DNA from: an uncultured Gemmatimonadales bacterium
GTDB lineage: Bacteria > Gemmatimonadota > Gemmatimonadetes > Longimicrobiales > RSA9
Reading direction: 5' to 3'
Assembly: GCA_963798085.1 (NCBI GenBank)
Contig: CAWCRS010000005.1
Location: 576,001-640,000 of the forward strand
DNA: 64,000 bases
In this document: positions 1 to 64,000 of the stretch, one piece after another
Position numbering within the stretch: position 1 is the stretch's first letter
Layout: every line of letters begins with the position of its first letter
Program-made: the position numbers and the translations under genes
Notes under the pieces: generated by a model
What the model was told of the DNA's origin: nothing
What the model saw: the letters and a program-made list of their open reading frames with translations, nothing else
The model's database searches: none

Positions 1-163
1 TGGGAAACGGATTCGTCACCTTCGCGAAGCGCATCGGTCGTCGACGCCGGCTGGTTCTCCAGGTCCTCGCCATGCGTGAACCTGAGCGGAAATCTCAGGC
101 GAGCTATGCCAATGGACTGCGGCTCGTGTGTCGCGCCTGCGGGCAGTGCGTCCCGCTGTTCGC

Positions 164-409
164 TCAACCATTGCCCTCGAGGCGGGTCACAATGCGCTCC
201 AGCAGATCGACGGGCGCCATGATGCGACGCAGCTTGCCGCGCACTTCCTCGACGAACGTGGTCTCGAAGCGGTACTCACGCGCGCACACTGCGCACTCGA
301 GCAGGTGTGCTTCCACGCGTTCGCGTTCTTCCGGTGACAACGTACGATCCACGTAATCATCCAGTCGTCGGAATGCGTCTTCGCAGGTGTACTTCTCCAC
401 CGGGCTCAT
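164..409 (-). CDS. Zinc-binding anti-sigma factor (zf-HC2/ZAS, RsrA-like)
   Basis: 81 aa; N-terminal Cys (YTCEDA) plus HxxxCxxC (HLLECAVC); no TM segment; 4-bp overlap with the upstream ECF sigma. Confidence 0.9.
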
Positions 410-1002
410 ACGGGCACCTCATCCTTCAGGCCGGAAATGATGCCGTCCTCCTGTGCAATCGTCCACAGCGCTTTCTGCAGCATGCGGCGACCGCGGTGCA
501 AACGCGATCTTACAGTGCCCACGGGACAGCCCAGCACGTCTGCGATCTCCTGGTAGCTGGCGTCCTCCAGGAAATAGAGTGAAGCCGCCGCCTGGTATTC
601 CTCGGGCAGCGCGGCGATGGCTTCGGCCACGCGCTCCACGTTGATCTTCTCCAGCAGCAGCTTCGCCGGATCATTGCTCTTCTCGTGCAGCCCCGCTTCC
701 CGCGTCTGCCGGTAGAGGTACAGCTCGTTCGCATCATCCAGGTCCACGGTCTCGGGTCGCCGTTTCCGCGTGCGGTTCTTCGCGTACACGCAGTTCGTCA
801 GGATGCGGTAGAACCACGCCTTGAAGTTCGTGCCCTGCTCGAAGGTGTCGAACGCGCGGAACGCGCGCAGCGCCGCCTCCTGCACCAGGTCTTCGGCGTC
901 GGCCGCATTGCGCGTCATCGAGTACGCGAGGCCGTACGCCTTGTCGAGCAGCGGCCGGAGCAGCTGCTCGAACGCCTGTGTGTTCGCCCTCTCCTGCTCC
1001 AT
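406..1002 (-). CDS. ECF sigma-70 factor (SigR/SigH-like)
   Basis: Region 2 DAEDLVQEA and [14 protein letters not shown]; region 4 [24 protein letters not shown]; start re-called at ATG 1002 (MEQERAN). Confidence 0.92.
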
Positions 1003-1065
1003 GTGCACCGAGCCAGGTTCCCCACCCCGTTGCGCGGCGGCCGCCACGCAACCCACAGAGTGTCG

Positions 1066-1093
1066 TAATGCCGCTGTAATGAGAAGGGTTCCA
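1066..1093 (-). promoter_or_regulatory. Putative ECF-dependent autoregulatory promoter TGGAACC-N15-GCATTA
   Basis: Minus strand reads TGGAACC cttctcattacagcg GCATTA about 65 bp upstream of the ECF ATG; the same motif and spacing occur upstream of msrA. Confidence 0.65.
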
Positions 1094-1780
1094 CTGTTCA
1101 ATGGAAAGGGTTGCAGGCGACGATACCCGTTCATCGGTGCTGGCCGGTCCGCCTGCCTTTTCACGCCTTCCAAGGCTGGGAGGAAGCGGCGCGCGCCGGA
1201 CGCAGCGGATTGTTTCCCGGCCGTTACCCGGCTGCATTGCGTCAGCGGCAGGGATTGTGCATTGCAGACGAGCTTTCGATGAGAGAACTCGCGATCGGTG
1301 GGACCTGAACGCGAAAGGAACCATGCAGGAGAATGGCATTGCAGGCAGGCGGCTGGGTATCGCCGGCGACACGCGGAACACACGCGTCCTGACGCAGGAG
1401 AACAGGACCGTTGGCGGCGTGCGCTGGCTGGGAATGAGCGAATCGTCGGCCGATCGCGGCCGCACGGAGCGCCCTGCCGGTACGCTCATCATTGGCGATG
1501 CCCACGGCCCACGTCTGCTCGAGTTGTTGCGCGCCAGCTGACTCTCACCCGAACGCAGGCCCGGTTTCAGCAGTGCGGGCATTTCGCCTGCACGGGCTGC
1601 CGGGCCTGCCCGCAATCGGATCGACTCTGGCATCCTCCGGGATGTAACAGATAATTTGGCGACGGCGGTCCCCCGGGATCGGCCGCGCGTCCGGGACGGG
1701 CGCCTCCTGCGAGGCGCCCGTGTGTTTTTCCGGCGCCGCACAGCGCGGTGTCGCAGCGTACACCGAGTAGGGAGGCTCGA

Positions 1781-2488
1781 ATGCGCAACACGGTGATAGC
1801 GGGGACGGTCGCCCTGATCACGGGCGTGGTCCTCACGTCAGCGACGCCAGGTCAGGCGGCCGGCCAGACGTTTGCCTACGCGTCACTGGGCAATTCCGCG
1901 TACGGCGAGAGCGGCGACTTCTGCCTCGATCCGGGCGCCTTCTTCACCAGTCTCGAACTTGGTGTTTCCGGTGGCCTGCTGGGCGGCTCGGCGCAGTACA
2001 TCAACGGCGACTGGCCGTGGCCGAACAGGCCGCCGCCGGGTTCCGGTGCGCTGGTTCGCGGCGTGCGCTTTTCCGGTGCGGGCGGGGTGCAGGAATCCGT
2101 GCTGCTCAGGCACGGCAGAGCGTTCCAGTTCATGGCACAGTTCAATCCCGCACGGGTCGTGAGCGAGGGCGTCAATCGCTTCGTCCGACCGTTCGTCGGC
2201 GTGGGCGTTCACATCTCGACGGATGGCGATCCGGCGGCTGCGGCCAATGGCCAGCCGGTCGTCTACGGCATCAAGGGACAGACGCGGCCCTTTGTCGCGT
2301 ATGGCGTCAACGGCCTGCTTCCGCTGGGCGCGCGTGTCGGCCTGACAGCGGGTTATCGGGGGACGAGTGTGTTCTTCGGCGATTTCCAGTACGTCACGCC
2401 ACAGGGAACCGCAGTGGAGCCTTCGCCGGGCCAGACTCTCACCTCGGGAATCTGGACGGTCGGTGCCACCATTCGCGTGGGAAGCTGA
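1781..2488 (+). CDS. Secreted protein, probable outer-membrane beta-barrel
   Basis: GGAGG RBS before ATG 1781; signal peptide; amphipathic strands VRPFVGVGV, VAYGVNG, VGLTAGYRG, WTVGATIRV. Confidence 0.65.
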   Translation: MRNTVIAGTVALITGVVLTSATPGQAAGQTFAYASLGNSAYGESGDFCLDPGAFFTSLELGVSGGLLGGSAQYINGDWPWPNRPPPGSGALVRGVRFSGAGGVQESVLLRHGRAFQFMAQFNPARVVSEGVNRFVRPFVGVGVHISTDGDPAAAANGQPVVYGIKGQTRPFVAYGVNGLLPLGARVGLTAGYRGTSVFFGDFQYVTPQGTAVEPSPGQTLTSGIWTVGATIRVGS

Positions 2489-5110
2489 CTACCTGACTGC
2501 CTGCGCGCGGTAGAATTCGGCGGAATCGCGGCGACCGAGCTTGTCATAGACGCTGGCAAGTCTGGTCGCCGCTTCGCTGCGCCGGGCGCTGTCCGACGCC
2601 GCGAAGAGATCAATGGCGGCGCGAAAATGGCCGACGGCGTTCCGTGTCTGTTCGCGTTGCAGCAGCGCCTCGGCCAGCAGCACTTCTGTGTATCCGGCGT
2701 CGTGGTTGCGCTCCGGCTTGCCGCTCTGCTGCTCACCCACGCGATACGTGTCCAGCGCCAGGCGCAGGGCCTGCTCCGCGCCTCTGGAATTGTGCTGCCG
2801 CAGGCGCAGGTCACCCACCTGCGTCCAGGCCCACGCAGTGAAACTGTGTCCCGGGTCATTCACGCGACCCGATGTCTCCGCCGCTTTCACGAACTCGGAC
2901 TCCGCTTCCCGCAACCTGCCCTGGTCGGTCAGCACCTGGCCCAGAAAGGAGTAGGCAATCGCCACATTGCGATGTTCCGTGCCGTAGGCGCGCTGCAGAA
3001 TCGCGAGCGCTGTTCGCGCTTCCGTTTCTGCTTCTGCCGGACGCCGCAGTCTCAGGAGGGCGGTTGCGCGGCCCCAGCGTGTGCGCGCCACTGCCGGCGC
3101 ATCCGGGCCCTGGGCGCGGATACGCAGTTCGATCACCGCCTGGTAAAGCGAATCGGCCTGCTCGTCTCTGCCGTCGAGGCGCAGATCCGCGAGACCCTCG
3201 AGCGCTCCAGCCTTCAGGTCGATCGGCAGATTGGGTTGTCGCAGCATCTCCTGATAAAGTCGCTCCGCCACCGAATCGACGCCCCGCTTGCCCGCGGTGG
3301 ACAGGTTGTACAGCACGAACGCGAGCGAGCGCTTGCTCTCCGCTGTGAGCCGGTCACCCGGTTCGAGGAGATGGCTGCGAATGTCGAGTGCGCGCCGAAA
3401 CCAGTCAGCCGCCTCTTCGAACTTCTCATCGCGCTGCGCCACCTGACCGATTCCCATCATGCTCACGGCCATGTCGAGACTTTCGCTCAGTGGCAGCAGG
3501 ATCGCGTAGGCCTGACGGAACAGTGAATCGGCGACCGTGCGCTTGCCCAGGTTGAACGCCACCTGTCCGAGTGTGTTCATTGCCGCTGCTTCGAGCCGCG
3601 GCTGATCCTGCAGAGGCCGCAGGTTTTCGCGGCCTCGATTCACCACGGAATCTGCGTTGAAGCTGCGGGCCGCCGGGTTCACGTCGGGATCGAAGCCGCC
3701 CAGCGTGCTGACCATGAAGTCGCGCGCCGCCGCGGCCCGCGTGGCCTCCGCCTGGCGCTCGCGGCTCTGACTCCTCGCGACCGAAGCCAGATACGACGTG
3801 ACCGCGGTCGAGCTCACGAGCACGAGGCCCAGCACGGTCGCCAGCACCACCATGGCGCGGTTGCGCCGGACGAACTTGCGTACCTTATAACCGCGTGATA
3901 GCGGATGGGCGCGAACCGGACGGCCGTCGAGATGGCGCTCGATGTCCTCCGCCAGCGCGATGGCGGAGACGTAGCGGTCTTCCGGATTCTTACTCAGTGC
4001 GCGATGGCAGATGGCGTCGAGATCGCCGCGCAGCGCCTGCACCAGTGATTCCTGGCGCACCAGCCCGCGACTGCGCGCGATCGCTTCCGTGCGCTCGTCG
4101 CGCGTTCTCGCCACCGCCGCGCTGGGCGGGACGGGCTCCTCGTTGCAGATCACCTGCTCCATCTCCAGCAATGTGCGACCCGTCAGGTCGTAGGGCAGGC
4201 GGCCGCACAGCATCTCGTAGAGCACGATCCCCAGCGCATACACATCCGTGGCCGTCGTCGTGACCTGTGCCCGGATCTGTTCCGGCGCGGCGTACTGCGG
4301 CGTGAGCCTGGCTTCGTGCACCTGCGTGATGGCGGCCGGCGCGTCCTCCGTACCCAGCACCTTCGCTATGCCGAAGTCCAGCAGCTTCACCTCGCCGTTT
4401 GCTACCACGATGTTACCAGGCTTGAGATCGCGGTGGATGACGAGGTTGCTGTGCGCGTACTGCACGGCCTGACAGACGGTCTGGAAGAAGCGCAGGCGCT
4501 CGCGAATGGTGAGCGTGTGCTCGTCGCACCACTGGTCGATGGGCTCGCCTTCGGCCAGCTCCATGACGATGAAGGGCAGGCCGTCGCGTGTGACGCCGCC
4601 ATTGAGCAGACCGGCAATGTGCGGATGTTCGAGGCGAGCCAGGATGTGCCGCTCGTGCTGGAACCGGCGCAGAATCTCGTCCGTGTCCATGCCGCGCTTC
4701 ACGATCTTGAGCGCGACATTCTTCTGGAACGCGCCGTCGGCGCGACTGGCCTGATAGACGGCCCCCATGCCGCCGCGACCGAGCAGCCGCTCGATGCGCC
4801 ACGCGCCTACGATGTCGCCGGGTGTTACACGGTCGCGGTCGAGATCACCGCCGTGCTCGATCGCATCCCTCGCCACCAGCAGAGGCGGCACATCGAAGCG
4901 CGCGCCCGCCGCTTCGCTGGCGGCCAGCAGTGCTTCCACCTCGCGACGCAGAGCCGGATCACCCGTCGTCGCCTCATCCAGGATCTGCACGCGCTCCGCC
5001 TCGTCCGCGTCCAGCACGCGGTCCACGACTTCTTCAATGCGGCGCCAGTGTTCGGCGTCAGGCGAGTTCACGGCGAACGCGGAATGGGGAGCAAATGAAT
5101 CTCTGGACAT
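2489..5110 (-). CDS. Membrane-anchored Hanks-type Ser/Thr kinase with extracytoplasmic TPR repeats
   Basis: GRGGMGAVY, VALK, HRDLKPGN, DFG, YAAPEQ, DVYALG; TM segment AMVVLATVLGLVLVS; TPR-like helical C-terminus. Confidence 0.95.
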   Translation of the reverse strand: MSRDSFAPHSAFAVNSPDAEHWRRIEEVVDRVLDADEAERVQILDEATTGDPALRREVEALLAASEAAGARFDVPPLLVARDAIEHGGDLDRDRVTPGDIVGAWRIERLLGRGGMGAVYQASRADGAFQKNVALKIVKRGMDTDEILRRFQHERHILARLEHPHIAGLLNGGVTRDGLPFIVMELAEGEPIDQWCDEHTLTIRERLRFFQTVCQAVQYAHSNLVIHRDLKPGNIVVANGEVKLLDFGIAKVLGTEDAPAAITQVHEARLTPQYAAPEQIRAQVTTTATDVYALGIVLYEMLCGRLPYDLTGRTLLEMEQVICNEEPVPPSAAVARTRDERTEAIARSRGLVRQESLVQALRGDLDAICHRALSKNPEDRYVSAIALAEDIERHLDGRPVRAHPLSRGYKVRKFVRRNRAMVVLATVLGLVLVSSTAVTSYLASVARSQSRERQAEATRAAAARDFMVSTLGGFDPDVNPAARSFNADSVVNRGRENLRPLQDQPRLEAAAMNTLGQVAFNLGKRTVADSLFRQAYAILLPLSESLDMAVSMMGIGQVAQRDEKFEEAADWFRRALDIRSHLLEPGDRLTAESKRSLAFVLYNLSTAGKRGVDSVAERLYQEMLRQPNLPIDLKAGALEGLADLRLDGRDEQADSLYQAVIELRIRAQGPDAPAVARTRWGRATALLRLRRPAEAETEARTALAILQRAYGTEHRNVAIAYSFLGQVLTDQGRLREAESEFVKAAETSGRVNDPGHSFTAWAWTQVGDLRLRQHNSRGAEQALRLALDTYRVGEQQSGKPERNHDAGYTEVLLAEALLQREQTRNAVGHFRAAIDLFAASDSARRSEAATRLASVYDKLGRRDSAEFYRAQAVR

Positions 5111-5146
5111 CCGGGGTGGGAACGTGTCGCGGCACGTCCGCGCGCA

Positions 5147-5752
5147 TCAGTTCGCTTCGGCGTCGTCCGGCTCGGGCAGCGGCGGCACCTCGCCGTACAG
5201 CTGCATGTACAGCCAGCCTCTCGCCTTGACCCAGTCGCGGCGCACGGTGCGCACGGAGATGCCGATCACTTCTGCCGTCTGCTCTTCGGAGAGACCGCCG
5301 AAGTAGCGGCACTCCACCAGCCTTGCCAGCCGCTCGTTCAGCGCCGCCAGCCGGTCGAGTGCTTCGTTCAGCGCCAGGATTTCGTCCGACTGGCTTTCCA
5401 GCGCGATCAGGCCCGAGTCGAGCGTGATGCGCGCTTGCACACCGCCGCGCTTCTGTGCGTGGCGCCGGCGCGCGTGGTCCACGAGGATGCGGCGAAACAC
5501 GCGCGAGGCGACGCCGAAGAAGTGGGCGCGGTCCTGCCAGTCGATGTCCTGCTGGCCGACGAGGCGCAGGTACGCTTCATTGACGAGTGCGGTGGCCGAG
5601 AGAGTATGGTCCGGCCGTTCGGAAAGCAGGCTTCGCTGCGCGATGCGACGAAGCTCGTCATAGGTGAGCTGCCAGAGACGATCGGCGGCTTCCTTGTCTC
5701 CGGCAGCGGCGCCGACCAGGGCCTGGGTTACCGCGTGATCTCTATGCTCCAT
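5147..5752 (-). CDS. ECF sigma factor, kinase-associated ECF43/TIGR02999 type
   Basis: YDELRRIA, HTLSATALVNEAYLRL, WQDRAHFF, ILVDHARRR, RTVRRDWVKARGWL; directly upstream of the Ser/Thr kinase. Confidence 0.92.
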   Translation of the reverse strand: MEHRDHAVTQALVGAAAGDKEAADRLWQLTYDELRRIAQRSLLSERPDHTLSATALVNEAYLRLVGQQDIDWQDRAHFFGVASRVFRRILVDHARRRHAQKRGGVQARITLDSGLIALESQSDEILALNEALDRLAALNERLARLVECRYFGGLSEEQTAEVIGISVRTVRRDWVKARGWLYMQLYGEVPPLPEPDDAEAN

Positions 5753-6065
5753 CGCGCAAACTCCGACCACACAAGGGCTTTCGGACCCCTGTCGGCCGGT
5801 CTGAGTATGTCGCTTGGGAACCTAATCTCGGACGCCACCCGCCGCGGCGCAATGGTGGCCCCGGCTCTCGTGTGGTGCTGCGCCCCGTCCACCTGCGGGG
5901 TCCGGCCCAGAACCAGGCGCCATCCCCTCCTCATGGATTCGACGGGCAGCAGCGCAGCGATTCGCTGACCGGCTGGCACCCTGGCACGACGTGACCGAGG
6001 CCTGTTAGCCAGGCGCGTGACTGCTGCGAGCGCTCCGAGGGCAGGAATGCGGGGCTCGCGCTCCG

Positions 6066-7361
6066 CTAGATGGCCGGGTCCGAGGTGTTGCCGCTGCGCG
6101 ATTGCGCCGCCGCTTCCAGCCGGCGCAGCACTTCCGGATAACGCGCCACCACATTTTCGAAGGCGGTGCGCGAGAGGGAATAGACGTCCGCGTACTGCAC
6201 GGCGCGCACGGTGGCGCTGCGCGGTGCCTGCCGCAGCAGTGCGATCTCGCCGAAGAAGTCGCCCGGCTCCATCAGCGCGAGGCGGCGTCCATCGCGCGAC
6301 ACCACTTCCAGCTGGCCGCGCGCGATGAAGTACATGTCGCGTCCTTCATCGCCTTCCTCGAACACGACATCGCCGGGCGTCAGCACCAGCGGTCGCAGGT
6401 GCAGCGCGATTTCCTTGACGAAGTCCGGGTCCGCGCCCCGGAACAGGTCGCCTTCCGCCAGCAGGTCGCGCTTCAGGTGCAGCGATACTTCGGCGCGCAG
6501 GTTCTTGGGCAGCGCGCTGAGGAAGTCGAACTCGTCGTAGCCGAGGCGCTGTTTCCAGACGTGGTAATGGTAGTCGTAGATGCGGCGCTGCAGGGAGCGT
6601 GGCAGGCGCGCGTACTTGGTCGCCGTCGCCAGCTTCTCGATATTCTCCTGGAAGCGCAGCCGTGCCGGATCCCGCCGTGTCCAGAGCCCGGCGACGAAGC
6701 CTACCACGTAGCCGAAGAAGCCCACGCCCAGCGCCATCGTGCCGATGGCGTAGAGCTTCTGCGTGATGTTGGCGGGCACCACATCGCCATAACCGACTGT
6801 TGTGATGGTCGACATGGTCCAGTAGAGCGCGTCCACGTACGCGGCAGGCGAGTGCACGCCGGGCGCAATGCCGCGCAGCGCGATCCAGCCGCACGTGATC
6901 CAGTGCGTCGCCAGCGAAATCCAGAACACCGTGTAGACCAGCAGCAGCGCGTCCGCCCAGCGCAACTCGCGCACCCGCCACTCGGCCAGTACGGCGCGCA
7001 CGCGCTCCAGCTTGACGAGGCGCAGCAGATCGGACGCCGGCATGCCCGTCAGCACCGACCACGGCACCGCGGCGATCACGTCGAGCGGCACCCGGAGCAT
7101 GTCGCGCGAGCGGAAGCGCCACGCGGTGACCGGCCCGCGGCGGGCACTGCCCGCGAGCCGCACGCGCAGTGGAATGTCGAGCAGGAAGATCAGCGTGAAG
7201 AGGGCGCGCAGCCAGCGCACGGTGGTCGTCTGACTGACGCCCAGCACGAGATCGAGCGGGACGAGAACGGCAAGCGTCGCCGTGCTCAGTACAACAATGG
7301 CGTTCCAGAGATCGAGCCCGCGCGTGCTGACTTCGCCGGGCGCCGGCGCAACGGCGGTCAC
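6066..7361 (-). CDS. Cyclic-nucleotide-gated K+ channel (SthK/LliK-like)
   Basis: TM segments, selectivity filter TTVGYGD, C-linker, CNBD with FFGEIALL...PRSATV; GTG start at 7361 is tentative. Confidence 0.9.
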   Translation of the reverse strand: MTAVAPAPGEVSTRGLDLWNAIVVLSTATLAVLVPLDLVLGVSQTTTVRWLRALFTLIFLLDIPLRVRLAGSARRGPVTAWRFRSRDMLRVPLDVIAAVPWSVLTGMPASDLLRLVKLERVRAVLAEWRVRELRWADALLLVYTVFWISLATHWITCGWIALRGIAPGVHSPAAYVDALYWTMSTITTVGYGDVVPANITQKLYAIGTMALGVGFFGYVVGFVAGLWTRRDPARLRFQENIEKLATATKYARLPRSLQRRIYDYHYHVWKQRLGYDEFDFLSALPKNLRAEVSLHLKRDLLAEGDLFRGADPDFVKEIALHLRPLVLTPGDVVFEEGDEGRDMYFIARGQLEVVSRDGRRLALMEPGDFFGEIALLRQAPRSATVRAVQYADVYSLSRTAFENVVARYPEVLRRLEAAAQSRSGNTSDPAI

Positions 7362-7398
7362 GGCGTCCGAGCGGGCGACGTCGCGGGGACCGCGCGAA

Positions 7399-7635
7399 TC
7401 AGTTGCGGATGGCGTGGGCGCAGCCGCAGGCGGCTCCCGTCGAGGGGCATGTGCCCAGGTCACCGGATGCAGGCGACGACTCGCCTCCGCCGACCAGCGC
7501 GGGCGCCGACATGCGCAGCACCGCACCCTTCTGTCCGCAGGAGGGGCACACCTGCGCGGCCAGCCGTTCGTCCATCTTGAGGCGTCGCTCGAAGGCCGTG
7601 CCGCAGTGGCGGCACGCGTACTCGTAGATCGGCAT
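7399..7635 (-). CDS. FmdB-family zinc-ribbon protein
   Basis: MPIYEYACRHCG...CPSCG signature; Cys-rich tail CPSTGAACGC. Confidence 0.88.
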   Translation of the reverse strand: MPIYEYACRHCGTAFERRLKMDERLAAQVCPSCGQKGAVLRMSAPALVGGGESSPASGDLGTCPSTGAACGCAHAIRN

Positions 7636-7672
7636 ATCCGTCTCTCAGTCGCGATGTAGGTGTGTCAGGCGC

Positions 7673-9055
7673 TCATCCCCAGGGCGCATCCGGCAGCGTC
7701 ACCGCCGCTGGCTTGCCCCTCGCCTGCGCATCCAGGTGCAGGAACAGCGTGCCCACACCCGCGGCGCCCTGCATGCGACCGGTCTGTGCGTACACGATCT
7801 CCGGTCGCACGCGGGTCTCGGCCTGGATCCACTTGAGCCCGCCGTTTTCCTCGGTCGCCTTGGCCAGAATATCGTCCGCTCCCCGTCGCGCTACAGCAAG
7901 ATAGCCCTTGTCGGGCCACAGCCGGTGCAACGACAGGAAGAACTCGGAGACGCCGGCATTGCCGCAGCACTGGCTGATGTTGTTCCAGTATCCGGGCGAG
8001 CGCTCGACGGGTGCGCCCATCGCGGTGATGCCGCGCGCGTAGCAGTCGATGCGGTCCAGCCATTTCCTGTCGCCCGTCACATCACTCAGCCGGTAGAAGA
8101 GTCTCAATGTGCCCGCGCCGCCATGACACCAGCTCAGGTAGAACAGCTCCTTACCATCGGGCTCGTGATGGAAGACCTTGCACGCACCGTTGGCATGATC
8201 GGCCACCGCCTCCAGGTACGCCGTACCCGCGAGCGCCGCATCGAGCAGCGGCTTCTCGTGCGTGACGCCGTACAGCGTGGCGAGCGTGTAGGACGCGCCC
8301 GCCGTGCCGTGCGAGAAGTTCGGATAGAGATTCTTCACACTGGGTGAGATCGCCCACTTGAGGCCGCCCTGCTCGGGCTGGCCCAGCTCGGCGAGCCTGC
8401 GGCCGGCGCTCGCGGCCAGCTCGATTGCACGGTCATCGCCCAGCATCCTCGCCGCGTACAGCAGGAACAGCGCAATGCCTGCGGTGCCGCTGATGATGTC
8501 GGCGGAATCGCTCCACTCGACGCCGGCTCCGGTCTTCTTCGCGTTCTCGTGCAGCAGTGCGACGCCGCGCAGTGCGGCCTCGCGATAACGCTTGTCGCCC
8601 GATGCCCGCCATGTCTCGGCCAGCACGAACGCGCGGCCCGCCACACCCGTGTACAGTCCGCCATCGAACGCATCGCCCTTGCTGAGATTGGCGACCAGGT
8701 CGTCCGCGCCGGCTTTCGCCTCGTCCAGGTGTGCGCGCTCGCCCGTCGTCTTGTACAACTCGAGCAGAAACAGCACCACGCCCGGTGTGCCATTGTAGAA
8801 GTCCAGCTCGACAGACTTGGGATCGCGCGGATCCGCCGGCCAGCTAACACCGCTGGCCGTGGTCTGGCGTGAGGCGTGAATCCAGTGCGCGGCGCGCGCC
8901 GCGACATCGGCGTCGGAGCCCCAGCGCCCGCGCAGCGCGGCCACGCGCTCCATCAAGGCTTCGCCGCGCAGTTCGCGCGGGATTGCGAACAGACCTGCTG
9001 CGCCAAGCGCGCCGCGCAGCATGTCGCGGCGGCTGAACGGACGGGAATCGCTCAT
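7673..9055 (-). CDS. LanC-like (lanthionine synthetase C) protein with Tat signal peptide
   Basis: SRRDMLRG twin-Arg leader; repeated GxxG helix caps (YNGTPG, YTGVAG, ISGTAG); FSHGTAG, SWCHGGAG, SQCCGNAG; GAGGA RBS before ATG 9055. Confidence 0.85.
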   Translation of the reverse strand: MSDSRPFSRRDMLRGALGAAGLFAIPRELRGEALMERVAALRGRWGSDADVAARAAHWIHASRQTTASGVSWPADPRDPKSVELDFYNGTPGVVLFLLELYKTTGERAHLDEAKAGADDLVANLSKGDAFDGGLYTGVAGRAFVLAETWRASGDKRYREAALRGVALLHENAKKTGAGVEWSDSADIISGTAGIALFLLYAARMLGDDRAIELAASAGRRLAELGQPEQGGLKWAISPSVKNLYPNFSHGTAGASYTLATLYGVTHEKPLLDAALAGTAYLEAVADHANGACKVFHHEPDGKELFYLSWCHGGAGTLRLFYRLSDVTGDRKWLDRIDCYARGITAMGAPVERSPGYWNNISQCCGNAGVSEFFLSLHRLWPDKGYLAVARRGADDILAKATEENGGLKWIQAETRVRPEIVYAQTGRMQGAAGVGTLFLHLDAQARGKPAAVTLPDAPWG

Positions 9056-9140
9056 CTCATCCTCACGGACAGGGGACCGTGGTCCGTCTGCAAGGTCGCC
9101 GGCCGGGGAGCGGCGGGTCAAGTCGCATTGAATTCGGCCA

Positions 9141-9734
9141 TCAGCCGGGCGCTGTGCGTATCGCGGACGGCTGCGGAAAGCCGGGCTCACCCATGACACG
9201 CTCGATCTGGCGCAGATGGCGCTGCGCGTGCACCACGATGATGATGAACGCATCACCCAGATTGAGCCCGCGCACGAAGAAAACCACTGGCGAGTTGAGG
9301 CGGAGTCGTCGCATGTCCAGACCATCCGCCCGGCGCAGCAACGCGGCCGTCTCGAGCATCGAGCCGAGGAACGCGTCCAGCACATCGACACGTGCCTCGG
9401 GACCGGGCCTGAGTCTGCTGAATGTCCTGACCGTGCGTTCGTTCGCCGGCGAGAGCGTCGAGATCAGCATGCGGCCCCAGAGCGAGGGCTTCCAGGGCGC
9501 CGGCGACGCCGGCTTCACCGCCTTCGCAATGACTCGCTCGATGACCGGGAAATAGATGCGACCGCTGACCAGCAAATGTTCGAGCACCTGACCCACGGAC
9601 CAGCCGCCACCCGGCGGACGCCAAAGCAGCGCATCCTGTGTCAGCTCGCCAGCCAGCTCGCGTGCGCGGATCGCAACCTGCTCGATCTGCGGCAGCAGGC
9701 AGGCTTGGGTCGGTTCCTGTCCGAGGTACCGCAT
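9141..9734 (-). CDS. DinB family protein
   Basis: WSVGQVLEHL and HAQRHLRQI His motifs; start re-called at ATG 9734. Confidence 0.85.
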   Translation of the reverse strand: MRYLGQEPTQACLLPQIEQVAIRARELAGELTQDALLWRPPGGGWSVGQVLEHLLVSGRIYFPVIERVIAKAVKPASPAPWKPSLWGRMLISTLSPANERTVRTFSRLRPGPEARVDVLDAFLGSMLETAALLRRADGLDMRRLRLNSPVVFFVRGLNLGDAFIIIVVHAQRHLRQIERVMGEPGFPQPSAIRTAPG

Positions 9735-9857
9735 TCCGCCACTCCGCCTGGCACGTGGGGGTGCCCTCGAAGATGCCCTGCCTCGCCGGGCCGCGCCAGC
9801 GGATTTGCGCTGTCGCGGCCGCACTCACCCGCACGGACATGTTGCCCAGGATGAGAG

Positions 9858-9892
9858 GCGGAAAAGGCGACCGGCGTCGTCGCCTTTCCCGC
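9858..9892 (-). terminator. Hairpin downstream of msrA, possible intrinsic terminator
   Basis: gcggaaaaggcgac-cggcgtc-gtcgcctttcccgc inverted repeat 17 bp after the msrA stop; U-tract is short. Confidence 0.45.
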
Positions 9893-9909
9893 ACTCCGTC
9901 AGCCGCCCG

Positions 9910-10458
9910 TCACGCCTTCAGCTGCTCGACGAACTGCTTCCGGAATTTCGCGACCTTGGGCGCGATAACGATCTGGCAGTACGGCTGGTAGTCGTTCCGC
10001 TCGAAGTACTCCTGATGATAGTCCTCCGCTCGGTAGAACTCGTCCGCGGGCACCAGCTGCGTGACGATGGGCGCGTCCCAGAGATGCTCCGCCTCCACCT
10101 CGGCAATGACCTGCTTCGCCGTCTGTTCCTGCTCCGGCGAGTGGTAGAAGATCACCGACCGGTACTGCGGCCCCACGTCCGCACCCTGCCGGTCCGGCGT
10201 CGTGGGATCGTGGATCGTGAAGAAGACACGCAACAGGTCGCGATAAGAAACCGCCTCCGGGTCGAACGTGAGCTGCACCACCTCCGCATGCCCCGTCGTG
10301 CCCGCGCACACCTGCCGGTAGGAGGGGTTCCGGACCTGCCCGCCCGCGTACCCCGACTCGACCGCCGTCACACCACGCAGCTGGTCGAAGACAGCCTCCA
10401 GACACCAGAAACAGCCACCCCCCAGCGTCGCCACTTCCTGCTTCGATCTATCCATCAT
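9910..10458 (-). CDS. msrA: Peptide-methionine (S)-S-oxide reductase
   Basis: GGGCFWC, SGYAGG, GTTGHAE, HDPT, RQGADVGPQYRS, AEDYHQEY, YC. Confidence 0.97.
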   Translation of the reverse strand: MMDRSKQEVATLGGGCFWCLEAVFDQLRGVTAVESGYAGGQVRNPSYRQVCAGTTGHAEVVQLTFDPEAVSYRDLLRVFFTIHDPTTPDRQGADVGPQYRSVIFYHSPEQEQTAKQVIAEVEAEHLWDAPIVTQLVPADEFYRAEDYHQEYFERNDYQPYCQIVIAPKVAKFRKQFVEQLKA

Positions 10459-10509
10459 GGTTGCACCTCACTCATTGGATGCGGCCCACTTCCCGTCAGA
10501 CCGCAGACA

Positions 10510-10537
10510 TAATGCTTCCCCGGGGCGCCCGGTTCCA
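10510..10537 (-). promoter_or_regulatory. Putative ECF-dependent promoter of msrA, TGGAACC-N15-GCATTA
   Basis: Minus strand TGGAACC, 15-nt spacer, GCATTA about 50 bp upstream of the msrA ATG; same boxes and spacing as 1066-1093. Confidence 0.65.
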
Positions 10538-10664
10538 TTTTCTCGAGGCGGCCGCGAGGGCGAGGGGGGCCGGGGGTCGACGGGCGCCGCGGGGCGAGGG
10601 CCGGGCGCGACGCGTGTGGAGGAATCCTGAGGATACGGGAGGACGCCGGTACGGAAAACAGCAA

Positions 10665-10945
10665 TTTCACACAGTGGTTGACGGAGTCAACGGGGGCATC
10701 AGAGGACGGAGCGGCTTCTTGGGGAGCTCAACGTGGTGGGCCGGAGAAGGATACAGGGGTCGACGGGGTCCAGGCGAAGGAACGGGCAGGACACGCAGGC
10801 GCCAGCAGCGCAACCCCTAATCCGTTGTTAGTGATGTCAATGCGGTTGTTGTGCCTCCAATCCGTTGATCCGTCCACCGTGTCCACCGTTCCTCCGCAAG
10901 CCATGCTGCGTCAGACTGCGCAACCGCGGAAACCTCTGTGTGAAA
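10665..10945. repeat. Fold-back REP/MITE-like element with 15-bp terminal inverted repeats
   Basis: TTTCACACAGTGGTT (10665-10679) vs AACCTCTGTGTGAAA (10931-10945), 14/15 complementary; ACGG words on the left, CCGT words on the right. Confidence 0.5.
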
Positions 10946-11003
10946 GGTCGTACGCCGATCCCTCGCGGCCTCCGTCGCCGCGGGGACCTGCCTGTCAGGC
11001 GCC

Positions 11004-12038
11004 TCACCGGCCTCGCGTAACACCCGCCTCAGCGCCCACGCGCGCCCGCATGAACGCCAGGGCGTATTCGAGCACGACATCGCGCCCCTGCCGAAAGTCC
11101 GCGTCGGAGGTGGGCACGACGATGTCGGGTGCGATGCCCTGCCATTCGACGATCTGCCTGTCGGCCGTGTACGCGAACCAGCGCGGCACGGAGTACTTCC
11201 AGCCGCCGCCCAGCGAGACATCCTTCGGGTTGCCCGAGCCGCCGCCGGTGGTATCACCGATGACGGTGACGTTGGGAAATTCGCGCATGGCGGAGACGAA
11301 GCTCTCGTTGCTGCTGAAGACGCCGCGGCCCACCAGCAGTACGACCGGCCTGGTGAACTGCCAGGCGCCGCGCGGATCCACGTACCTCGCCTCGGGCTCG
11401 CCCAGGTCGCTGTGGCCGGGACCATCGCGGAAGGCGACGTAATCGGCGAGACGGCGGGCGCTCGTGAACCGGCCGGCCACCTGGAATGCGAGTGCATCGC
11501 TGCCGCCGCCATTCATGCGCACGTCGATGATCATGCCGGGGCTGTTGCGGAACGGCTCGAGCGCCGCGTCCACCGCTTCGATGTGGATCTGCGCGGTGTT
11601 CCAGGCGCCAAACGCGATGTAAGGAATGCCGCCCATCAGGGCGTGACCCCAGTTGGTCTGCTCGAACACGTAATGGCTGGCGGTCACGTACTGCAGCCAC
11701 ACGTCGCGGTCCCAGTTGCGGAAGCTGGTCGCCTGATAGCTGCTCTGCAGCTGGCCGGCGGGTGTGGTGAACCAGATGTGCACGTCACGGAGTGGCGCCA
11801 CCGCGTCGCGCAATACATCGACCAGTCCGGCTTCATCCACGGCCGCCGCCGCACGCGGCCGGAACTGCTCGCGCGTCGCGGTCCAGTCGACCTGCTTCAG
11901 GGCGAAGTACGGGTAGGTGACATCGTAGGTGTGCCAGAAGGCATCGAACTGCGCACCCGGATCGAAAGCTACGCCGTTCGGGTCGCTGCACGCGACCAGC
12001 AGTGCGGACGACAGCACCAGCAGCAGCAGCTTCCGCAT
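11004..12038 (-). CDS. S41 family peptidase, lipoprotein
   Basis: Lipobox LVAC; IIDVRMNGGG, FSSNESF, IGDTTGGGSG, EWQGIAPD. Confidence 0.92.
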   Translation of the reverse strand: MRKLLLLVLSSALLVACSDPNGVAFDPGAQFDAFWHTYDVTYPYFALKQVDWTATREQFRPRAAAAVDEAGLVDVLRDAVAPLRDVHIWFTTPAGQLQSSYQATSFRNWDRDVWLQYVTASHYVFEQTNWGHALMGGIPYIAFGAWNTAQIHIEAVDAALEPFRNSPGMIIDVRMNGGGSDALAFQVAGRFTSARRLADYVAFRDGPGHSDLGEPEARYVDPRGAWQFTRPVVLLVGRGVFSSNESFVSAMREFPNVTVIGDTTGGGSGNPKDVSLGGGWKYSVPRWFAYTADRQIVEWQGIAPDIVVPTSDADFRQGRDVVLEYALAFMRARVGAEAGVTRGR

Positions 12039-12408
12039 TCACCTGCTCCAGACTTCACGGTCTGACAACACCGTACGCGCCCATCCCGGAAAAGCAACGC
12101 GCAGCCGCCGCGTCTCACCCCATCGACAGCCGGCCGGCCGAAATCCCCCACAGCGCGCCGGGGCCATGGTCGACGCCTCCTCGAGAACCTGGAACGGTGC
12201 TCGCGGAGTCCTCAACAAGTAAGCACGGCGGCAAGCCGCCACCAGTGATCCCCGCGGTCCGCGGTCACGCCGTGACCCCCGTTGGACACACAAGGGCAGC
12301 CTTTCGCAGGCGCCTGCGGCCAATGCCATTCTCGATCTTCCTGTGCACGTCGCCTATCTTGGCCGGCACGGACTTCAGGCGACGATGCACCCTCAGCCCC
12401 GCGTGACC

Positions 12409-13407
12409 ATGGCGAACTCCGAGGCAGCTTCCCGTTCACGGCGCGATTTCCTGCGTGCTTCCGCCGCCTGCGGCGCGCACCTGCTGCTGCTCGCCAGCGC
12501 GGCGCCACTGCGTGCCGAGCGCATCTTCGCAATGCGCAGCCGGCCCGTACGCGCACGCGAGCCGTGGGGCCGTATCGAGGAAGTCGCCGACGGCATATGG
12601 GCCATGATCTCGACGCCGCTCGATGATCGCACCACCATCTGCAATGGCGGCATCATCCGCGGCCGCTCGGGCGTGCTCGTCATCGAGACATTCGCGCAGC
12701 CGCAGGGATCGAGCTGGCTGGCCGGCAAGGCGAAGGAGCTGGCGGGGCGCTGGCCCGATGAGGTGATCCTCACGCATTTCCACAGCGACCATTCCGGCGG
12801 CATCGCCGGATATGTGCGTCCTGATGGCGCGCCCCGCCTGCATGCCACGCACACGACGCGCGACCTCGTGCGCCAGCAGGACGCCGGGCGCGGCGAGGAT
12901 CCGAACTCGGTGCGCTCGGGCCAGCTCGGCGGCGCCCTCGCGATCGATGAGACGCACGAGAGCAGCATCGATCTCGGCAACCGGCGCGTCCGCCTCATTC
13001 CCCGCCGCGGCCACACGCAGAGCGATGTGTCGGTCGAAATCGACGACCCGTCCATTGTGTTCTGCGGCGACCTGCTCTGGAACCGGATGTTCCCCAACTA
13101 CGTGAATGCCATCCCATCGTTCCTGTCGCACGATGTGCGCGCGCTGCTGCGCACGCGCACCACGACCTATGTGCCCGGTCACGGGCCTGTCGCCAATGCC
13201 GAGGACATGCAGAAGTACCTCGCGCTGATCGACAGTGTGGAGCGCGCCGGTCGTGCCGCTTTCGACAAGGGGCAGACGGCGGCGGAAGCGGCGAAGGCGT
13301 ATCGCGTGCCGGACGGCATCGGCGAGTGGATGCTGTTCAGCCCGCGCTACCCGGAGACCGCGATTGGCGCGTGGCTCAAGGAGCTGAGCGGGGGTGCTGC
13401 GGGCTGA
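12409..13407 (+). CDS. Metallo-beta-lactamase-fold hydrolase with Tat signal
   Basis: SRRDFL twin-Arg; THFHSDHSGG, GHT, GDLL, PGHG. Confidence 0.9.
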   Translation: MANSEAASRSRRDFLRASAACGAHLLLLASAAPLRAERIFAMRSRPVRAREPWGRIEEVADGIWAMISTPLDDRTTICNGGIIRGRSGVLVIETFAQPQGSSWLAGKAKELAGRWPDEVILTHFHSDHSGGIAGYVRPDGAPRLHATHTTRDLVRQQDAGRGEDPNSVRSGQLGGALAIDETHESSIDLGNRRVRLIPRRGHTQSDVSVEIDDPSIVFCGDLLWNRMFPNYVNAIPSFLSHDVRALLRTRTTTYVPGHGPVANAEDMQKYLALIDSVERAGRAAFDKGQTAAEAAKAYRVPDGIGEWMLFSPRYPETAIGAWLKELSGGAAG

Positions 13408-14084
13408 TGGACGAACGCACGCCCGGCGACAGCCTGTCAATCGCGATAACAGAAGATTTCGCGGTTCCCGCGGACGCACATCCGCTCCTTCGCTTCACGT
13501 CGTTCCGTACGGAGTTCGCCGTGCCGCTCGACACGCTGGCTTCGCCGGGCTGGCTGGTCGATCTGCTGCGCGCCGACGCGGCCGCACCCTTCACGCGCAG
13601 TGAGGGGGTGCGCAGCGCCGTCCGCGACCTGCTGCGCCACGGCGGCTACAAGCCCACAGGCCGCGGCAAGCCGGCTTCCGAGTACCTCGTGCGCGCCGCC
13701 GAGGAAGGGACCCTCGCCTCGATCAACGCCGCGGTCGACGTCTGCAACGCCGTCTCCCTGCACAGCGGCCTGCCCATCAGTGTGGTCGACCTCGATCGCG
13801 CGCACCCGCCCTTCCGCATCGGCCTCGGCCCGGCAGGCTCCAGCTACATCTTCAACGCCGCCGGCCAGGAGATCGACGTCACCGGGCTGCTCTGCCTGTT
13901 CGATGCCGACGGGCCCTGCGCCAATGCCGTGAAGGACGCGCAGCGTACCAAGACCACGCCGGGCACGCGCCGCACGCTCTCCATCGTCTGGGCCGACACC
14001 GCGCACTCCGAGCTGCTCACCGCCGCAACCATCTGGTACCGCTCCCTGCTCTCCCGTCTGTCCGCAGCGGTGGCGCACGGTTAG
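13407..14084 (+). CDS. B3/B4 domain protein (PheRS beta editing-like)
   Basis: GYKPTGRGKPASEYL, INAAVDVCNAVSLHSGLPISVVD; TGATG overlap with the upstream gene. Confidence 0.85.
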   Translation: MDERTPGDSLSIAITEDFAVPADAHPLLRFTSFRTEFAVPLDTLASPGWLVDLLRADAAAPFTRSEGVRSAVRDLLRHGGYKPTGRGKPASEYLVRAAEEGTLASINAAVDVCNAVSLHSGLPISVVDLDRAHPPFRIGLGPAGSSYIFNAAGQEIDVTGLLCLFDADGPCANAVKDAQRTKTTPGTRRTLSIVWADTAHSELLTAATIWYRSLLSRLSAAVAHG

Positions 14085-14228
14085 TACGAGCTCATGCAAT
14101 GGCAGGGGCCCTGAGAAACGGCGGCCCATCCCGGCAGGACAGCGCCGGTTGGCATTCACCGGAATTCATCGCCGTCGAGGTGGTGAAGCGCCCGCGTCGG
14201 CATTGTTCAGCCGATACGGCGCGCTCAT

Positions 14229-17200
14229 CTACCTCTGCGCACCGCCCGCTCTGCCCACTGCGTGCTGCAACGAATCGAGCGAGCGGTCCTCGGCCACCCA
14301 GTAGGGTGTCGGGAAACGGTGCGGCGCAGGCCAGACTTCGTTGAGCGTGTCGCCTTCGTAGACCACGCCGTTCTTGATCACGTACCGGATCTGGTTGGTG
14401 TTGCGGATATTCTCGAGCGGATTCGCGTTGAGTACGACAAGGTCGGCCAGCTTGCCGGGCTCGATGGCTGCCCAGGTCGCGGTCGAAGCCGATGCTCTCC
14501 GCGCCGATGATCGTGGCGCAGCGCAGGACTTCCATGGGCGTCATGCCGCCGGATGCTCAGATTCCACAGCTCCCAGTGCGCGCCCAGGCCCTGCTGGTTG
14601 CCGTGCGACCCGAACCCGACGTGCCCGCCCGCGCGCAGCACGTCACGCGCGCCCGCCGCGATCGTCGGGAAGATGTAGTCCTCCTCGACGATAAGCGGGC
14701 GGCCGGCGCGCGTACGAGTCCAGCTCCACGTGCGGTGTGAAGTAGCGCGGCTTGGCATCGCCGTGCATGTCCCAGCGGCCCGCCAGTAGTCCTGCGACTC
14801 CGGCCCGCCGTAGGACGCGATCATGGCGGCGTGTACGTGATGCCGGTCTGCGCGATCAGCTGGATCAGGTCCTTGTAGATCGGCACAACAGGGAGTGTGT
14901 GCTCGAACGCGGTGAAGCCGTCCAGCGCCATGGTCACGTCCGCCTTGAGGTCGCCGGCGCCCTCGTTCGTGATATTCATGCCTTCCGCGCGCGCCGCCTG
15001 GATGAACCACTGCCGTTGGATCCGGCGAGGCTGCAGGTACTGCTTCAATGAGTTCGCACCCTGCGCCTTGTAGCGGAGCACGGCGTTGTAGCGCGTCCTC
15101 GTAGCTGCGCACGGGCACGTTCGTGGAAGTGAGCGGCGGGCCGGTCGCGTAGATGCGCGAGCCGATCATGCCGCCCGCGTCCATCAGCTCGCCCCAGGGG
15201 AACGATCCACGCAGGCCGCTGGGGTTGCGCGTGGTGGTGACGCCGTAGGCGAGGTTCGATGGCGATGCTCCATTCCTGGTCCGGGCGCGATCTCTCTGCC
15301 CGTGCGCGGGTGCGCGTGCACATCGACAAACCCGGGAATGATCGTAGCGCCATTCACGTCGATGACGCGCGCGCCCGCCGGCACCGTGGCGCGACCCACG
15401 GCGCGGATGCGGTTGTTCTCGATCAGGATGTCGCCGCGCGCGATCACCTCATCGCCACGCATCGTGATGAGCCGCGCGCCGCGCAGTACCAGCGCACCCT
15501 GCGGCGAGGCGCGCGGCACGCGCAGCGTCACGGCAGCCGAGTCGATGCCCCATTCGTCGCGGCGGTCACTTGCCATCACGCGCTCCAGCGCAGCGCGGTA
15601 GAAGCTGTTGGCAAAGCTCCAGGCAATGGTGCGCCCGCCGTCCCTCCAGGCGACGTAGTTCGCGCCCTGCGTGGTAATGCGCCGCAGCGGCACGGATGGC
15701 GACGCGAGATTCGATGGCAATGCCGTCTGCGCCCGCCGCGGTCATGGCCATCACGTACGATCGTCGCGGTCCTGGACCAGCAGGTAGCGACCGTCGGGCG
15801 AGGGGATCGCCGTCATGTTGCCGCCCGCGCCGGGCGACGTGAAGCGCGCGTGCAGTCGCCTGGCCTGACCATCCATGCGGAGCGACGCGAGCACCGCCGT
15901 CGGCGTGCCGGCGCCACCGCCTGATCCCTCGGTGAAGAAGACACGCGCCGTGTCGCCTCCCGCTGTACCGTCATGGGCGACGGCTGCCCGCAGTGATGGC
16001 GGTGCGCCTCGCCGCCGTTGGCGCTGACCCAGCGCAGCTCGCCCAGACCGGCCTCGGGCGCACCCTGGCCGGCGCGCACCGAAGCGGCGGCGTAGACCAC
16101 GCGGTCGCCTTCCGGAGACCAGACTGGCGACTGGTAGTAGCCGGCGTTCTGCGTCAGCCGCACAGGCGAGCCGCCGCTGCCGCGAACTTTCCACACGTGG
16201 CCGCCCGCGGAGTCGGACCAGCTCACGTACGCGATCCACTGGCCATCCGGCGAGAAGGCTGGCTCGTACTCGCGCCCCGGCGAGTCTGTCGCCCGGCGGG
16301 GTGTGCCCCGCAGCTCGCTGACCCAGACTTTCCCCACCGCGCTGAACGCAATGGAGCGGCCATCGGGCGACGGCTGCACACCCAGGAAGTTGCGCACCGG
16401 CATGTCGCCATCCTCGATGCGCAGGGCCGCACGGTGCCGTGTGGCCACACCCTGTTCGACGTGCGCATGGAAGGGAATCGTGCGGATCTGCCGCGTCGCC
16501 AGCTCCACGCGCTGAATGTGGCCGCCCGCCGTGAACACCACCGCCCTGCTGTCCGGCGTGAAGGCGTAGCCGGGCAGAATATCGTTGGGCGCGTACCCTT
16601 CCTGGTCGTCGCGCTGCATCTCGGCGACCAGCCAGTGATCCTCCTGCGTCTGCAGATCGCGGATGCGCAGCGCCGTCTGCGTCCACGCGCGTGGCGTATA
16701 CCAGCCAGCGCCCGTCCGGCGAGGCGATGGGGCGCAGGCCGCCGCCATAACCTGATGTCAGTGTCTGCCGTTCACCGGTCGCGCGATCGAAGCGCACCAC
16801 CTGGTACGAGTTCACGTTGGCGCTCGCGTACCCGCCGCTGTGGCTCGCGAAGTACATGTGCGCCCATCCGGCGAGAACGACGCGCCCGTGTTGGTCGTCG
16901 TGCCGGTGCCGCCTGCTCCCGGAAACAGCTCCGTTCCGTTGCCGCCGTTCCTGTGGTACAGCCACAGCGGCACGTTGCGCAGGTAGTCGACCGGGCCCGG
17001 ATACGGGCCGAACTTGCGCGCCACGAGATAGTCTCCGTCCGGCGTCCATTCCGGTGAGCTGAGCGCGAAGTCGACTTCCTTCGTCACCTGTTTGCGCCCG
17101 CTGCCGTCGAGGTTCACCAGCCACAGGTTGTCGCTGCCGCTGCGATCGCTGATGAACGCGATCGTTTTTCCGTCCGGTGAAAACCGCGGCATGCAGTCCC

Positions 17201-17583
17201 ACGGCATCCCGCTCGTGATACGCCTCGCCGCGCCACCATCAATCGGCAGCGGTATAGAGGTCGCCCATGAGGTCGAAGACGAGCGTGCGCCCATCGGGAG
17301 AGACGTCGAGCGAGATCCATGTGCCTTCATCCGTGTCGAAGGCGATCGTACGGTCCGGTCTTATCGGCAGCGCCACCGCCGTATCGCCAGGAGCGCCCTG
17401 CTGCGCTGTTGCGCGACGGGCTGGCAGCAGCAGCGCGAGCACCAGCGCTGGCCCCACGATCGCGCAGTTCGCGACGGTGTGCCCCGGTTGCCGGCGCGGG
17501 ATTGCCGGCGCCGCGGCATCGTTGCGAGTGTCCCGGGATGGCGCGTACGCAGCGCGCGCTGTGTGGTTCCTGGTTGTGCGCAT
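14229..17583 (-). pseudogene. Secreted TolB-like beta-propeller plus amidohydrolase, multiply frameshifted (pseudogene or assembly errors)
   Basis: Fragments in shifting frames: DEGTWISLDVSPDG, FSPDGKTIAFISDRSG, IIPGFVDVHAH, FGSHGNQQGLGAHWE, IEPGKLADLVVLNANPLENIRNT; roughly ten frame changes. Confidence 0.85.
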
Positions 17584-17814
17584 GGCTCGCTCGCTGGGGT
17601 GGGTGCAGTCGGGGGGTATGCAAGATGCCGCCCCGCAGCAGCCGCGCAAGGCGAAGCTCGCACGCCCTGCCCGCACACGCGCGAGGCATGCGCACGTCAA
17701 TGCCGCACGCTTGTAGACTTGTGCGGGCCCCTCGCGAATGAGGATGCGACTGCCGGGCGACGTCGACTTCACTAGATTGCGCTGCGATTGGTGCGGACCG
17801 TTTCCGGAGGGACC

Positions 17815-18894
17815 ATGCACATCGCACAACACCGCTGCGTCGTAATCGGAACCATGGTGATCGCGCTGGCGGCGCTCCGTTCGGGCGGCGCCGCGCAGCA
17901 GACCGCGCTGCCCTGCTCCGAGCTGGCCCAGATTCTCGGCGGCTCGCCGGCAACGTCCGGCAATGTGTGCAAGGTCAACCTGCCACGCGTGGATCTGCAG
18001 GTTACACTGCTGGGTGCCACACTGCCGCCGGGCGCGGGCCTCACTTCATGGGCAGCGTTTCTACCCGCCGCGGACGGCGCCCTCGTCATGGGCGACCTGG
18101 CTCTCACGACAACCGAGCTGTCCAGCGTGCTGCGCGGACTGCGCGACGGCGGCTTCAATGTCACCGCCGTGCACCGCCACATGCTGGATGAGACGCCACC
18201 CATGAGCTTCGCCCACTACATGGGTCATGGTGACGCGCGCGACCTCGCGCACAAGCTGCGCCTCGCGCTCGGTGCGCCCACCCCGCCCTCGCCGTTTCCC
18301 GGCAGCATTGGGGAGCGCGGCGTGGTCAGCGGTGTGCCGTGCGGCGCGATTCAGAAGCTGCTCGGTGCCGGTGACAGTGGCACGGACGCGGGCGCCGGCT
18401 TCTGCAAGATCACGCTTCCGCGCAGCGACCTTGCCGTGACCCTGAACGGAACGGCGCTGCCGCCGGCCATGGGTGTTGCCAGCTGGTTCGCGTTTCAGGA
18501 GGTGCCCGATCGCAGCGCCGTGGTGCTCACCGGTGACATGGCGCTCACGGAAGCGCAGGTCAGCAATGCACTGGGCGCAATGGTGCAGGCGGGCGTCGAC
18601 GTCGTGGCGCTGCACAATCACATGACTGGCGAACAGCCGCGCATCGTGTTCTTCCACTTCCAGGCGAGAGGCAACGCCGCCACCCTGGCGCAGGCTGTGC
18701 ACGATGCGCTGCAGGCGTCGCGCCAGGAGCGCCCGCCCGGGAAGGCACCGGCTGCGCGCTTGCTTCAGTTGAGGCGTTCGGGGAATCCCGATTCCCGGAT
18801 GCGGAACCGGTTCCAGGCCTTGCCGTTGCGCACCAGCAGCAGGGCTTCCTGCACGAAGGGGAACGTATTGACGTCGATCAGGGCGCCGTTGTAA
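17815..18894 (+). CDS. Secreted tandem DUF1259 (LppY/LpqO-like) protein
   Basis: GGAGG RBS; signal peptide; duplicated domain SWAAF..MGD..VTAVHRHM and SWFAF..TGD..VVALHNHM. Confidence 0.8.
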   Translation: MHIAQHRCVVIGTMVIALAALRSGGAAQQTALPCSELAQILGGSPATSGNVCKVNLPRVDLQVTLLGATLPPGAGLTSWAAFLPAADGALVMGDLALTTTELSSVLRGLRDGGFNVTAVHRHMLDETPPMSFAHYMGHGDARDLAHKLRLALGAPTPPSPFPGSIGERGVVSGVPCGAIQKLLGAGDSGTDAGAGFCKITLPRSDLAVTLNGTALPPAMGVASWFAFQEVPDRSAVVLTGDMALTEAQVSNALGAMVQAGVDVVALHNHMTGEQPRIVFFHFQARGNAATLAQAVHDALQASRQERPPGKAPAARLLQLRRSGNPDSRMRNRFQALPLRTSSRASCTKGNVLTSIRAPL

Positions 18895-19973
18895 CGCGGC
18901 GTTATGGTGCTGAGCGGCGTGTGGCCAATGACGAGCAGGCGGGCATCGAAGCGCTGGAGGACCGCGCTCAGTGCATCCCTGAGCGAATCACCCTGCGCGT
19001 AGTCGCGGTACCAGAAGACGCTGCGCGGACCCCAGAAGAAGTCGTTGCGACGCTCGACCGCGGCGGAGTCCAGCGGCACGGCGTAGGTCGAGTCCGTCCA
19101 GCGGTAGAACAGGTCTTCGCGGGTGTACGCGGCAAGCGTGTCCTCGTACGAATCCAGCGTCCATGCCGCGTAGTCCGTCGATACACCGCCGTGCGCGAAC
19201 AGCACGTCGCCAATGCGCAGCAGCGCGGGCCGCGTGATCAGCCAGCGCCCGAGCACGGAAAGGCGGGGATCGTACAACCGGTCGTAGCCAATGTGGTGGC
19301 GGCGCGCGATCTCTTTCTCCTTGGGCGATACATAGCGCAGGTCGCCCAGCATGATCATGATCTCGTGGTTGCCGAGCACCATGTGCAACCGCCCGCCCGC
19401 GCTCTCCGCCTGCGCCTCGAGCTGGTAGAGCAGCCAGAGCGCGCGCGTCGCGTCGGCGCCCCGATCGAACACGTCGCCCACCACCACCAGCTGCCGCCGG
19501 CCGCCCGTCCATTCCAGGCTGTCACCCACCAGGCCTGCATTGCGCAGCACGCGCACGAGCCGGTCGAACTCGCCATGGATGTCGCTGACGACGTAGATCG
19601 AATCCGCCGCGGGCCATGACACGCGGGGCTTCCCCGCGTCCTGGCGGATGGTCGTCCACCAGCCTCCCGCCGAATCCGGTGCCTCGCCGTAATGCAGTGT
19701 CAGCGGTCGCGCACCGGGATCCCGGAAGACCACCGTGTGCTCGCTGTCCGGCGCCGTCGTCGTGTGCAGGCGGACCCGCCCACCCGTGCTCACATCCAGA
19801 AACCCCGCGACCGGCCGGTTCGTGATCCAGCTCACTGCCAGCGAGTCACCCTGGCGCCGCACCCACAGCCCGTACTCCCCATCAAGCCGGCCCACTGCGT
19901 CCTGTTCCGCCGCCGGCCCTCCTGCCGCCAGACAGAGCGCAACCGCTGCCACATAACCCGCGATTATCTTCAC
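18765..19973 (-). CDS. Secreted metallophosphoesterase, Shewanella-like PPP phosphatase
   Basis: Signal peptide; N-terminal beta domain; DIHG, GDVFDRG, GNHE, HGG, GHT motifs. Confidence 0.88.
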   Translation of the reverse strand: MKIIAGYVAAVALCLAAGGPAAEQDAVGRLDGEYGLWVRRQGDSLAVSWITNRPVAGFLDVSTGGRVRLHTTTAPDSEHTVVFRDPGARPLTLHYGEAPDSAGGWWTTIRQDAGKPRVSWPAADSIYVVSDIHGEFDRLVRVLRNAGLVGDSLEWTGGRRQLVVVGDVFDRGADATRALWLLYQLEAQAESAGGRLHMVLGNHEIMIMLGDLRYVSPKEKEIARRHHIGYDRLYDPRLSVLGRWLITRPALLRIGDVLFAHGGVSTDYAAWTLDSYEDTLAAYTREDLFYRWTDSTYAVPLDSAAVERRNDFFWGPRSVFWYRDYAQGDSLRDALSAVLQRFDARLLVIGHTPLSTITPRYNGALIDVNTFPFVQEALLLVRNGKAWNRFRIRESGFPERLN

Positions 19974-20135
19974 CCGTCAGTCCTCTGCACCACGTCCTCG
20001 AGCATGGTCCACATCTCATACACCACCCCGACAACCATCCGTCATCGGTTCCCGAGCAACGAACTCGCCAACAACGCCGTTGAATCCGTTTCCGTAATCC
20101 CCGGCCCGAGCCCCAGCCCCAGCTCCAGCAACCTT

Positions 20136-21083
20136 CTAGAAAACAGCGATCTTGCCCTTGTCGATATCTGCCAGCAGGCTCTGCAGCCTCGATTCGACGC
20201 CCCGGATTTCGCGGGTCGTGAGGCCGAACTGCACCACCTTTCCCGAACGTCGTACTCCGCGGCCTTCGCCCAGGTTCGCGCCGCGCGCCACGGGCGCCAG
20301 CTGATCGCCCTGAATCTCGAACTGCACGAGGACGCCCAGCCCGTCACGCAGCTGCTCCGGCGTGATGGCGCGCAGTCGCGCCACCGTGGCGCGTGGCAGG
20401 CGGGGCACGCGAATGTTGCGCCATTCGTAGCCCCGGTCGCTGGCCTGGCTCTCGAATGCCAGACCGTTGTCCACGGAGAAGACACGCGGCAGTGTCGCAC
20501 TCTGGGAGAGGAGGAAATTGCCGACATTCGAGTCGTTGTGGTGAATCAGGTAGGTAAGGATGTTGAAATCGCCGAGGTGACGCGCGTAGACCGTATCGCG
20601 TTGGGCCCGGTTCCTGTCGTAGAAGTTGTCCGGCGAAACCTGCAGCAACCAGTACTGCAGCACCACCACAACGGACTGCGCGCCGTCGAACGTGGCTTCG
20701 GCGGCAGCATCGTATTGTTGCAGCCACGTCAGGGGCACTGCGCGCACGACCGTCGGCGGAACGGCGTAGTCCCCGGGATCCAGGAACAGGCGCTGTATCT
20801 CGTACGCGGCCAGCTCGTAGCGCGGCTCGTTGTTGAACGCGGTCCCGCCCACCGGCGCGCGCGCCAGCTTCGCCACCAAAACGCTGCTGTCGGCGAACTG
20901 CAGCGTGATGCGCTGCGTGCGATCGCCCTGGGCCCGTGAGCCGCGCACATCCAGAATGTTCAACGGAGCCGAACGCAGGCGTGCCTCGATGCTGTCGACT
21001 GCGATCAGGTAGTTGGCATCCTGTGCCCGGCCGTTGGCGGGCAGCACCGACAACAGAGCCGCGGCCAGCAGTGTGCGCTTCAT
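20136..21083 (-). CDS. Secreted atypical kinase, PI3K/PI4K-II/Fam20-like fold
   Basis: Signal peptide MKRTLLAAALLSVLPANGRA; VAK, YELAAYE, VPPTV, LQYW, LIHHNDSNVGN, VDNGLAF; ATGA overlap with the upstream histidine kinase. Confidence 0.72.
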   Translation of the reverse strand: MKRTLLAAALLSVLPANGRAQDANYLIAVDSIEARLRSAPLNILDVRGSRAQGDRTQRITLQFADSSVLVAKLARAPVGGTAFNNEPRYELAAYEIQRLFLDPGDYAVPPTVVRAVPLTWLQQYDAAAEATFDGAQSVVVVLQYWLLQVSPDNFYDRNRAQRDTVYARHLGDFNILTYLIHHNDSNVGNFLLSQSATLPRVFSVDNGLAFESQASDRGYEWRNIRVPRLPRATVARLRAITPEQLRDGLGVLVQFEIQGDQLAPVARGANLGEGRGVRRSGKVVQFGLTTREIRGVESRLQSLLADIDKGKIAVF

Positions 21084-21875
21084 GATGCGCCTCCGGTTTC
21101 CAGTTTGAGCGGCAGGAACACCGTGAACGTCGATCCCTGTCCCTGCACGCTGCGTACGCTGATGCGCCCGCAATGCCGGTCGATCACCTGGCGCACGATC
21201 AGCAGCCCCAGACCCATGCCCACGCGTTCGCCCTTGGTGGAGAACCCCGGCTCGAAGATGCTGGCCAGGTCCTTGTCCGCGATGCCGTTGCCCGAGTCTT
21301 CGATCTCGACCTGCACCCCGCCGGGCGCCGCCTGCGTGCGCACGGTGATGCGTCCCCTGCCCTGGATGGCCTGCGCCGCGTTCACCAGCAGGTTCATGAA
21401 AACCTGCCCGACCTGCTGCGGATAACACGCGATCAGCGGCACATCGCCGTACTCACGCACGACCTCGACGCGGTCGCGCAGTTCGTGATTCAGGATGGTG
21501 AGCGCACCATCGATGGAAGCGCGCACATCAATGTGATCCAGTTGCGCTCGATCCGGCCGGCCGAACGTGCGCAGACTCGTCACCAGCTGCACCATGCGCT
21601 CGACCGCCAGGTGATTCACCTTCATGATGCCATTGAGCGCGGACACAATACGGCGCACTTCGTCCAGCTCGGATGGCTCCACTACATCATCGGCGAGAAT
21701 CGCGTGCAGGCGGGAGAGCGCGCGGCGCAGCACGTCATCGATTGCTGTGCAGCGCGCCCAGCGGCGTGTTCAGCTCGTGCGCGATGCCGGCAACGAGCGC
21801 GCCCAGCGTGGCCGTCTTGGCCGCATTGACCTGTTCGGCCAGGGCGTCGGCGTTCTCCTCGCCCGGCGCGGGCAT
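21080..21875 (-). CDS. Sensor-less cytoplasmic histidine kinase (NtrB-like), one frameshift near 21738
   Basis: H-box LVAGIAHELNTPLG in one frame; QVFMNLLVNA, DSGNGI, FEPGFSTK, GMGLGL in the next; junction AATCGATGACGTG becomes N-H-D-V if one G is removed. Confidence 0.85.
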
Positions 21876-22354
21876 CAGAGAAAGGCCCGGATCAGACGGC
21901 GGCGCATCTCCAGCAGTTCGACATTGGCGGACTCGAGCGCGCTGAGACGGGCATCCAGCTCGTTCACGAGAGAGGACCGCTCCACGCCATTGCGGATGAC
22001 CAGGCTGAGCCGGTCGTTGTCCCACGGCTTCTCGAGGTAGTAGTAGAGGCCCACCTCGTTGATGGCGCGGATCGCGTTCTCCACGTCCGCATAGCCGGTC
22101 AGCAGCACGCGCGAGGTGTGGGGCCGTATCTCCCTCGCCTTGCGCAGGAATTCGATGCCGTCCATCTCCGGCATCATGAAGTCGGAGACGATGACGTCGA
22201 TGCGTTCGCTGCCCAGCTGTTCGAGCGCCTTGTGCGGCGAATTGCAGGAAATGACGCGGTACGCTGTCTCCAGCTCGAGAAAGCTGCGCAGCGCCGTGAG
22301 CACCATTTCCTCGTCGTCGACGAGGAGAATCACGGGCGTGTGTGCATCAGCCAT
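21875..22354 (-). CDS. Receiver-domain response regulator with C-terminal coiled coil
   Basis: LLVDDE, VSDFMMPEMDG, LLTGYAD, YLEKPW; no DNA-binding domain. Confidence 0.92.
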   Translation of the reverse strand: MADAHTPVILLVDDEEMVLTALRSFLELETAYRVISCNSPHKALEQLGSERIDVIVSDFMMPEMDGIEFLRKAREIRPHTSRVLLTGYADVENAIRAINEVGLYYYLEKPWDNDRLSLVIRNGVERSSLVNELDARLSALESANVELLEMRRRLIRAFL

Positions 22355-22371
22355 GGTGCTGCCGTCCGTGT

Positions 22372-25300
22372 TCAGGCGACCAGCGACCGGATGCGCCGCG
22401 CCAGCCCCTGCAGCAGCCCGAGCGCAAGTTCCGGGTGATCGGATACCAGGTCATTGAACTCCTCGCGCCGGATGCGCAGCACATGGGTGTTCTCGGTGGC
22501 GCGCGCTTCCACGAGGCTGGGCGATTCATCGATCAGCGCCCAGGTGCCGAACGCGCCGCCCTCATTCACCACCATCTCTCCACCCACTCCGCGCAATTCC
22601 ACGGCGCCGCGGGTCACGACGTACAATGCCTCCGTCGGCTCGCCCTCGCGGATCAGCACGGTGCCGCGCTCCACAGCCAGGTCTTCCGCAATGCTGGCGA
22701 GCAGGGCGAGATGGGCGCTGCGCGCGTCCTTCAGCAGATCGACACGCTGGAAGAGGAAGACGGTTTCGATGAGATCCATGCGCTGCGCTTGTGTGCCCTG
22801 ACGTTCGGGGACCCGCTCGAGCTTGCGCCGCGCCGCGGCGGCACAGGCCGCGACCCACGGATCGCTGTCGCTCTCGAGACGGCGCAGCGCCTCGGCCGCA
22901 TGGCCGCGGGACGGGCCACCGGCCTCGGGCTGCAGAATAGGCTGCAGTTCCCGGAAAAGCGAGTAACCGACGGTCTGCTCCAGCCACTCGATTGCGTTTG
23001 CGCGGGCAATCGTGCTCCCGCTCAGCGCGAGATAACAGCGGTATATGTCATCCGGCGGAAAGATCAGACCCAGGCAGCGAAAACCGCCTTCACACCGCTC
23101 GCGCCAGGCATCGGCCAGCGCGCCGCGCGTCAGACTCACGATGCCGCCATCTTCGCCCACGCTTTGCAGGCTGGCGCGCGCCGTGGCGTAGCGATCCGCC
23201 ACCGCCACTTCCCGCCGCACCACTTCCAGCGCCAGCTGCGTGTCGAACACGAGATCGCTGTGCTGCGCGCGCAGCTTGCTCAATGCCTTGATGATTCTGT
23301 AGTCGAGCAGCTGTTCGGTTTCGGGCGCGAGCACCGCGCGCAACAGAGTGTTTACAGTCTCCGCACAGGGGATCCTGGCGAGCACGGAGGGCAGTGCCCG
23401 GCGCACCAGTGGATGGGCGCGCGTGTCCAGCAGCTGCGCCGCGAGCGGCGCGATGGCCGAGGGTCCCAGCGCGGCCAGCGCGGTGCGCGCCGCGGCGCGC
23501 GTGTCCGGTCGCGCCAGCGCCGCGATGAGGCGGGGCTGCGAGCGCTGCAGCCCCATCCGGCCCGCGGCCAGCAGCGCGGTCGATGCGACGGCGGGTTCCG
23601 GATCATCCAGCAGCTGCTCGACCGCGCGCTCGGCCTCGGCATCACCGGGCAGCGCGCTCGCCGCCAGTGCCAGCTCGGCGCGCTCCGCCGCGTCAGCCGG
23701 GCGCGCCGTTGCCAGGCGCAACGGATAGCGCCGGCGGATCGCGTCCCTGTCGTACCCGGGCACATCGCCCCGCGCAATGCACGACAGCACCGCCGTGCGC
23801 ACAGCGGCCTGCTCCGAGCTCAGCAGCTCCTCGAGCGCCTTGCCGTTGTCCGATGCCGCGAGAAACGCACGCACCGCCGCTTCCCGCACGGCGGGCGATA
23901 CATCGAGCAGGCGGGCGCGAATGCGCGCGCTCTCCACCGCGTGCGGAAAGCGCTCCAGCAGCACCAGTGCGCGCGCGCGAATCTCAGCGGACGGATGCTG
24001 CAGCAGCCGGTTCAGCTCCAGCGCCAGTCCCTCCTCATCACGCAGCGGTGATTCACTGATGAGGTCGAGTGCGAAGGCAACCTGCAGCGGGTCGTCTGAA
24101 CCGAGCGCCCGCCGCACCAGCGGCCACGTAGTGCCGTCCGCCAGCGAGCCGTACAGACCGCGCACGCTCGCGAAGCGGCCCTCGATCGAGCGCGCCAGCA
24201 CGCGCACGTACTGGCGGCGTACGCGCATGCCCAGCGCCAGCCACACCAGCGACAGCAGCATGCCCACGAGCGCGATGCGCCGCTCGCCCATTACCTGCAG
24301 CAGCAGGAAGATGAAACCGGCGGCCGCGGCCTTGCCCAGACCTTCCTCGAGCGCGACGTCGATCCATGTCTTCGCCCTCAGCTTCAATTCCTCCGGCACC
24401 GGCAGGTACAGGATCTCGCGACCGGCGCGCTCCACGGAATAACGCAGTGTTGTCTCGGTGCCCTTGGCGAATACGCCGGCCGCCAGCGTACCGGAGAACG
24501 CGAGCGCGCCGTTGGCCACGAACATGAACGCGGGCAGCATCAGCACGGCGATGCCCACGCCGTAACGGCGCAGCAGCGGCTGCAGCACGGCGAGCATCAG
24601 CAGGGGCAGCCACTGTGTCGCGAAGTTGAACTTGCCCTGGAACGCGCTCACTGCGTCGCGCGTAACGAACGTTTCCTTGGTGAGTGCGTTGAACTGGTAG
24701 TCGACGATCTGCTTCACCAGGATCGTGACCAGCACCATCAGTGCGACGAGCCGGATGTGCGGATCACGCGCCACCTCGCGCAGGCCGCCCGCGGACAGAG
24801 CGCCCTTCGACCTGCGCCGCACAGGCCTCTGCTCCGGGCCGGCGGTGAGCGGCAGCGCCAGGCCGAACAGCACGATGAAGCCGGCCGCGACCAGCAGCAG
24901 GTTGGGCGTGCCCAGTGCGGGCGCGAGAAAGCCGGTCACAGCGCCGCCCGCCGCCGCACCGATGCTGCCGCCGGCAATGAGCATCGGGTACGCACGCTTC
25001 GCGCTGCGCGCGTCCACCATGTACTGCGCGGCCAGAAAGAACTGCGAGACGACAGCCGCCGTGAAGAGATCGTTCCAGCCGTAGAAGATCAGCCCGAACG
25101 CCTTGCTTCCCGGATGGTAGAGTGCGCGGAAGAGCAGCAGGTTGAGCGCGAAGAAGAGCGCCATGCCCGTCACCAGACGGCGCCACGGCACACGCTCGAT
25201 CATGCGCGTGTACGGTGCGACGAACAGTGCCACCGCCGCGCTCACCAGATAGACGCGGTAGAAGTTGGCGCCGCCCAGGCCATCCAGTGCAATGGCGTTC

Positions 25301-25491
25301 TTGATGGGGCGCAGCACACCCACCGCGCACTGCACGAGGAAGAACAACGCCGCCATGGCCAGGAAGCGGCTCGTGGCTGTGCGCCCGGACTGCAGGCGGC
25401 GGGCGTCTCGCGTGTCGCTCAACGTTGCGTGAGAGGGTCGGGTCGGGATTGGTGTGGCCGGAAGTGTGACGCCAATCGCGGGCGGGGTCAA
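22372..25491 (-). CDS. Npt1/Npt2 (NTT/TLC, MFS-fold) nucleotide-transporter-like protein fused to HEAT repeats and a cNMP-binding domain
   Basis: About 12 TMs with LRPIKNA, AKRAYPMLIAGGSIG, IVDYQF, LRYSVERAGREILYLPVPEELKLRAKTWID; HEAT-like helices; C-terminal LIREGEP...FGTWAL domain; start uncertain (TTG). Confidence 0.8.
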   Translation of the reverse strand: MTPPAIGVTLPATPIPTRPSHATLSDTRDARRLQSGRTATSRFLAMAALFFLVQCAVGVLRPIKNAIALDGLGGANFYRVYLVSAAVALFVAPYTRMIERVPWRRLVTGMALFFALNLLLFRALYHPGSKAFGLIFYGWNDLFTAAVVSQFFLAAQYMVDARSAKRAYPMLIAGGSIGAAAGGAVTGFLAPALGTPNLLLVAAGFIVLFGLALPLTAGPEQRPVRRRSKGALSAGGLREVARDPHIRLVALMVLVTILVKQIVDYQFNALTKETFVTRDAVSAFQGKFNFATQWLPLLMLAVLQPLLRRYGVGIAVLMLPAFMFVANGALAFSGTLAAGVFAKGTETTLRYSVERAGREILYLPVPEELKLRAKTWIDVALEEGLGKAAAAGFIFLLLQVMGERRIALVGMLLSLVWLALGMRVRRQYVRVLARSIEGRFASVRGLYGSLADGTTWPLVRRALGSDDPLQVAFALDLISESPLRDEEGLALELNRLLQHPSAEIRARALVLLERFPHAVESARIRARLLDVSPAVREAAVRAFLAASDNGKALEELLSSEQAAVRTAVLSCIARGDVPGYDRDAIRRRYPLRLATARPADAAERAELALAASALPGDAEAERAVEQLLDDPEPAVASTALLAAGRMGLQRSQPRLIAALARPDTRAAARTALAALGPSAIAPLAAQLLDTRAHPLVRRALPSVLARIPCAETVNTLLRAVLAPETEQLLDYRIIKALSKLRAQHSDLVFDTQLALEVVRREVAVADRYATARASLQSVGEDGGIVSLTRGALADAWRERCEGGFRCLGLIFPPDDIYRCYLALSGSTIARANAIEWLEQTVGYSLFRELQPILQPEAGGPSRGHAAEALRRLESDSDPWVAACAAAARRKLERVPERQGTQAQRMDLIETVFLFQRVDLLKDARSAHLALLASIAEDLAVERGTVLIREGEPTEALYVVTRGAVELRGVGGEMVVNEGGAFGTWALIDESPSLVEARATENTHVLRIRREEFNDLVSDHPELALGLLQGLARRIRSLVA

Positions 25492-25500
25492 TACCCCGGC

Positions 25501-26181
25501 TCATGCCTGAAAGCGGTACCCCACTTTCCAGACGGTGAGAAAATGCTCGGGGTGCGCGGGGTCGCGCTCCAGTTTCTTGCGCAGCTCCTTGATGTGCGAG
25601 TCGACGGTGCGCGTCATCACCAGGCCGCGATGCCCCCAGACATCGCGCAGCAATGTCGCGCGTGACGTTACCGCCCCTTCCTTGCGGATCAGCGCCAGCA
25701 TGAGGTCGTAGGCGCGGGGTGTCAGCGATACGCTCGAGCCTCGCACGCGCACGGCGCGCGACCCGGTTTCCACCTCGACATCGCCGAAGCGGATCACCTC
25801 GCGCGAGCTGCCCGGCGTGGTGCGCCGCCGCAGCAGCGACTTCACCCGTTCCAGCAGCTCCAGCAGGTGGAACGGCTTGGTCACGTACTGGTCCGCGTCC
25901 AGACGGAAGCCGCGCACCTTGTCCTGTTCCTCGCCCAGCGCCGTGAGCATCAGAACGGGCACGACAACGCCTTCCGCCCGCACCTGACGCAGCACCTGAA
26001 AGCCGTCCATGCGCGGCAGCATCGCATCCAGAACAATCAGGTCAGGCGACGCCGCGCGCGCCATTTCCAGTCCCGCGACGCCGTCCTCGGCGTGCAGCAC
26101 TTCGTAGCCTTCCAGCTCGAAATTGTAGCGCAGCCCGGCGGCGAGGTCGGCGTTGTCCTCCACCAGCAGGATGCGCGTCAT
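25501..26181 (-). CDS. OmpR/PhoB-family response regulator
   Basis: LLVEDN, LDAMLP, TKPF; winged helix TRTVDSHIKELRKKLE, TVWKVGYRF. Confidence 0.95.
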   Translation of the reverse strand: MTRILLVEDNADLAAGLRYNFELEGYEVLHAEDGVAGLEMARAASPDLIVLDAMLPRMDGFQVLRQVRAEGVVVPVLMLTALGEEQDKVRGFRLDADQYVTKPFHLLELLERVKSLLRRRTTPGSSREVIRFGDVEVETGSRAVRVRGSSVSLTPRAYDLMLALIRKEGAVTSRATLLRDVWGHRGLVMTRTVDSHIKELRKKLERDPAHPEHFLTVWKVGYRFQA

Positions 26182-27929
26182 GCCTGCGCATCCGGCGCGT
26201 GTGACGCCGCGCGCTCCCGACCCGCGCCCGGGAAGCGCAGCACAAAGCGCGCGCCGTGCGTGCTGGTCGCGAGGCTCGCCGAGCCGCCGTGTCTCGCCAT
26301 GATGTCGCTCACGATGGAGAGGCCAATGCCGCTGCCCCCCACGCTGCGCGCCGCGTCGCTCGAGCCGCGCTCGAACGGCTTCCAGATGACATCGCGATCC
26401 GCAGCGGCAATGCCCGGACCCTCATCCGCGACGCTCAGCTGCAGCACGTCGCCATCCAGCACCCCCTCGACGCGCACAGTCTGCCCGCTGGGCCCGTACT
26501 TCACCGCGTTGTCGAGCAGATTCAGCAGTGCCACGCGGAACGCATCGGTCATCAGCGGCACACGGATCGACGCATCGATGTCCATGACCACCGAAGCGCG
26601 CCGCGAGCGCGCCAGCGGCTCGAACGCCGCCAGCGTCTGACGCACCTCCTCCGCCACCGCTGTGGTGCGCAGCGGCGCCACACGCTCCTGCCCGACCGAT
26701 GCGAAGCGCAGCACATTCTCCACGAGATGGTTGAGACGGGTGGCCTCGCGGTCCAGATGATCGAGCGACCAGGCACGCTCCTTGTCGGTGGACAGGCGGC
26801 CCAGACGCAGCGTGTCCAGATACAGGCGGATCTGCGAAAGCGGCGTGCGCAGCTCGTGCGACACCGCAGCCACGAAATCGGCACGTGTGCGCGTCAGCGC
26901 GGCCGCCCGCCGCAGCTGCTGCACCGCCACCACCGAGAGCGTCGCCGCCACCAGCAGCAGGCCGATCAGCAGCGGCAGCCGTGAGCGCGGCAGTCCGCCA
27001 ATCACCAGCATGTTCGCAACACGCGGTTTGATGGCGGCGCGCACCGTGAAGCCGCCCCAGGCATCGGGTACGTGGTCGTCACGATACGCCTCGATCCGAT
27101 CGGCGTCCGGATCGGAGCGGTACACCAGCTGGCCACGACGGTCCAGCACGCGCACGGCAATGAGATCGCGATTCAGATGATTGCGCGTGAGCGCGGGCGG
27201 CAGCAGGTCTTCCTGATCGATGATGCTGCCGAACAGCTCCATGACCGTGCGCGGCGCCAGCTCCACCGCGTACACGATCGTGTCGCCTGCGCTCCTCGCC
27301 ATGGGGCGGTACGCGAAGACACGCGGTCGACCCTGGAACTCGCCCACCACGATGCCGTACTGCCAGTCGACCGCGAACTGATGGCGCACCGCAGCGCTCA
27401 GCGTGTCGATCACCCAGCGGCGCTCCGCCGCGCTGTAGGGCGCTACATCGGGTATCTCTTCGCTCTGCCAGTGCCGGATCACCGCGGCCGTGTCCACGAT
27501 AACACCGTGCTCGCCGCGGTAGAGGTTGGGTACTACCGCGATCGTGTCCGCGCCCAGCGTGTAGCCAAGGAAATACCTGGCGGGATACTCCATGCGGTGG
27601 CAGAAACAACCGGCGGAATCCCAGGGCAGCATGTGCGCCAGCACGATCGCAGGAGGCACGTCGCTGCCTTCGTGCAGGCCGCGGCCGTGATTCACCGGGC
27701 CGAGCACACTGGCCGCCGTCGCAAACAGCGCGTCTTTCAGGTGCTGGCGAAAACTCCACGCCGCAAACGACGTGTAGTCGCGCAGCGTTTCCTCGGCCTG
27801 CCGGTGATTCTGGCGCACCGCCTCCTGCGCCTGGAACGCCGCGACCAGCACGATCCCGATACTGGCCAGCAGCAGCACCAGCGGCAGGGTCAGCCGGAAA
27901 CGCTCCGCCCCCTTCGGCTTCAGCTTCAT
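26178..27929 (-). CDS. Membrane sensor histidine kinase
   Basis: Two TMs flanking a large periplasmic domain; SHELRTPL, NLLDNAVKY, DEGPGI, GSGIGL. Confidence 0.95.
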   Translation of the reverse strand: MKLKPKGAERFRLTLPLVLLLASIGIVLVAAFQAQEAVRQNHRQAEETLRDYTSFAAWSFRQHLKDALFATAASVLGPVNHGRGLHEGSDVPPAIVLAHMLPWDSAGCFCHRMEYPARYFLGYTLGADTIAVVPNLYRGEHGVIVDTAAVIRHWQSEEIPDVAPYSAAERRWVIDTLSAAVRHQFAVDWQYGIVVGEFQGRPRVFAYRPMARSAGDTIVYAVELAPRTVMELFGSIIDQEDLLPPALTRNHLNRDLIAVRVLDRRGQLVYRSDPDADRIEAYRDDHVPDAWGGFTVRAAIKPRVANMLVIGGLPRSRLPLLIGLLLVAATLSVVAVQQLRRAAALTRTRADFVAAVSHELRTPLSQIRLYLDTLRLGRLSTDKERAWSLDHLDREATRLNHLVENVLRFASVGQERVAPLRTTAVAEEVRQTLAAFEPLARSRRASVVMDIDASIRVPLMTDAFRVALLNLLDNAVKYGPSGQTVRVEGVLDGDVLQLSVADEGPGIAAADRDVIWKPFERGSSDAARSVGGSGIGLSIVSDIMARHGGSASLATSTHGARFVLRFPGAGRERAASHAPDAQA

Positions 27930-27936
27930 GTCAGGC

Positions 27937-28555
27937 TCAACAACCCCTGCGTTGCGCTCCCTCCACACGGGCACGGGCCGCGGCTTCGTCCACGGATTTC
28001 ATGGCAGGCGACGATGTTCGCCCCGTGTTGCCTTCCGCTGACGCCGTGCGTGGCATGCCGCCGAACCAGCGGCTGAGCGCCGCAATTTCGCGAAATGCCG
28101 CACTGTCCGCCGCACTCGCGCGACTCGGCAATACCGGCTCCATGATGACATTCGATCCAACCGGCCAGGCCACCGCGCAGCAGCAGCGTGTTTCGTATAC
28201 CGCGGGCCAGCAGCATCGCCTGCACGCTCGCGGCTTCTGCTTCACCATCGGAATACACCACAATGCGCTGCTGCTCTCCGAACCGGGCGTCGGGCAGGCG
28301 GTCCGGCGGCACGTTCTCCGCCATGGCGATGTGGTACTTCGAGAAGGACACGGAGTCGCGCACATCGATCAGACGCAGGCTCTCCCGGCCCGCCCGCAGC
28401 CAGCGCGCCAGCTCGATCGCAGCCACCGTCGCGCCAGGCGCTCCAGCCCGTGCTCCTGTGCCGATCGTGTCTGCCAGCAACGCACCCGTCGCCAGCAGCG
28501 CCGCAAGTACCGCCAGCACCTGCACAGCGCGGATGCGGCGCGGGCCTGCACTCAT
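27937..28555 (-). CDS. Membrane-anchored rhodanese-like protein, one frameshift near 28152
   Basis: LIDVR, YHIAMA, VVYS, LRGGLAGW in one frame; continues as VIMEPVLP...SRWFGGMPR...RRGC in another; catalytic position is Ser. Confidence 0.7.
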
Positions 28556-29136
28556 GGCCGCAAGCCTCGACGTTCCAGCCACGCCACGCCGCCGAACATG
28601 AGCAGCGCCATGGCTGTCACGCCGAACACCACGACGCCCTGCGGCACGTGCCACAGCTGCGGCAGCGTGATGCCGCCCAGCGCCGTGCGCTCGTAGAAGG
28701 ACTGCAGTCGCGCGAACAGCTCAGCAAACAGCAGCACACCCGCCGCCATGCCCAGCATCACGGCGAGGCCGTCCCTGCGCCCGGTTGCGGCCGCCACGCA
28801 GGATGTGCCCGGGCAGAGACCCGCGACCAGGAAGCCCGCGCCGAACACCGCACCGCCCACGGCCTGCGGCAGCACCCAGGTGGGCGGCACGTAGATCCGC
28901 GCCACGTCGAGCACTCCCAGCCGGTCCAGCCAGAAAAGGCCCAGCATGGCGGTGACAATCGCCGTGAACATCACCTTCAGCACCGTGAAGTCACGCAGAT
29001 AGAACTGGCCCGCCAGCTTGCGCGCGCTGCCCAGGCCGCCCCGCTCCAGGAACCAGCCGAACGCCACGCCCACCAGCAGCGCCACCGCCAGCGATGCGGT
29101 GTCTCCAAACAGACTGTTACCCCACAGCGGCATCAT
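28552..29136 (-). CDS. YeeE/YedE-family sulfur-compound transporter half
   Basis: GVAFGWFLERGG, DFTVLKVMFTAI, GLCPGTS. Confidence 0.88.
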   Translation of the reverse strand: MMPLWGNSLFGDTASLAVALLVGVAFGWFLERGGLGSARKLAGQFYLRDFTVLKVMFTAIVTAMLGLFWLDRLGVLDVARIYVPPTWVLPQAVGGAVFGAGFLVAGLCPGTSCVAAATGRRDGLAVMLGMAAGVLLFAELFARLQSFYERTALGGITLPQLWHVPQGVVVFGVTAMALLMFGGVAWLERRGLRP

Positions 29137-29711
29137 GTCCATTGCCTCCGCACCAGCGGCGCCAGCGCGAAGCCGGCCGCGAACGCGGTCGCCATGAAGA
29201 TCCAGCTGCCCGGTGTGAGCAGCGCGCCCCCGGTCAGCGCCAGACCGCTGGTGCAGCCGCGCGCCAGTTTTGCGCCGAAGCCCATCAGCGTACCACCGGC
29301 AAAGCCCAGCAGGAGGCGGGACCGCTGACCGATGCGCGGGCCGCGCTCGGTGGCCAGCCGCACGCGCCCGGCCAGCCAGCCGGAGAGCAGCGCGCCCGCC
29401 AGTACGCCCACGATCTCGAACACCAGCCAGTCCGCCAGCGGACTGCGCGTGCTGTCGCCCAGATACGCCGCGTACGCGGGATTTGCCGCCGCATGCGCCG
29501 GCGCTGCCTCCTGCATGGCGGCGCTCACCGCCGCGGAGAACGCGCCCGACGCACCCAGCCCGCGGCCCATGATGAGGAACGCTGCCAGCAGCACGAGTCC
29601 CAGGCCGAAGCCCGCGAGGTACGGATTCAGATAGGGCCTCGCCATGCGCGTTGTCATCGCCGGGGGCGCCGGCTGCGCACGCGGCCGCGACCGCAGCGCC
29701 TGCGTGCTCAT
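29133..29711 (-). CDS. YeeE/YedE-family sulfur-compound transporter half
   Basis: PYLAG, GRGLGASG, GFGAKLARGCTSG. Confidence 0.88.
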   Translation of the reverse strand: MSTQALRSRPRAQPAPPAMTTRMARPYLNPYLAGFGLGLVLLAAFLIMGRGLGASGAFSAAVSAAMQEAAPAHAAANPAYAAYLGDSTRSPLADWLVFEIVGVLAGALLSGWLAGRVRLATERGPRIGQRSRLLLGFAGGTLMGFGAKLARGCTSGLALTGGALLTPGSWIFMATAFAAGFALAPLVRRQWT

Positions 29712-29733
29712 TGGCTGGCCTCCCCACCCCGCA

Positions 29734-30636
29734 TCACGAGCCCGAACCCTTCTCCACGGGGAGGTCCTTGCGTCGCACCCATTCCGTGAATGACCCGTCG
29801 TAGAGCAGTACCGGCTGCCCGATCATGCGCGCCGCGAACACCACCGCTGTCGCCTGCTGACCGACGTGGCAGTAGGCCACGACGGTGTCACCCGGTGCAA
29901 TGCCCTGCTGGTTGAACAGCGCGCGCAACTGGCTGTTATCCAGCATGCGCAGCGATTCGTCATTCATGGTGTTGAAGGGCATGCTCTTCGCGCCCGGTAT
30001 GTGCCCGTCCTTGCCGTTGTAGAAGTTCGGCGTGCGGGCGTCGACGATCGCGTAACCCTTCTGCCCCAGTCTCGCCTTCACCCAGTCGACCGTGACGACC
30101 ACGCGCTTCGTGGGCCGAGCCGTGGAATGACCGGGTTTCGGCTGCGTCTTCTCCGTCGTGACCGGATGGCCGGCGGCCTGCCACGCACCCATGCCGCCGT
30201 CGAGCAGTGCCACGTGGTCGCCGAGTCCCGCGTAATCGAGTGTCAGGATGACGCGCGTGCTCGGTGACACCCAGTCCTTGCCCCAGTACACGACGATGCG
30301 CGAGTCATCCGAGATGCCCAGCTTCTCGAGCGACTGGCGCAGCGTGCTGATCTCGGGCAGCTCGAGGATCAGGCCTTCGTCCATGTTCGCCGGGCGAGGC
30401 GCCGATATGTCCTCCAGCGTCACGAACTGCGCCCCCGCAATGTGTCCGGCGTCGAACTCGGCCGGGTCTCCGACATGCAGCAGCACCAGATGTGGATCGT
30501 TCTGCAGCCCGGCCAGCTGGTCGACTGTGATGAGCATACGCTCGCGCGCGCTCTGGCCGTGTGCGGTACCGGGAATGATGGCGCACCAGACAGCCAGTGC
30601 GGCCAGCCCCGCATTTCCTGCGATTCTCACGAACAC
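29734..30636 (-). CDS. Exported tandem-domain rhodanese/sulfurtransferase (SseA-like)
   Basis: Signal peptide; GHIAGA, LDGG, DAR, GHIPGA, active-site YCHVGQQAT, LYDGSFTEW. Confidence 0.9.
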   Translation of the reverse strand: MFVRIAGNAGLAALAVWCAIIPGTAHGQSARERMLITVDQLAGLQNDPHLVLLHVGDPAEFDAGHIAGAQFVTLEDISAPRPANMDEGLILELPEISTLRQSLEKLGISDDSRIVVYWGKDWVSPSTRVILTLDYAGLGDHVALLDGGMGAWQAAGHPVTTEKTQPKPGHSTARPTKRVVVTVDWVKARLGQKGYAIVDARTPNFYNGKDGHIPGAKSMPFNTMNDESLRMLDNSQLRALFNQQGIAPGDTVVAYCHVGQQATAVVFAARMIGQPVLLYDGSFTEWVRRKDLPVEKGSGS

Positions 30637-30825
30637 GCCTGCCTCCCTGCCCGGGACATCGCCATCCGCCATTCGACGGAGGCTGCTCGCTGAAAGGTAT
30701 GCCGCCGGCCTGCTCAGCGGTGGCGTGGTGTTGCCAGTGTTGTGAGGGATGTGTGAAGGCAGAAAACAGTCGAGGCCCGCCCTTCCGGGCGAGCCTCGTC
30801 CATTGCACGAGCGGGGTCGCGTGCG

Positions 30826-31215
30826 TCAGCTGATGGTCCAGGAACTCAGGTTCAGATCGTTCTCCACCGTGAGCGAGACAGTCCCGCCCGGCGACACCAT
30901 CAGGTTGCCGGTCGCGAACGTGAAGCGCGAGCCGATGGGATCGATCACGATCTTGAAATCACCCGACGTGGGGTCCACACCCGCCGGCGTCGTCAGCGAC
31001 TGCGTACGGCCGGTGTTCACTTCGCCCAGGCGCTGCGACACGCCGTGCGCGATCGCGTATACCACGACCGTGTTCCAGTTGTTGTTCTGCACCTCGACCG
31101 TGACCGGTGTGGTCATCGGCACGGGCGCTTCCGGCTGGCGATTGCGGGCGCAACCCGCGAAAACCATCGCGGCGAGGGCCAGCACACCGCTGGTACTCAG
31201 CATCCTGTTTCTCAT
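30826..31215 (-). CDS. Small beta-rich lipoprotein
   Basis: GAGGAGG RBS; lipobox FAGC; VEVQNNNW beta-sandwich-like body. Confidence 0.75.
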   Translation of the reverse strand: MRNRMLSTSGVLALAAMVFAGCARNRQPEAPVPMTTPVTVEVQNNNWNTVVVYAIAHGVSQRLGEVNTGRTQSLTTPAGVDPTSGDFKIVIDPIGSRFTFATGNLMVSPGGTVSLTVENDLNLSSWTIS

Positions 31216-31484
31216 CTATTCCTCCTCCACCCTGCGCGCTCCGGTCCACCTTCCTGGCGGATTTCCCGCGCGCTACCGTGTGCACGGGTCTCAGGTGCAA
31301 GCACCAGGCCGCGCGCAGGAACGGATGGAGGGAGGCGAGCATACGGTCCAACGCATTGTCGCACAATAATATGGCGGAAGCATGTGCGGCCGCCGGGCAC
31401 GGCTGGCGGGCGACGGTGTCCGCTATAGTGAGCGCGAGCCGTACCCTGCGGATCACACTCGGTTTGCGGAGCACACCCTCGGCG

Positions 31485-31925
31485 TCAGCCGCAGAGCACC
31501 GTTTGTTTGCGCCACGGAGCGTGGAAGGACCCGGTGATGCGGCCGGCCAGGAACTGCAGGTCGATGCGCCCCTCGACCAGCGCATTCTGATCGTAGCGAT
31601 CGATGCGCACGAAACCCGCAGTCGCGCTATCGCAGTCGCCGTTCTCGCTGCAGCGTATGGCACTGCCCCAGGACTGGGCCTGCGAAACCGTGAAGCGTGC
31701 ACCGGCCAGCGGGTCCAGCTGGCGCCAGATGCTCACGACGAGCGTGGGCTGCCGCGCGGCATTGTCGGCCGATGCGCTCATGCGCACCTCAATGGCGGCG
31801 CCATCCCATGGCGCGCAACTCGCGACGGAATACGCAATCGGGAATCCATCGGGTGGTGCGACATCCGATTCCGTGCAGGCCAGGGCCAGCATGGCCGCGG
31901 CGCCGATTCGAAAAAGACGGGTCAA
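31485..31925 (-). CDS. Hypothetical lipoprotein
   Basis: GGAGG RBS before TTG 31925; lipobox ALAC; CAPWDG motif; ends in LCG. Confidence 0.65.
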   Translation of the reverse strand: MTRLFRIGAAAMLALACTESDVAPPDGFPIAYSVASCAPWDGAAIEVRMSASADNAARQPTLVVSIWRQLDPLAGARFTVSQAQSWGSAIRCSENGDCDSATAGFVRIDRYDQNALVEGRIDLQFLAGRITGSFHAPWRKQTVLCG

Positions 31926-32012
31926 CCAGGCCTCCCGGTATGCTCGCGTCGGTGACTCCTCCCTGATGACGCGCCAGACGGGGCTTTCTGCACAGGCGAG
32001 CCGGGGAGCCGC

Positions 32013-32041
32013 AAAAAGGGACGCCCCTTCAGGGCGTCCCT
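32013..32041 (-). terminator. Rho-independent terminator
   Basis: Minus strand agggacgccc-tgaag-gggcgtccct running into a T-tract, just downstream of the PadR stop. Confidence 0.8.
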
Positions 32042-32079
32042 CGTGCATGCATTCCGCGACGGTCTCGAGGCTGGGCGTG

Positions 32080-32532
32080 TCAGTGACGCCGGCCGCGCGC
32101 GAGCAATCCCTTGGTCCGCGAAAGCGCGGCCAGATCGGCGACGCGTCGCGCCTCGACCCGCGCGACCGCCCGCCCGAAGGACGTGAGACGGTAATAGCGG
32201 CGTCGCTCATCCGGTTTGTTGGGCCCCCGCTCCGATTCTTCGATCAGTCCGTCGTCGACCATGCGGCGGATGGCCGTGTAGAGTGTGCCCGTCCGCAGGC
32301 GAACGGCGCCGTGCGTGGCCTGCTCCACGGACAGAATGATGCCGTAGCCGTGCAGCTCCTGATCCACCAGCGCAAGCAGGATGTGGAACACCGGCTCGGT
32401 CAGTGGTAACAGTGCGTTAGGTTCCGGCGCTCGGCGCGTGCGCGTGCTCTGCTGATGAACCGGATGGCGACCCGTCTCCTTGCCGTTGCGTGCGCGGCGG
32501 GCAATGCTGTCTGCTTCTATCGCGGTTTTCAT
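32080..32532 (-). CDS. PadR-family regulator
   Basis: FHILLAL, HGYGI, GTLYTAIRRM, RRRYYRLT; start uncertain. Confidence 0.88.
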   Translation of the reverse strand: MKTAIEADSIARRARNGKETGRHPVHQQSTRTRRAPEPNALLPLTEPVFHILLALVDQELHGYGIILSVEQATHGAVRLRTGTLYTAIRRMVDDGLIEESERGPNKPDERRRYYRLTSFGRAVARVEARRVADLAALSRTKGLLARGRRH

Positions 32533-32576
32533 TCCCTCGTAATTCTCGCTCCGTTGGCTGCGGCGGGCCTCGTCTG

Positions 32577-34373
32577 CTACGCGTCGTGGACGCGATGGAA
32601 GAGATCGACCACGCGTGGATCGAAGTGTGTGCCTGCCAGTGATTCGATGTGGTCGCGGGCATGATCGCGCGACCAGGCCTGCCGGTAGGGACGGTCGGAA
32701 CGCAGCGCATCCCAGACATCGGCAACCGCGAAAATGCGCGCCGCCAGCGGGATCTGATCGCCGCGCAGGCCACGCGGATAGCCGCTGCCATCCCACTTCT
32801 CGTGATGGCAGTATGGAATCTCCAGTGCCGGCCCGAGATAGGCGATGGGCGAGAGCAGCTCGTAGGCCAGCGCCGGATGACGGCGCATCACCGTCCATTC
32901 CTCATCGTTGAGCGGGCCCGGCTTTAACAGAATGTTATCCGGTATCCCCATCTTGCCGATGTCGTGCAGCATGGCGCCCCGGCGGATGTGCTGCAGGTTC
33001 TCCGCATTGACGCCGCCCATGGCCTCGGCCAGGCGCATGGTCAACTCGGTGACGCGCCGCGTGTGCCCTTCCGTTTCCCGGTCGCGCAGGTCCAGTGCCC
33101 GCGACCAGCCCTCCAGCGTGCTGTCATAGGCGAGCAGCAGGCCGAGATTGGCGCGCTGCAGCTCGTCGAACAGCAGGGAGCTGTCGATAGCGATCGCGGT
33201 CTGACCAGCCAGCGCTTCGGCGCACTCGAACCACTCCGCATCCGTGTCCAGCACGTCGCGATGGAACACCTCGAGCACGCCCTTGACCTGGCCCTTGGCA
33301 ATCAGCGGCAAGCCGTGGTAGGCGACGAACTGCTCCGCTTCGAGCAATGCCGCGCGCTGCGTTTCCAGGATCGGCTCGCGCAGATTCGGCACGCTGATGA
33401 CCCGGCGCTCGCTGGCGGCGCGGCCTGGCTTGCCTTCGCCCAGGCGCTGCCGCGTCTGCTCGATCAGACCACTGCGGAAACCTCGCCCGGCGGCAAACGT
33501 CAGCGACTGCGAGCGAGGCTCCAGCAGCAGTACCGTGGCGGCATCGACACCCAGCTGCCGCGACACTTCCTCGAGAATCACGCCCAGCGTCACACGCAGG
33601 TCCGTGCTTCCCGCAATGGCGATGTCAATGTTGCGCAGTGCCTGCGTCAGACTCAGCCGGCGCTCGGCCCTGGCGAGCAGCCATGAGTTCGCCACGGCCT
33701 GCGTCGTCTGGTCGGCGATGCCGTACAGCACCTGGATCTGCTCGCTCGTGAATTCGCGCGGTTCGTCCAGCATCATCACCGCCATCATGCCGATCGTCCC
33801 GGTCCGGCTGCACAACCGCACGAGCACGAGGCTGCGCACGCCCAGTGCGCTGTAGACCTCACAATGGGGCACTTCGCTGGTGGCGACTTCGGGGACCGCA
33901 ATGACACGCTCATGGCGGAACAGGCTTTCGATTCGAGTACGCGACGTTGCCGGCCAGTGCTGGCGCACCGCCTCCGGCAGACCGTGCATGGCGGCCAGCG
34001 TCAGCCGGTTCCGGCCCGAATCCTCCAGGAAGATCGCGGCCGCACAGTTCACGGCGGCTGCGGTCTCCTCCACGGCGGCGGTCAGGATGGTCGCGAGATC
34101 CGCGGTGCCCGCCAGCCTCGACGCCACCCGCAGAAGCGGCCGGGCCGAGTCCGAACCCGCAGTCCGCGCCGCCGGGATGGTCTCTGCAGACGCGTGTTTC
34201 CGGACCGGGCGCAACAGCACCCAGGCCGTACCGCCGGTCAGGACGCTGGCAAGAAAGGCATACGCGAAGCTAATGGCGAGTCCCCGGCCCGGTAGCCAGC
34301 CAGTCTCTCGCGCCACCTCGAACGCCGCCAGCAGCGCGGCCGCCACCAATGCCACGGCCAGCAGGCGAGCCAT
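32577..34373 (-). CDS. Membrane-anchored GAF-GAF HD-GYP phosphodiesterase
   Basis: Two N-terminal TMs, two GAF domains, LHDIGK, HHEKWDGSGYP, DVWDAL..RPYR. Confidence 0.93.
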   Translation of the reverse strand: MARLLAVALVAAALLAAFEVARETGWLPGRGLAISFAYAFLASVLTGGTAWVLLRPVRKHASAETIPAARTAGSDSARPLLRVASRLAGTADLATILTAAVEETAAAVNCAAAIFLEDSGRNRLTLAAMHGLPEAVRQHWPATSRTRIESLFRHERVIAVPEVATSEVPHCEVYSALGVRSLVLVRLCSRTGTIGMMAVMMLDEPREFTSEQIQVLYGIADQTTQAVANSWLLARAERRLSLTQALRNIDIAIAGSTDLRVTLGVILEEVSRQLGVDAATVLLLEPRSQSLTFAAGRGFRSGLIEQTRQRLGEGKPGRAASERRVISVPNLREPILETQRAALLEAEQFVAYHGLPLIAKGQVKGVLEVFHRDVLDTDAEWFECAEALAGQTAIAIDSSLLFDELQRANLGLLLAYDSTLEGWSRALDLRDRETEGHTRRVTELTMRLAEAMGGVNAENLQHIRRGAMLHDIGKMGIPDNILLKPGPLNDEEWTVMRRHPALAYELLSPIAYLGPALEIPYCHHEKWDGSGYPRGLRGDQIPLAARIFAVADVWDALRSDRPYRQAWSRDHARDHIESLAGTHFDPRVVDLFHRVHDA

Positions 34374-34979
34374 ATCCGGCTCGGGCTGCTCCGCCGTCCC
34401 ACGGGTTGGCGTCACACCCAACCTGGCGAATGGGCTACTGGTCCACGCGGGCGAGCGCGACCACCCTGCATCGGCCCGCACCGGTGCCACCCCTCCCGCC
34501 GCAAGACTGGAGAGTTCGCGCCGACCATTCCCGGTGCCTTCTTCTCTTGTCGACTTCATTCTCCGCACGCCCGGCGATCCGACCGCGGCCGTGGTGCCGC
34601 GCGAGGCATGGAACCCCTGCCATCCCCTCCGTCCCCGCGCATCCGCACGCTCGGCCGTCCTGTCACCGGCCGGGGCGACTGTCAGCCAGACCCCCAGCTC
34701 GCCGGCGCCTCACGTGTGCATGGCTCAGGAACGTACCCAGCTTGTCCCGGCTGCACATGGGCAATCATCACCTATCTTCCGGCGACATAAATGGCGCCGG
34801 CGCCGCTGCGCCGGAAACCCGCGACAGCGCGCGAAGCTCGCGGAAACGCAAACGGGCGACGAAGGTGAACCACCCCTCGTCGCCCGGCTGTTTCGTGCGC
34901 CACCTGTGCCGCGCCCAGCCGACCTGCCGGATCCGCTGCGGCTGCGGCTGCGAACTTCCGCGTCAGCGCTGCGGTTCGG

Positions 34980-35492
34980 TCAGAACCACGGCTCATCCGC
35001 GGAAGGACCGTAGATCGATGGCACCTTGCCGCCCGACATGCGCAGGTACACCGAGAACTGGCCGCGGTGATGAATCATGTCGTGCATGATGAACCACAGG
35101 AACTGCATCTTCGGTATGTCACCCATGGTCTTCGGAGCCACGAAGAACCGTACGCTCGTGTTAGCCAGTTCCTCCTCGGGAGTCTGCTCCACGAGCTCGC
35201 GCAACCGGGTTGCGCCCTGCTCGAAGGCGCCGATCACTTCGGGCATGGTGGCCGGCACCGGCGGCAGGTCCATGGGCATCTTCAGCTCGTTGCGCAGCAC
35301 CAGCATCGCCAGCCCCGGCTCGACCGCGAACATGTACGCCAGCTCCCGTGCCGTTCTGGCCCGCTCGTGCGGCCGCAGCTCGCTGTGCTCTGCGGGGTAC
35401 GCCTTCAGCACCTTCAGCGTGGTCGCAAATTCACGATCCAGCGCATCGAGGTACTGCTGCTTCATGGTCGGAATCGTGGCGGTACTCGACAT
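34980..35492 (-). CDS. DinB family protein
   Basis: HDMIHHRGQFSVYLR...VPSIYGPSADE. Confidence 0.9.
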   Translation of the reverse strand: MSSTATIPTMKQQYLDALDREFATTLKVLKAYPAEHSELRPHERARTARELAYMFAVEPGLAMLVLRNELKMPMDLPPVPATMPEVIGAFEQGATRLRELVEQTPEEELANTSVRFFVAPKTMGDIPKMQFLWFIMHDMIHHRGQFSVYLRMSGGKVPSIYGPSADEPWF

Positions 35493-35546
35493 GCGACATC
35501 CTCCTCGTTGTGGTCCTTTCCTGCGGCCGTCACCCCATCGGGGCGG

Positions 35547-35990
35547 TCACAAACACGCTGTCAGCTTGTCCAGCGTCGACTCCCAGCCCTGCTCGTGGCC
35601 GGTCTGCTGCACGCCGTTCTGAAAACCCTCGTGCGTCAGCAGCAGCTCGGTCTCCCCCTCATGCTCGCTCAGTTCCACGGTGACCAGCGTCTCGCGCTCC
35701 ACTGGCTCATGCTCCCATTGCCAGGTGAAGACGATGCGTGCGGGCGGCTCGATTTCGCGATACTCGCCGTGCAGCCGGTATTCCGTGCCGTCGGGCGCCT
35801 GCATGTGAATGCGATACCCGCCGCCCACGCGCAGATCCACCTGCGCAAGTGTCACACGGGCGGGTCCGGGCGCCTTCCACTGTCTCAGCTGTTCCGCTTC
35901 CGTCCAGGCCCGGAAGACTTTTTCGCGCGTCGCCTTGAAGCGCCGCCGGATGCGGAGCGCGACCCGCTCGTCCTGCCTTCCTTCCGCCAT
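35547..35990 (-). CDS. SRPBCC/AHSA1 domain protein
   Basis: KVFRAWT, DLRVGGGY, GEYREIEPPARIVFTW, HEQGW. Confidence 0.92.
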   Translation of the reverse strand: MAEGRQDERVALRIRRRFKATREKVFRAWTEAEQLRQWKAPGPARVTLAQVDLRVGGGYRIHMQAPDGTEYRLHGEYREIEPPARIVFTWQWEHEPVERETLVTVELSEHEGETELLLTHEGFQNGVQQTGHEQGWESTLDKLTACL

Positions 35991-36328
35991 TTCTGCGCCT
36001 CCGCCGCGTCCGCTTCCAGGAAATCCGACAGACGATCGAGACTCGCGTTCCAGAAGGACGCATACCGCGCCAGCCACTGCGCCGCTTCCTGCAGCGGCGT
36101 CGCCTCCAGCCGGCAGCGCCGCACCCGCCCTGCCCGCTGAATCCTCGCCAGACCGGCCCGCTCGAGCACGCGTACGTGCTTCGACACCGCCGGCAGTGTC
36201 ATCGAGAAACCGCCCGCGAGCTCGCTGATGCTGCGCTCGCCTGCGGTCAGCTGCTCGAGGATCGCGCGCCGCGTGGGGTCGGCCAGCGCGCGGAACGCAG
36301 CGTCCAGTTGCGGGCCAAAGTAAACCAT
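35885..36328 (-). CDS. ArsR/SmtB-family regulator
   Basis: FRALADPTRRAIL, PAVSKHVRVLERAGL; C-terminal tail overlaps the SRPBCC gene by 106 bp. Confidence 0.92.
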   Translation of the reverse strand: MVYFGPQLDAAFRALADPTRRAILEQLTAGERSISELAGGFSMTLPAVSKHVRVLERAGLARIQRAGRVRRCRLEATPLQEAAQWLARYASFWNASLDRLSDFLEADAAEAQKWRKEGRTSGSRSASGGASRRRAKKSSGPGRKRNS

Positions 36329-36364
36329 ATGGTTTACTATTCACCCGCAGAACCCGCCTGTCAA
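36319..36364 (-). promoter_or_regulatory. Sigma70 promoter plus perfect 20-bp operator palindrome over the ArsR start codon
   Basis: Minus strand TTGACA-17-AATAGT-7-ATG; palindrome AGTAAACCATATGGTTTACT at 36319-36338. Confidence 0.8.
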
Positions 36365-36382
36365 GCACCGCCCGCGTGGATT

Positions 36383-37357
36383 TCAGTCCGCGGCGCGCGG
36401 ACCGCCGCCGGCGGCCGCGTGGGCGGTGGCTTCCTTGGGGGCAGGATGGCGCAGCGAAGCGATCACGACGATGAGCAGAATGGAGCCGATGACGGCGAAG
36501 GAGAGACCGATCGGGATGTCGATGAAGCCGGAGAGCAGCATCTTGGCGCCGACGAAGGAAAGCACGGCAGCGAGTCCCGCTCGCAGGTAGCGAAGGCCGG
36601 CCACGGCGCGCGCCAGCACGAAGTAGAGCGCCCGCAGACCGAGCACGGCGCAGACGTTCGAGCTGTAGACGAGGAATGGATCGGTGGTGACACCGAAGGC
36701 GGCCGGAATGGAATCGAGAGCGAAGACCAGGTCTGTCGTCTCCACCAGAATCAGGACGACGAGGAGCTGTGTGGCGGCCCAGCCGGCGATGTTCTTCGTG
36801 TTGCTGCGCACGAAGAAGCGTCCGCCATGGTCGCCCGGCACCACGGGCAGCAGGCGCCTGGCCACGCGCAGCACAGGCAGGTCCGATGGATCCAGCAGCT
36901 CATCGTCCTTGGAGCGGAGCAGACGCAACCCGGCAAGGACGAGGAACGCGCCGAACGCGTAGATCATCCAGTGCAGGGTCTGGATCAGGTAAACACCCGC
37001 GCCGATGACGGTGCCGCGCAGGACGAGAGCACCGAGAACGCCCCAGAACAGGATCCGGTGCTGATACGCGCGGCGCACGGAGAACGCCGTGAAGATCAGG
37101 AAGAATACGAACAGGTTGTCGACGGAGAGCGCCTTCTCGATGAGATAGGCGGCCATGAACTCGAGGCCCGCCGTGGAACCGAGACGCTTGAAGATGACGA
37201 AGGCGAAGGCGAGGGAGACGAAGATCCAGAGGAGGCTCCAGCCGACCGCCTCCGCGAATGTGCTCTCCCGAGCGCGTCGGTGAAAGACACCCAGGTCGAG
37301 GAGCATCATGCCGGCCACGATGAGGCCGAACCCGACCCAGAGTGTCAGTCGATCCAT
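36383..37357 (-). CDS. TerC/Alx-family membrane protein
   Basis: YLIEKALSVDNLFVF, QHRILFWG, VETTDLVFALDSIPA, SNVCAVLGLRALYF. Confidence 0.93.
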   Translation of the reverse strand: MDRLTLWVGFGLIVAGMMLLDLGVFHRRARESTFAEAVGWSLLWIFVSLAFAFVIFKRLGSTAGLEFMAAYLIEKALSVDNLFVFFLIFTAFSVRRAYQHRILFWGVLGALVLRGTVIGAGVYLIQTLHWMIYAFGAFLVLAGLRLLRSKDDELLDPSDLPVLRVARRLLPVVPGDHGGRFFVRSNTKNIAGWAATQLLVVLILVETTDLVFALDSIPAAFGVTTDPFLVYSSNVCAVLGLRALYFVLARAVAGLRYLRAGLAAVLSFVGAKMLLSGFIDIPIGLSFAVIGSILLIVVIASLRHPAPKEATAHAAAGGGPRAAD

Positions 37358-37842
37358 CAGCGAATTCGATCCGGGCCGAACACGCGACGTGCGACATCAC
37401 GGTCCGCGCCGCCTCGGGCGTCGGATCGTGACCAGAGCAACGTCACTCGCGGCAGCTGCTTCATGCGGTCTCCGCTTCCCAGGGCACGCTCTCCGGGATC
37501 GCCGACCTTCTCGAACAGACGTAGTGGATCGCACGCTGCTGGCAGCGGCCCATCCACGGGGTCCCGCACCGGACTGCCCTGCGGGCGTGTCGAGCGCGGC
37601 GCGTCAGACGTCTGTGGCGTCGATACGATTCATGGCTGGCTGCACTGCGGGGTGACCCGTACGTGCACCCCCGTCGCGCGAACGACCGGGGCTGGAACGA
37701 CATCCGCCTGGGCAGAAAAGAGCAACCGAGCCTCGCTGTGCTCGGACACGGGATCACCTTCGAGACGCTGCGCAGCGCACGCCTTCCCAAGTTCGAACCG
37801 GAGGCGGATGGTGGCAAGTCCCCCGTGGCGGGGCGCCCGGAC

Positions 37843-39222
37843 TCAGCCGTACAGATCGGCGTGCCGGAAGTGGCGGCTCAGCCAGAGTCGCCAGCCTGCC
37901 TGCACGGCGAGCGTGATGAACAGCAGGATGCCGACAGCCAGCGCGGGTGTCACGGCCGGCGAATGTCCCGCGAGAACGCGCACGACATGGAAGGTGGCAC
38001 TCGTGGCAATCGCGAAGGCCAGCGCCGTGCCCCCCCATGTGAGCAGGACGTGGCCGGACTGATGTTCGACCCATCTGGGACCGCGGCGCACGCTGAAGGC
38101 CTGCAGGATCGGCGCCCACGCCAGCACGGCAAGGGGCATCAGCGCGAGCGCTCCCCGAGCCGGCAGATGACTCAGGCTGAAAGACACTTGCACGACATGC
38201 AACAGCAGCACCCCGGCGCCGAGCACCGCGGCCACCTGCAGGTTGTCGAGGAGGCTGGACGCCCACGTCACGCGAGCGCGGTCGCCGCGCGACAGCGGGT
38301 ACGGCACGGGCAGCAGCGGGCCGGGCGTGAGCGTGTGGGCCATGCCCGCGATGACGACCCAGACTTCGCCGCCACCCGACGTACCCATGAACAGGAGCAT
38401 CAGGCTGCCCACCGCGAGCATTAACGCGCGGTTAGTCCAGGCGCCGCCCCGCACACCCCCGAAGCGTTCCAGCCGCAGCGCATGCACCCAGGCCAGTGTG
38501 CCGGCCCCGGAACTGGAAGTCAGCCGGCGATACGGGGTCTGCTTCCCGTCCCTCGCCTCGGGAGCGCCATCCCCTGTCGACGCGAACCAGCCCCGCCATG
38601 GCGGCAGCAGCAGCCGCGTGCGCCGCGCGCCTCTGCCATAGCTGAGCGGGAGGAGCAGCAGTCCCACGGGCAGCGCCGCCAGGGCAGCCGTCTCATGACG
38701 CACTACCGCGGCCAGCAGATCATCGGCGCGCAGCCAGCCGGCAGCCCCCACCAGGGGTCCCACCCACAGAGCCCCGCGCGTCGCCACCCGATCGAAGAGC
38801 GAGAATGCCGCGCAGAAGACCAGAACGTCGAATGCCAGGATCGCTCCGGCCGGACCTGCGCCCGCGGTGGCGGCAACCGCCACCGCAGGCAGCGATGCGA
38901 GCAGCGCCAGACCGGTGAGTGACAGCGCATGGACCGTGTACATGCCCGGCAGCATCCAGCCGAACAGCTTCGATTCCACATTGCGAACAGCCAGACCTGT
39001 GAACAGCCCCGCCACCGCCGGGAGCACGAACAGCGCGTCCGCCAGCGCCTGCGCCGAACCCGGGTCCGCGCTTCCTGTTCGCAGCGCTGCGAGCACCGCC
39101 CGCGGCCCGCCCGCCACCAGCAGACCTGGCGCCAATGCGAACACGGCGATGAGCAGCGCCCATGCCAGCAGCACGGGCCGCCACAACAGCCGGCAGAACG
39201 CTGACCACGGCAGCCGGCTCAC
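37843..39222 (-). CDS. Polytopic membrane protein, probable ABC exporter permease
   Basis: About 12 hydrophobic segments; 4-bp overlap with the ABC ATPase. Confidence 0.7.
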   Translation of the reverse strand: MSRLPWSAFCRLLWRPVLLAWALLIAVFALAPGLLVAGGPRAVLAALRTGSADPGSAQALADALFVLPAVAGLFTGLAVRNVESKLFGWMLPGMYTVHALSLTGLALLASLPAVAVAATAGAGPAGAILAFDVLVFCAAFSLFDRVATRGALWVGPLVGAAGWLRADDLLAAVVRHETAALAALPVGLLLLPLSYGRGARRTRLLLPPWRGWFASTGDGAPEARDGKQTPYRRLTSSSGAGTLAWVHALRLERFGGVRGGAWTNRALMLAVGSLMLLFMGTSGGGEVWVVIAGMAHTLTPGPLLPVPYPLSRGDRARVTWASSLLDNLQVAAVLGAGVLLLHVVQVSFSLSHLPARGALALMPLAVLAWAPILQAFSVRRGPRWVEHQSGHVLLTWGGTALAFAIATSATFHVVRVLAGHSPAVTPALAVGILLFITLAVQAGWRLWLSRHFRHADLYG

Positions 39223-40130
39223 ACCGCACCCACAAGGTCGGGAAAGACGCGCTCCAGGTTCACGGCCCGCGTCTCGACGCCCGCGGCGTAGCGCACGCTG
39301 AACGCGCCGAGGTCGGGCGCCGCGTCGCGCACCAGGAGACGCGCGCGCTGACTCGTGACCTGCTGCGTCACCACGTACGCTTCATTGAAGCGAGCCGGCA
39401 GTGCTCCCGCCGGCGAGGTGACGACCCATTCCTCGTAGCGTTCGAGCAGCTCGTCCAGCGGCGCCCACGCGCAGAGGCGGCCGCGCTCCAGGCACACGAT
39501 GCGATCCACAATGGTCTCGATGTCGTGCAGCACGTGCGAAGAGATGACGACGGTAGTGCCTTCCTCGCGGATCAGCTCGAGCAGAAAACGCAGCATTTGG
39601 CTGCGCGCAATCGGATCGAGCGCGCTTATGGGCTCGTCCAGCAGCAGCAGTGCCGGGTGATGACACACCGCCGCAATGATCGCGAGCTTCTGGACATTGC
39701 CCGGCGACAGGGCCGCAACCCGCTGGCGCAGATCCAGCTCCAGCTCATCGACCAGACGCTCTTCCAGGTCAGCATCCCAGCGTTCGTAGAACGAAGCGAT
39801 GTAGCGCAGCTGTTGCTGCACCCGCATCCATTGCAGGAAGCGACCCTCCTGGTGCACGACACCGATGCGCGCCAGCTCCGCCGCGCCCAGATCTGCCGTC
39901 GCGCAACCGAACGTGCGGCACCAACCGGCGGTGGGCAGCTGCAGCCCGATCACGTGACGCAGCAGCGTCGTCTTGCCACTGCCGTTCTTTCCGATCAGCC
40001 CAACCACAGCGCCAGCCGGCAGTGCAAGGTCGACATCCACCAGCGCGTCCGTGCTGCCGAACCGCTTCGTCAGACCCCTCGCCTCGAACACGATTCCGCC
40101 TGCGCCAACCCCAACCGCCGATTGCATCAC
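39219..40130 (-). CDS. ABC transporter ATP-binding protein (YtrB-like)
   Basis: GKNGSGKTT, LSPG, LLLLDEP, SSH. Confidence 0.93.
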   Translation of the reverse strand: MMQSAVGVGAGGIVFEARGLTKRFGSTDALVDVDLALPAGAVVGLIGKNGSGKTTLLRHVIGLQLPTAGWCRTFGCATADLGAAELARIGVVHQEGRFLQWMRVQQQLRYIASFYERWDADLEERLVDELELDLRQRVAALSPGNVQKLAIIAAVCHHPALLLLDEPISALDPIARSQMLRFLLELIREEGTTVVISSHVLHDIETIVDRIVCLERGRLCAWAPLDELLERYEEWVVTSPAGALPARFNEAYVVTQQVTSQRARLLVRDAAPDLGAFSVRYAAGVETRAVNLERVFPDLVGAV

Positions 40131-40516
40131 GCACGCCTCCTGCTGTCTCCGGCCAGCATCTCGCGGAACACATCCACCGCCTCCGCATTGCTCATTCCCA
40201 GCTGCTTTGCCATGGCCACGCTGGGCGCCAGACTGCGGCGCAGCCGCTCGCCGCGCGCCAGGCGAGTGTGCGCCGCGCTCAGGCCGCGCACCACGAGCGG
40301 TCGCCCCGGCCGCCGCTCCACCACACCCTCCCGCTCCAGCAGCGCGTACGCCTTGCTCACCGTCATCGGATTGACGTTCAGCTCGCCCGACAGCGCGCGT
40401 GTCGACGGCAGCGCATCGCCCGCCGCCAGCAGCCCGCTCGCCACATGGAAGCGGATCTGCTCCATGAGCTGGCGATACACGGGCACGCCACTGTGTGTGT
40501 CGACGACAATGAGCAT
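40127..40516 (-). CDS. GntR-family regulator, YtrA subfamily
   Basis: PVYRQL, LPSTRAL, VNPMTVSKAY; short protein preceding an ABC ATPase. Confidence 0.92.
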   Translation of the reverse strand: MLIVVDTHSGVPVYRQLMEQIRFHVASGLLAAGDALPSTRALSGELNVNPMTVSKAYALLEREGVVERRPGRPLVVRGLSAAHTRLARGERLRRSLAPSVAMAKQLGMSNAEAVDVFREMLAGDSRRRA

Positions 40517-40554
40517 GAGTGCGGTGTGTGTGTGTCTGGTGCGTTAGCGCATTG

Positions 40555-40576
40555 GTGTATTAGTTCACCAATACAC
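40555..40576. promoter_or_regulatory. YtrA-type operator
   Basis: Inverted repeat GTGTATT-N8-AATACAC upstream of the GntR gene. Confidence 0.7.
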
Positions 40577-40780
40577 TACACGATGGACCCGGCGGGCCGG
40601 TGGATCAAGGGGTCTGGGGTGAAACGTGAAGCGCGCGACGGCTGGGGGCGCGGCGCGCCTGCGCGCAGCTACTGGCCGGCGCCCAGCTTCTCGTAGAACT
40701 GTCGCTGCTCGAGCAGACGATCCTGGGTGCGGCGCATGGCGCCCAGCTCGTCCTCAATGAGGTCGAGGCGGCGTACGGCT

Positions 40781-41497
40781 TCACGCGATCAGGCGGGAGC
40801 GCGCGCGGCCTGCTGCCTCGACGAAACCGCCCACCAGCGGGTGCAGCTCGCCGCGCAGGGCACGCCGCTCCGGCTGGAACATGGTGGCCATGAAGAAGGG
40901 GTGATCGTCGAGTTCGATGATGCGGGCCTCACCCTGGTCGTCTTCGCCCGTAATGCGCAGCGGTCCGCTATCGAAGAGCGAGCGCAGCTGGGGATTCAGG
41001 CCGAAGCTGCAGTGGTACGCCTCGTCGGCGAGGCGGGTGCTGCGGGCGAGCGCGGCTGCGCGCGAACCCGGCTGCAGGCGAATGCTCCCGTGCACTTCGA
41101 CCATGGAACAGGCGAGTCTGCTGATCAGCAGCAGCGGGCTGGCGGCCTCCAGCTCTTCATGATCGGCCTGTTCCAGGCGCAGGACATTGCGCGCATACTC
41201 GAGCAGCGCGTGCTGGTATCCGCCGCAGGTTCCCAGGAACGGGCGATGCTGCTCGCGTGCGAAGCGGATGGCAGCGAGCGCGCCCCCGGTCGACCGGTAC
41301 GGGCTGTCGGGCACGCACCAGATGCCGTCGAAGCCGGCGATCATTGCTGGCTGCGCGGCGATGGCCTCCGTGCCCGGCCACGCCGCCGTCACCGTCTGAC
41401 CGAGGGCGCGGGCGGCCAGCTCCAGCGAGAGAGGATTGGCACGATGCGCGATGACGCGCTCGTCATGGTCTCCGACGATCAGAATGCGCAGGGACAA
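40781..41497 (-). CDS. Stand-alone CTP-synthase-like class I glutamine amidotransferase domain
   Basis: FDGIWCVP, PFLGTCGGYQH, YHCSFGLNP, HPFFMATMFQPE; AGGAGG before TTG 41497. Confidence 0.85.
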   Translation of the reverse strand: MSLRILIVGDHDERVIAHRANPLSLELAARALGQTVTAAWPGTEAIAAQPAMIAGFDGIWCVPDSPYRSTGGALAAIRFAREQHRPFLGTCGGYQHALLEYARNVLRLEQADHEELEAASPLLLISRLACSMVEVHGSIRLQPGSRAAALARSTRLADEAYHCSFGLNPQLRSLFDSGPLRITGEDDQGEARIIELDDHPFFMATMFQPERRALRGELHPLVGGFVEAAGRARSRLIA

Positions 41498-41685
41498 GCG
41501 TCGCCTCCTGCCTGGCATGAGTCATGGCGTGGCCGTGAAGCAACGAGCGCCCGCGCACGCTCGTGACGCGGCCACGGGTTCTGGCCTGACGCGCGGAGAG
41601 ACTTGACGGTCGGGACCGCCGGCCGCAATCTGCTGGAGGGTCATACCAGCCCGTTGTTCATCGAGCTTCGGCGCACGCGACTACC

Positions 41686-42702
41686 ATGCTGGCCCTTACG
41701 CTGTCGTTGGCGATCGCGGTCATTTATCTGGCACTCATCCGGGTGCTGGACATGAACGAGCGTGAGCCGCTGTGGGCTGTCCTGCTGCTCTTCGGCGCGG
41801 GCGCGGCGGGTGCCGCGCTGGTCCGCCTCTTCATTCCTTCCTTCACGATCGAGCTGACGCTGCTGCACGGCGCCGCCGCAGAAGAGGCGGCGGTCTTTGC
41901 CGCAATCATCCTGGGTCTGTTTCTGGTGCAGCTGGCGGCGCGCTCGCGTGGCTGGTCCGAGCTGAACGATGTGATGGACGGCATCGTGTACGGAGCGGCG
42001 GCCGGGCTGGGTTACGCGACGGGCGGCACCTTTCTGCGCGAGCTGGTGCTGCGCTCGGCGCCGCCCAATGTGTATGCGCGGCCCTGGCTGTCACTGCTGG
42101 GCGCCGCCGCACTCACGGGCCTCGCGCATGGCGTGTTCGGTGCGTTGAGCGGCGTGGGTGTGGCGGCCGCGTTCGAGTACCGCGGGCTGCTCCGGCGACT
42201 GCTGCCGCCCGCCGCCGGTCTGCTGCTGGCGGTGCTGGCTAACACGGGATACCGGTGGCTGTCGTGGAACGGTCAGGGCGGCCTCGCCGTGCTGCGCTCA
42301 TCGCTGGCGCTCGCGCTGCCATTGCTGCTGCTGGTGGCGGTAGGCCTGTACACGCTGCGCAGTGAAAAGCGCGCCATTGTCGAGCAGCTCGCCGGCGAAG
42401 ACGGCCCGGATGGTGCGGCGACCGCTCGCGATCTCGAGCTGCTGGCGGCGCACGGGCAGCGTGCCCGCCTCTACCTGAGCACCATGATGCGGCACGGGCT
42501 GACGCGCAGCGTGCAGCTGCGCGGCCTGCACAACTGCCAGGTGCAGCTGGCGCTCACCAAGCGGCGCGCCGCGGGCGAGACTAATGCAGGCGCGCGCTCC
42601 GCGCTGACGCGCGAGATGGACGCGTTGCGCGGCGCCATCCGCGAGCGTCGCCGGGCCATTGAGGGCGTCACTGCGGCCGCTTCCACCCCGGGCCGCCCAT
42701 GA
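41686..42702 (+). CDS. PrsW-family intramembrane metalloprotease-like protein
   Basis: DMNEREP, AEE, DGIVYGAAAGLG, HGVF; multiple TMs. Confidence 0.8.
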   Translation: MLALTLSLAIAVIYLALIRVLDMNEREPLWAVLLLFGAGAAGAALVRLFIPSFTIELTLLHGAAAEEAAVFAAIILGLFLVQLAARSRGWSELNDVMDGIVYGAAAGLGYATGGTFLRELVLRSAPPNVYARPWLSLLGAAALTGLAHGVFGALSGVGVAAAFEYRGLLRRLLPPAAGLLLAVLANTGYRWLSWNGQGGLAVLRSSLALALPLLLLVAVGLYTLRSEKRAIVEQLAGEDGPDGAATARDLELLAAHGQRARLYLSTMMRHGLTRSVQLRGLHNCQVQLALTKRRAAGETNAGARSALTREMDALRGAIRERRRAIEGVTAAASTPGRP

Positions 42703-43886
42703 AGCGCGCGCACGGGAGTCGCCTGCGAACACCCGTCCTCGTGCTGCTCAGCCTGCCGCTGCTCATGGCCATGCAGATGCGCGGGCGCGGCGATCGCGAT
42801 CACGACGGCATTCCGGATGACGTGGACAAGTGCCCGGACCAGCCCGAGACGGTGAACGGTTTCGCGGACAACGACGGCTGCCCGGATTCCGTGAACGACC
42901 TGTTTCAGCTGGCGCGCGGCAGCGTCGACCAGTTCTGGCGCGAGGAGACGCCCAAACTCGGTGTTATCTATCGGCCGCCCACGGTGGTGCGCGGCTACAC
43001 CCAGGAGATACAGACGCCCTGCGGCGCCGCGGAACTCGACAACGCTTTCTTCTGCGGCAACGATCACGGCCTGTACTTCGACATGAACTTCCTGGGCGAC
43101 GAGTTCAAGCGCGGCGACTACGCGCCTGTGGTCATCGTGGCACACGAGTGGGGCCACCTCACGCAGTCGAATCGCGGCTGGCAGGACAGCATCCCGCTGC
43201 GCTACGAGCTGCAGGCCGACTGCTACGCGGGCGCGTACACGCGCTACGCCGAGCGGCAGCACATGCTCGAGCCGGGCGACATGGAAGAGGCGATCAGCGG
43301 CCTGTTCCGCGCGGGCAGCACTGACGTGCTCTGGCTGGATCCGCAGGCGCACGGCTCACCCGGCAATCGCATCGACGCCTTCAACTGGGGCTACCACAAC
43401 GCCGCGAAGGCGTGCGCGGAAGCGGTCTTCATGCGCAAAGGCGGCGGCATTGTACCCGTGTGGGATGTGAGTACCTACCCGTCCGGCTCGCTGGGCGACC
43501 GCGTGGAGCCACGCGTGGGCAGCTACACGCTGGTCAATGTCACGCGCCGCAAGGACCTCATGGTCAGCGATGTGACCGACGCGGTGCAGTGTGTCTTCCG
43601 CGATGCGGAGGGCGGCGAGATCTGGCAGGAAATCGTGAAGCTGGTGTCCACGGAGCGCAGCGAATTGTGGATAAGCAGCAATGACAGCCGGCTGGAGCAG
43701 AAGGGCTACACGGTGATCGATCAGGGCCGCATGGTGGGCAAGGACAAACAGCCTGTGGGCCGCTGGGTGCAGGTGCAGAAGGCCGACGAGAAGAGCATCT
43801 TCCTGTGGACCAACGGCGTGTGGTACGCCACCGTTGCCGGCGCTCCCGCGCGGGTCAGCGATTTCGTCAAGCACTACCCCTTCTGA
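42699..43886 (+). CDS. Neutral zinc metallopeptidase (YpfJ-like) with an N-terminal TSP type-3-like repeat
   Basis: DRDHDGIPDDVDKCPD...DNDGCPD; NAFFC, AHEWGH, ELQADCYAG, HGS; ATGA overlap. Confidence 0.85.
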   Translation: MKRAHGSRLRTPVLVLLSLPLLMAMQMRGRGDRDHDGIPDDVDKCPDQPETVNGFADNDGCPDSVNDLFQLARGSVDQFWREETPKLGVIYRPPTVVRGYTQEIQTPCGAAELDNAFFCGNDHGLYFDMNFLGDEFKRGDYAPVVIVAHEWGHLTQSNRGWQDSIPLRYELQADCYAGAYTRYAERQHMLEPGDMEEAISGLFRAGSTDVLWLDPQAHGSPGNRIDAFNWGYHNAAKACAEAVFMRKGGGIVPVWDVSTYPSGSLGDRVEPRVGSYTLVNVTRRKDLMVSDVTDAVQCVFRDAEGGEIWQEIVKLVSTERSELWISSNDSRLEQKGYTVIDQGRMVGKDKQPVGRWVQVQKADEKSIFLWTNGVWYATVAGAPARVSDFVKHYPF

Positions 43887-44052
43887 TTCCATTCCCCGAC
43901 TGCGCCCGCTGGCGGCATGGCGTCCGCGCCGGGCGCAGGCTGCATCCCGCGAGTGCATCGCAGTGTCGAAGGTCTGAGGCGACCGGGTCGATCCGCGTGG
44001 CTCGCCCGCTCCCGCGTGCGCGTCAGGGACGGATCCCGCTGGAGGTCAAGTG

Positions 44053-46422
44053 ATGGATGGGCTGCTGCGAGATGTACGCGTGGCGCTGCGCTCGCTGGCG
44101 AGGCAGCGCGCATTCCTGTTGACCGTGGTGCTCACGCTGGCCGTCGGCATCGGCGCTAACAGTGCTGTTTTCAGCATGGTGGATGCGCTGCTGCTGCGCG
44201 CGCTGCCCTGGCCTGACGCCGGGCGGCTGGTGCTGCTCTCGAGCACGGCGGAAATGAAGTCGGGCAACCTCGCCGACTGGCACAGCGCGCTGCCCGCCTT
44301 CGATCGCATGGAAGGCAGCGGCCTGGGCTCGGCTGCGCTCACGGGCGCCGGTCCTGCGCGCGAGGTCGAAGTCAGTCCCGTTTCGGCGGGCTTTCTGTCG
44401 TTGCTGGGCGCGAAGCCGGCCATGGGCCGCCTGCTCGACGGCGCCAATGAACAGCCCGGTGCCGCGCCGGTCGCCGTGGTGAGCGCCCGGCTCTGGCACG
44501 ACGTGCTGGGCGGCGGTCCGTCGCTGACCAATCGGTCGATAGTGCTCGACGGCATTGCGTACGGCGTGGTGGGCGTGCTGCCGGGTGGCTTCGCTCTGCC
44601 CGCAGGTGATGCGGAAGTATGGCTGCCGTTCTCCGGGCCGGACGTTGCCGTGAACCCGCTGGCGCGACTCGCGCCGGGAGCCTCGCTGGAAAGCGCGAAG
44701 CGCGAGGCACAAGCCGCTGCGGCGAGCCGACCGGTCGCGGACTGGGCGCCGCCCGGCACGAAGCCGGCGAGCTACCTCCAGTCGCTGCGCGAGAGCGAAA
44801 CCCGACAGCTGCGCCTGCCTCTGCTCATCGCTCTCGCCGCAGCCGTGCTGGTCATGGCGATGGCGTGCGTCAATGTGGCCACGCTCCTGCTGGCGCGCGG
44901 CAGCGCGCGCACCGGCGAGCTGATGCTGCGCGCCGCGCTGGGCGCCAGACGAGGCGTTCTGTTGCGTCAGCTGCTGGTGGAGAGTCTGGTCACCGGATTG
45001 CCCGCAGGCGCTCTCGGATTGCTCACGGGATGGTGGGGCACGCACGCGCTGCTGCGCTTCGCACCGCCATGGATGGACCAGCTGCGTGCCGTGCGACTCG
45101 ACCCGCTGGTGATTGGCTTCACGCTGGCACTGTCGCTGGTCACCGTGCTGGCGGCCGGTCTGGGTCCGGCTCTGTCCGCGCTGCGCGGAGCGTCCGGCAT
45201 GGCGGCGGGCGCGCAAACGCGCGTGAGTGCGAGTCGTGGTGCGCAGCGTGGCCGCGAATTCCTGATCGGTGGCGAGATCGCGCTGGCGCTGGTCGTGCTG
45301 GTGGCCATGGTCCTGCTGCTGCGCACCTTCCTGACGCTGCAGCCTCGCGCTCCGGGATTCTCCGCCGAAAACCGCCTGGTCGCGGAGGTGCGCGTGCCCG
45401 CAGCCGGTGATGCGACGCGCGCGGCCACGAACTACGCGCAGCGGCTGCTGCAGCGCCTGGCCGTGCAGCCCGGTGTGCGCGTGGCCGCCATTGCCACGAC
45501 CGTGCCCTTCACCGGGCTCACCGGCACGGTGCAGGTGCTGTCGGTGGACGGCCAGCCGCTTGCGCCCGGCGGGTCCGCGCGCTTCCAGTATCGCGCGATA
45601 ACGCAGGGTTACCAGGAAACGCTGGGCATGCGCATCGTGCAGGGGCGCGGCTTCGGGCCGGCGGATGGACCGGGCGGTGCGCCGGTCCTGGTGCTGAACG
45701 AAAGCGCGGCGCGCCGGCTGCTGGGCGGAACCGCCGAGGCGCCGGGTCATCGCATTACGCTCGCCATGGGTCGCAGCCCCCGGGAATTCACGGTGGTAGG
45801 CGTAATCAATGATGCGCGCAGCCTGGGCATGACCGACGCGGTGAGCGCGGAAGTGCTGACCAGTTTCTGGCAGGCGCCGCAGGCGAGGTTCAATCTCGTG
45901 ATGCACACGCGGGACGGCGGTCTGAACGAGGCGCAACTGCGGCGCCTGGCGGCCGAGATCGATCCCGACATTCCGCTGGCCGCGGTGACAACGCTCTCCG
46001 ATATCACCGCCAGGGCGGTCGCGCAGCCGCGCTTCCACCTGGTGCTCATGCTGGGCATCAGCGCCCTGGGCGTGCTGCTCGCGCTGGTGGGCTGCTACAG
46101 CCTGCTGGCATTCACAGTGACCCAGCGGCGGCGCGAATTCGGCGTACGCGCGGCATTGGGCGCAACGAGGCGCGACCTTGCACGACACGTGCTGGGCCGC
46201 GGGTTGCGCTTCATCGGTGCGGGTGTCGCAGTGGGCGTGGCACTGGCCTGGGCTTCGACACGCCTGCTCGTTTCGCTGCTCTTCGGTGTGGCTCCGACCG
46301 ATCCGGCCAGCTTTGCGCTGGCGGCCGCCGCGTTGTGCCTGACCGCCGCCTGCGCGGCGCTGCTGCCGGCGCTGCGCGCCGCCGGTGTGAATCCCGTCGA
46401 AGCGTTGCGCGGCCACAGCTGA
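44053..46422 (+). CDS. ADOP-type duplicated MacB/FtsX permease
   Basis: TLAVGIGANSAVFS, ACVNVATLLLARG, QLLVES, REFGVRAALGA, NPVEALR. Confidence 0.92.
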   Translation: MDGLLRDVRVALRSLARQRAFLLTVVLTLAVGIGANSAVFSMVDALLLRALPWPDAGRLVLLSSTAEMKSGNLADWHSALPAFDRMEGSGLGSAALTGAGPAREVEVSPVSAGFLSLLGAKPAMGRLLDGANEQPGAAPVAVVSARLWHDVLGGGPSLTNRSIVLDGIAYGVVGVLPGGFALPAGDAEVWLPFSGPDVAVNPLARLAPGASLESAKREAQAAAASRPVADWAPPGTKPASYLQSLRESETRQLRLPLLIALAAAVLVMAMACVNVATLLLARGSARTGELMLRAALGARRGVLLRQLLVESLVTGLPAGALGLLTGWWGTHALLRFAPPWMDQLRAVRLDPLVIGFTLALSLVTVLAAGLGPALSALRGASGMAAGAQTRVSASRGAQRGREFLIGGEIALALVVLVAMVLLLRTFLTLQPRAPGFSAENRLVAEVRVPAAGDATRAATNYAQRLLQRLAVQPGVRVAAIATTVPFTGLTGTVQVLSVDGQPLAPGGSARFQYRAITQGYQETLGMRIVQGRGFGPADGPGGAPVLVLNESAARRLLGGTAEAPGHRITLAMGRSPREFTVVGVINDARSLGMTDAVSAEVLTSFWQAPQARFNLVMHTRDGGLNEAQLRRLAAEIDPDIPLAAVTTLSDITARAVAQPRFHLVLMLGISALGVLLALVGCYSLLAFTVTQRRREFGVRAALGATRRDLARHVLGRGLRFIGAGVAVGVALAWASTRLLVSLLFGVAPTDPASFALAAAALCLTAACAALLPALRAAGVNPVEALRGHS

Positions 46423-46588
46423 ACCAGCCACGTGGGGGAACAGCGCGGTGGAGCGCGCGGCGTGCGGGCGCAAGCCGCATGCGACCCGGCTCCGCCATGG
46501 CCCGATCGTCTGGTGTAGCGGACGGACCGCCTCGTGTGTCCCAAAGACTGCGGGTGACATTCATCATCGAACATCGGCAGGAACTGCC

Positions 46589-48946
46589 ATGGATGCCTTG
46601 CGGCGTGACCTTCGCTTCGCCATCCGCGGACTGCTGCGCGAGCGCACCTTCGCGCTGACCGCACTGCTCACGCTGATGCTCGGCATTGGCGCCAACACGG
46701 CGATCTTCACACTGGTGAACGCGCTGCTGCTGCGTTCCCTGCCCTACCCGGACGGTGATCGCCTGGTGCACATCGCGAGCACCGTCATCCGCCCCGACAA
46801 TCTCGCCGAGTGGCGCGCAGGGCTGTCGTCGCTGGACCGCACCGCGGCGTACGGGCTGGGCAGCGCGGTTCGCACGGGGGCCGGTCCAGCCACACAGTCG
46901 ACCGTGATGCTGGCGTCACCCGAGCTGCTGTCGCTGCTGGGCGCGCGTGCCGCGCAGGGGCGTCTCTGGAGCGAGCAGGACTTCGCAGCCAACGCGTCGC
47001 CCGTGGCACTGGTCAGCGCACGCATGTGGAACACGCTGGCACCCGCCGGCCGCAGTGCGGCGCGCTCGGTGGTGCTGAATGGCGTGAACTACGCGGTCGT
47101 GGGCGCACTGCCTTCCAGCGCCTTCCTGTATTTCCGCGACATCGATTTCTGGGTGCCGGCGACGCAGTTTCCGACGCGCTCGCTCACGCTGATCGGACGG
47201 GTCGCCGCCGGGTCCACACTGGAGCAGGTGCGCACGCAGGCGACAGCGGTGGGCGAGCGCTTCCAGGCCGAGGGCAGTCTGCGCGATGTGCGGCGCATCG
47301 TGAACCCGCAGTGGCTGCGAAATGTGCTGGTGGGCGACCTGCGCTCGCCGCTGCTGGTGCTGCTGGGCGCGTCCGTGCTGGTGCTGCTCATCGCGTGTGC
47401 GAACGTGGCAAACCTGCTGTTATCGCGTACCGGAACCCGCCTGCGCGAGCTATCCGTGCGCGCGGCACTGGGCGCAGGGCGAGGCATGCTGCTGCGGCAG
47501 CTGCTGACGGAGAGCGCCCTGCTGGCCGTGGCCGGCGCCACCGGGGGACTGCTGCTGGCGTGGTGGGCCGTGCACGCCACGACGGCCCTTGCCGCCGGCA
47601 CGATCCGCGGCCTGGAAGACGTCCACCTCGACCCCGCCGTGCTGGGCTTCACGCTGCTGGTCGCGTCACTCACCACCGTGCTGGGTGGACTGGCGCCGGC
47701 GCTGGCAGGCTCGCGTCCGGCGCACGCAACGGGCGCCGCGCTGCGCGTGACGGCCACGCGTGCCTCCCGCCGCTGGCGCGAACTGCTCGTCAGCGGCGAG
47801 GTGGCGCTGGCGCTGGTGCTGCTGATCGCCACCGTGCTGCTGGCGCGCACCTTCCTGATCCTGCGTCCCGCGAATCCGGGCTTCGACACGCGCGACCGCC
47901 TCATCGCCACGCTGGCGCTGCCCACCACCTCGGCGCAGGTCACTAACACGGAGTTCTGGCAGGGGCTGCTGCAGCGCATCCAGGCCGCGCCCGGCCGTCC
48001 GCGTGCGGCACTGGTCACGGATCTGCCGCTGAGCGGGTCATCGATGTTCGTGCGCGTGACCGGCATTGATGGCCGGGCGCCCGACGCTCCTCCGGAACGG
48101 CCGCTCAGTATCCATTTCCGCTCCGCGTCGCCGGATTACTTCGACGTGATGGACATGCGACTGCTGCGGGGCCGCAATCTGCGCGAGGCGGAGGGGCCGA
48201 ACGGCCCGCTGTCACTGGTCATCAATGAAAACGCCGCGCACAGGCTGTGGCCGGACGGCGCCGACCCGCTGGGCCATCACGTGAGCATCGACATCGATGG
48301 CACGGCGCGCGACTTCACGGTGGTGGGCATCAGTGCCGACGTACGCTTCATGGGCGGTATCACCGATGCGCGCGCCGAGGTCTTTGCTTCGTTCTGGCAG
48401 CTGCCATGGGCCCGCACGCAGCTGGTGGTGCACGATGCAACCCGCACCCTGACAGCCGACGGGCTGCGTCAGATCGTCGCTTCGGTGGATCCGGACCTGC
48501 CCCTGCGCAATCTCTCCACCATGACGGAACTGGCGAGCCAGTCCGTCGCTTTCCCGCGCTTCCAGATGACGCTCATGTCCATCTACGGCGTGCTCGCGCT
48601 CGTGCTGGCGCTGGTGGGCTGCTACGGCGTGCTCGCGTACCAGGTGACGCAGCGCACACGCGAGTTCGGCGTCCGCGCCGCGCTGGGCGCGAGCCGCTTC
48701 GCCATCCTCTCGCAGGTCGTGCGCCGTGCGCTGCTGCTCCTCGGCGTCGGCCTCGCCGGCGGGCTGCTGCTGGCGCGCGCCGGCAGCAGCCTGATCGCTT
48801 CCCTCCTCTACGGCGTGACGCCGTCCGATCCACTCACCTTCGTGCTCGCCACCGCCGCACTCGCACTGGCGATCCTGGGCGCCGCGCTGCTCCCCGCCTG
48901 GCGCGCGGCATCCATCACACCGCTCGAGGCGCTGCGCGCGGAGTAG
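46589..48946 (+). CDS. ADOP-type duplicated MacB/FtsX permease
   Basis: LGIGANTAIF, IACANVANLLL, QLLTES, REFGVRAALGA; start re-called at ATG 46589. Confidence 0.92.
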   Translation: MDALRRDLRFAIRGLLRERTFALTALLTLMLGIGANTAIFTLVNALLLRSLPYPDGDRLVHIASTVIRPDNLAEWRAGLSSLDRTAAYGLGSAVRTGAGPATQSTVMLASPELLSLLGARAAQGRLWSEQDFAANASPVALVSARMWNTLAPAGRSAARSVVLNGVNYAVVGALPSSAFLYFRDIDFWVPATQFPTRSLTLIGRVAAGSTLEQVRTQATAVGERFQAEGSLRDVRRIVNPQWLRNVLVGDLRSPLLVLLGASVLVLLIACANVANLLLSRTGTRLRELSVRAALGAGRGMLLRQLLTESALLAVAGATGGLLLAWWAVHATTALAAGTIRGLEDVHLDPAVLGFTLLVASLTTVLGGLAPALAGSRPAHATGAALRVTATRASRRWRELLVSGEVALALVLLIATVLLARTFLILRPANPGFDTRDRLIATLALPTTSAQVTNTEFWQGLLQRIQAAPGRPRAALVTDLPLSGSSMFVRVTGIDGRAPDAPPERPLSIHFRSASPDYFDVMDMRLLRGRNLREAEGPNGPLSLVINENAAHRLWPDGADPLGHHVSIDIDGTARDFTVVGISADVRFMGGITDARAEVFASFWQLPWARTQLVVHDATRTLTADGLRQIVASVDPDLPLRNLSTMTELASQSVAFPRFQMTLMSIYGVLALVLALVGCYGVLAYQVTQRTREFGVRAALGASRFAILSQVVRRALLLLGVGLAGGLLLARAGSSLIASLLYGVTPSDPLTFVLATAALALAILGAALLPAWRAASITPLEALRAE

Positions 48947-48953
48947 CACGTGC

Positions 48954-49009
48954 TTGACGGGGTGCCGGCGCTGCGCTAGTAATGCATCTATACGATTTCG
49001 TATAAATGC
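48954..49009 (+). promoter_or_regulatory. Sigma70-like promoter and PadR operator
   Basis: TTGACG-17-TAGTAA, then inverted repeat GCATCTATACGA-TT-TCGTATAAATGC (48984-49009, one mismatch). Confidence 0.7.
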
Positions 49010-49018
49010 GAGGAAGCG

Positions 49019-49369
49019 GTGGCGCGGCGAGACGAGGCGCTGAAAGCGGCCTGGTTCCAGATCCTGCTGTCGGTGGCGGACGCGAGTCTGCACGGCACAG
49101 CGATCATGGAAGAGGTGCTGGAGCGGACGGATGGTGCGCTGCGGCTGTGGCCGGGCGCGCTGTACGGGTCGCTGGCGGAGCTGGCGCAGCGCGGCTGGAT
49201 CCGTGAGGTGCATGCGCCGGCGGATGCGCCGACGGAAGGTGGCAAGCGGCGCTTCTGGGCGATCACGGCTGCGGGCAGGCGCGTGCTGGAGCAGGAAGTC
49301 GAGCGCATGGAGGCGTACGTACGCGCGGCGCGCAGCAAGCGTGTGCTGCGGGGCACGTCGCCGGCGTGA
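49019..49369 (+). CDS. PadR-family regulator
   Basis: FQILLSV, HGTAIM, GALYGSL, KRRFWAIT; GTGA overlap with the permease. Confidence 0.9.
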   Translation: MARRDEALKAAWFQILLSVADASLHGTAIMEEVLERTDGALRLWPGALYGSLAELAQRGWIREVHAPADAPTEGGKRRFWAITAAGRRVLEQEVERMEAYVRAARSKRVLRGTSPA

Positions 49370-52062
49370 GCGCCACGCAGAGGCTGCTGCGGCTGGCGCT
49401 GCGCGTGTATCCGCGTGCGTTGCGCGAAGGCGGTGGTGACGAGCTGCTGGACGCGTACACGCGCATGCTGGAACTGTCGCGTGCGCGGGGCGAGACACAC
49501 GTCCGGACAATGGCGCACTTGCTGTACGACTGTCTGCGTGGTGGTCTGGTGTTGCGGATGCGGCCTCGCCTGCGGCGCGCGCTGCTCGAGGGTGGCGCCT
49601 GGGAAGCGAGCAATGACATGTCTGGTTCGTGGCGCGCGCAGCGGCGCCGGCGGAGGCCTTCAATGATGGGTTCGATTGCGACGGATGTGAAACTGGGGCT
49701 GCGCAGTATGACGAGGCAGCCCCTGTTCGCGCTGATGGCGGTGCTGACACTGGCGCTCGGTATCGGCGCCAACACGGCCATCTTCAGCATGGTCTACGGC
49801 CTGCTGCTGCGGCCGCTGCCGTATGCGGACGGCGATCGGCTGGTGAACATCTGGTCGGCGAATCACGACCTCGGCTGGACGCACACGGATGCGTCGCTGG
49901 CTGATGCGTGGGACTGGAAGCAGCGCACGCATGCATTCGAGTCGCTGGCCGTGGTGGAGCGGGCGTCACTGAACCTTTCGGGTGTCGAGCGACCGGAGCG
50001 CCTGGAGGCAATGCGGGTCACGGCGGACCTGTTGCATGTGTTCCGGGTGCAGCCCGCGCAGGGTCGCGATTTCGCGGAAAGCGACATGCAGCCGGGTGCA
50101 CCGGGCGTCGCGCTCCTGTCGTGGGCGTTTTTCCAGCGACGTTTCGGCGGTGATGCATCGCTGGCGGGGCGCGTGATCCAGCTGAGCGGCGAGCCGTTCA
50201 CGGTGATCGGTGTGTTGCCCGCAAACTTCGTGTATCCCGAGGGCGCACCGGAGTTGTTCACGGCATTGCGCGAGATTCCGGCGGAGGCGAGGCGAAGCGA
50301 TCACTCACACGTGGTGTTCGCACGGCTGCTGCCGGGTGTAAGCGTGGAGCAGGCCAGCCGCGAGGTCAGTGCGGTATCCGCAGCACTGGCGGCGTCGTTT
50401 CCCGAGACGAACCGTGGTTTCACGTCGTATGCGGTCACGGTGCGCTCGGATCTGCTGGGCGAAGTGGGCCGCCAGGCGGCGCTGGTGCTGATGGTGGCGG
50501 TGACGTTCGTGCTGCTGATGGCCTGCGTGAACGTGGCTAACCTGCTGCTTGCGCGCGCCAACGGACGGCGGCGCGAGCTGGCGGTGCGGGTGGCGCTGGG
50601 CGCGCGACGAACGCGCGTGCTGCGCCAGCTGCTCACGGAGAGCCTGGTACTCGCGCTGGCAGGCGGGGCGGTGGGTGTGCTGCTCTCCATCGCCGGGGTA
50701 CGCGCGATCGCGGCGGCAATGCCGGCGGAGGTGTCACCGGTGTTCCATTTCCGCGTGGATGCGGCCGCGCTGTGGTTCGCACTGGGTGCTTCGCTGGCGG
50801 CGACACTGCTGTTCGGCCTGCTGCCCGCGCTGCGCGCCTCGTCGGCCAGCGGCCGCGAGCTGCGCGATGAGGGCCGCGCCGGCGAGGGCCGCAAGGCCCG
50901 GCGCTTCGGCGGCACGCTGGTGGTGGTGCAGACCGGACTCGCCGTGGTGCTGCTCGTGGGTGGCGGTGTGATGATGCGCAGCGTGGTCGGCATGCAGCGA
51001 CAGGATCCGGGCTACGATGCGGGGCACGTGCTCACACTGCGCATGACGCCGCCGGAGTCGAAGTATGCGAATGCGGCCGCGCTGAACCAGTTGTACGATC
51101 GCGTGCTGGAGCAGGTGCGTGCGCTGCCGGGTGTGCAGGCGGCGGGCACCATCCAGAGCCTGCCGGTGCGCGGCTCGAACAATGTGAACACGTTCACGGT
51201 GAGAGGCGATCTCTCGCCGCGTGCCAATGGGTACGCCGCGCGCATGGGCTACCTCTCGCCGGGCTACCTCGAGGCGATGCGGGTGCGCGTGTTGCGCGGC
51301 CGCGCGCTCACCGGATCCGACAACGCACGCACGGCGAGGGTGGCGCTGGTGAACGAGACACTGGCGCGCCAGCGTTTCCGCGAAACGGATCCAGTGGGCC
51401 GCACGCTGATCGTGAATGATTCCGCGTGGACCATCGTCGGCATTGTGGCGGACATGCGCGAGCGTTCACCCACACGGGCGCCCGAGCCGTCGATCTATCT
51501 GCCGGTGGCGCAGGCCGCCACGCGCTCGCGCAGTCTGGCGATCCGCACGAGCGGCGATCCGCTCGCGCTGGCGGAAGCGGCGCAGCGTGCAGTGTGGTCG
51601 GTCGATGCGGATCAGCCGGTGTTCGAGGTACAGCCCATGCAGGCGCTGATCGATACGCGGGTTGCGCCGTTCCGGCTGATCGCGGCGTTGATGCTGGCGT
51701 TCGCAGCCGTATCGCTGACACTGGGCGCCGTGGGCATCTACGGCGTGACGGCGTACGGTACGGGCCGGCGCGTGCACGAGATCGGCATCCGCATGGCCAT
51801 GGGAGCGGAGCAGACGCGCGTGGTGCGCATGATCGTGCGTGAAGGCATGGTGCGCGCGCTGCTGGGCATTGTTGCGGGCGTGGCACTGGCACTGCCGCTT
51901 TCGTCCGCACTGAAGAGCATGCTCGTGGGTGTGAGCCCGACGGACCCGGTCACGTTCGGCAGCGTCGTCGCCTTGCTCGTACTGGTCACCTTCCTGGGCG
52001 CGTGGCTGCCGGCGCGCAGGGCGGCGAGGCTGGATCCGGTGCGCGCGCTGACGCACGAGTGA
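49366..52062 (+). CDS. ADOP-type duplicated MacB/FtsX permease with N-terminal extension
   Basis: N-terminal LRVYP prefix; TLALGIGANTAIFS, ACVNVANLLLAR, EIGIRMAMGA, LDPVRAL. Confidence 0.93.
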   Translation: MSATQRLLRLALRVYPRALREGGGDELLDAYTRMLELSRARGETHVRTMAHLLYDCLRGGLVLRMRPRLRRALLEGGAWEASNDMSGSWRAQRRRRRPSMMGSIATDVKLGLRSMTRQPLFALMAVLTLALGIGANTAIFSMVYGLLLRPLPYADGDRLVNIWSANHDLGWTHTDASLADAWDWKQRTHAFESLAVVERASLNLSGVERPERLEAMRVTADLLHVFRVQPAQGRDFAESDMQPGAPGVALLSWAFFQRRFGGDASLAGRVIQLSGEPFTVIGVLPANFVYPEGAPELFTALREIPAEARRSDHSHVVFARLLPGVSVEQASREVSAVSAALAASFPETNRGFTSYAVTVRSDLLGEVGRQAALVLMVAVTFVLLMACVNVANLLLARANGRRRELAVRVALGARRTRVLRQLLTESLVLALAGGAVGVLLSIAGVRAIAAAMPAEVSPVFHFRVDAAALWFALGASLAATLLFGLLPALRASSASGRELRDEGRAGEGRKARRFGGTLVVVQTGLAVVLLVGGGVMMRSVVGMQRQDPGYDAGHVLTLRMTPPESKYANAAALNQLYDRVLEQVRALPGVQAAGTIQSLPVRGSNNVNTFTVRGDLSPRANGYAARMGYLSPGYLEAMRVRVLRGRALTGSDNARTARVALVNETLARQRFRETDPVGRTLIVNDSAWTIVGIVADMRERSPTRAPEPSIYLPVAQAATRSRSLAIRTSGDPLALAEAAQRAVWSVDADQPVFEVQPMQALIDTRVAPFRLIAALMLAFAAVSLTLGAVGIYGVTAYGTGRRVHEIGIRMAMGAEQTRVVRMIVREGMVRALLGIVAGVALALPLSSALKSMLVGVSPTDPVTFGSVVALLVLVTFLGAWLPARRAARLDPVRALTHE

Positions 52063-52226
52063 TGGCGCCGGCGCGGTGAATCGAGGGCCGGGCACGCCCG
52101 GACAGCAGTCGTGATGCGCGGCCCGGCCCGCCGCTTTGCGTGCGCTGCGACGGACCCATAGCATCCACGCCTCGGCGCAGCGAGCGTGGGTGCAACCAGC
52201 GAGGTCCGTCTGCAGCGAGCCGCAGT

Positions 52227-53840
52227 GTGAGCGAGAAGCGAGTCGGGCGCTGGCGCCGGGCCGCGGTTACGGGTGCGGTGCAGCGCTGGCTGGCGCAGCG
52301 CGACCGTGCGTCCTGGGTGATCTCGCGTGCCCTGTTCCTGCGACTGCTGGGCTTCGTCTACCTCGTCGCGTTCGTGTCGCTTGCCGTGCAGATCACGGGA
52401 CTCGTGGGCGAGCACGGCATTCTCCCGATCGGCCGGTTCCTGCAGGCAGCGCACGACTATTATGGTTCGCGCGTGTACCCGGTCGTGCCGACGGTGCTGT
52501 GGATTGCGCACAGCGATGCCATGCTGCTCGTCGTGTGCTGGGCGGGCGCCGCCGCGGGCGCCGTGGTCGCGGCCGGCATCGCGCCGCTGCCGCTGCTGAC
52601 GCTGGCGTGGCTGCTCTATCTCTCGATCAGCGTGGCGGGTCAGACGTTTCTCAATTTCCAGTGGGACGGCCTGCTGCTGGAAACCGGGTTTCTGGCCCTG
52701 CTGTACGCCCCCACCGGCTGGCGCGCGCGCTGGTGGCGCGAGCCAGCTTCGCCCGCGGCGCGCTGGCTCATCTGGTTCCTGCTGTTCCGCCTGATGTTCC
52801 TGTCCGGCATCACCAAGCTGCTCAGCGGTGACCCGACGTGGCGCAATCTCACGGCGCTGAACTACCACTACTTCACGCAGCCCCTGCCCACGCCGGCGGC
52901 GTGGTACGCGGCGCAGCTGCCGCAGGCCTGGCAGAAGGCGAGCACGCTGTTCGTCTATTGCGTCGAGCTGGTGGCGCCCTGGTTCGTGCTGGCACCGCTG
53001 CGGGGGTCGCTGGCCCGGCGAACGGCCTGCGCGCTGCTCATCGGGCTGCAGCTGGTCATCGCGCTAACGGGCAATTACGGTTTCTTCAATCTGCTGACGC
53101 TGGTGTTGTGCGCCGCTGCGCTGGATGACGAGCTGCTGCTGCGACTCGCGCCGCAGCGCCTGCGCCGGCGGCTGGCGGCGCTGGTGCAGCCGGGGGCAGC
53201 GGCGCCGCCGGCGGCAGACACGCCCGCAGCCCTGACGCCGCTGCGTTCCGCCTCGCCTGCGCGCAGCAGCACGAGCAAGCGCATGCTGGCGGGCGTGCTG
53301 GCGGCGCTGGCAACCGTCACGCTGGTGCGGGAGATGGTGGCAACGGCCAGCGGTGCTGTGCCGCCGTGGATCAACTCCGTGCTCTCGCCGGTGGCGCCGT
53401 TCCGCTCGATCAACGGCTACGGGCTGTTCCGTGTGATGACGACGCAGCGTCCGGAGATCGTGATGGAGGGCAGTCGCGACACCGTGACGTGGCAGGCCTA
53501 CGAGTTCCGATTCAAGCCGGGCGCGCCGCAGCGGCCGCCTCGCCTGATCGAGCCGTACATGCCGCGGCTCGACTGGCAGATGTGGTTCGGCGCACTCGAT
53601 CCGCGCGGCAACGGCAGCTGGCTGGCGCCATTCATGGAGCGCGTGCTGGAGGGCTCACCGGCGGTGCTGCGGCTGCTGGCGCGCAATCCCTTTCCGGACG
53701 CGCCGCCGCAGTATCTGCGACTCGTGCTGTACCGCTACCGCTTCAGCACGCGGGCGGAACGGCGGGCGAGCGGCGCGTGGTGGCAGCGCGAGCTGCTGGG
53801 CACGCTGACGGCGCCGCTCACGCTCGAGCAGCTGCGCTGA
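52227..53840 (+). CDS. Lipase maturation factor (LMF) family membrane protein
   Basis: GQTFLNFQWDGLLLETGF, FRLMFLSG, TQPLP, TGNYGFFN, YGLFRVMT, RLDWQMWF; start uncertain. Confidence 0.9.
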   Translation: MSEKRVGRWRRAAVTGAVQRWLAQRDRASWVISRALFLRLLGFVYLVAFVSLAVQITGLVGEHGILPIGRFLQAAHDYYGSRVYPVVPTVLWIAHSDAMLLVVCWAGAAAGAVVAAGIAPLPLLTLAWLLYLSISVAGQTFLNFQWDGLLLETGFLALLYAPTGWRARWWREPASPAARWLIWFLLFRLMFLSGITKLLSGDPTWRNLTALNYHYFTQPLPTPAAWYAAQLPQAWQKASTLFVYCVELVAPWFVLAPLRGSLARRTACALLIGLQLVIALTGNYGFFNLLTLVLCAAALDDELLLRLAPQRLRRRLAALVQPGAAAPPAADTPAALTPLRSASPARSSTSKRMLAGVLAALATVTLVREMVATASGAVPPWINSVLSPVAPFRSINGYGLFRVMTTQRPEIVMEGSRDTVTWQAYEFRFKPGAPQRPPRLIEPYMPRLDWQMWFGALDPRGNGSWLAPFMERVLEGSPAVLRLLARNPFPDAPPQYLRLVLYRYRFSTRAERRASGAWWQRELLGTLTAPLTLEQLR

Positions 53841-53876
53841 ACGTGACGCGCGCTGGCCGCGGAGCGGGAGTCCGCG

Positions 53877-55457
53877 TCAGCGAGCGGGCGCGCGCGAGGC
53901 GCCCATGATCAGCACGCGATCCGCCGTGATCTGGTAGCTCGTGGCGCCGCCGGGAATGCCGGTGGGCGGTGTGTCGCTTCCCAGCTTCAGCGTTCCGCTG
54001 AACGAGCCATCCTCGGCCATTGTGCCTGTGAAGGCCACGGGGACGCCCGCATACCCGGCAACGGTACCGGTGGCGGTGGCGGTGAAGGTGCCGTCGGCGT
54101 GCAGCGGCCCGGCCACGGAAACCCAGGGCGCGGGACCGGTGAACGTGATCAGGGGATCATCCGTGCTGGAAGGCGCGGGCAGCACCACGGTGGCTCGCAA
54201 CACCGCGTTAGCAGGCAATCCGATCAGGGGCGCGTTGGCAAACGGGTCCGTGGTGACGGCCAGCGTCGAGTTGAAGGTGGCGTACCAGTTGTCGAGCCGC
54301 ATGACGGCCGTGATCATGGCGACATCGCCGCCGACCAGGTGCACGTACCAGCTGCGCTGCACGGGTCGATAGGTCTCGATGCGATTGGTCTCACCGTTGG
54401 CGAAGTCCGGCAGATCCGGCACATCGAGGGAGTAGTCGCCGGGCGTGTGGTAGTCCGCCACCGGCAGCGTGATCGGCGTGTTGATGACGCCCATGGAGAG
54501 CGTGGCGCCCATGTGCACGCCTTCGGGCAGACCCGTGATGTCGAGCACCAGGAATCCCGCCTGCGCATCGAAGTCCACGACCAGGGGCACATCGAAGCCC
54601 GGAGCCACGGTAAACGTGCCTGCGAAGCTGCGCGGCACCCACCAGAAGCCGTTCGGGTCCACCTCGTAGGTCTGCCAGTTGTAGCCGCCGGGCTCTACCG
54701 CGAAGCTCTGTTTCGCTTCGGTGAATTCGTACGCGGGACCGGTTCCGGGGAATAGTTTGAGCCAGCTGCCCACCGTGGACGGAGGGACGCCCTGCGCCAC
54801 GAAGTCGACCTGTCCCGTCTGCCGATTGTACTGGAAGGCACGCTGCACGCTGTCGTTCTTCTGCAGATCGAACGCGCCGGTGGGTGCGACTCCGGCCCAG
54901 CAATGCTGCAGCGGGCCACCCGTCACATCATTGATGTGCCAGTTCCAGGTGCCCGCCGGCAGATCCTGCAGCGTCGTCGAGGCCGTGATCTTGTGGGTCG
55001 TGTTAGCGGGACCCGTGAGATCGATGTCGGCGTCCACGCCGCTGGCGAGCCCGTTGACTTCCACCACGAGCACGGCCGTGCTGCGCAGCAGCTGGATCTG
55101 GCGTGAAGCCGTGAATTCCGTGCCCGAGCCGGCGCGCACGGTGAGCGTTCCGGTGCCGAGCTGACTCCCGGCCACCTGTACGCTCGCGCCGCTGGCCGAG
55201 CCCACGATGCTGAGAGGAGCGCCGGCCTCCCAGGCGAACGTGGTGGGACAGTTCGCGCCGCTGGATGACCAGTGCGCGGTCGCGGTGAACGGTTCGTTCG
55301 TGTAGAAGAGCGAATTCGCCACGGAAATGGCCAGCGAATCGAGGCAGCCGGCCTGGTCGCTGGAGCACGCGGTGCAAGCGACGACGAGTGCGGCGGTGGC
55401 GCCAGCCAGCTCGAGTACGCGACGACGCGAAATCGGAAGAGGTGTAACGCGGAACAC
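53877..55457 (-). CDS. Beta-sandwich repeat lipoprotein (possible Tat lipoprotein)
   Basis: AGGAGG before GTG 55457; SRRRVL leader and CTAC lipobox; three repeats LVVEVNGLASG / VDFVAQGVPPS / LVLDITGLPEG. Confidence 0.7.
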   Translation of the reverse strand: MFRVTPLPISRRRVLELAGATAALVVACTACSSDQAGCLDSLAISVANSLFYTNEPFTATAHWSSSGANCPTTFAWEAGAPLSIVGSASGASVQVAGSQLGTGTLTVRAGSGTEFTASRQIQLLRSTAVLVVEVNGLASGVDADIDLTGPANTTHKITASTTLQDLPAGTWNWHINDVTGGPLQHCWAGVAPTGAFDLQKNDSVQRAFQYNRQTGQVDFVAQGVPPSTVGSWLKLFPGTGPAYEFTEAKQSFAVEPGGYNWQTYEVDPNGFWWVPRSFAGTFTVAPGFDVPLVVDFDAQAGFLVLDITGLPEGVHMGATLSMGVINTPITLPVADYHTPGDYSLDVPDLPDFANGETNRIETYRPVQRSWYVHLVGGDVAMITAVMRLDNWYATFNSTLAVTTDPFANAPLIGLPANAVLRATVVLPAPSSTDDPLITFTGPAPWVSVAGPLHADGTFTATATGTVAGYAGVPVAFTGTMAEDGSFSGTLKLGSDTPPTGIPGGATSYQITADRVLIMGASRAPAR

Positions 55458-55549
55458 GATCCTGCCTCCTGCTGCCGGGGTTACGCCCGCCCGGGCGGAC
55501 GCAGAAGATGGCAGCGGGCAGGAGCGACCGTCAACCACGGGCACACGCT

Positions 55550-56050
55550 TCAGTCCCCGGTGTCAGCCTCCAGCTCGGCGGTGAATCCGAAGAGTGCCGC
55601 GGGATCACGGAAATTGTCGGGATTGGAGACTTCCTGGATCCACTGCTCGTAGTAGTAGCCATCCTGATTGGACGGCCGCTCGGGCCGAAGCCAGAAGTTC
55701 AGCTCGTGCGACAGCTTCTCCTCCAGCTCGATCTTCTGGTCCGGCGAATACACGGAATACAGCTCGAGACCCGCGGGGCTGATCGCGACCCGCCACGCGC
55801 GGTACAGCCCTTTGCCGTCGGGCGACTCATAGCGCACGTGGAAGCCGTATTCCGCGATCATGCCGCCCGGCGCGCGTGGTAGCGCACGCAACGCGGTCTG
55901 CAGTTTCGTGACGGCCTTGCGCTGCGCGCGCGACACGCCGGATTGGGCGAGGATCCAGTCACCAAGACGAAGTGCTGCCTGGATGAGCGGCTCGTCCGCC
56001 GGACGCAGCGCGTAGTGGGACGGCGCTGCGCGGGGATTGTCGCGTTTCAC
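55550..56050 (-). CDS. Hypothetical cytoplasmic protein
   Basis: Protein-like composition; fills the operon gap; no recognisable motif. Confidence 0.6.
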   Translation of the reverse strand: MKRDNPRAAPSHYALRPADEPLIQAALRLGDWILAQSGVSRAQRKAVTKLQTALRALPRAPGGMIAEYGFHVRYESPDGKGLYRAWRVAISPAGLELYSVYSPDQKIELEEKLSHELNFWLRPERPSNQDGYYYEQWIQEVSNPDNFRDPAALFGFTAELEADTGD

Positions 56051-56062
56051 CTGCCATGCCCT

Positions 56063-57886
56063 CTACTTCTGGAAGCGAACGATCGCGCCTCTGACCGTGC
56101 CCTCGGCATTGGAAGCCACGGCGCGGTACCAGTGCGCCAGTTCCGAGAGCACCGGCGTAAGGATGAAGGAGAAGGGTTGGGGCGCAAGGCCTGAACCGAT
56201 GACCTGCGCGGGCGTGGTGGCAAAGGTCGCGAATGTCGAGTCGGCGCTCCACTCGAACCAGACCGTGGTGGGCAGGCCGTTGGGGTTGGCCGTCCCGTTC
56301 AGCGTGGCCGTACCCTTGGCGAGATTGGTTGCCGCGTCCGTCGTGATGGCGGGCACCATGCCCGAGGGCGGCGGCGGCCGAATCGCGAAGCTGAGAATGG
56401 CGCCGAAAGCACCACCGGTGGCGCTGCGACCCACGATGCGATAGTAGATCGTCACGCCGGTCGGCGGCGCAGGAATGATGGCGCTGACATTGAGCGGGGC
56501 GGCGCCATTGAACGTCTGCGCGGCTGTGGAATCATAGCTCTGCAGTGAGGGATCCGTGCCCCACTGGAACCACACCTGCGTCGGCGAGTTGTTGGGGTTC
56601 ACGATGCCGGGCAGCGACGCGATCGTGCCCGGTGACACGCTGGTGGGCAGCGTCATCACCGTGGGCAGCACGGGCGGAATGATGAACGTGATCGTGTCGC
56701 TTATCGTCGTGCCGGCCGCATTGGTGGCGACGATGCGCGCGACGTACCGCGTGTTTGGAAGCAGTCCCTGCAGTGCAGCCGACATGGGAATCGAGCCGAG
56801 GCCGCTGCCCAGGTTCTGCCGCGCTGTGAGTGCCGACGGCGTGGGCACGACGCTCGTGCCCCATTCGAACCAGGCCGCCGTGATGGCGCCGTTGGGAATC
56901 ACGCTCGCCTGCAGCGTGGCCATGCCGGAACCGATGTTGGTGACGCGCAGGCTGTCCGTCGCGGGCGCTATGGGGATGCCCGTGGCCGTAACCTGGCCGT
57001 GCGCGCTGCCGCTGGTCGCGCCAATCTGCACACTGCCGATACCCACGATGTGCGCGACACCATGCTCATCGATCTGCAGCACACTCGGATCGGATGATGT
57101 CCACGACACGGGCCGCCCCGTGATGACATTGCCGCGTCGATCGACGAGGACGGCGCTGTACTGCCGCGTGCTGCCGAGCGGTGTGGAAGCCCCCGGCGGA
57201 TCGACCGTGATGCCGAGGGCATCGGCGAAGACGCGCACGATGGTCGTGTCCGCGAACGCGCCCGCGCTCACCACGACATGCGCATCGCCATCCGCGCGCG
57301 CCACCGTGAGACCGCTGGTGTCGACCGTGGCGACGGCCGGGTCCAGGCTGACCCATTGCAGACCGACACCGTCGATGGTGTCACCCGTGGCGAACAGGGC
57401 GGCGCCCTGCAGGCGCAGGCTGTCGCCATAGGCGGGGATGGTGGCGAGTCCGTGCGGCGCGCGCACGGCCGCCACGACGGGCGCAAGTGAAGCATTCACC
57501 GAAGTGGTACGACCGATGCGCAGCACCGCCGGCTGCGTGCCGCGGAACAGGGCCGCGCTGCCGCGCTGCACTTCCACGTCGAGTGAAAGCGTCTCCGTCA
57601 GCTTGTGCAGGCTCACGACGAGCTGCTCGCGCGTCGCCGTGTCGGCAGGCTGGAAACCCACCTGCGATTCCTTGCGCGTGCTGGCGGCATCGCGGAAGCG
57701 CATTAACAGCTGGTTAGACTTCAGAAACGCCTGGCGCGCGCCATCGCCGCTGGCGGCGATGGACCAGCTGAGCGCCACGTCCGCCGGCTGCGCCAGCGCG
57801 GGCGCCTCGACCGGCGCATTGTCACAGGCCGGCTGCGACAGCAGCACGCCACCCACCACGACCGCAAGAACACGCCGCCACGTCAT
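56063..57886 (-). CDS. Surface lipoprotein with two Big_2 Ig-like domains and three FN3-like repeats
   Basis: QPAC leader; WVSLDPAVATVD, WTSSDPSVLQID; PNGAITAAWFEWG / PNNSPTQVWFQWG / PNGLPTTVWFEWS. Confidence 0.82.
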   Translation of the reverse strand: MTWRRVLAVVVGGVLLSQPACDNAPVEAPALAQPADVALSWSIAASGDGARQAFLKSNQLLMRFRDAASTRKESQVGFQPADTATREQLVVSLHKLTETLSLDVEVQRGSAALFRGTQPAVLRIGRTTSVNASLAPVVAAVRAPHGLATIPAYGDSLRLQGAALFATGDTIDGVGLQWVSLDPAVATVDTSGLTVARADGDAHVVVSAGAFADTTIVRVFADALGITVDPPGASTPLGSTRQYSAVLVDRRGNVITGRPVSWTSSDPSVLQIDEHGVAHIVGIGSVQIGATSGSAHGQVTATGIPIAPATDSLRVTNIGSGMATLQASVIPNGAITAAWFEWGTSVVPTPSALTARQNLGSGLGSIPMSAALQGLLPNTRYVARIVATNAAGTTISDTITFIIPPVLPTVMTLPTSVSPGTIASLPGIVNPNNSPTQVWFQWGTDPSLQSYDSTAAQTFNGAAPLNVSAIIPAPPTGVTIYYRIVGRSATGGAFGAILSFAIRPPPPSGMVPAITTDAATNLAKGTATLNGTANPNGLPTTVWFEWSADSTFATFATTPAQVIGSGLAPQPFSFILTPVLSELAHWYRAVASNAEGTVRGAIVRFQK

Positions 57887-59040
57887 CGGACCACCGTACC
57901 GTTGAAACGGATGGAAAGCGAAAGATCGGCACCTGTGTAATGGCTTTCGCCGCCGGCGCTCGATTCCGCGCGCCCGAAGCGGAAGTGCGCGCCGGGCACC
58001 AGCGTGAGCGTGCGCGTGGGCAGCTCGAGTTCGCTGCCCAGGCCGGCCGTGAAACCACGCCGGTCCGCGCCGTCGGAATGAAGAACGCGCAGATCGGCGG
58101 ACGGCACCAGCACCGCCCGGCCTATCGGCGAGCGTATGCCGCCACCCGCGTACAGCAGTCGCTGTGCAGGCAGCAACTCCGGCGGCTGCATGAACTCACC
58201 CGAGTCGCGCCGCAGCCAGCCCAGGTAGAGAATTGCGCTGGAGCGCGCGATCGCGAAATCGAAGTTACCAACCACCTGCAGGCGATTCCCGGTCTGGAAG
58301 AGATTCTGGCCGTCGCCTTCATCGGCGTTGTAGCGCTGCCAGCCCACGCTCAGGGATGCCTTGGCCGCGGAGCCGAGCGTGCGATCGATGGCCGCGCGCA
58401 GCTGCAGCTGATTGCCCGGACGATAGTCGAACACATCGCCGGCCAGCGGATGGAAGGAACGCGAGAGCACGTAACCCGCGCTCACGCCTGCGGCGAAGCC
58501 CGCGAAGGGCCGCGTGACCGCCACACTCATGCCCGCACCGCCGCCGGTGCCCCAGTTGCTGATCCGGAACGGCAGCAGATCCGCCGCCACCGTGCCCGCC
58601 GCCAGGATCTCGTCGAAGGACAGCGAACGCTTGCCCGTGGGCAGCACGACAATCCCCGTGAGCGACGCCATGCCATGGCCGAACGCAAGGCGGGCGCTCG
58701 CTTCCGTGTCGGTGAGCCCCGAGAGCGTGCCCACGGTACCATCCGCCTGCTCCAGCGAGGCGCGCGCATACGCACCCGACAAACTCAGTGTCAGGCCGGG
58801 GCGCACGTCGGTGCGCAGCCCGAACGGCACAGTGAGCAGCGATACCGAGCGGATATCGAGCGCCTCCGGTGTCTTGAACGAATACGACTCATAGGTGACG
58901 CCCGTCCCGAAACGCGGGAGCGTGGCCTGCGCAGACAGCAGGCCGGGCGCGAAGAACGCCGCGAGCAGTGTCGCCTGAAATACGAGGGCGCGCGCGGCAC
59001 GGCTCCGCATACGCGAGGGCATGACCAGGGGCGGCCTCAT
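57883..59040 (-). CDS. Outer-membrane beta-barrel protein
   Basis: Signal peptide; LSGLTDT, VVLPTGK, GTGGGAG, PGNQLQLR; alternating strands ending LSLSIRF. Confidence 0.7.
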   Translation of the reverse strand: MRPPLVMPSRMRSRAARALVFQATLLAAFFAPGLLSAQATLPRFGTGVTYESYSFKTPEALDIRSVSLLTVPFGLRTDVRPGLTLSLSGAYARASLEQADGTVGTLSGLTDTEASARLAFGHGMASLTGIVVLPTGKRSLSFDEILAAGTVAADLLPFRISNWGTGGGAGMSVAVTRPFAGFAAGVSAGYVLSRSFHPLAGDVFDYRPGNQLQLRAAIDRTLGSAAKASLSVGWQRYNADEGDGQNLFQTGNRLQVVGNFDFAIARSSAILYLGWLRRDSGEFMQPPELLPAQRLLYAGGGIRSPIGRAVLVPSADLRVLHSDGADRRGFTAGLGSELELPTRTLTLVPGAHFRFGRAESSAGGESHYTGADLSLSIRFNGTVVR

Positions 59041-60347
59041 CAGCGACTCCCCGGCGGACGCACGATCACGATCACACGCGCGCGCCGGTCCAGGCCCTCG
59101 AGCCCGAGCGCTTCCGTCGAAGGATTGCGCAATTCCGGGTCCGGTATCATCGGGTCCACCTCGACGAACCGCAGCCGGCGCCGCATCCAGCCCGGCAGCT
59201 CCCAGCCCAGCTCCATGTCCGCGAGCTGCGCCAGCGACGACGCCGAACGCTGCGACGCCCGCTGCTTCGCCTCGGCCCGCTCGAGCGCGAGCCGCGCCAA
59301 CGCGAAGTTCGCGTCCAGCGTGAGCGCGGCCCGGAAACGCGCCGCAGCCTGCCCCCAGCGGTCCGCGTCATCATCCTCGAGACCGAGGCCGAACGCCAGC
59401 AGCGCCTGCACGTTGTCGGTGGGATGCTGCAGCACCCGCTCCCGCTCCGCCACGGTAAGTTGCACGCCGAGCGCACTGTACACACCCAGCGCCACCTGCT
59501 TCTCCAGATCGAACAGCCGGCTCAGCTGACCCTGCTGCTCGAGCGGCGCACCGCTCGTGTCGCGACCCGCGAGCACGCTGATAACACGCGCGTTGACGGA
59601 GAGCGCACTGGCGGAACCCTGGAGCTGACCCTGCACGATGCGCCCGGCGCCGACCATGTGGCCGGCGCGCGCACCGGTGGCCGGATCGACGGCGCCCGTC
59701 GCGGCCAGTCGCAGCTCGTCAAGCAGATACTGCACACGCGCTCGCTCCACAATGGTGATGCGATCGGTGAGCGCGAGATCCGTGGAAAGCAGCTCCGCGA
59801 AGGCACGGCCCAGCGGCGCGAGGGACGAATCCGCCCCCGCATAGAGGAAGGGAAACACACCGAGCGCGCGCGCGTCGGGCACGCTGGCCTGCAGCGCCGC
59901 CTCCTGCGCAATCGCGTCGTGCACGGCCTGCTCCAGCTCACGACGCTCGAGCAGCACAATCCGATCGCGTGCCGCACGTTCGAGATCGGGCGGACCGCCA
60001 CTGCCCAGAAAATCCTGATACGCCTGCCTCGCCTCCGTGAGACGACCACTCTCCTCGCAGGAAAGCCCGAGCAGGAACAGGGCGGCCGGGTCCCGCGAGC
60101 CGCCCGCCGTGACCTGCTGCAGCAGCGGGACCGCGGCGGCGGGGCGACCACTGGCGCGATAGGCGGCCGCGAGTCGTATGCGCCGATCCGTGTTCGCGCC
60201 GCGCCCCAGATCCGCCTCCAGCGCGGCGACGCGCTGCGGCGAGGGCGGGCGTCCGGGCACCACGCCAGCACTACACGCGCAAAACAGGATCAACAGGGGG
60301 ACCGGCCAGGCACTGCGTCGAGGAGCGACGTATCGAGAGAGCGTCAT
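59040..60347 (-). CDS. TPR plus CsgG/TolB-N-like lipoprotein
   Basis: LFCAC lipobox; TPRs; LGVFPF...AELLSTDL...IVER...LLDEL...VDPATGARAGHMVGAGRIVQG. Confidence 0.8.
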   Translation of the reverse strand: MTLSRYVAPRRSAWPVPLLILFCACSAGVVPGRPPSPQRVAALEADLGRGANTDRRIRLAAAYRASGRPAAAVPLLQQVTAGGSRDPAALFLLGLSCEESGRLTEARQAYQDFLGSGGPPDLERAARDRIVLLERRELEQAVHDAIAQEAALQASVPDARALGVFPFLYAGADSSLAPLGRAFAELLSTDLALTDRITIVERARVQYLLDELRLAATGAVDPATGARAGHMVGAGRIVQGQLQGSASALSVNARVISVLAGRDTSGAPLEQQGQLSRLFDLEKQVALGVYSALGVQLTVAERERVLQHPTDNVQALLAFGLGLEDDDADRWGQAAARFRAALTLDANFALARLALERAEAKQRASQRSASSLAQLADMELGWELPGWMRRRLRFVEVDPMIPDPELRNPSTEALGLEGLDRRARVIVIVRPPGSR

Positions 60348-60467
60348 CACGTTGTGGTTGGAGCCGTTGCGGCCCGCGATCACCGCGTCCTACGGGGACC
60401 GCGCAACCTAGAGGGTCCGGGTGCTCGCCACAAGGCTCTTGACCGGCGTTCGAGGCAAGCCAAATTG

Positions 60468-60483
60468 GTAACCATATGGTTAC
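60468..60483. promoter_or_regulatory. Operator palindrome over the ArsR start codon
   Basis: Perfect 16-bp GTAACCATATGGTTAC; TTGACC at 60439-60444 upstream. Confidence 0.75.
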
Positions 60484-60868
60484 TGATAAGGCATTCCGCG
60501 CACTCGCCGACCCGACACGACGCGCGCTGCTCGACCGGTTGCAGGCGGGCGGGCAGCCGGTGCACGAGCTGGCGCGGCACTTCCCCGTGAGCCGGCCGGC
60601 GATCTCGAAGCATCTGCGCCTGCTGCGCGAGGCCGGCCTGGTGGTGGAGCGGCCGGCCGGGCGGGAGGTTTTCTACGAGCTGAATGCGGAGCAGCTCAAG
60701 GATGTCGATGACTGGCTGGCCTCGTACCGCCGCTTCTGGCAGACGCGGCTGGTGCGGCTGAAGGAGCATGTGGAGCGGAAGCAGATCCAGCGTGGTGTCA
60801 CGGAAGACGGCGGACGGCGAACCGCGGGGCGCGCGAAGCGCACCGCCCGGACAGGAGGCGAGGCATGA
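60476..60868 (+). CDS. ArsR/SmtB-family regulator
   Basis: FRALADPTRRALL, SRPAISKHLRLLREAGLV. Confidence 0.93.
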   Translation: MVTDKAFRALADPTRRALLDRLQAGGQPVHELARHFPVSRPAISKHLRLLREAGLVVERPAGREVFYELNAEQLKDVDDWLASYRRFWQTRLVRLKEHVERKQIQRGVTEDGGRRTAGRAKRTARTGGEA

Positions 60869-61347
60869 CGGAGCGAGCGGGTGCGGCAGTGCGCAACGTG
60901 GTGGTGGAGATCGACATCGAAGCGCCGGCGGCGGAGGTGTTCGAGGCTCTGGTCGATCCCGACGCGGTGGTGCAGTGGTGGGCGGATGACGGCAATGGCT
61001 ATCGCTGCACGCGTTTCCGCTCGGAGCGGCGCGCGGGCGGTTCCTGGTGGAGCGAGCATCGCGGCGCGGGCGATGCGCCCGTGTGCATCCTGGCCGGCGA
61101 ATACATGGCGTACGAGCCGCCAAGCCGGCTGGCGTTCACGTGGCGCTTCGAGCGCTACACGGCGGCCTTCGAGGCGCTGCCGGAGAGCACGGTGACGATC
61201 CTGCTGCAGGCACGCGGTGATGCGACGCACGTGCAGCTGACGCACGCGGGTCTGACGGATGCGAAGCAGGCAGCCGATCACGAGGCTGGCTGGCATGCGG
61301 CGCTGCGCGGGCTCGAGCGTCACGTGATGCACGCGCGACCGGTCTGA
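60865..61347 (+). CDS. SRPBCC/AHSA1 domain protein
   Basis: IEAPAAEVFEAL, YEPPSRLAFTW, HEAGW; ATGA overlap. Confidence 0.92.
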   Translation: MTERAGAAVRNVVVEIDIEAPAAEVFEALVDPDAVVQWWADDGNGYRCTRFRSERRAGGSWWSEHRGAGDAPVCILAGEYMAYEPPSRLAFTWRFERYTAAFEALPESTVTILLQARGDATHVQLTHAGLTDAKQAADHEAGWHAALRGLERHVMHARPV

Positions 61348-61395
61348 CACGGATTACAGATTGCAGGCGACGACGCGGCTCGCGGTCTGCGTCGT

Positions 61396-63399
61396 TCAGC
61401 GTGTCTTTCCGTTGGCGCCGGGCGCGGCGGCGTCGGGATTGAAGCCGGCGGCACGCCAGAGCGCTGCACATTCGTACATGCGGCCGTTGGCGATGACCCA
61501 GTGGCCGCGGCGGATGTTGTGGATGTCGGCGAGTGGGTCGGCGTCGAGGATGAGCAGATCGGCGCGTTTCCCGGCCTCGAGAGTGCCCACATCCTGCTGC
61601 AGGCGCATCGCGGTAGCGGGCACGCTGGAGGCGGCCTGCAGTGCCTCGCGGGGCGTGAAGCCGCCCTCGACGTACAGCTCGATTTCGCGCAGCAGGCTCA
61701 TGCCGGGCACACCGTCATCGGTGCCGGCGACGATGGGCACGCCGGCGTCGTGCAGGGCTTTCACGATGGCCAGTCCGTTGCGAACACGGGCGTTAGCAGA
61801 AGCGGAATCCGTGTTGTTGTGCACGCTGCTGTAGCCGGCGACGATGGCCCAGGGCGCGCCCGTGATGCCGGGCTGGAAGCTGGCGATGGGCGTTTCGGGC
61901 GCGTGGCCCAGCAGTTCATTCCACGACTGCGTGGGATCGATGACGGTGTGGTGCTGCGCCAGGAAGGCAATGGCGCGCTGCGCTTCGGGTGAGCCGGCCT
62001 GCCCGCGCACGGGCTGGTGCGCGACATGGTCCATGCCGGAATCCACGGCGGCCTCGAGCGTGAGCGCGCGCGGGATGTGACCGGTGACGGTCATGCCCAG
62101 CTCGTGGGCCCGGCGGATGATGGCGCCGACGACGTCGGGCTCGAGCAGCGTGTAGAGCTTCATCTGCTGGAAGCCGGCCTGGTGATAACGCTCGACTACG
62201 GCGCGTCCTTCTTCGGGCGTGGCGGCGGTGACGTCGCCGAAGGCGCCGGGTCCGGGACCATCGACGAGGCCGGCCAGCAGCATGCGCGGACCGGGGCCGC
62301 GTCCCTCCTGCAGTGCGTCGCGGAAGGCGGTGAGGAAAGGCAGCTCGCCGCCCATGTCACGCATGGTGGTGACGCCCGCGGCCAGATAGGCGGGCCCCCA
62401 TTCGATCTGGCCGGCGTGCGTGTGCATGTCCCAGAGGCCCGGCACAATGGTGCGGCCGTGCACGTCAATGACACGCACGCCCGCGGGCACGGCGACGCGG
62501 CCGGCCGGCCCGATCGCGGCTATGCGGCCGTCGCGGATGATAACCGTGGCGTTAGCAAGAGGCGGGCGGTCGGTGCCATCGAGCACGCGCCCGCCGACCA
62601 GCGCGAAGCTGCCCTGCGCAACAGGCGGCACATCACGACCGAGCTGGGCGAAATCGCGCATGCGATCGCGAATCGCGCTGGCCTGCAGCGCGGGCAGCAG
62701 CGGGGCCAGCTCCTCGCGAATCCCTTCGAAGGGCAACAGGCTGGCGCGCGTCAGCAGCGCGGCGAGTCGTCCATTCTGATCCAGCCAGAGCGCTTCCCTG
62801 CCCCATGCTACGCCGGCAACGGAGTAACGGCGCAGTTGCAGCACGCGACGATCCAGGCGCAGCGTATCTTCGCCCCGGTACTCGATCATCACATCGTTGA
62901 TGGGTTGTGCCGGGATGGTGGCGAGGTGACGTGGGCGCCCGTGCATCTCCCAGTAGCGCACCAGCAGTGCCTGGGCCGCGAAGGGCATGGGGCCGGGCAG
63001 AGCGAAAAAGGTCGCCGGCAGGCGCACCTGCATGGAGTCGCCGAGACTCTGCACGGACGCGCTGCCGCCGTTCACGGAGATGTCGGACGCGATGTTGATG
63101 AAGCGATAGGTCTTGCCGTGCGCGTGCATCGCTCGCGGTGTGAGATCAGGGGCGAGGCGCAGCGTCGACGCGAGGCGCACATCGCCCCCGCGGTCGAGGA
63201 AGTGGAAGTCATCGGTGAGCACGAGCGTGTCACCGGCGTGCTGCAGCGTGTAGTGCTCCTGGCCGATGGCGTGTGCGAGGTAGTGCAGCCGGATGGTGCC
63301 GCTGTCGGTCGCGACCGCGGCCTGCGCGCGGACGGCGTGCGCGCGAATCCCGCCGATGATGCATGCCGCGAGCAGCGCGCGGGCGGCGCGTGCGTGCAA
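61396..63399 (-). CDS. Secreted amidohydrolase with an N-terminal beta domain
   Basis: GGAGG before TTG 63399; IVPGLWDMHTH, GVTTMRDMG, KLY, VTGH, AGTD, GTLEAGKRADL. Confidence 0.9.
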   Translation of the reverse strand: MHARAARALLAACIIGGIRAHAVRAQAAVATDSGTIRLHYLAHAIGQEHYTLQHAGDTLVLTDDFHFLDRGGDVRLASTLRLAPDLTPRAMHAHGKTYRFINIASDISVNGGSASVQSLGDSMQVRLPATFFALPGPMPFAAQALLVRYWEMHGRPRHLATIPAQPINDVMIEYRGEDTLRLDRRVLQLRRYSVAGVAWGREALWLDQNGRLAALLTRASLLPFEGIREELAPLLPALQASAIRDRMRDFAQLGRDVPPVAQGSFALVGGRVLDGTDRPPLANATVIIRDGRIAAIGPAGRVAVPAGVRVIDVHGRTIVPGLWDMHTHAGQIEWGPAYLAAGVTTMRDMGGELPFLTAFRDALQEGRGPGPRMLLAGLVDGPGPGAFGDVTAATPEEGRAVVERYHQAGFQQMKLYTLLEPDVVGAIIRRAHELGMTVTGHIPRALTLEAAVDSGMDHVAHQPVRGQAGSPEAQRAIAFLAQHHTVIDPTQSWNELLGHAPETPIASFQPGITGAPWAIVAGYSSVHNNTDSASANARVRNGLAIVKALHDAGVPIVAGTDDGVPGMSLLREIELYVEGGFTPREALQAASSVPATAMRLQQDVGTLEAGKRADLLILDADPLADIHNIRRGHWVIANGRMYECAALWRAAGFNPDAAAPGANGKTR

Positions 63400-64000
63400 A
63401 TCTGCCTCCAGTGTGCGAGTCCGGGAATAATGCGTGTGAAGCGGCGGGCGGGGAAAGACATGGTGAAGTCGCGCCCGGTCACGACGAGAGAGTCGCTCAT
63501 CCCCGGGGGCCGGCAACCATGCCTGGTCGCGGGTAGTGTCGGTGGCTGGGCGGGCCGAGGTCGCGGAGGGCTCCGGAGAGTGGTGTTGCGGCCGTGCGAT
63601 GGGGCGTGCGCTTGCATCGCAATATCGTTCTAGCGGCATCGTGTGACTGGCTGTCAGGCTTCGGGGCGCAACGTGCGATGCGGGACCAGAGGCAGGTGGC
63701 GCATCACACTCCGCAGTTGCGCGGCGCGGAGGTGCGCGGCGCGCTGCTGCGTGGCCGCGTTGCTGCGTGGCCGCGATCGCGAGTGAGGGCCAGCGGTTGT
63801 GTGAGCGGAAACGGGAACAGGGGGATGGATGGAACGGCAGAACCGAGTGATGACGCGGGTGTTGGCTGGAGTTGCCGGGTGCTGGCGGCGTAGAGCTGCA
63901 CTCTGGGTAGTAGCATCGGTGCTTGCGGGGTGCGGGAGGGGGTCCGGGGCGGAGCCGGTGCTGGGGATGTTCCGTGGTGGGCCGGAGCACACGGGGACGT

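Follow-up and report, generated by a model that had tools for sequence, protein, structure and literature searches.

The locus described here raises a simple question: where would a kinase that is predicted to leave the cytoplasm obtain its ATP? The gene lies on the minus strand at 20136..21083 of the window (the whole 64,000-nucleotide stretch analysed, from an uncultured Gemmatimonadales bacterium) and encodes a protein of 315 amino acid residues (P0001) with a Fam20/PI4KII fold and a predicted signal peptide. To our knowledge the periplasm is generally taken to be without an ATP supply, and an exported kinase therefore needs explanation. In the window the gene belongs to a run of five, which encode, in order, a carrier with NTT, HEAT and cNMP-binding domains, a receiver protein, a histidine kinase, the kinase itself and a metallophosphatase with a signal-like leader.

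Start site, homologues and leader

A mechanical list of open reading frames begins the kinase at a GTG (21428), which the sequence-only reading had set aside in favour of an ATG at 21083. Codon-position G+C and homologue lengths agree on the ATG, and the longer form was ruled out. In the kinase frame, the extension to 21428 has G+C values of 0.87/0.67/0.45 at the three codon positions; read in the histidine-kinase frame the same DNA gives 0.67/0.45/0.86, and the kinase gene proper gives 0.70/0.44/0.82. Because these values fit the histidine-kinase frame, the extension is assigned to that upstream gene. The established ATG shares the tetranucleotide ATGA with the TGA stop of the upstream gene, and a GGAGG ribosome-binding-like site (21090..21094, minus strand) is found 6 nt on its 5′ side. 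The 315-residue form is already present in a public protein collection, the start being hidden by the mechanical track only. A scan for promoters and terminators gave no signal above chance.

Of 8000 proteins scored in a homologue search, 743 were recovered; the top 120 constitute the close-homologue set. These range from 305 to 358 residues; every named protein among them is "hypothetical", the named sources are mostly Longimicrobiales/Gemmatimonadota, and no cultured organism with the kinase was seen. A wider-family set of 95 diverse relatives (30-56% identity) was also assembled.

The predicted Sec signal peptide comprises residues 1-20 (21024..21083, minus strand), with predicted cleavage at GRA / QD, and coincides with the low-pLDDT N-terminus of the structural model. 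A leader had been claimed from the sequence of this one protein, and it proves to be a property of the family: with a custom script (not SignalP) requiring a basic n-region, a hydrophobic core and small residues at -3 and -1, 106 of the 120 close homologues passed, compared with 9 of 2400 internal control stretches. Position -1 is Ala in 108 and position +1 is Gln in 118 of the 120 leaders. Only two of the 120 mature chains rise above the hydropathy mark, which indicates a kinase without a membrane anchor. Two cysteines on neighbouring strands form a pair that is complete in 61 members of the wider-family set, absent from 24 and reduced to a single cysteine in 10, and a loose pattern finds a lipobox-like motif in 47 of 66 distant kinase members. 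The disulfide-like pair and the lipobox-like motifs are compatible with an exported protein, and export of the kinase to the periplasm is predicted.

Fold and active site

The order of motifs had suggested a kinase of the PI3K/PI4K-II/Fam20/CtkA kind, an assignment on which fold searches and conserved catalytic residues now agree. The AlphaFold2 model (pLDDT 92.8) has a bilobed kinase fold, and the top Foldseek ranks are Fam20C/Fam20A and PI4KII-alpha. The structural comparison proposed in that reading was carried out with VIA-align and returned matches to PI4KII, Fam20C, CtkA and HipA at Z scores of 15.8, 16.3, 11.8 and 9.8, respectively; the remaining values were 16.7 for Hydra Fam20, 11.8 for actin-fragmin kinase and 10.8 for CotH. 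By sequence the relationship is more remote. A search of solved structures with P0001 and the close-homologue alignment A1 gave no significant match, and the same search with alignment A2 gave weak matches only, to Vps34, Tel1 and ATM.

The motif series described earlier was found in its entirety: VAK (K72), ELAAY (E90), VPPTV, LQYW, DSNVGN (D184, N186 and N189), DNG (D205) and EIxxxxxR (E292 and R299). From the alignments, Lys72 (20868..20870) is the equivalent of the beta3 lysine, and the model places it on strand 68-75; Glu90 (20814..20816) lies on helix 87-97, the alphaC equivalent. In alignment, the catalytic loop HNDSNVGN (H182-N189; 20517..20540) is the counterpart of the Vps34/Tel1 DRHxxN loop, and the DNG metal-binding motif occupies D205-G207 (20463..20471), all of these features being on the minus strand. 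In the model, the active-site residues occupy the strands, helix and loops expected for them. The profile alignment that matches DSNVGN to the catalytic loop of Vps34/Tel1, and DNG to their DFG-equivalent, is weak. Conservation is high among the 95 diverse relatives, which retain K72 in 94, E90 in 91, D184 in 94, N189 in 91, D205 in 94 and N206 in 89. In the close homologues R50, D54 and R88 are invariant, and R55 is present in 118 of 120.

One feature counts against an active periplasmic kinase. Seventeen of the 120 close homologues carry Gln at the position of Lys72, where no residue other than Lys or Gln occurs, and on a FastTree phylogeny the distribution requires 10 Lys-Gln changes, nine of them forced by well-supported branches. 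All 17 Gln72 proteins keep E90, D184, N186, N189, D205 and N206. In WNK kinases, a P-loop arginine stands in for the lysine. By analogy, one reading of the Gln72 proteins is that a P-loop arginine may replace the lysine; another is that they may have a binding role instead.

Relationship to known kinase families

The sole Pfam match of P0001 is PI3_PI4_kinase (PF00454) at 19.1 bits, below the cut-off of 27.1; 39 of the 95 wider-family members match this model at E ≤ 0.1. The Fam20 domain PF06702 did not match P0001 and matched one of the 95 relatives at E 0.057. No NCBIfam model matched P0001, including that of the SCO1664 family (TIGR03843), which matched 37 of the 95 relatives weakly at E ≤ 0.1 (best 9.1e-6). 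Among bacterial family models that of SCO1664 is the nearest; its members are actinobacterial, cytoplasmic proteins, and our literature search found no function for the family. Judged by the models of these families, the kinase falls outside Fam20, PF00454 and SCO1664.

The closest folds are those of Fam20 (the protein kinase Fam20C, the xylose kinases Fam20B and Hydra Fam20, and the pseudokinase Fam20A), at Z 16.0-16.7 and rmsd 3.6-3.9 over 246-254 aligned residues. According to PMC7948968, Fam20 kinases possess a signal peptide and act outside the cytosol, and Hydra Fam20 is a xylose kinase. The window kinase shares the predicted signal peptide; unlike Fam20 it is bacterial, only 15-17% identical, has the loop DSNxGN and has a carrier and a phosphatase of its own encoded alongside. 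It resembles the type II PI 4-kinases and PI3-PI4 kinases in fold (Z 15.8 for PI4KII-alpha) and in the alignment of its catalytic loop and DxG to Vps34/Tel1, and differs from PI4KII in having a signal-like leader and no membrane anchor. CotH, cited in PMC12189002 as a known bacterial Fam20C-like kinase, shares the kinase superfold with CtkA and HipA (Z 10.8, 11.8 and 9.8 for CotH, CtkA and HipA) at 7-11% identity; their roles are in the spore coat, as a host effector and as a toxin, respectively, and unlike the window kinase none has an NTT/phosphatase module. On the strength of the predicted structure, the kinase taken alone is a new, putatively exported family of the known Fam20/PI4KII fold.

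Partner genes in the window

Downstream, at 18765..19973 (minus strand), lies a Shewanella-like (Shelph) PPP metallophosphatase of 402 residues with a signal-like leader and an N-terminal beta domain. Its closest solved relative is the cold-active protein-tyrosine phosphatase of Shewanella (E 1.7e-64, TM 0.71), and its match to ApaH is weak (E 5e-9). The PPP metal motifs given in PMC535813 (GDxHG, GDxxDRG and GNHE) are present in 41-42 of 42 sequences. The bacterial-PPP motif (I/L/V)D(S/T)G, which reads IDVN in the window protein and AVDL across the family, retains its Asp and lacks the S/T-G; the Shewanella enzyme has AVDSS. The same source states that the substrate specificity of bacterial PPPs is not predictable. 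The catalytic domain is that of the Shelphs (PMC535813; PDB 1v73, 2z72), from which the present phosphatase differs in its pairing or fusion with a kinase.

Upstream of the kinase are a histidine kinase without a sensor domain (21080..21875) and a response regulator of 159 residues, consisting of a receiver and a short tail (21875..22354), both on the minus strand. By crude hydropathy, two or more membrane segments were assigned to 7 of 36 relatives of the histidine kinase, and none to 20. The histidine-kinase gene has a frame break at 21740. The base at this point is absent from one near-identical contig of depth 2, and the break is therefore probably an assembly error. Elsewhere in the window, 14092-17330 (minus strand) appears by eye to hold a single long beta-propeller/amidohydrolase gene broken by frame shifts into several pieces, a hint of more assembly errors. 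An OmpR regulator and membrane sensor kinase at 25501-27974 were placed outside the module because relatives do not keep them next to the kinase.

The carrier (22372..25491, minus strand; 1039 residues) joins an NTT/TLC nucleotide-carrier domain to HEAT repeats and a cNMP-binding domain. The first of these matches PF03219 (TLC; 52.4 versus 21 bits) and AtNTT1 (9j3j; E 6.2e-19). Residues K155, E245, E385 and K527 of AtNTT1 were placed on the carrier alignment by one consistent offset, which is our own mapping, and E385 is presumably to be counted among the charged transport residues. According to PMC3306366, K155 and K527 take part in binding the nucleotide, and E245 in its translocation. At the equivalent positions the window carrier has R, D, D and K. 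The last three are near-constant in the carrier family (D, D and K, each in 40 of 41 members); the K155 equivalent is variable (K in 17, Q in 16 and R in 6 of 41), which counts against a reading as an ATP/ADP exchanger. Among 13 divergent NTTs adjacent to kinases, the K527 lysine is kept in 3, an acid at E245 in 3 and an acid at E385 in 10; this widespread loss of known ATP-binding residues counts against a general role in ATP transport. The same genome holds two further single-domain NTT genes with no kinase nearby (G000:C7:797022-798377 and G000:C3 near 382100-383435).

Carriers of the same NTT-HEAT-cNBD architecture are described as uncharacterised by Major, Embley and Williams (2017; PMC5381601). 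In the main text of that paper the characterised NTTs are uptake systems of parasites and plastids, outward use does not figure, and uptake or thylakoid transfer is proposed for the NTT-HEAT-cNBD proteins; a linked exported kinase, as found here, is not mentioned there.

Conservation and co-occurrence of the module

Conservation of the gene run was tallied at 80 genome loci, which have an NTT in 44 cases, the phosphatase in 46, either in 66, both in 24 and all five genes in 21. Neither partner is present at 14 of the 80, a count against the module, several of these loci being cut short or near contig ends. The association with the carrier is closest among 61 relatives. The kinase occurs in 16 of them (including the unpublished G016, counted once), and in 16 of 16 a carrier orthologue of at least 48% identity stands beside it on the same contig. 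Only one of the 45 kinase-less relatives has such an orthologue, in a genome that is 62% complete and also carries a phosphatase fragment. The phosphatase orthologue is less constant, being found in 11 of the 16 kinase genomes; its absence from the other five counts against the module reading, and four of these five carry the kinase in two or three copies.

In a phylum sample of 121 genomes, the kinase and a close carrier occur, adjacent, in the same five, three of which represent one genus; a close phosphatase is present in four of the five, and eight further genomes have distant NTTs and no kinase. For 36 loci (35 genomes) with no or a weak carrier match, an NTT-family gene is nevertheless present in 35 of 35 genomes, and a close orthologue in 16, against a background of 18 of 45 kinase-less relatives with an NTT-family gene. 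These samples overlap, and related genomes are not independent.

Several genomes have the NTT-receiver-histidine kinase block at a distance from the kinase, and G317 has the kinase without an NTT or phosphatase within 20 kb; both observations count against a carrier-fed cycle. At loci L081, L082, L095 and L088, where this block lies apart from the kinase, the flanking genes encode a SixA-like histidine phosphatase and a second histidine kinase or a RibD_C protein. Beyond the five module genes, no candidate substrate gene recurs in the neighbour clusters of near or distant loci. Covariation between K72Q of the kinase and the K/Q position of the carrier was not seen at the 40 loci with both genes, a comparison without power because only one of them has a Gln kinase. 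A predicted complex of NTT domain, mature kinase, ATP and Mg scored 0.00 and counts neither for nor against.

Distant branch and fusions

The association recurs outside the near branch. When 121 genomes of a second bacterial order were searched with the kinase alone, six weak matches were obtained besides the seed genome, and in this blind test all six were phosphatase-kinase fusions with signal-like leaders and a touching NTT gene. A Myxococcota sample of 201 genomes gave four matches, too few to tally: two beside an NTT, one without partners in 20 kb, and one weak kinase without a signal-like leader or NTT. A search for the distant branch yielded 80 metagenome loci, near-duplicates and some near-branch members included, with an NTT in 15 (13 of the 40 loci of at least 4 kb) and a Shelph in 9; the low NTT share counts against a carrier-fed cycle. 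A quick IQ-TREE analysis of 90 NTT domains divides the kinase-adjacent carriers among at least four groups, each with its own support and one of them long-branched.

The fusions found comprise six of kinase with phosphatase, one of NTT with kinase and two of kinase with a class A beta-lactamase-like domain, each represented by one sequence. Loci L199-L204, L077 and L097, with protein P0274, represent a sister family in which a Shelph is joined to a kinase whose loop reads NxDRNxxN, the fusion gene standing tail to tail with that of an NTT; the C-terminal domain of the NTTs at L077 and L097 is Ig-like. One branch (L167, L191 and L195; P0224 and P0275) links kinase and NTT to the class A beta-lactamase-like protein, twice as a kinase fusion; this beta-lactamase-like protein is possibly a sensor or a substrate. 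At L106:2262-5386, an Omp85 barrel and a lipoprotein of 546 residues are divergent from an NTT-HEAT, a cNBD and a distant kinase.

In the distant branch, the phosphatase slot beside the kinase is taken by unrelated proteins, namely Cys-based phosphatases without a clear leader, a lipin-type HAD phosphatase and another metallophosphoesterase, and at one locus a PI-phospholipase C is found (Cys-based, lipin-type HAD and phospholipase C genes at L124:7758-8378, L135:7868-8362, L119:8074-9273 and L197:5845-7062). The exchange of unrelated phosphatase folds beside the kinase is compatible with a kinase/phosphatase pair.

A proposed periplasmic cycle and its alternatives

From the family-wide leader, the fold with its conserved residues, the gene run, the carrier co-occurrence and the fusions, we infer a cycle of protein phosphorylation in the periplasm. 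Sec would export the kinase and the phosphatase; the carrier would pass cytoplasmic ATP outward in exchange for periplasmic ADP; the kinase would use this ATP to phosphorylate envelope proteins, from which the Shelph phosphatase would remove the phosphate; and the HEAT-cNMP tail of the carrier, with the receiver/histidine-kinase pair, would gate the cycle. As a complete account this remains tentative, and we place it a little below an even chance.

The same carrier-fed cycle might have a different acceptor, namely a lipid, a glycan or a small molecule of the inositol type, with PI4KII and Fam20B as precedents. The best fold match, Hydra Fam20, is a xylose kinase (PMC7948968), with Fam20C and PI4KII-alpha within 1 Z unit; the sole Pfam match is PI3_PI4_kinase; and the distant-branch neighbours include the lipin-type HAD phosphatase, the PI-specific phospholipase C and the Cys-based phosphatases. 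Against these points, the usual near-branch partner is a Shelph, and the solved structure related to it is that of a protein-tyrosine phosphatase, no glycosyltransferase or lipid-synthesis genes were recognised by eye in the recurring neighbour clusters, and the kinase has no membrane anchor. We regard such an acceptor as unlikely.

A second alternative, which we find improbable to a similar degree, is that nucleotides from outside the cell are taken up or sensed by the module: the carrier would import, the kinase fold would bind or turn over the incoming environmental ATP, the phosphatase would trim nucleotides, and the receiver and histidine kinase would report the flux. Known NTTs import (PMC5381601), many of the partner NTTs are without the canonical ATP residues, the phosphatase has a weak score against ApaH, and the repeated change of Lys72 to Gln, with no third residue, would suit a binding role. 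However, all 17 Gln proteins retain the six other active-site residues and Lys is kept in 94 of 95 wider-family members, the ApaH match falls far below the Shelph match, and the interchange of unrelated phosphatase folds beside the kinase fits a kinase/phosphatase pair.

The separation of the two halves in several genomes, and the lack of a nearby carrier in G317, might mean that an exported kinase and phosphatase share only their regulation with the NTT-receiver-histidine kinase block, drawing ATP from lysed cells or using another phosphate donor. Since the carriers next to the kinase differ in clade and architecture, some occurring without a receiver or histidine kinase, and one NTT-kinase fusion is known, we think this quite improbable. 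That the kinase is a CtkA-like effector secreted onto eukaryotic or prey cells is very improbable indeed, the fold match to CtkA (Z 11.8) standing against a Sec-like leader, recurring neighbours among which no secretion-system gene was recognised, and a cognate carrier and phosphatase that would be superfluous.

Returning to the periplasmic cycle, we incline slightly towards its general form, in which free-living bacteria of several phyla would use an outward NTT to supply ATP, a Fam20-like kinase to write and a Shelph to erase, under cyclic-nucleotide and two-component control. No description of the kinase family or of the module was found in the literature searched, most subscription journals lying outside the scope of that search. 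It is the module as a whole, and not the kinase alone with its known fold, that would be the new part.

The module offers an explanation of where an exported kinase would obtain its ATP, and this can be tested with three proteins. The kinase itself adds a bacterial family whose predicted fold is near those of Fam20 and PI4KII. If the cycle is real, it would provide a function for the uncharacterised NTT-HEAT-cNBD carriers of PMC5381601 and would represent a bacterial counterpart of secretory-pathway phosphorylation.
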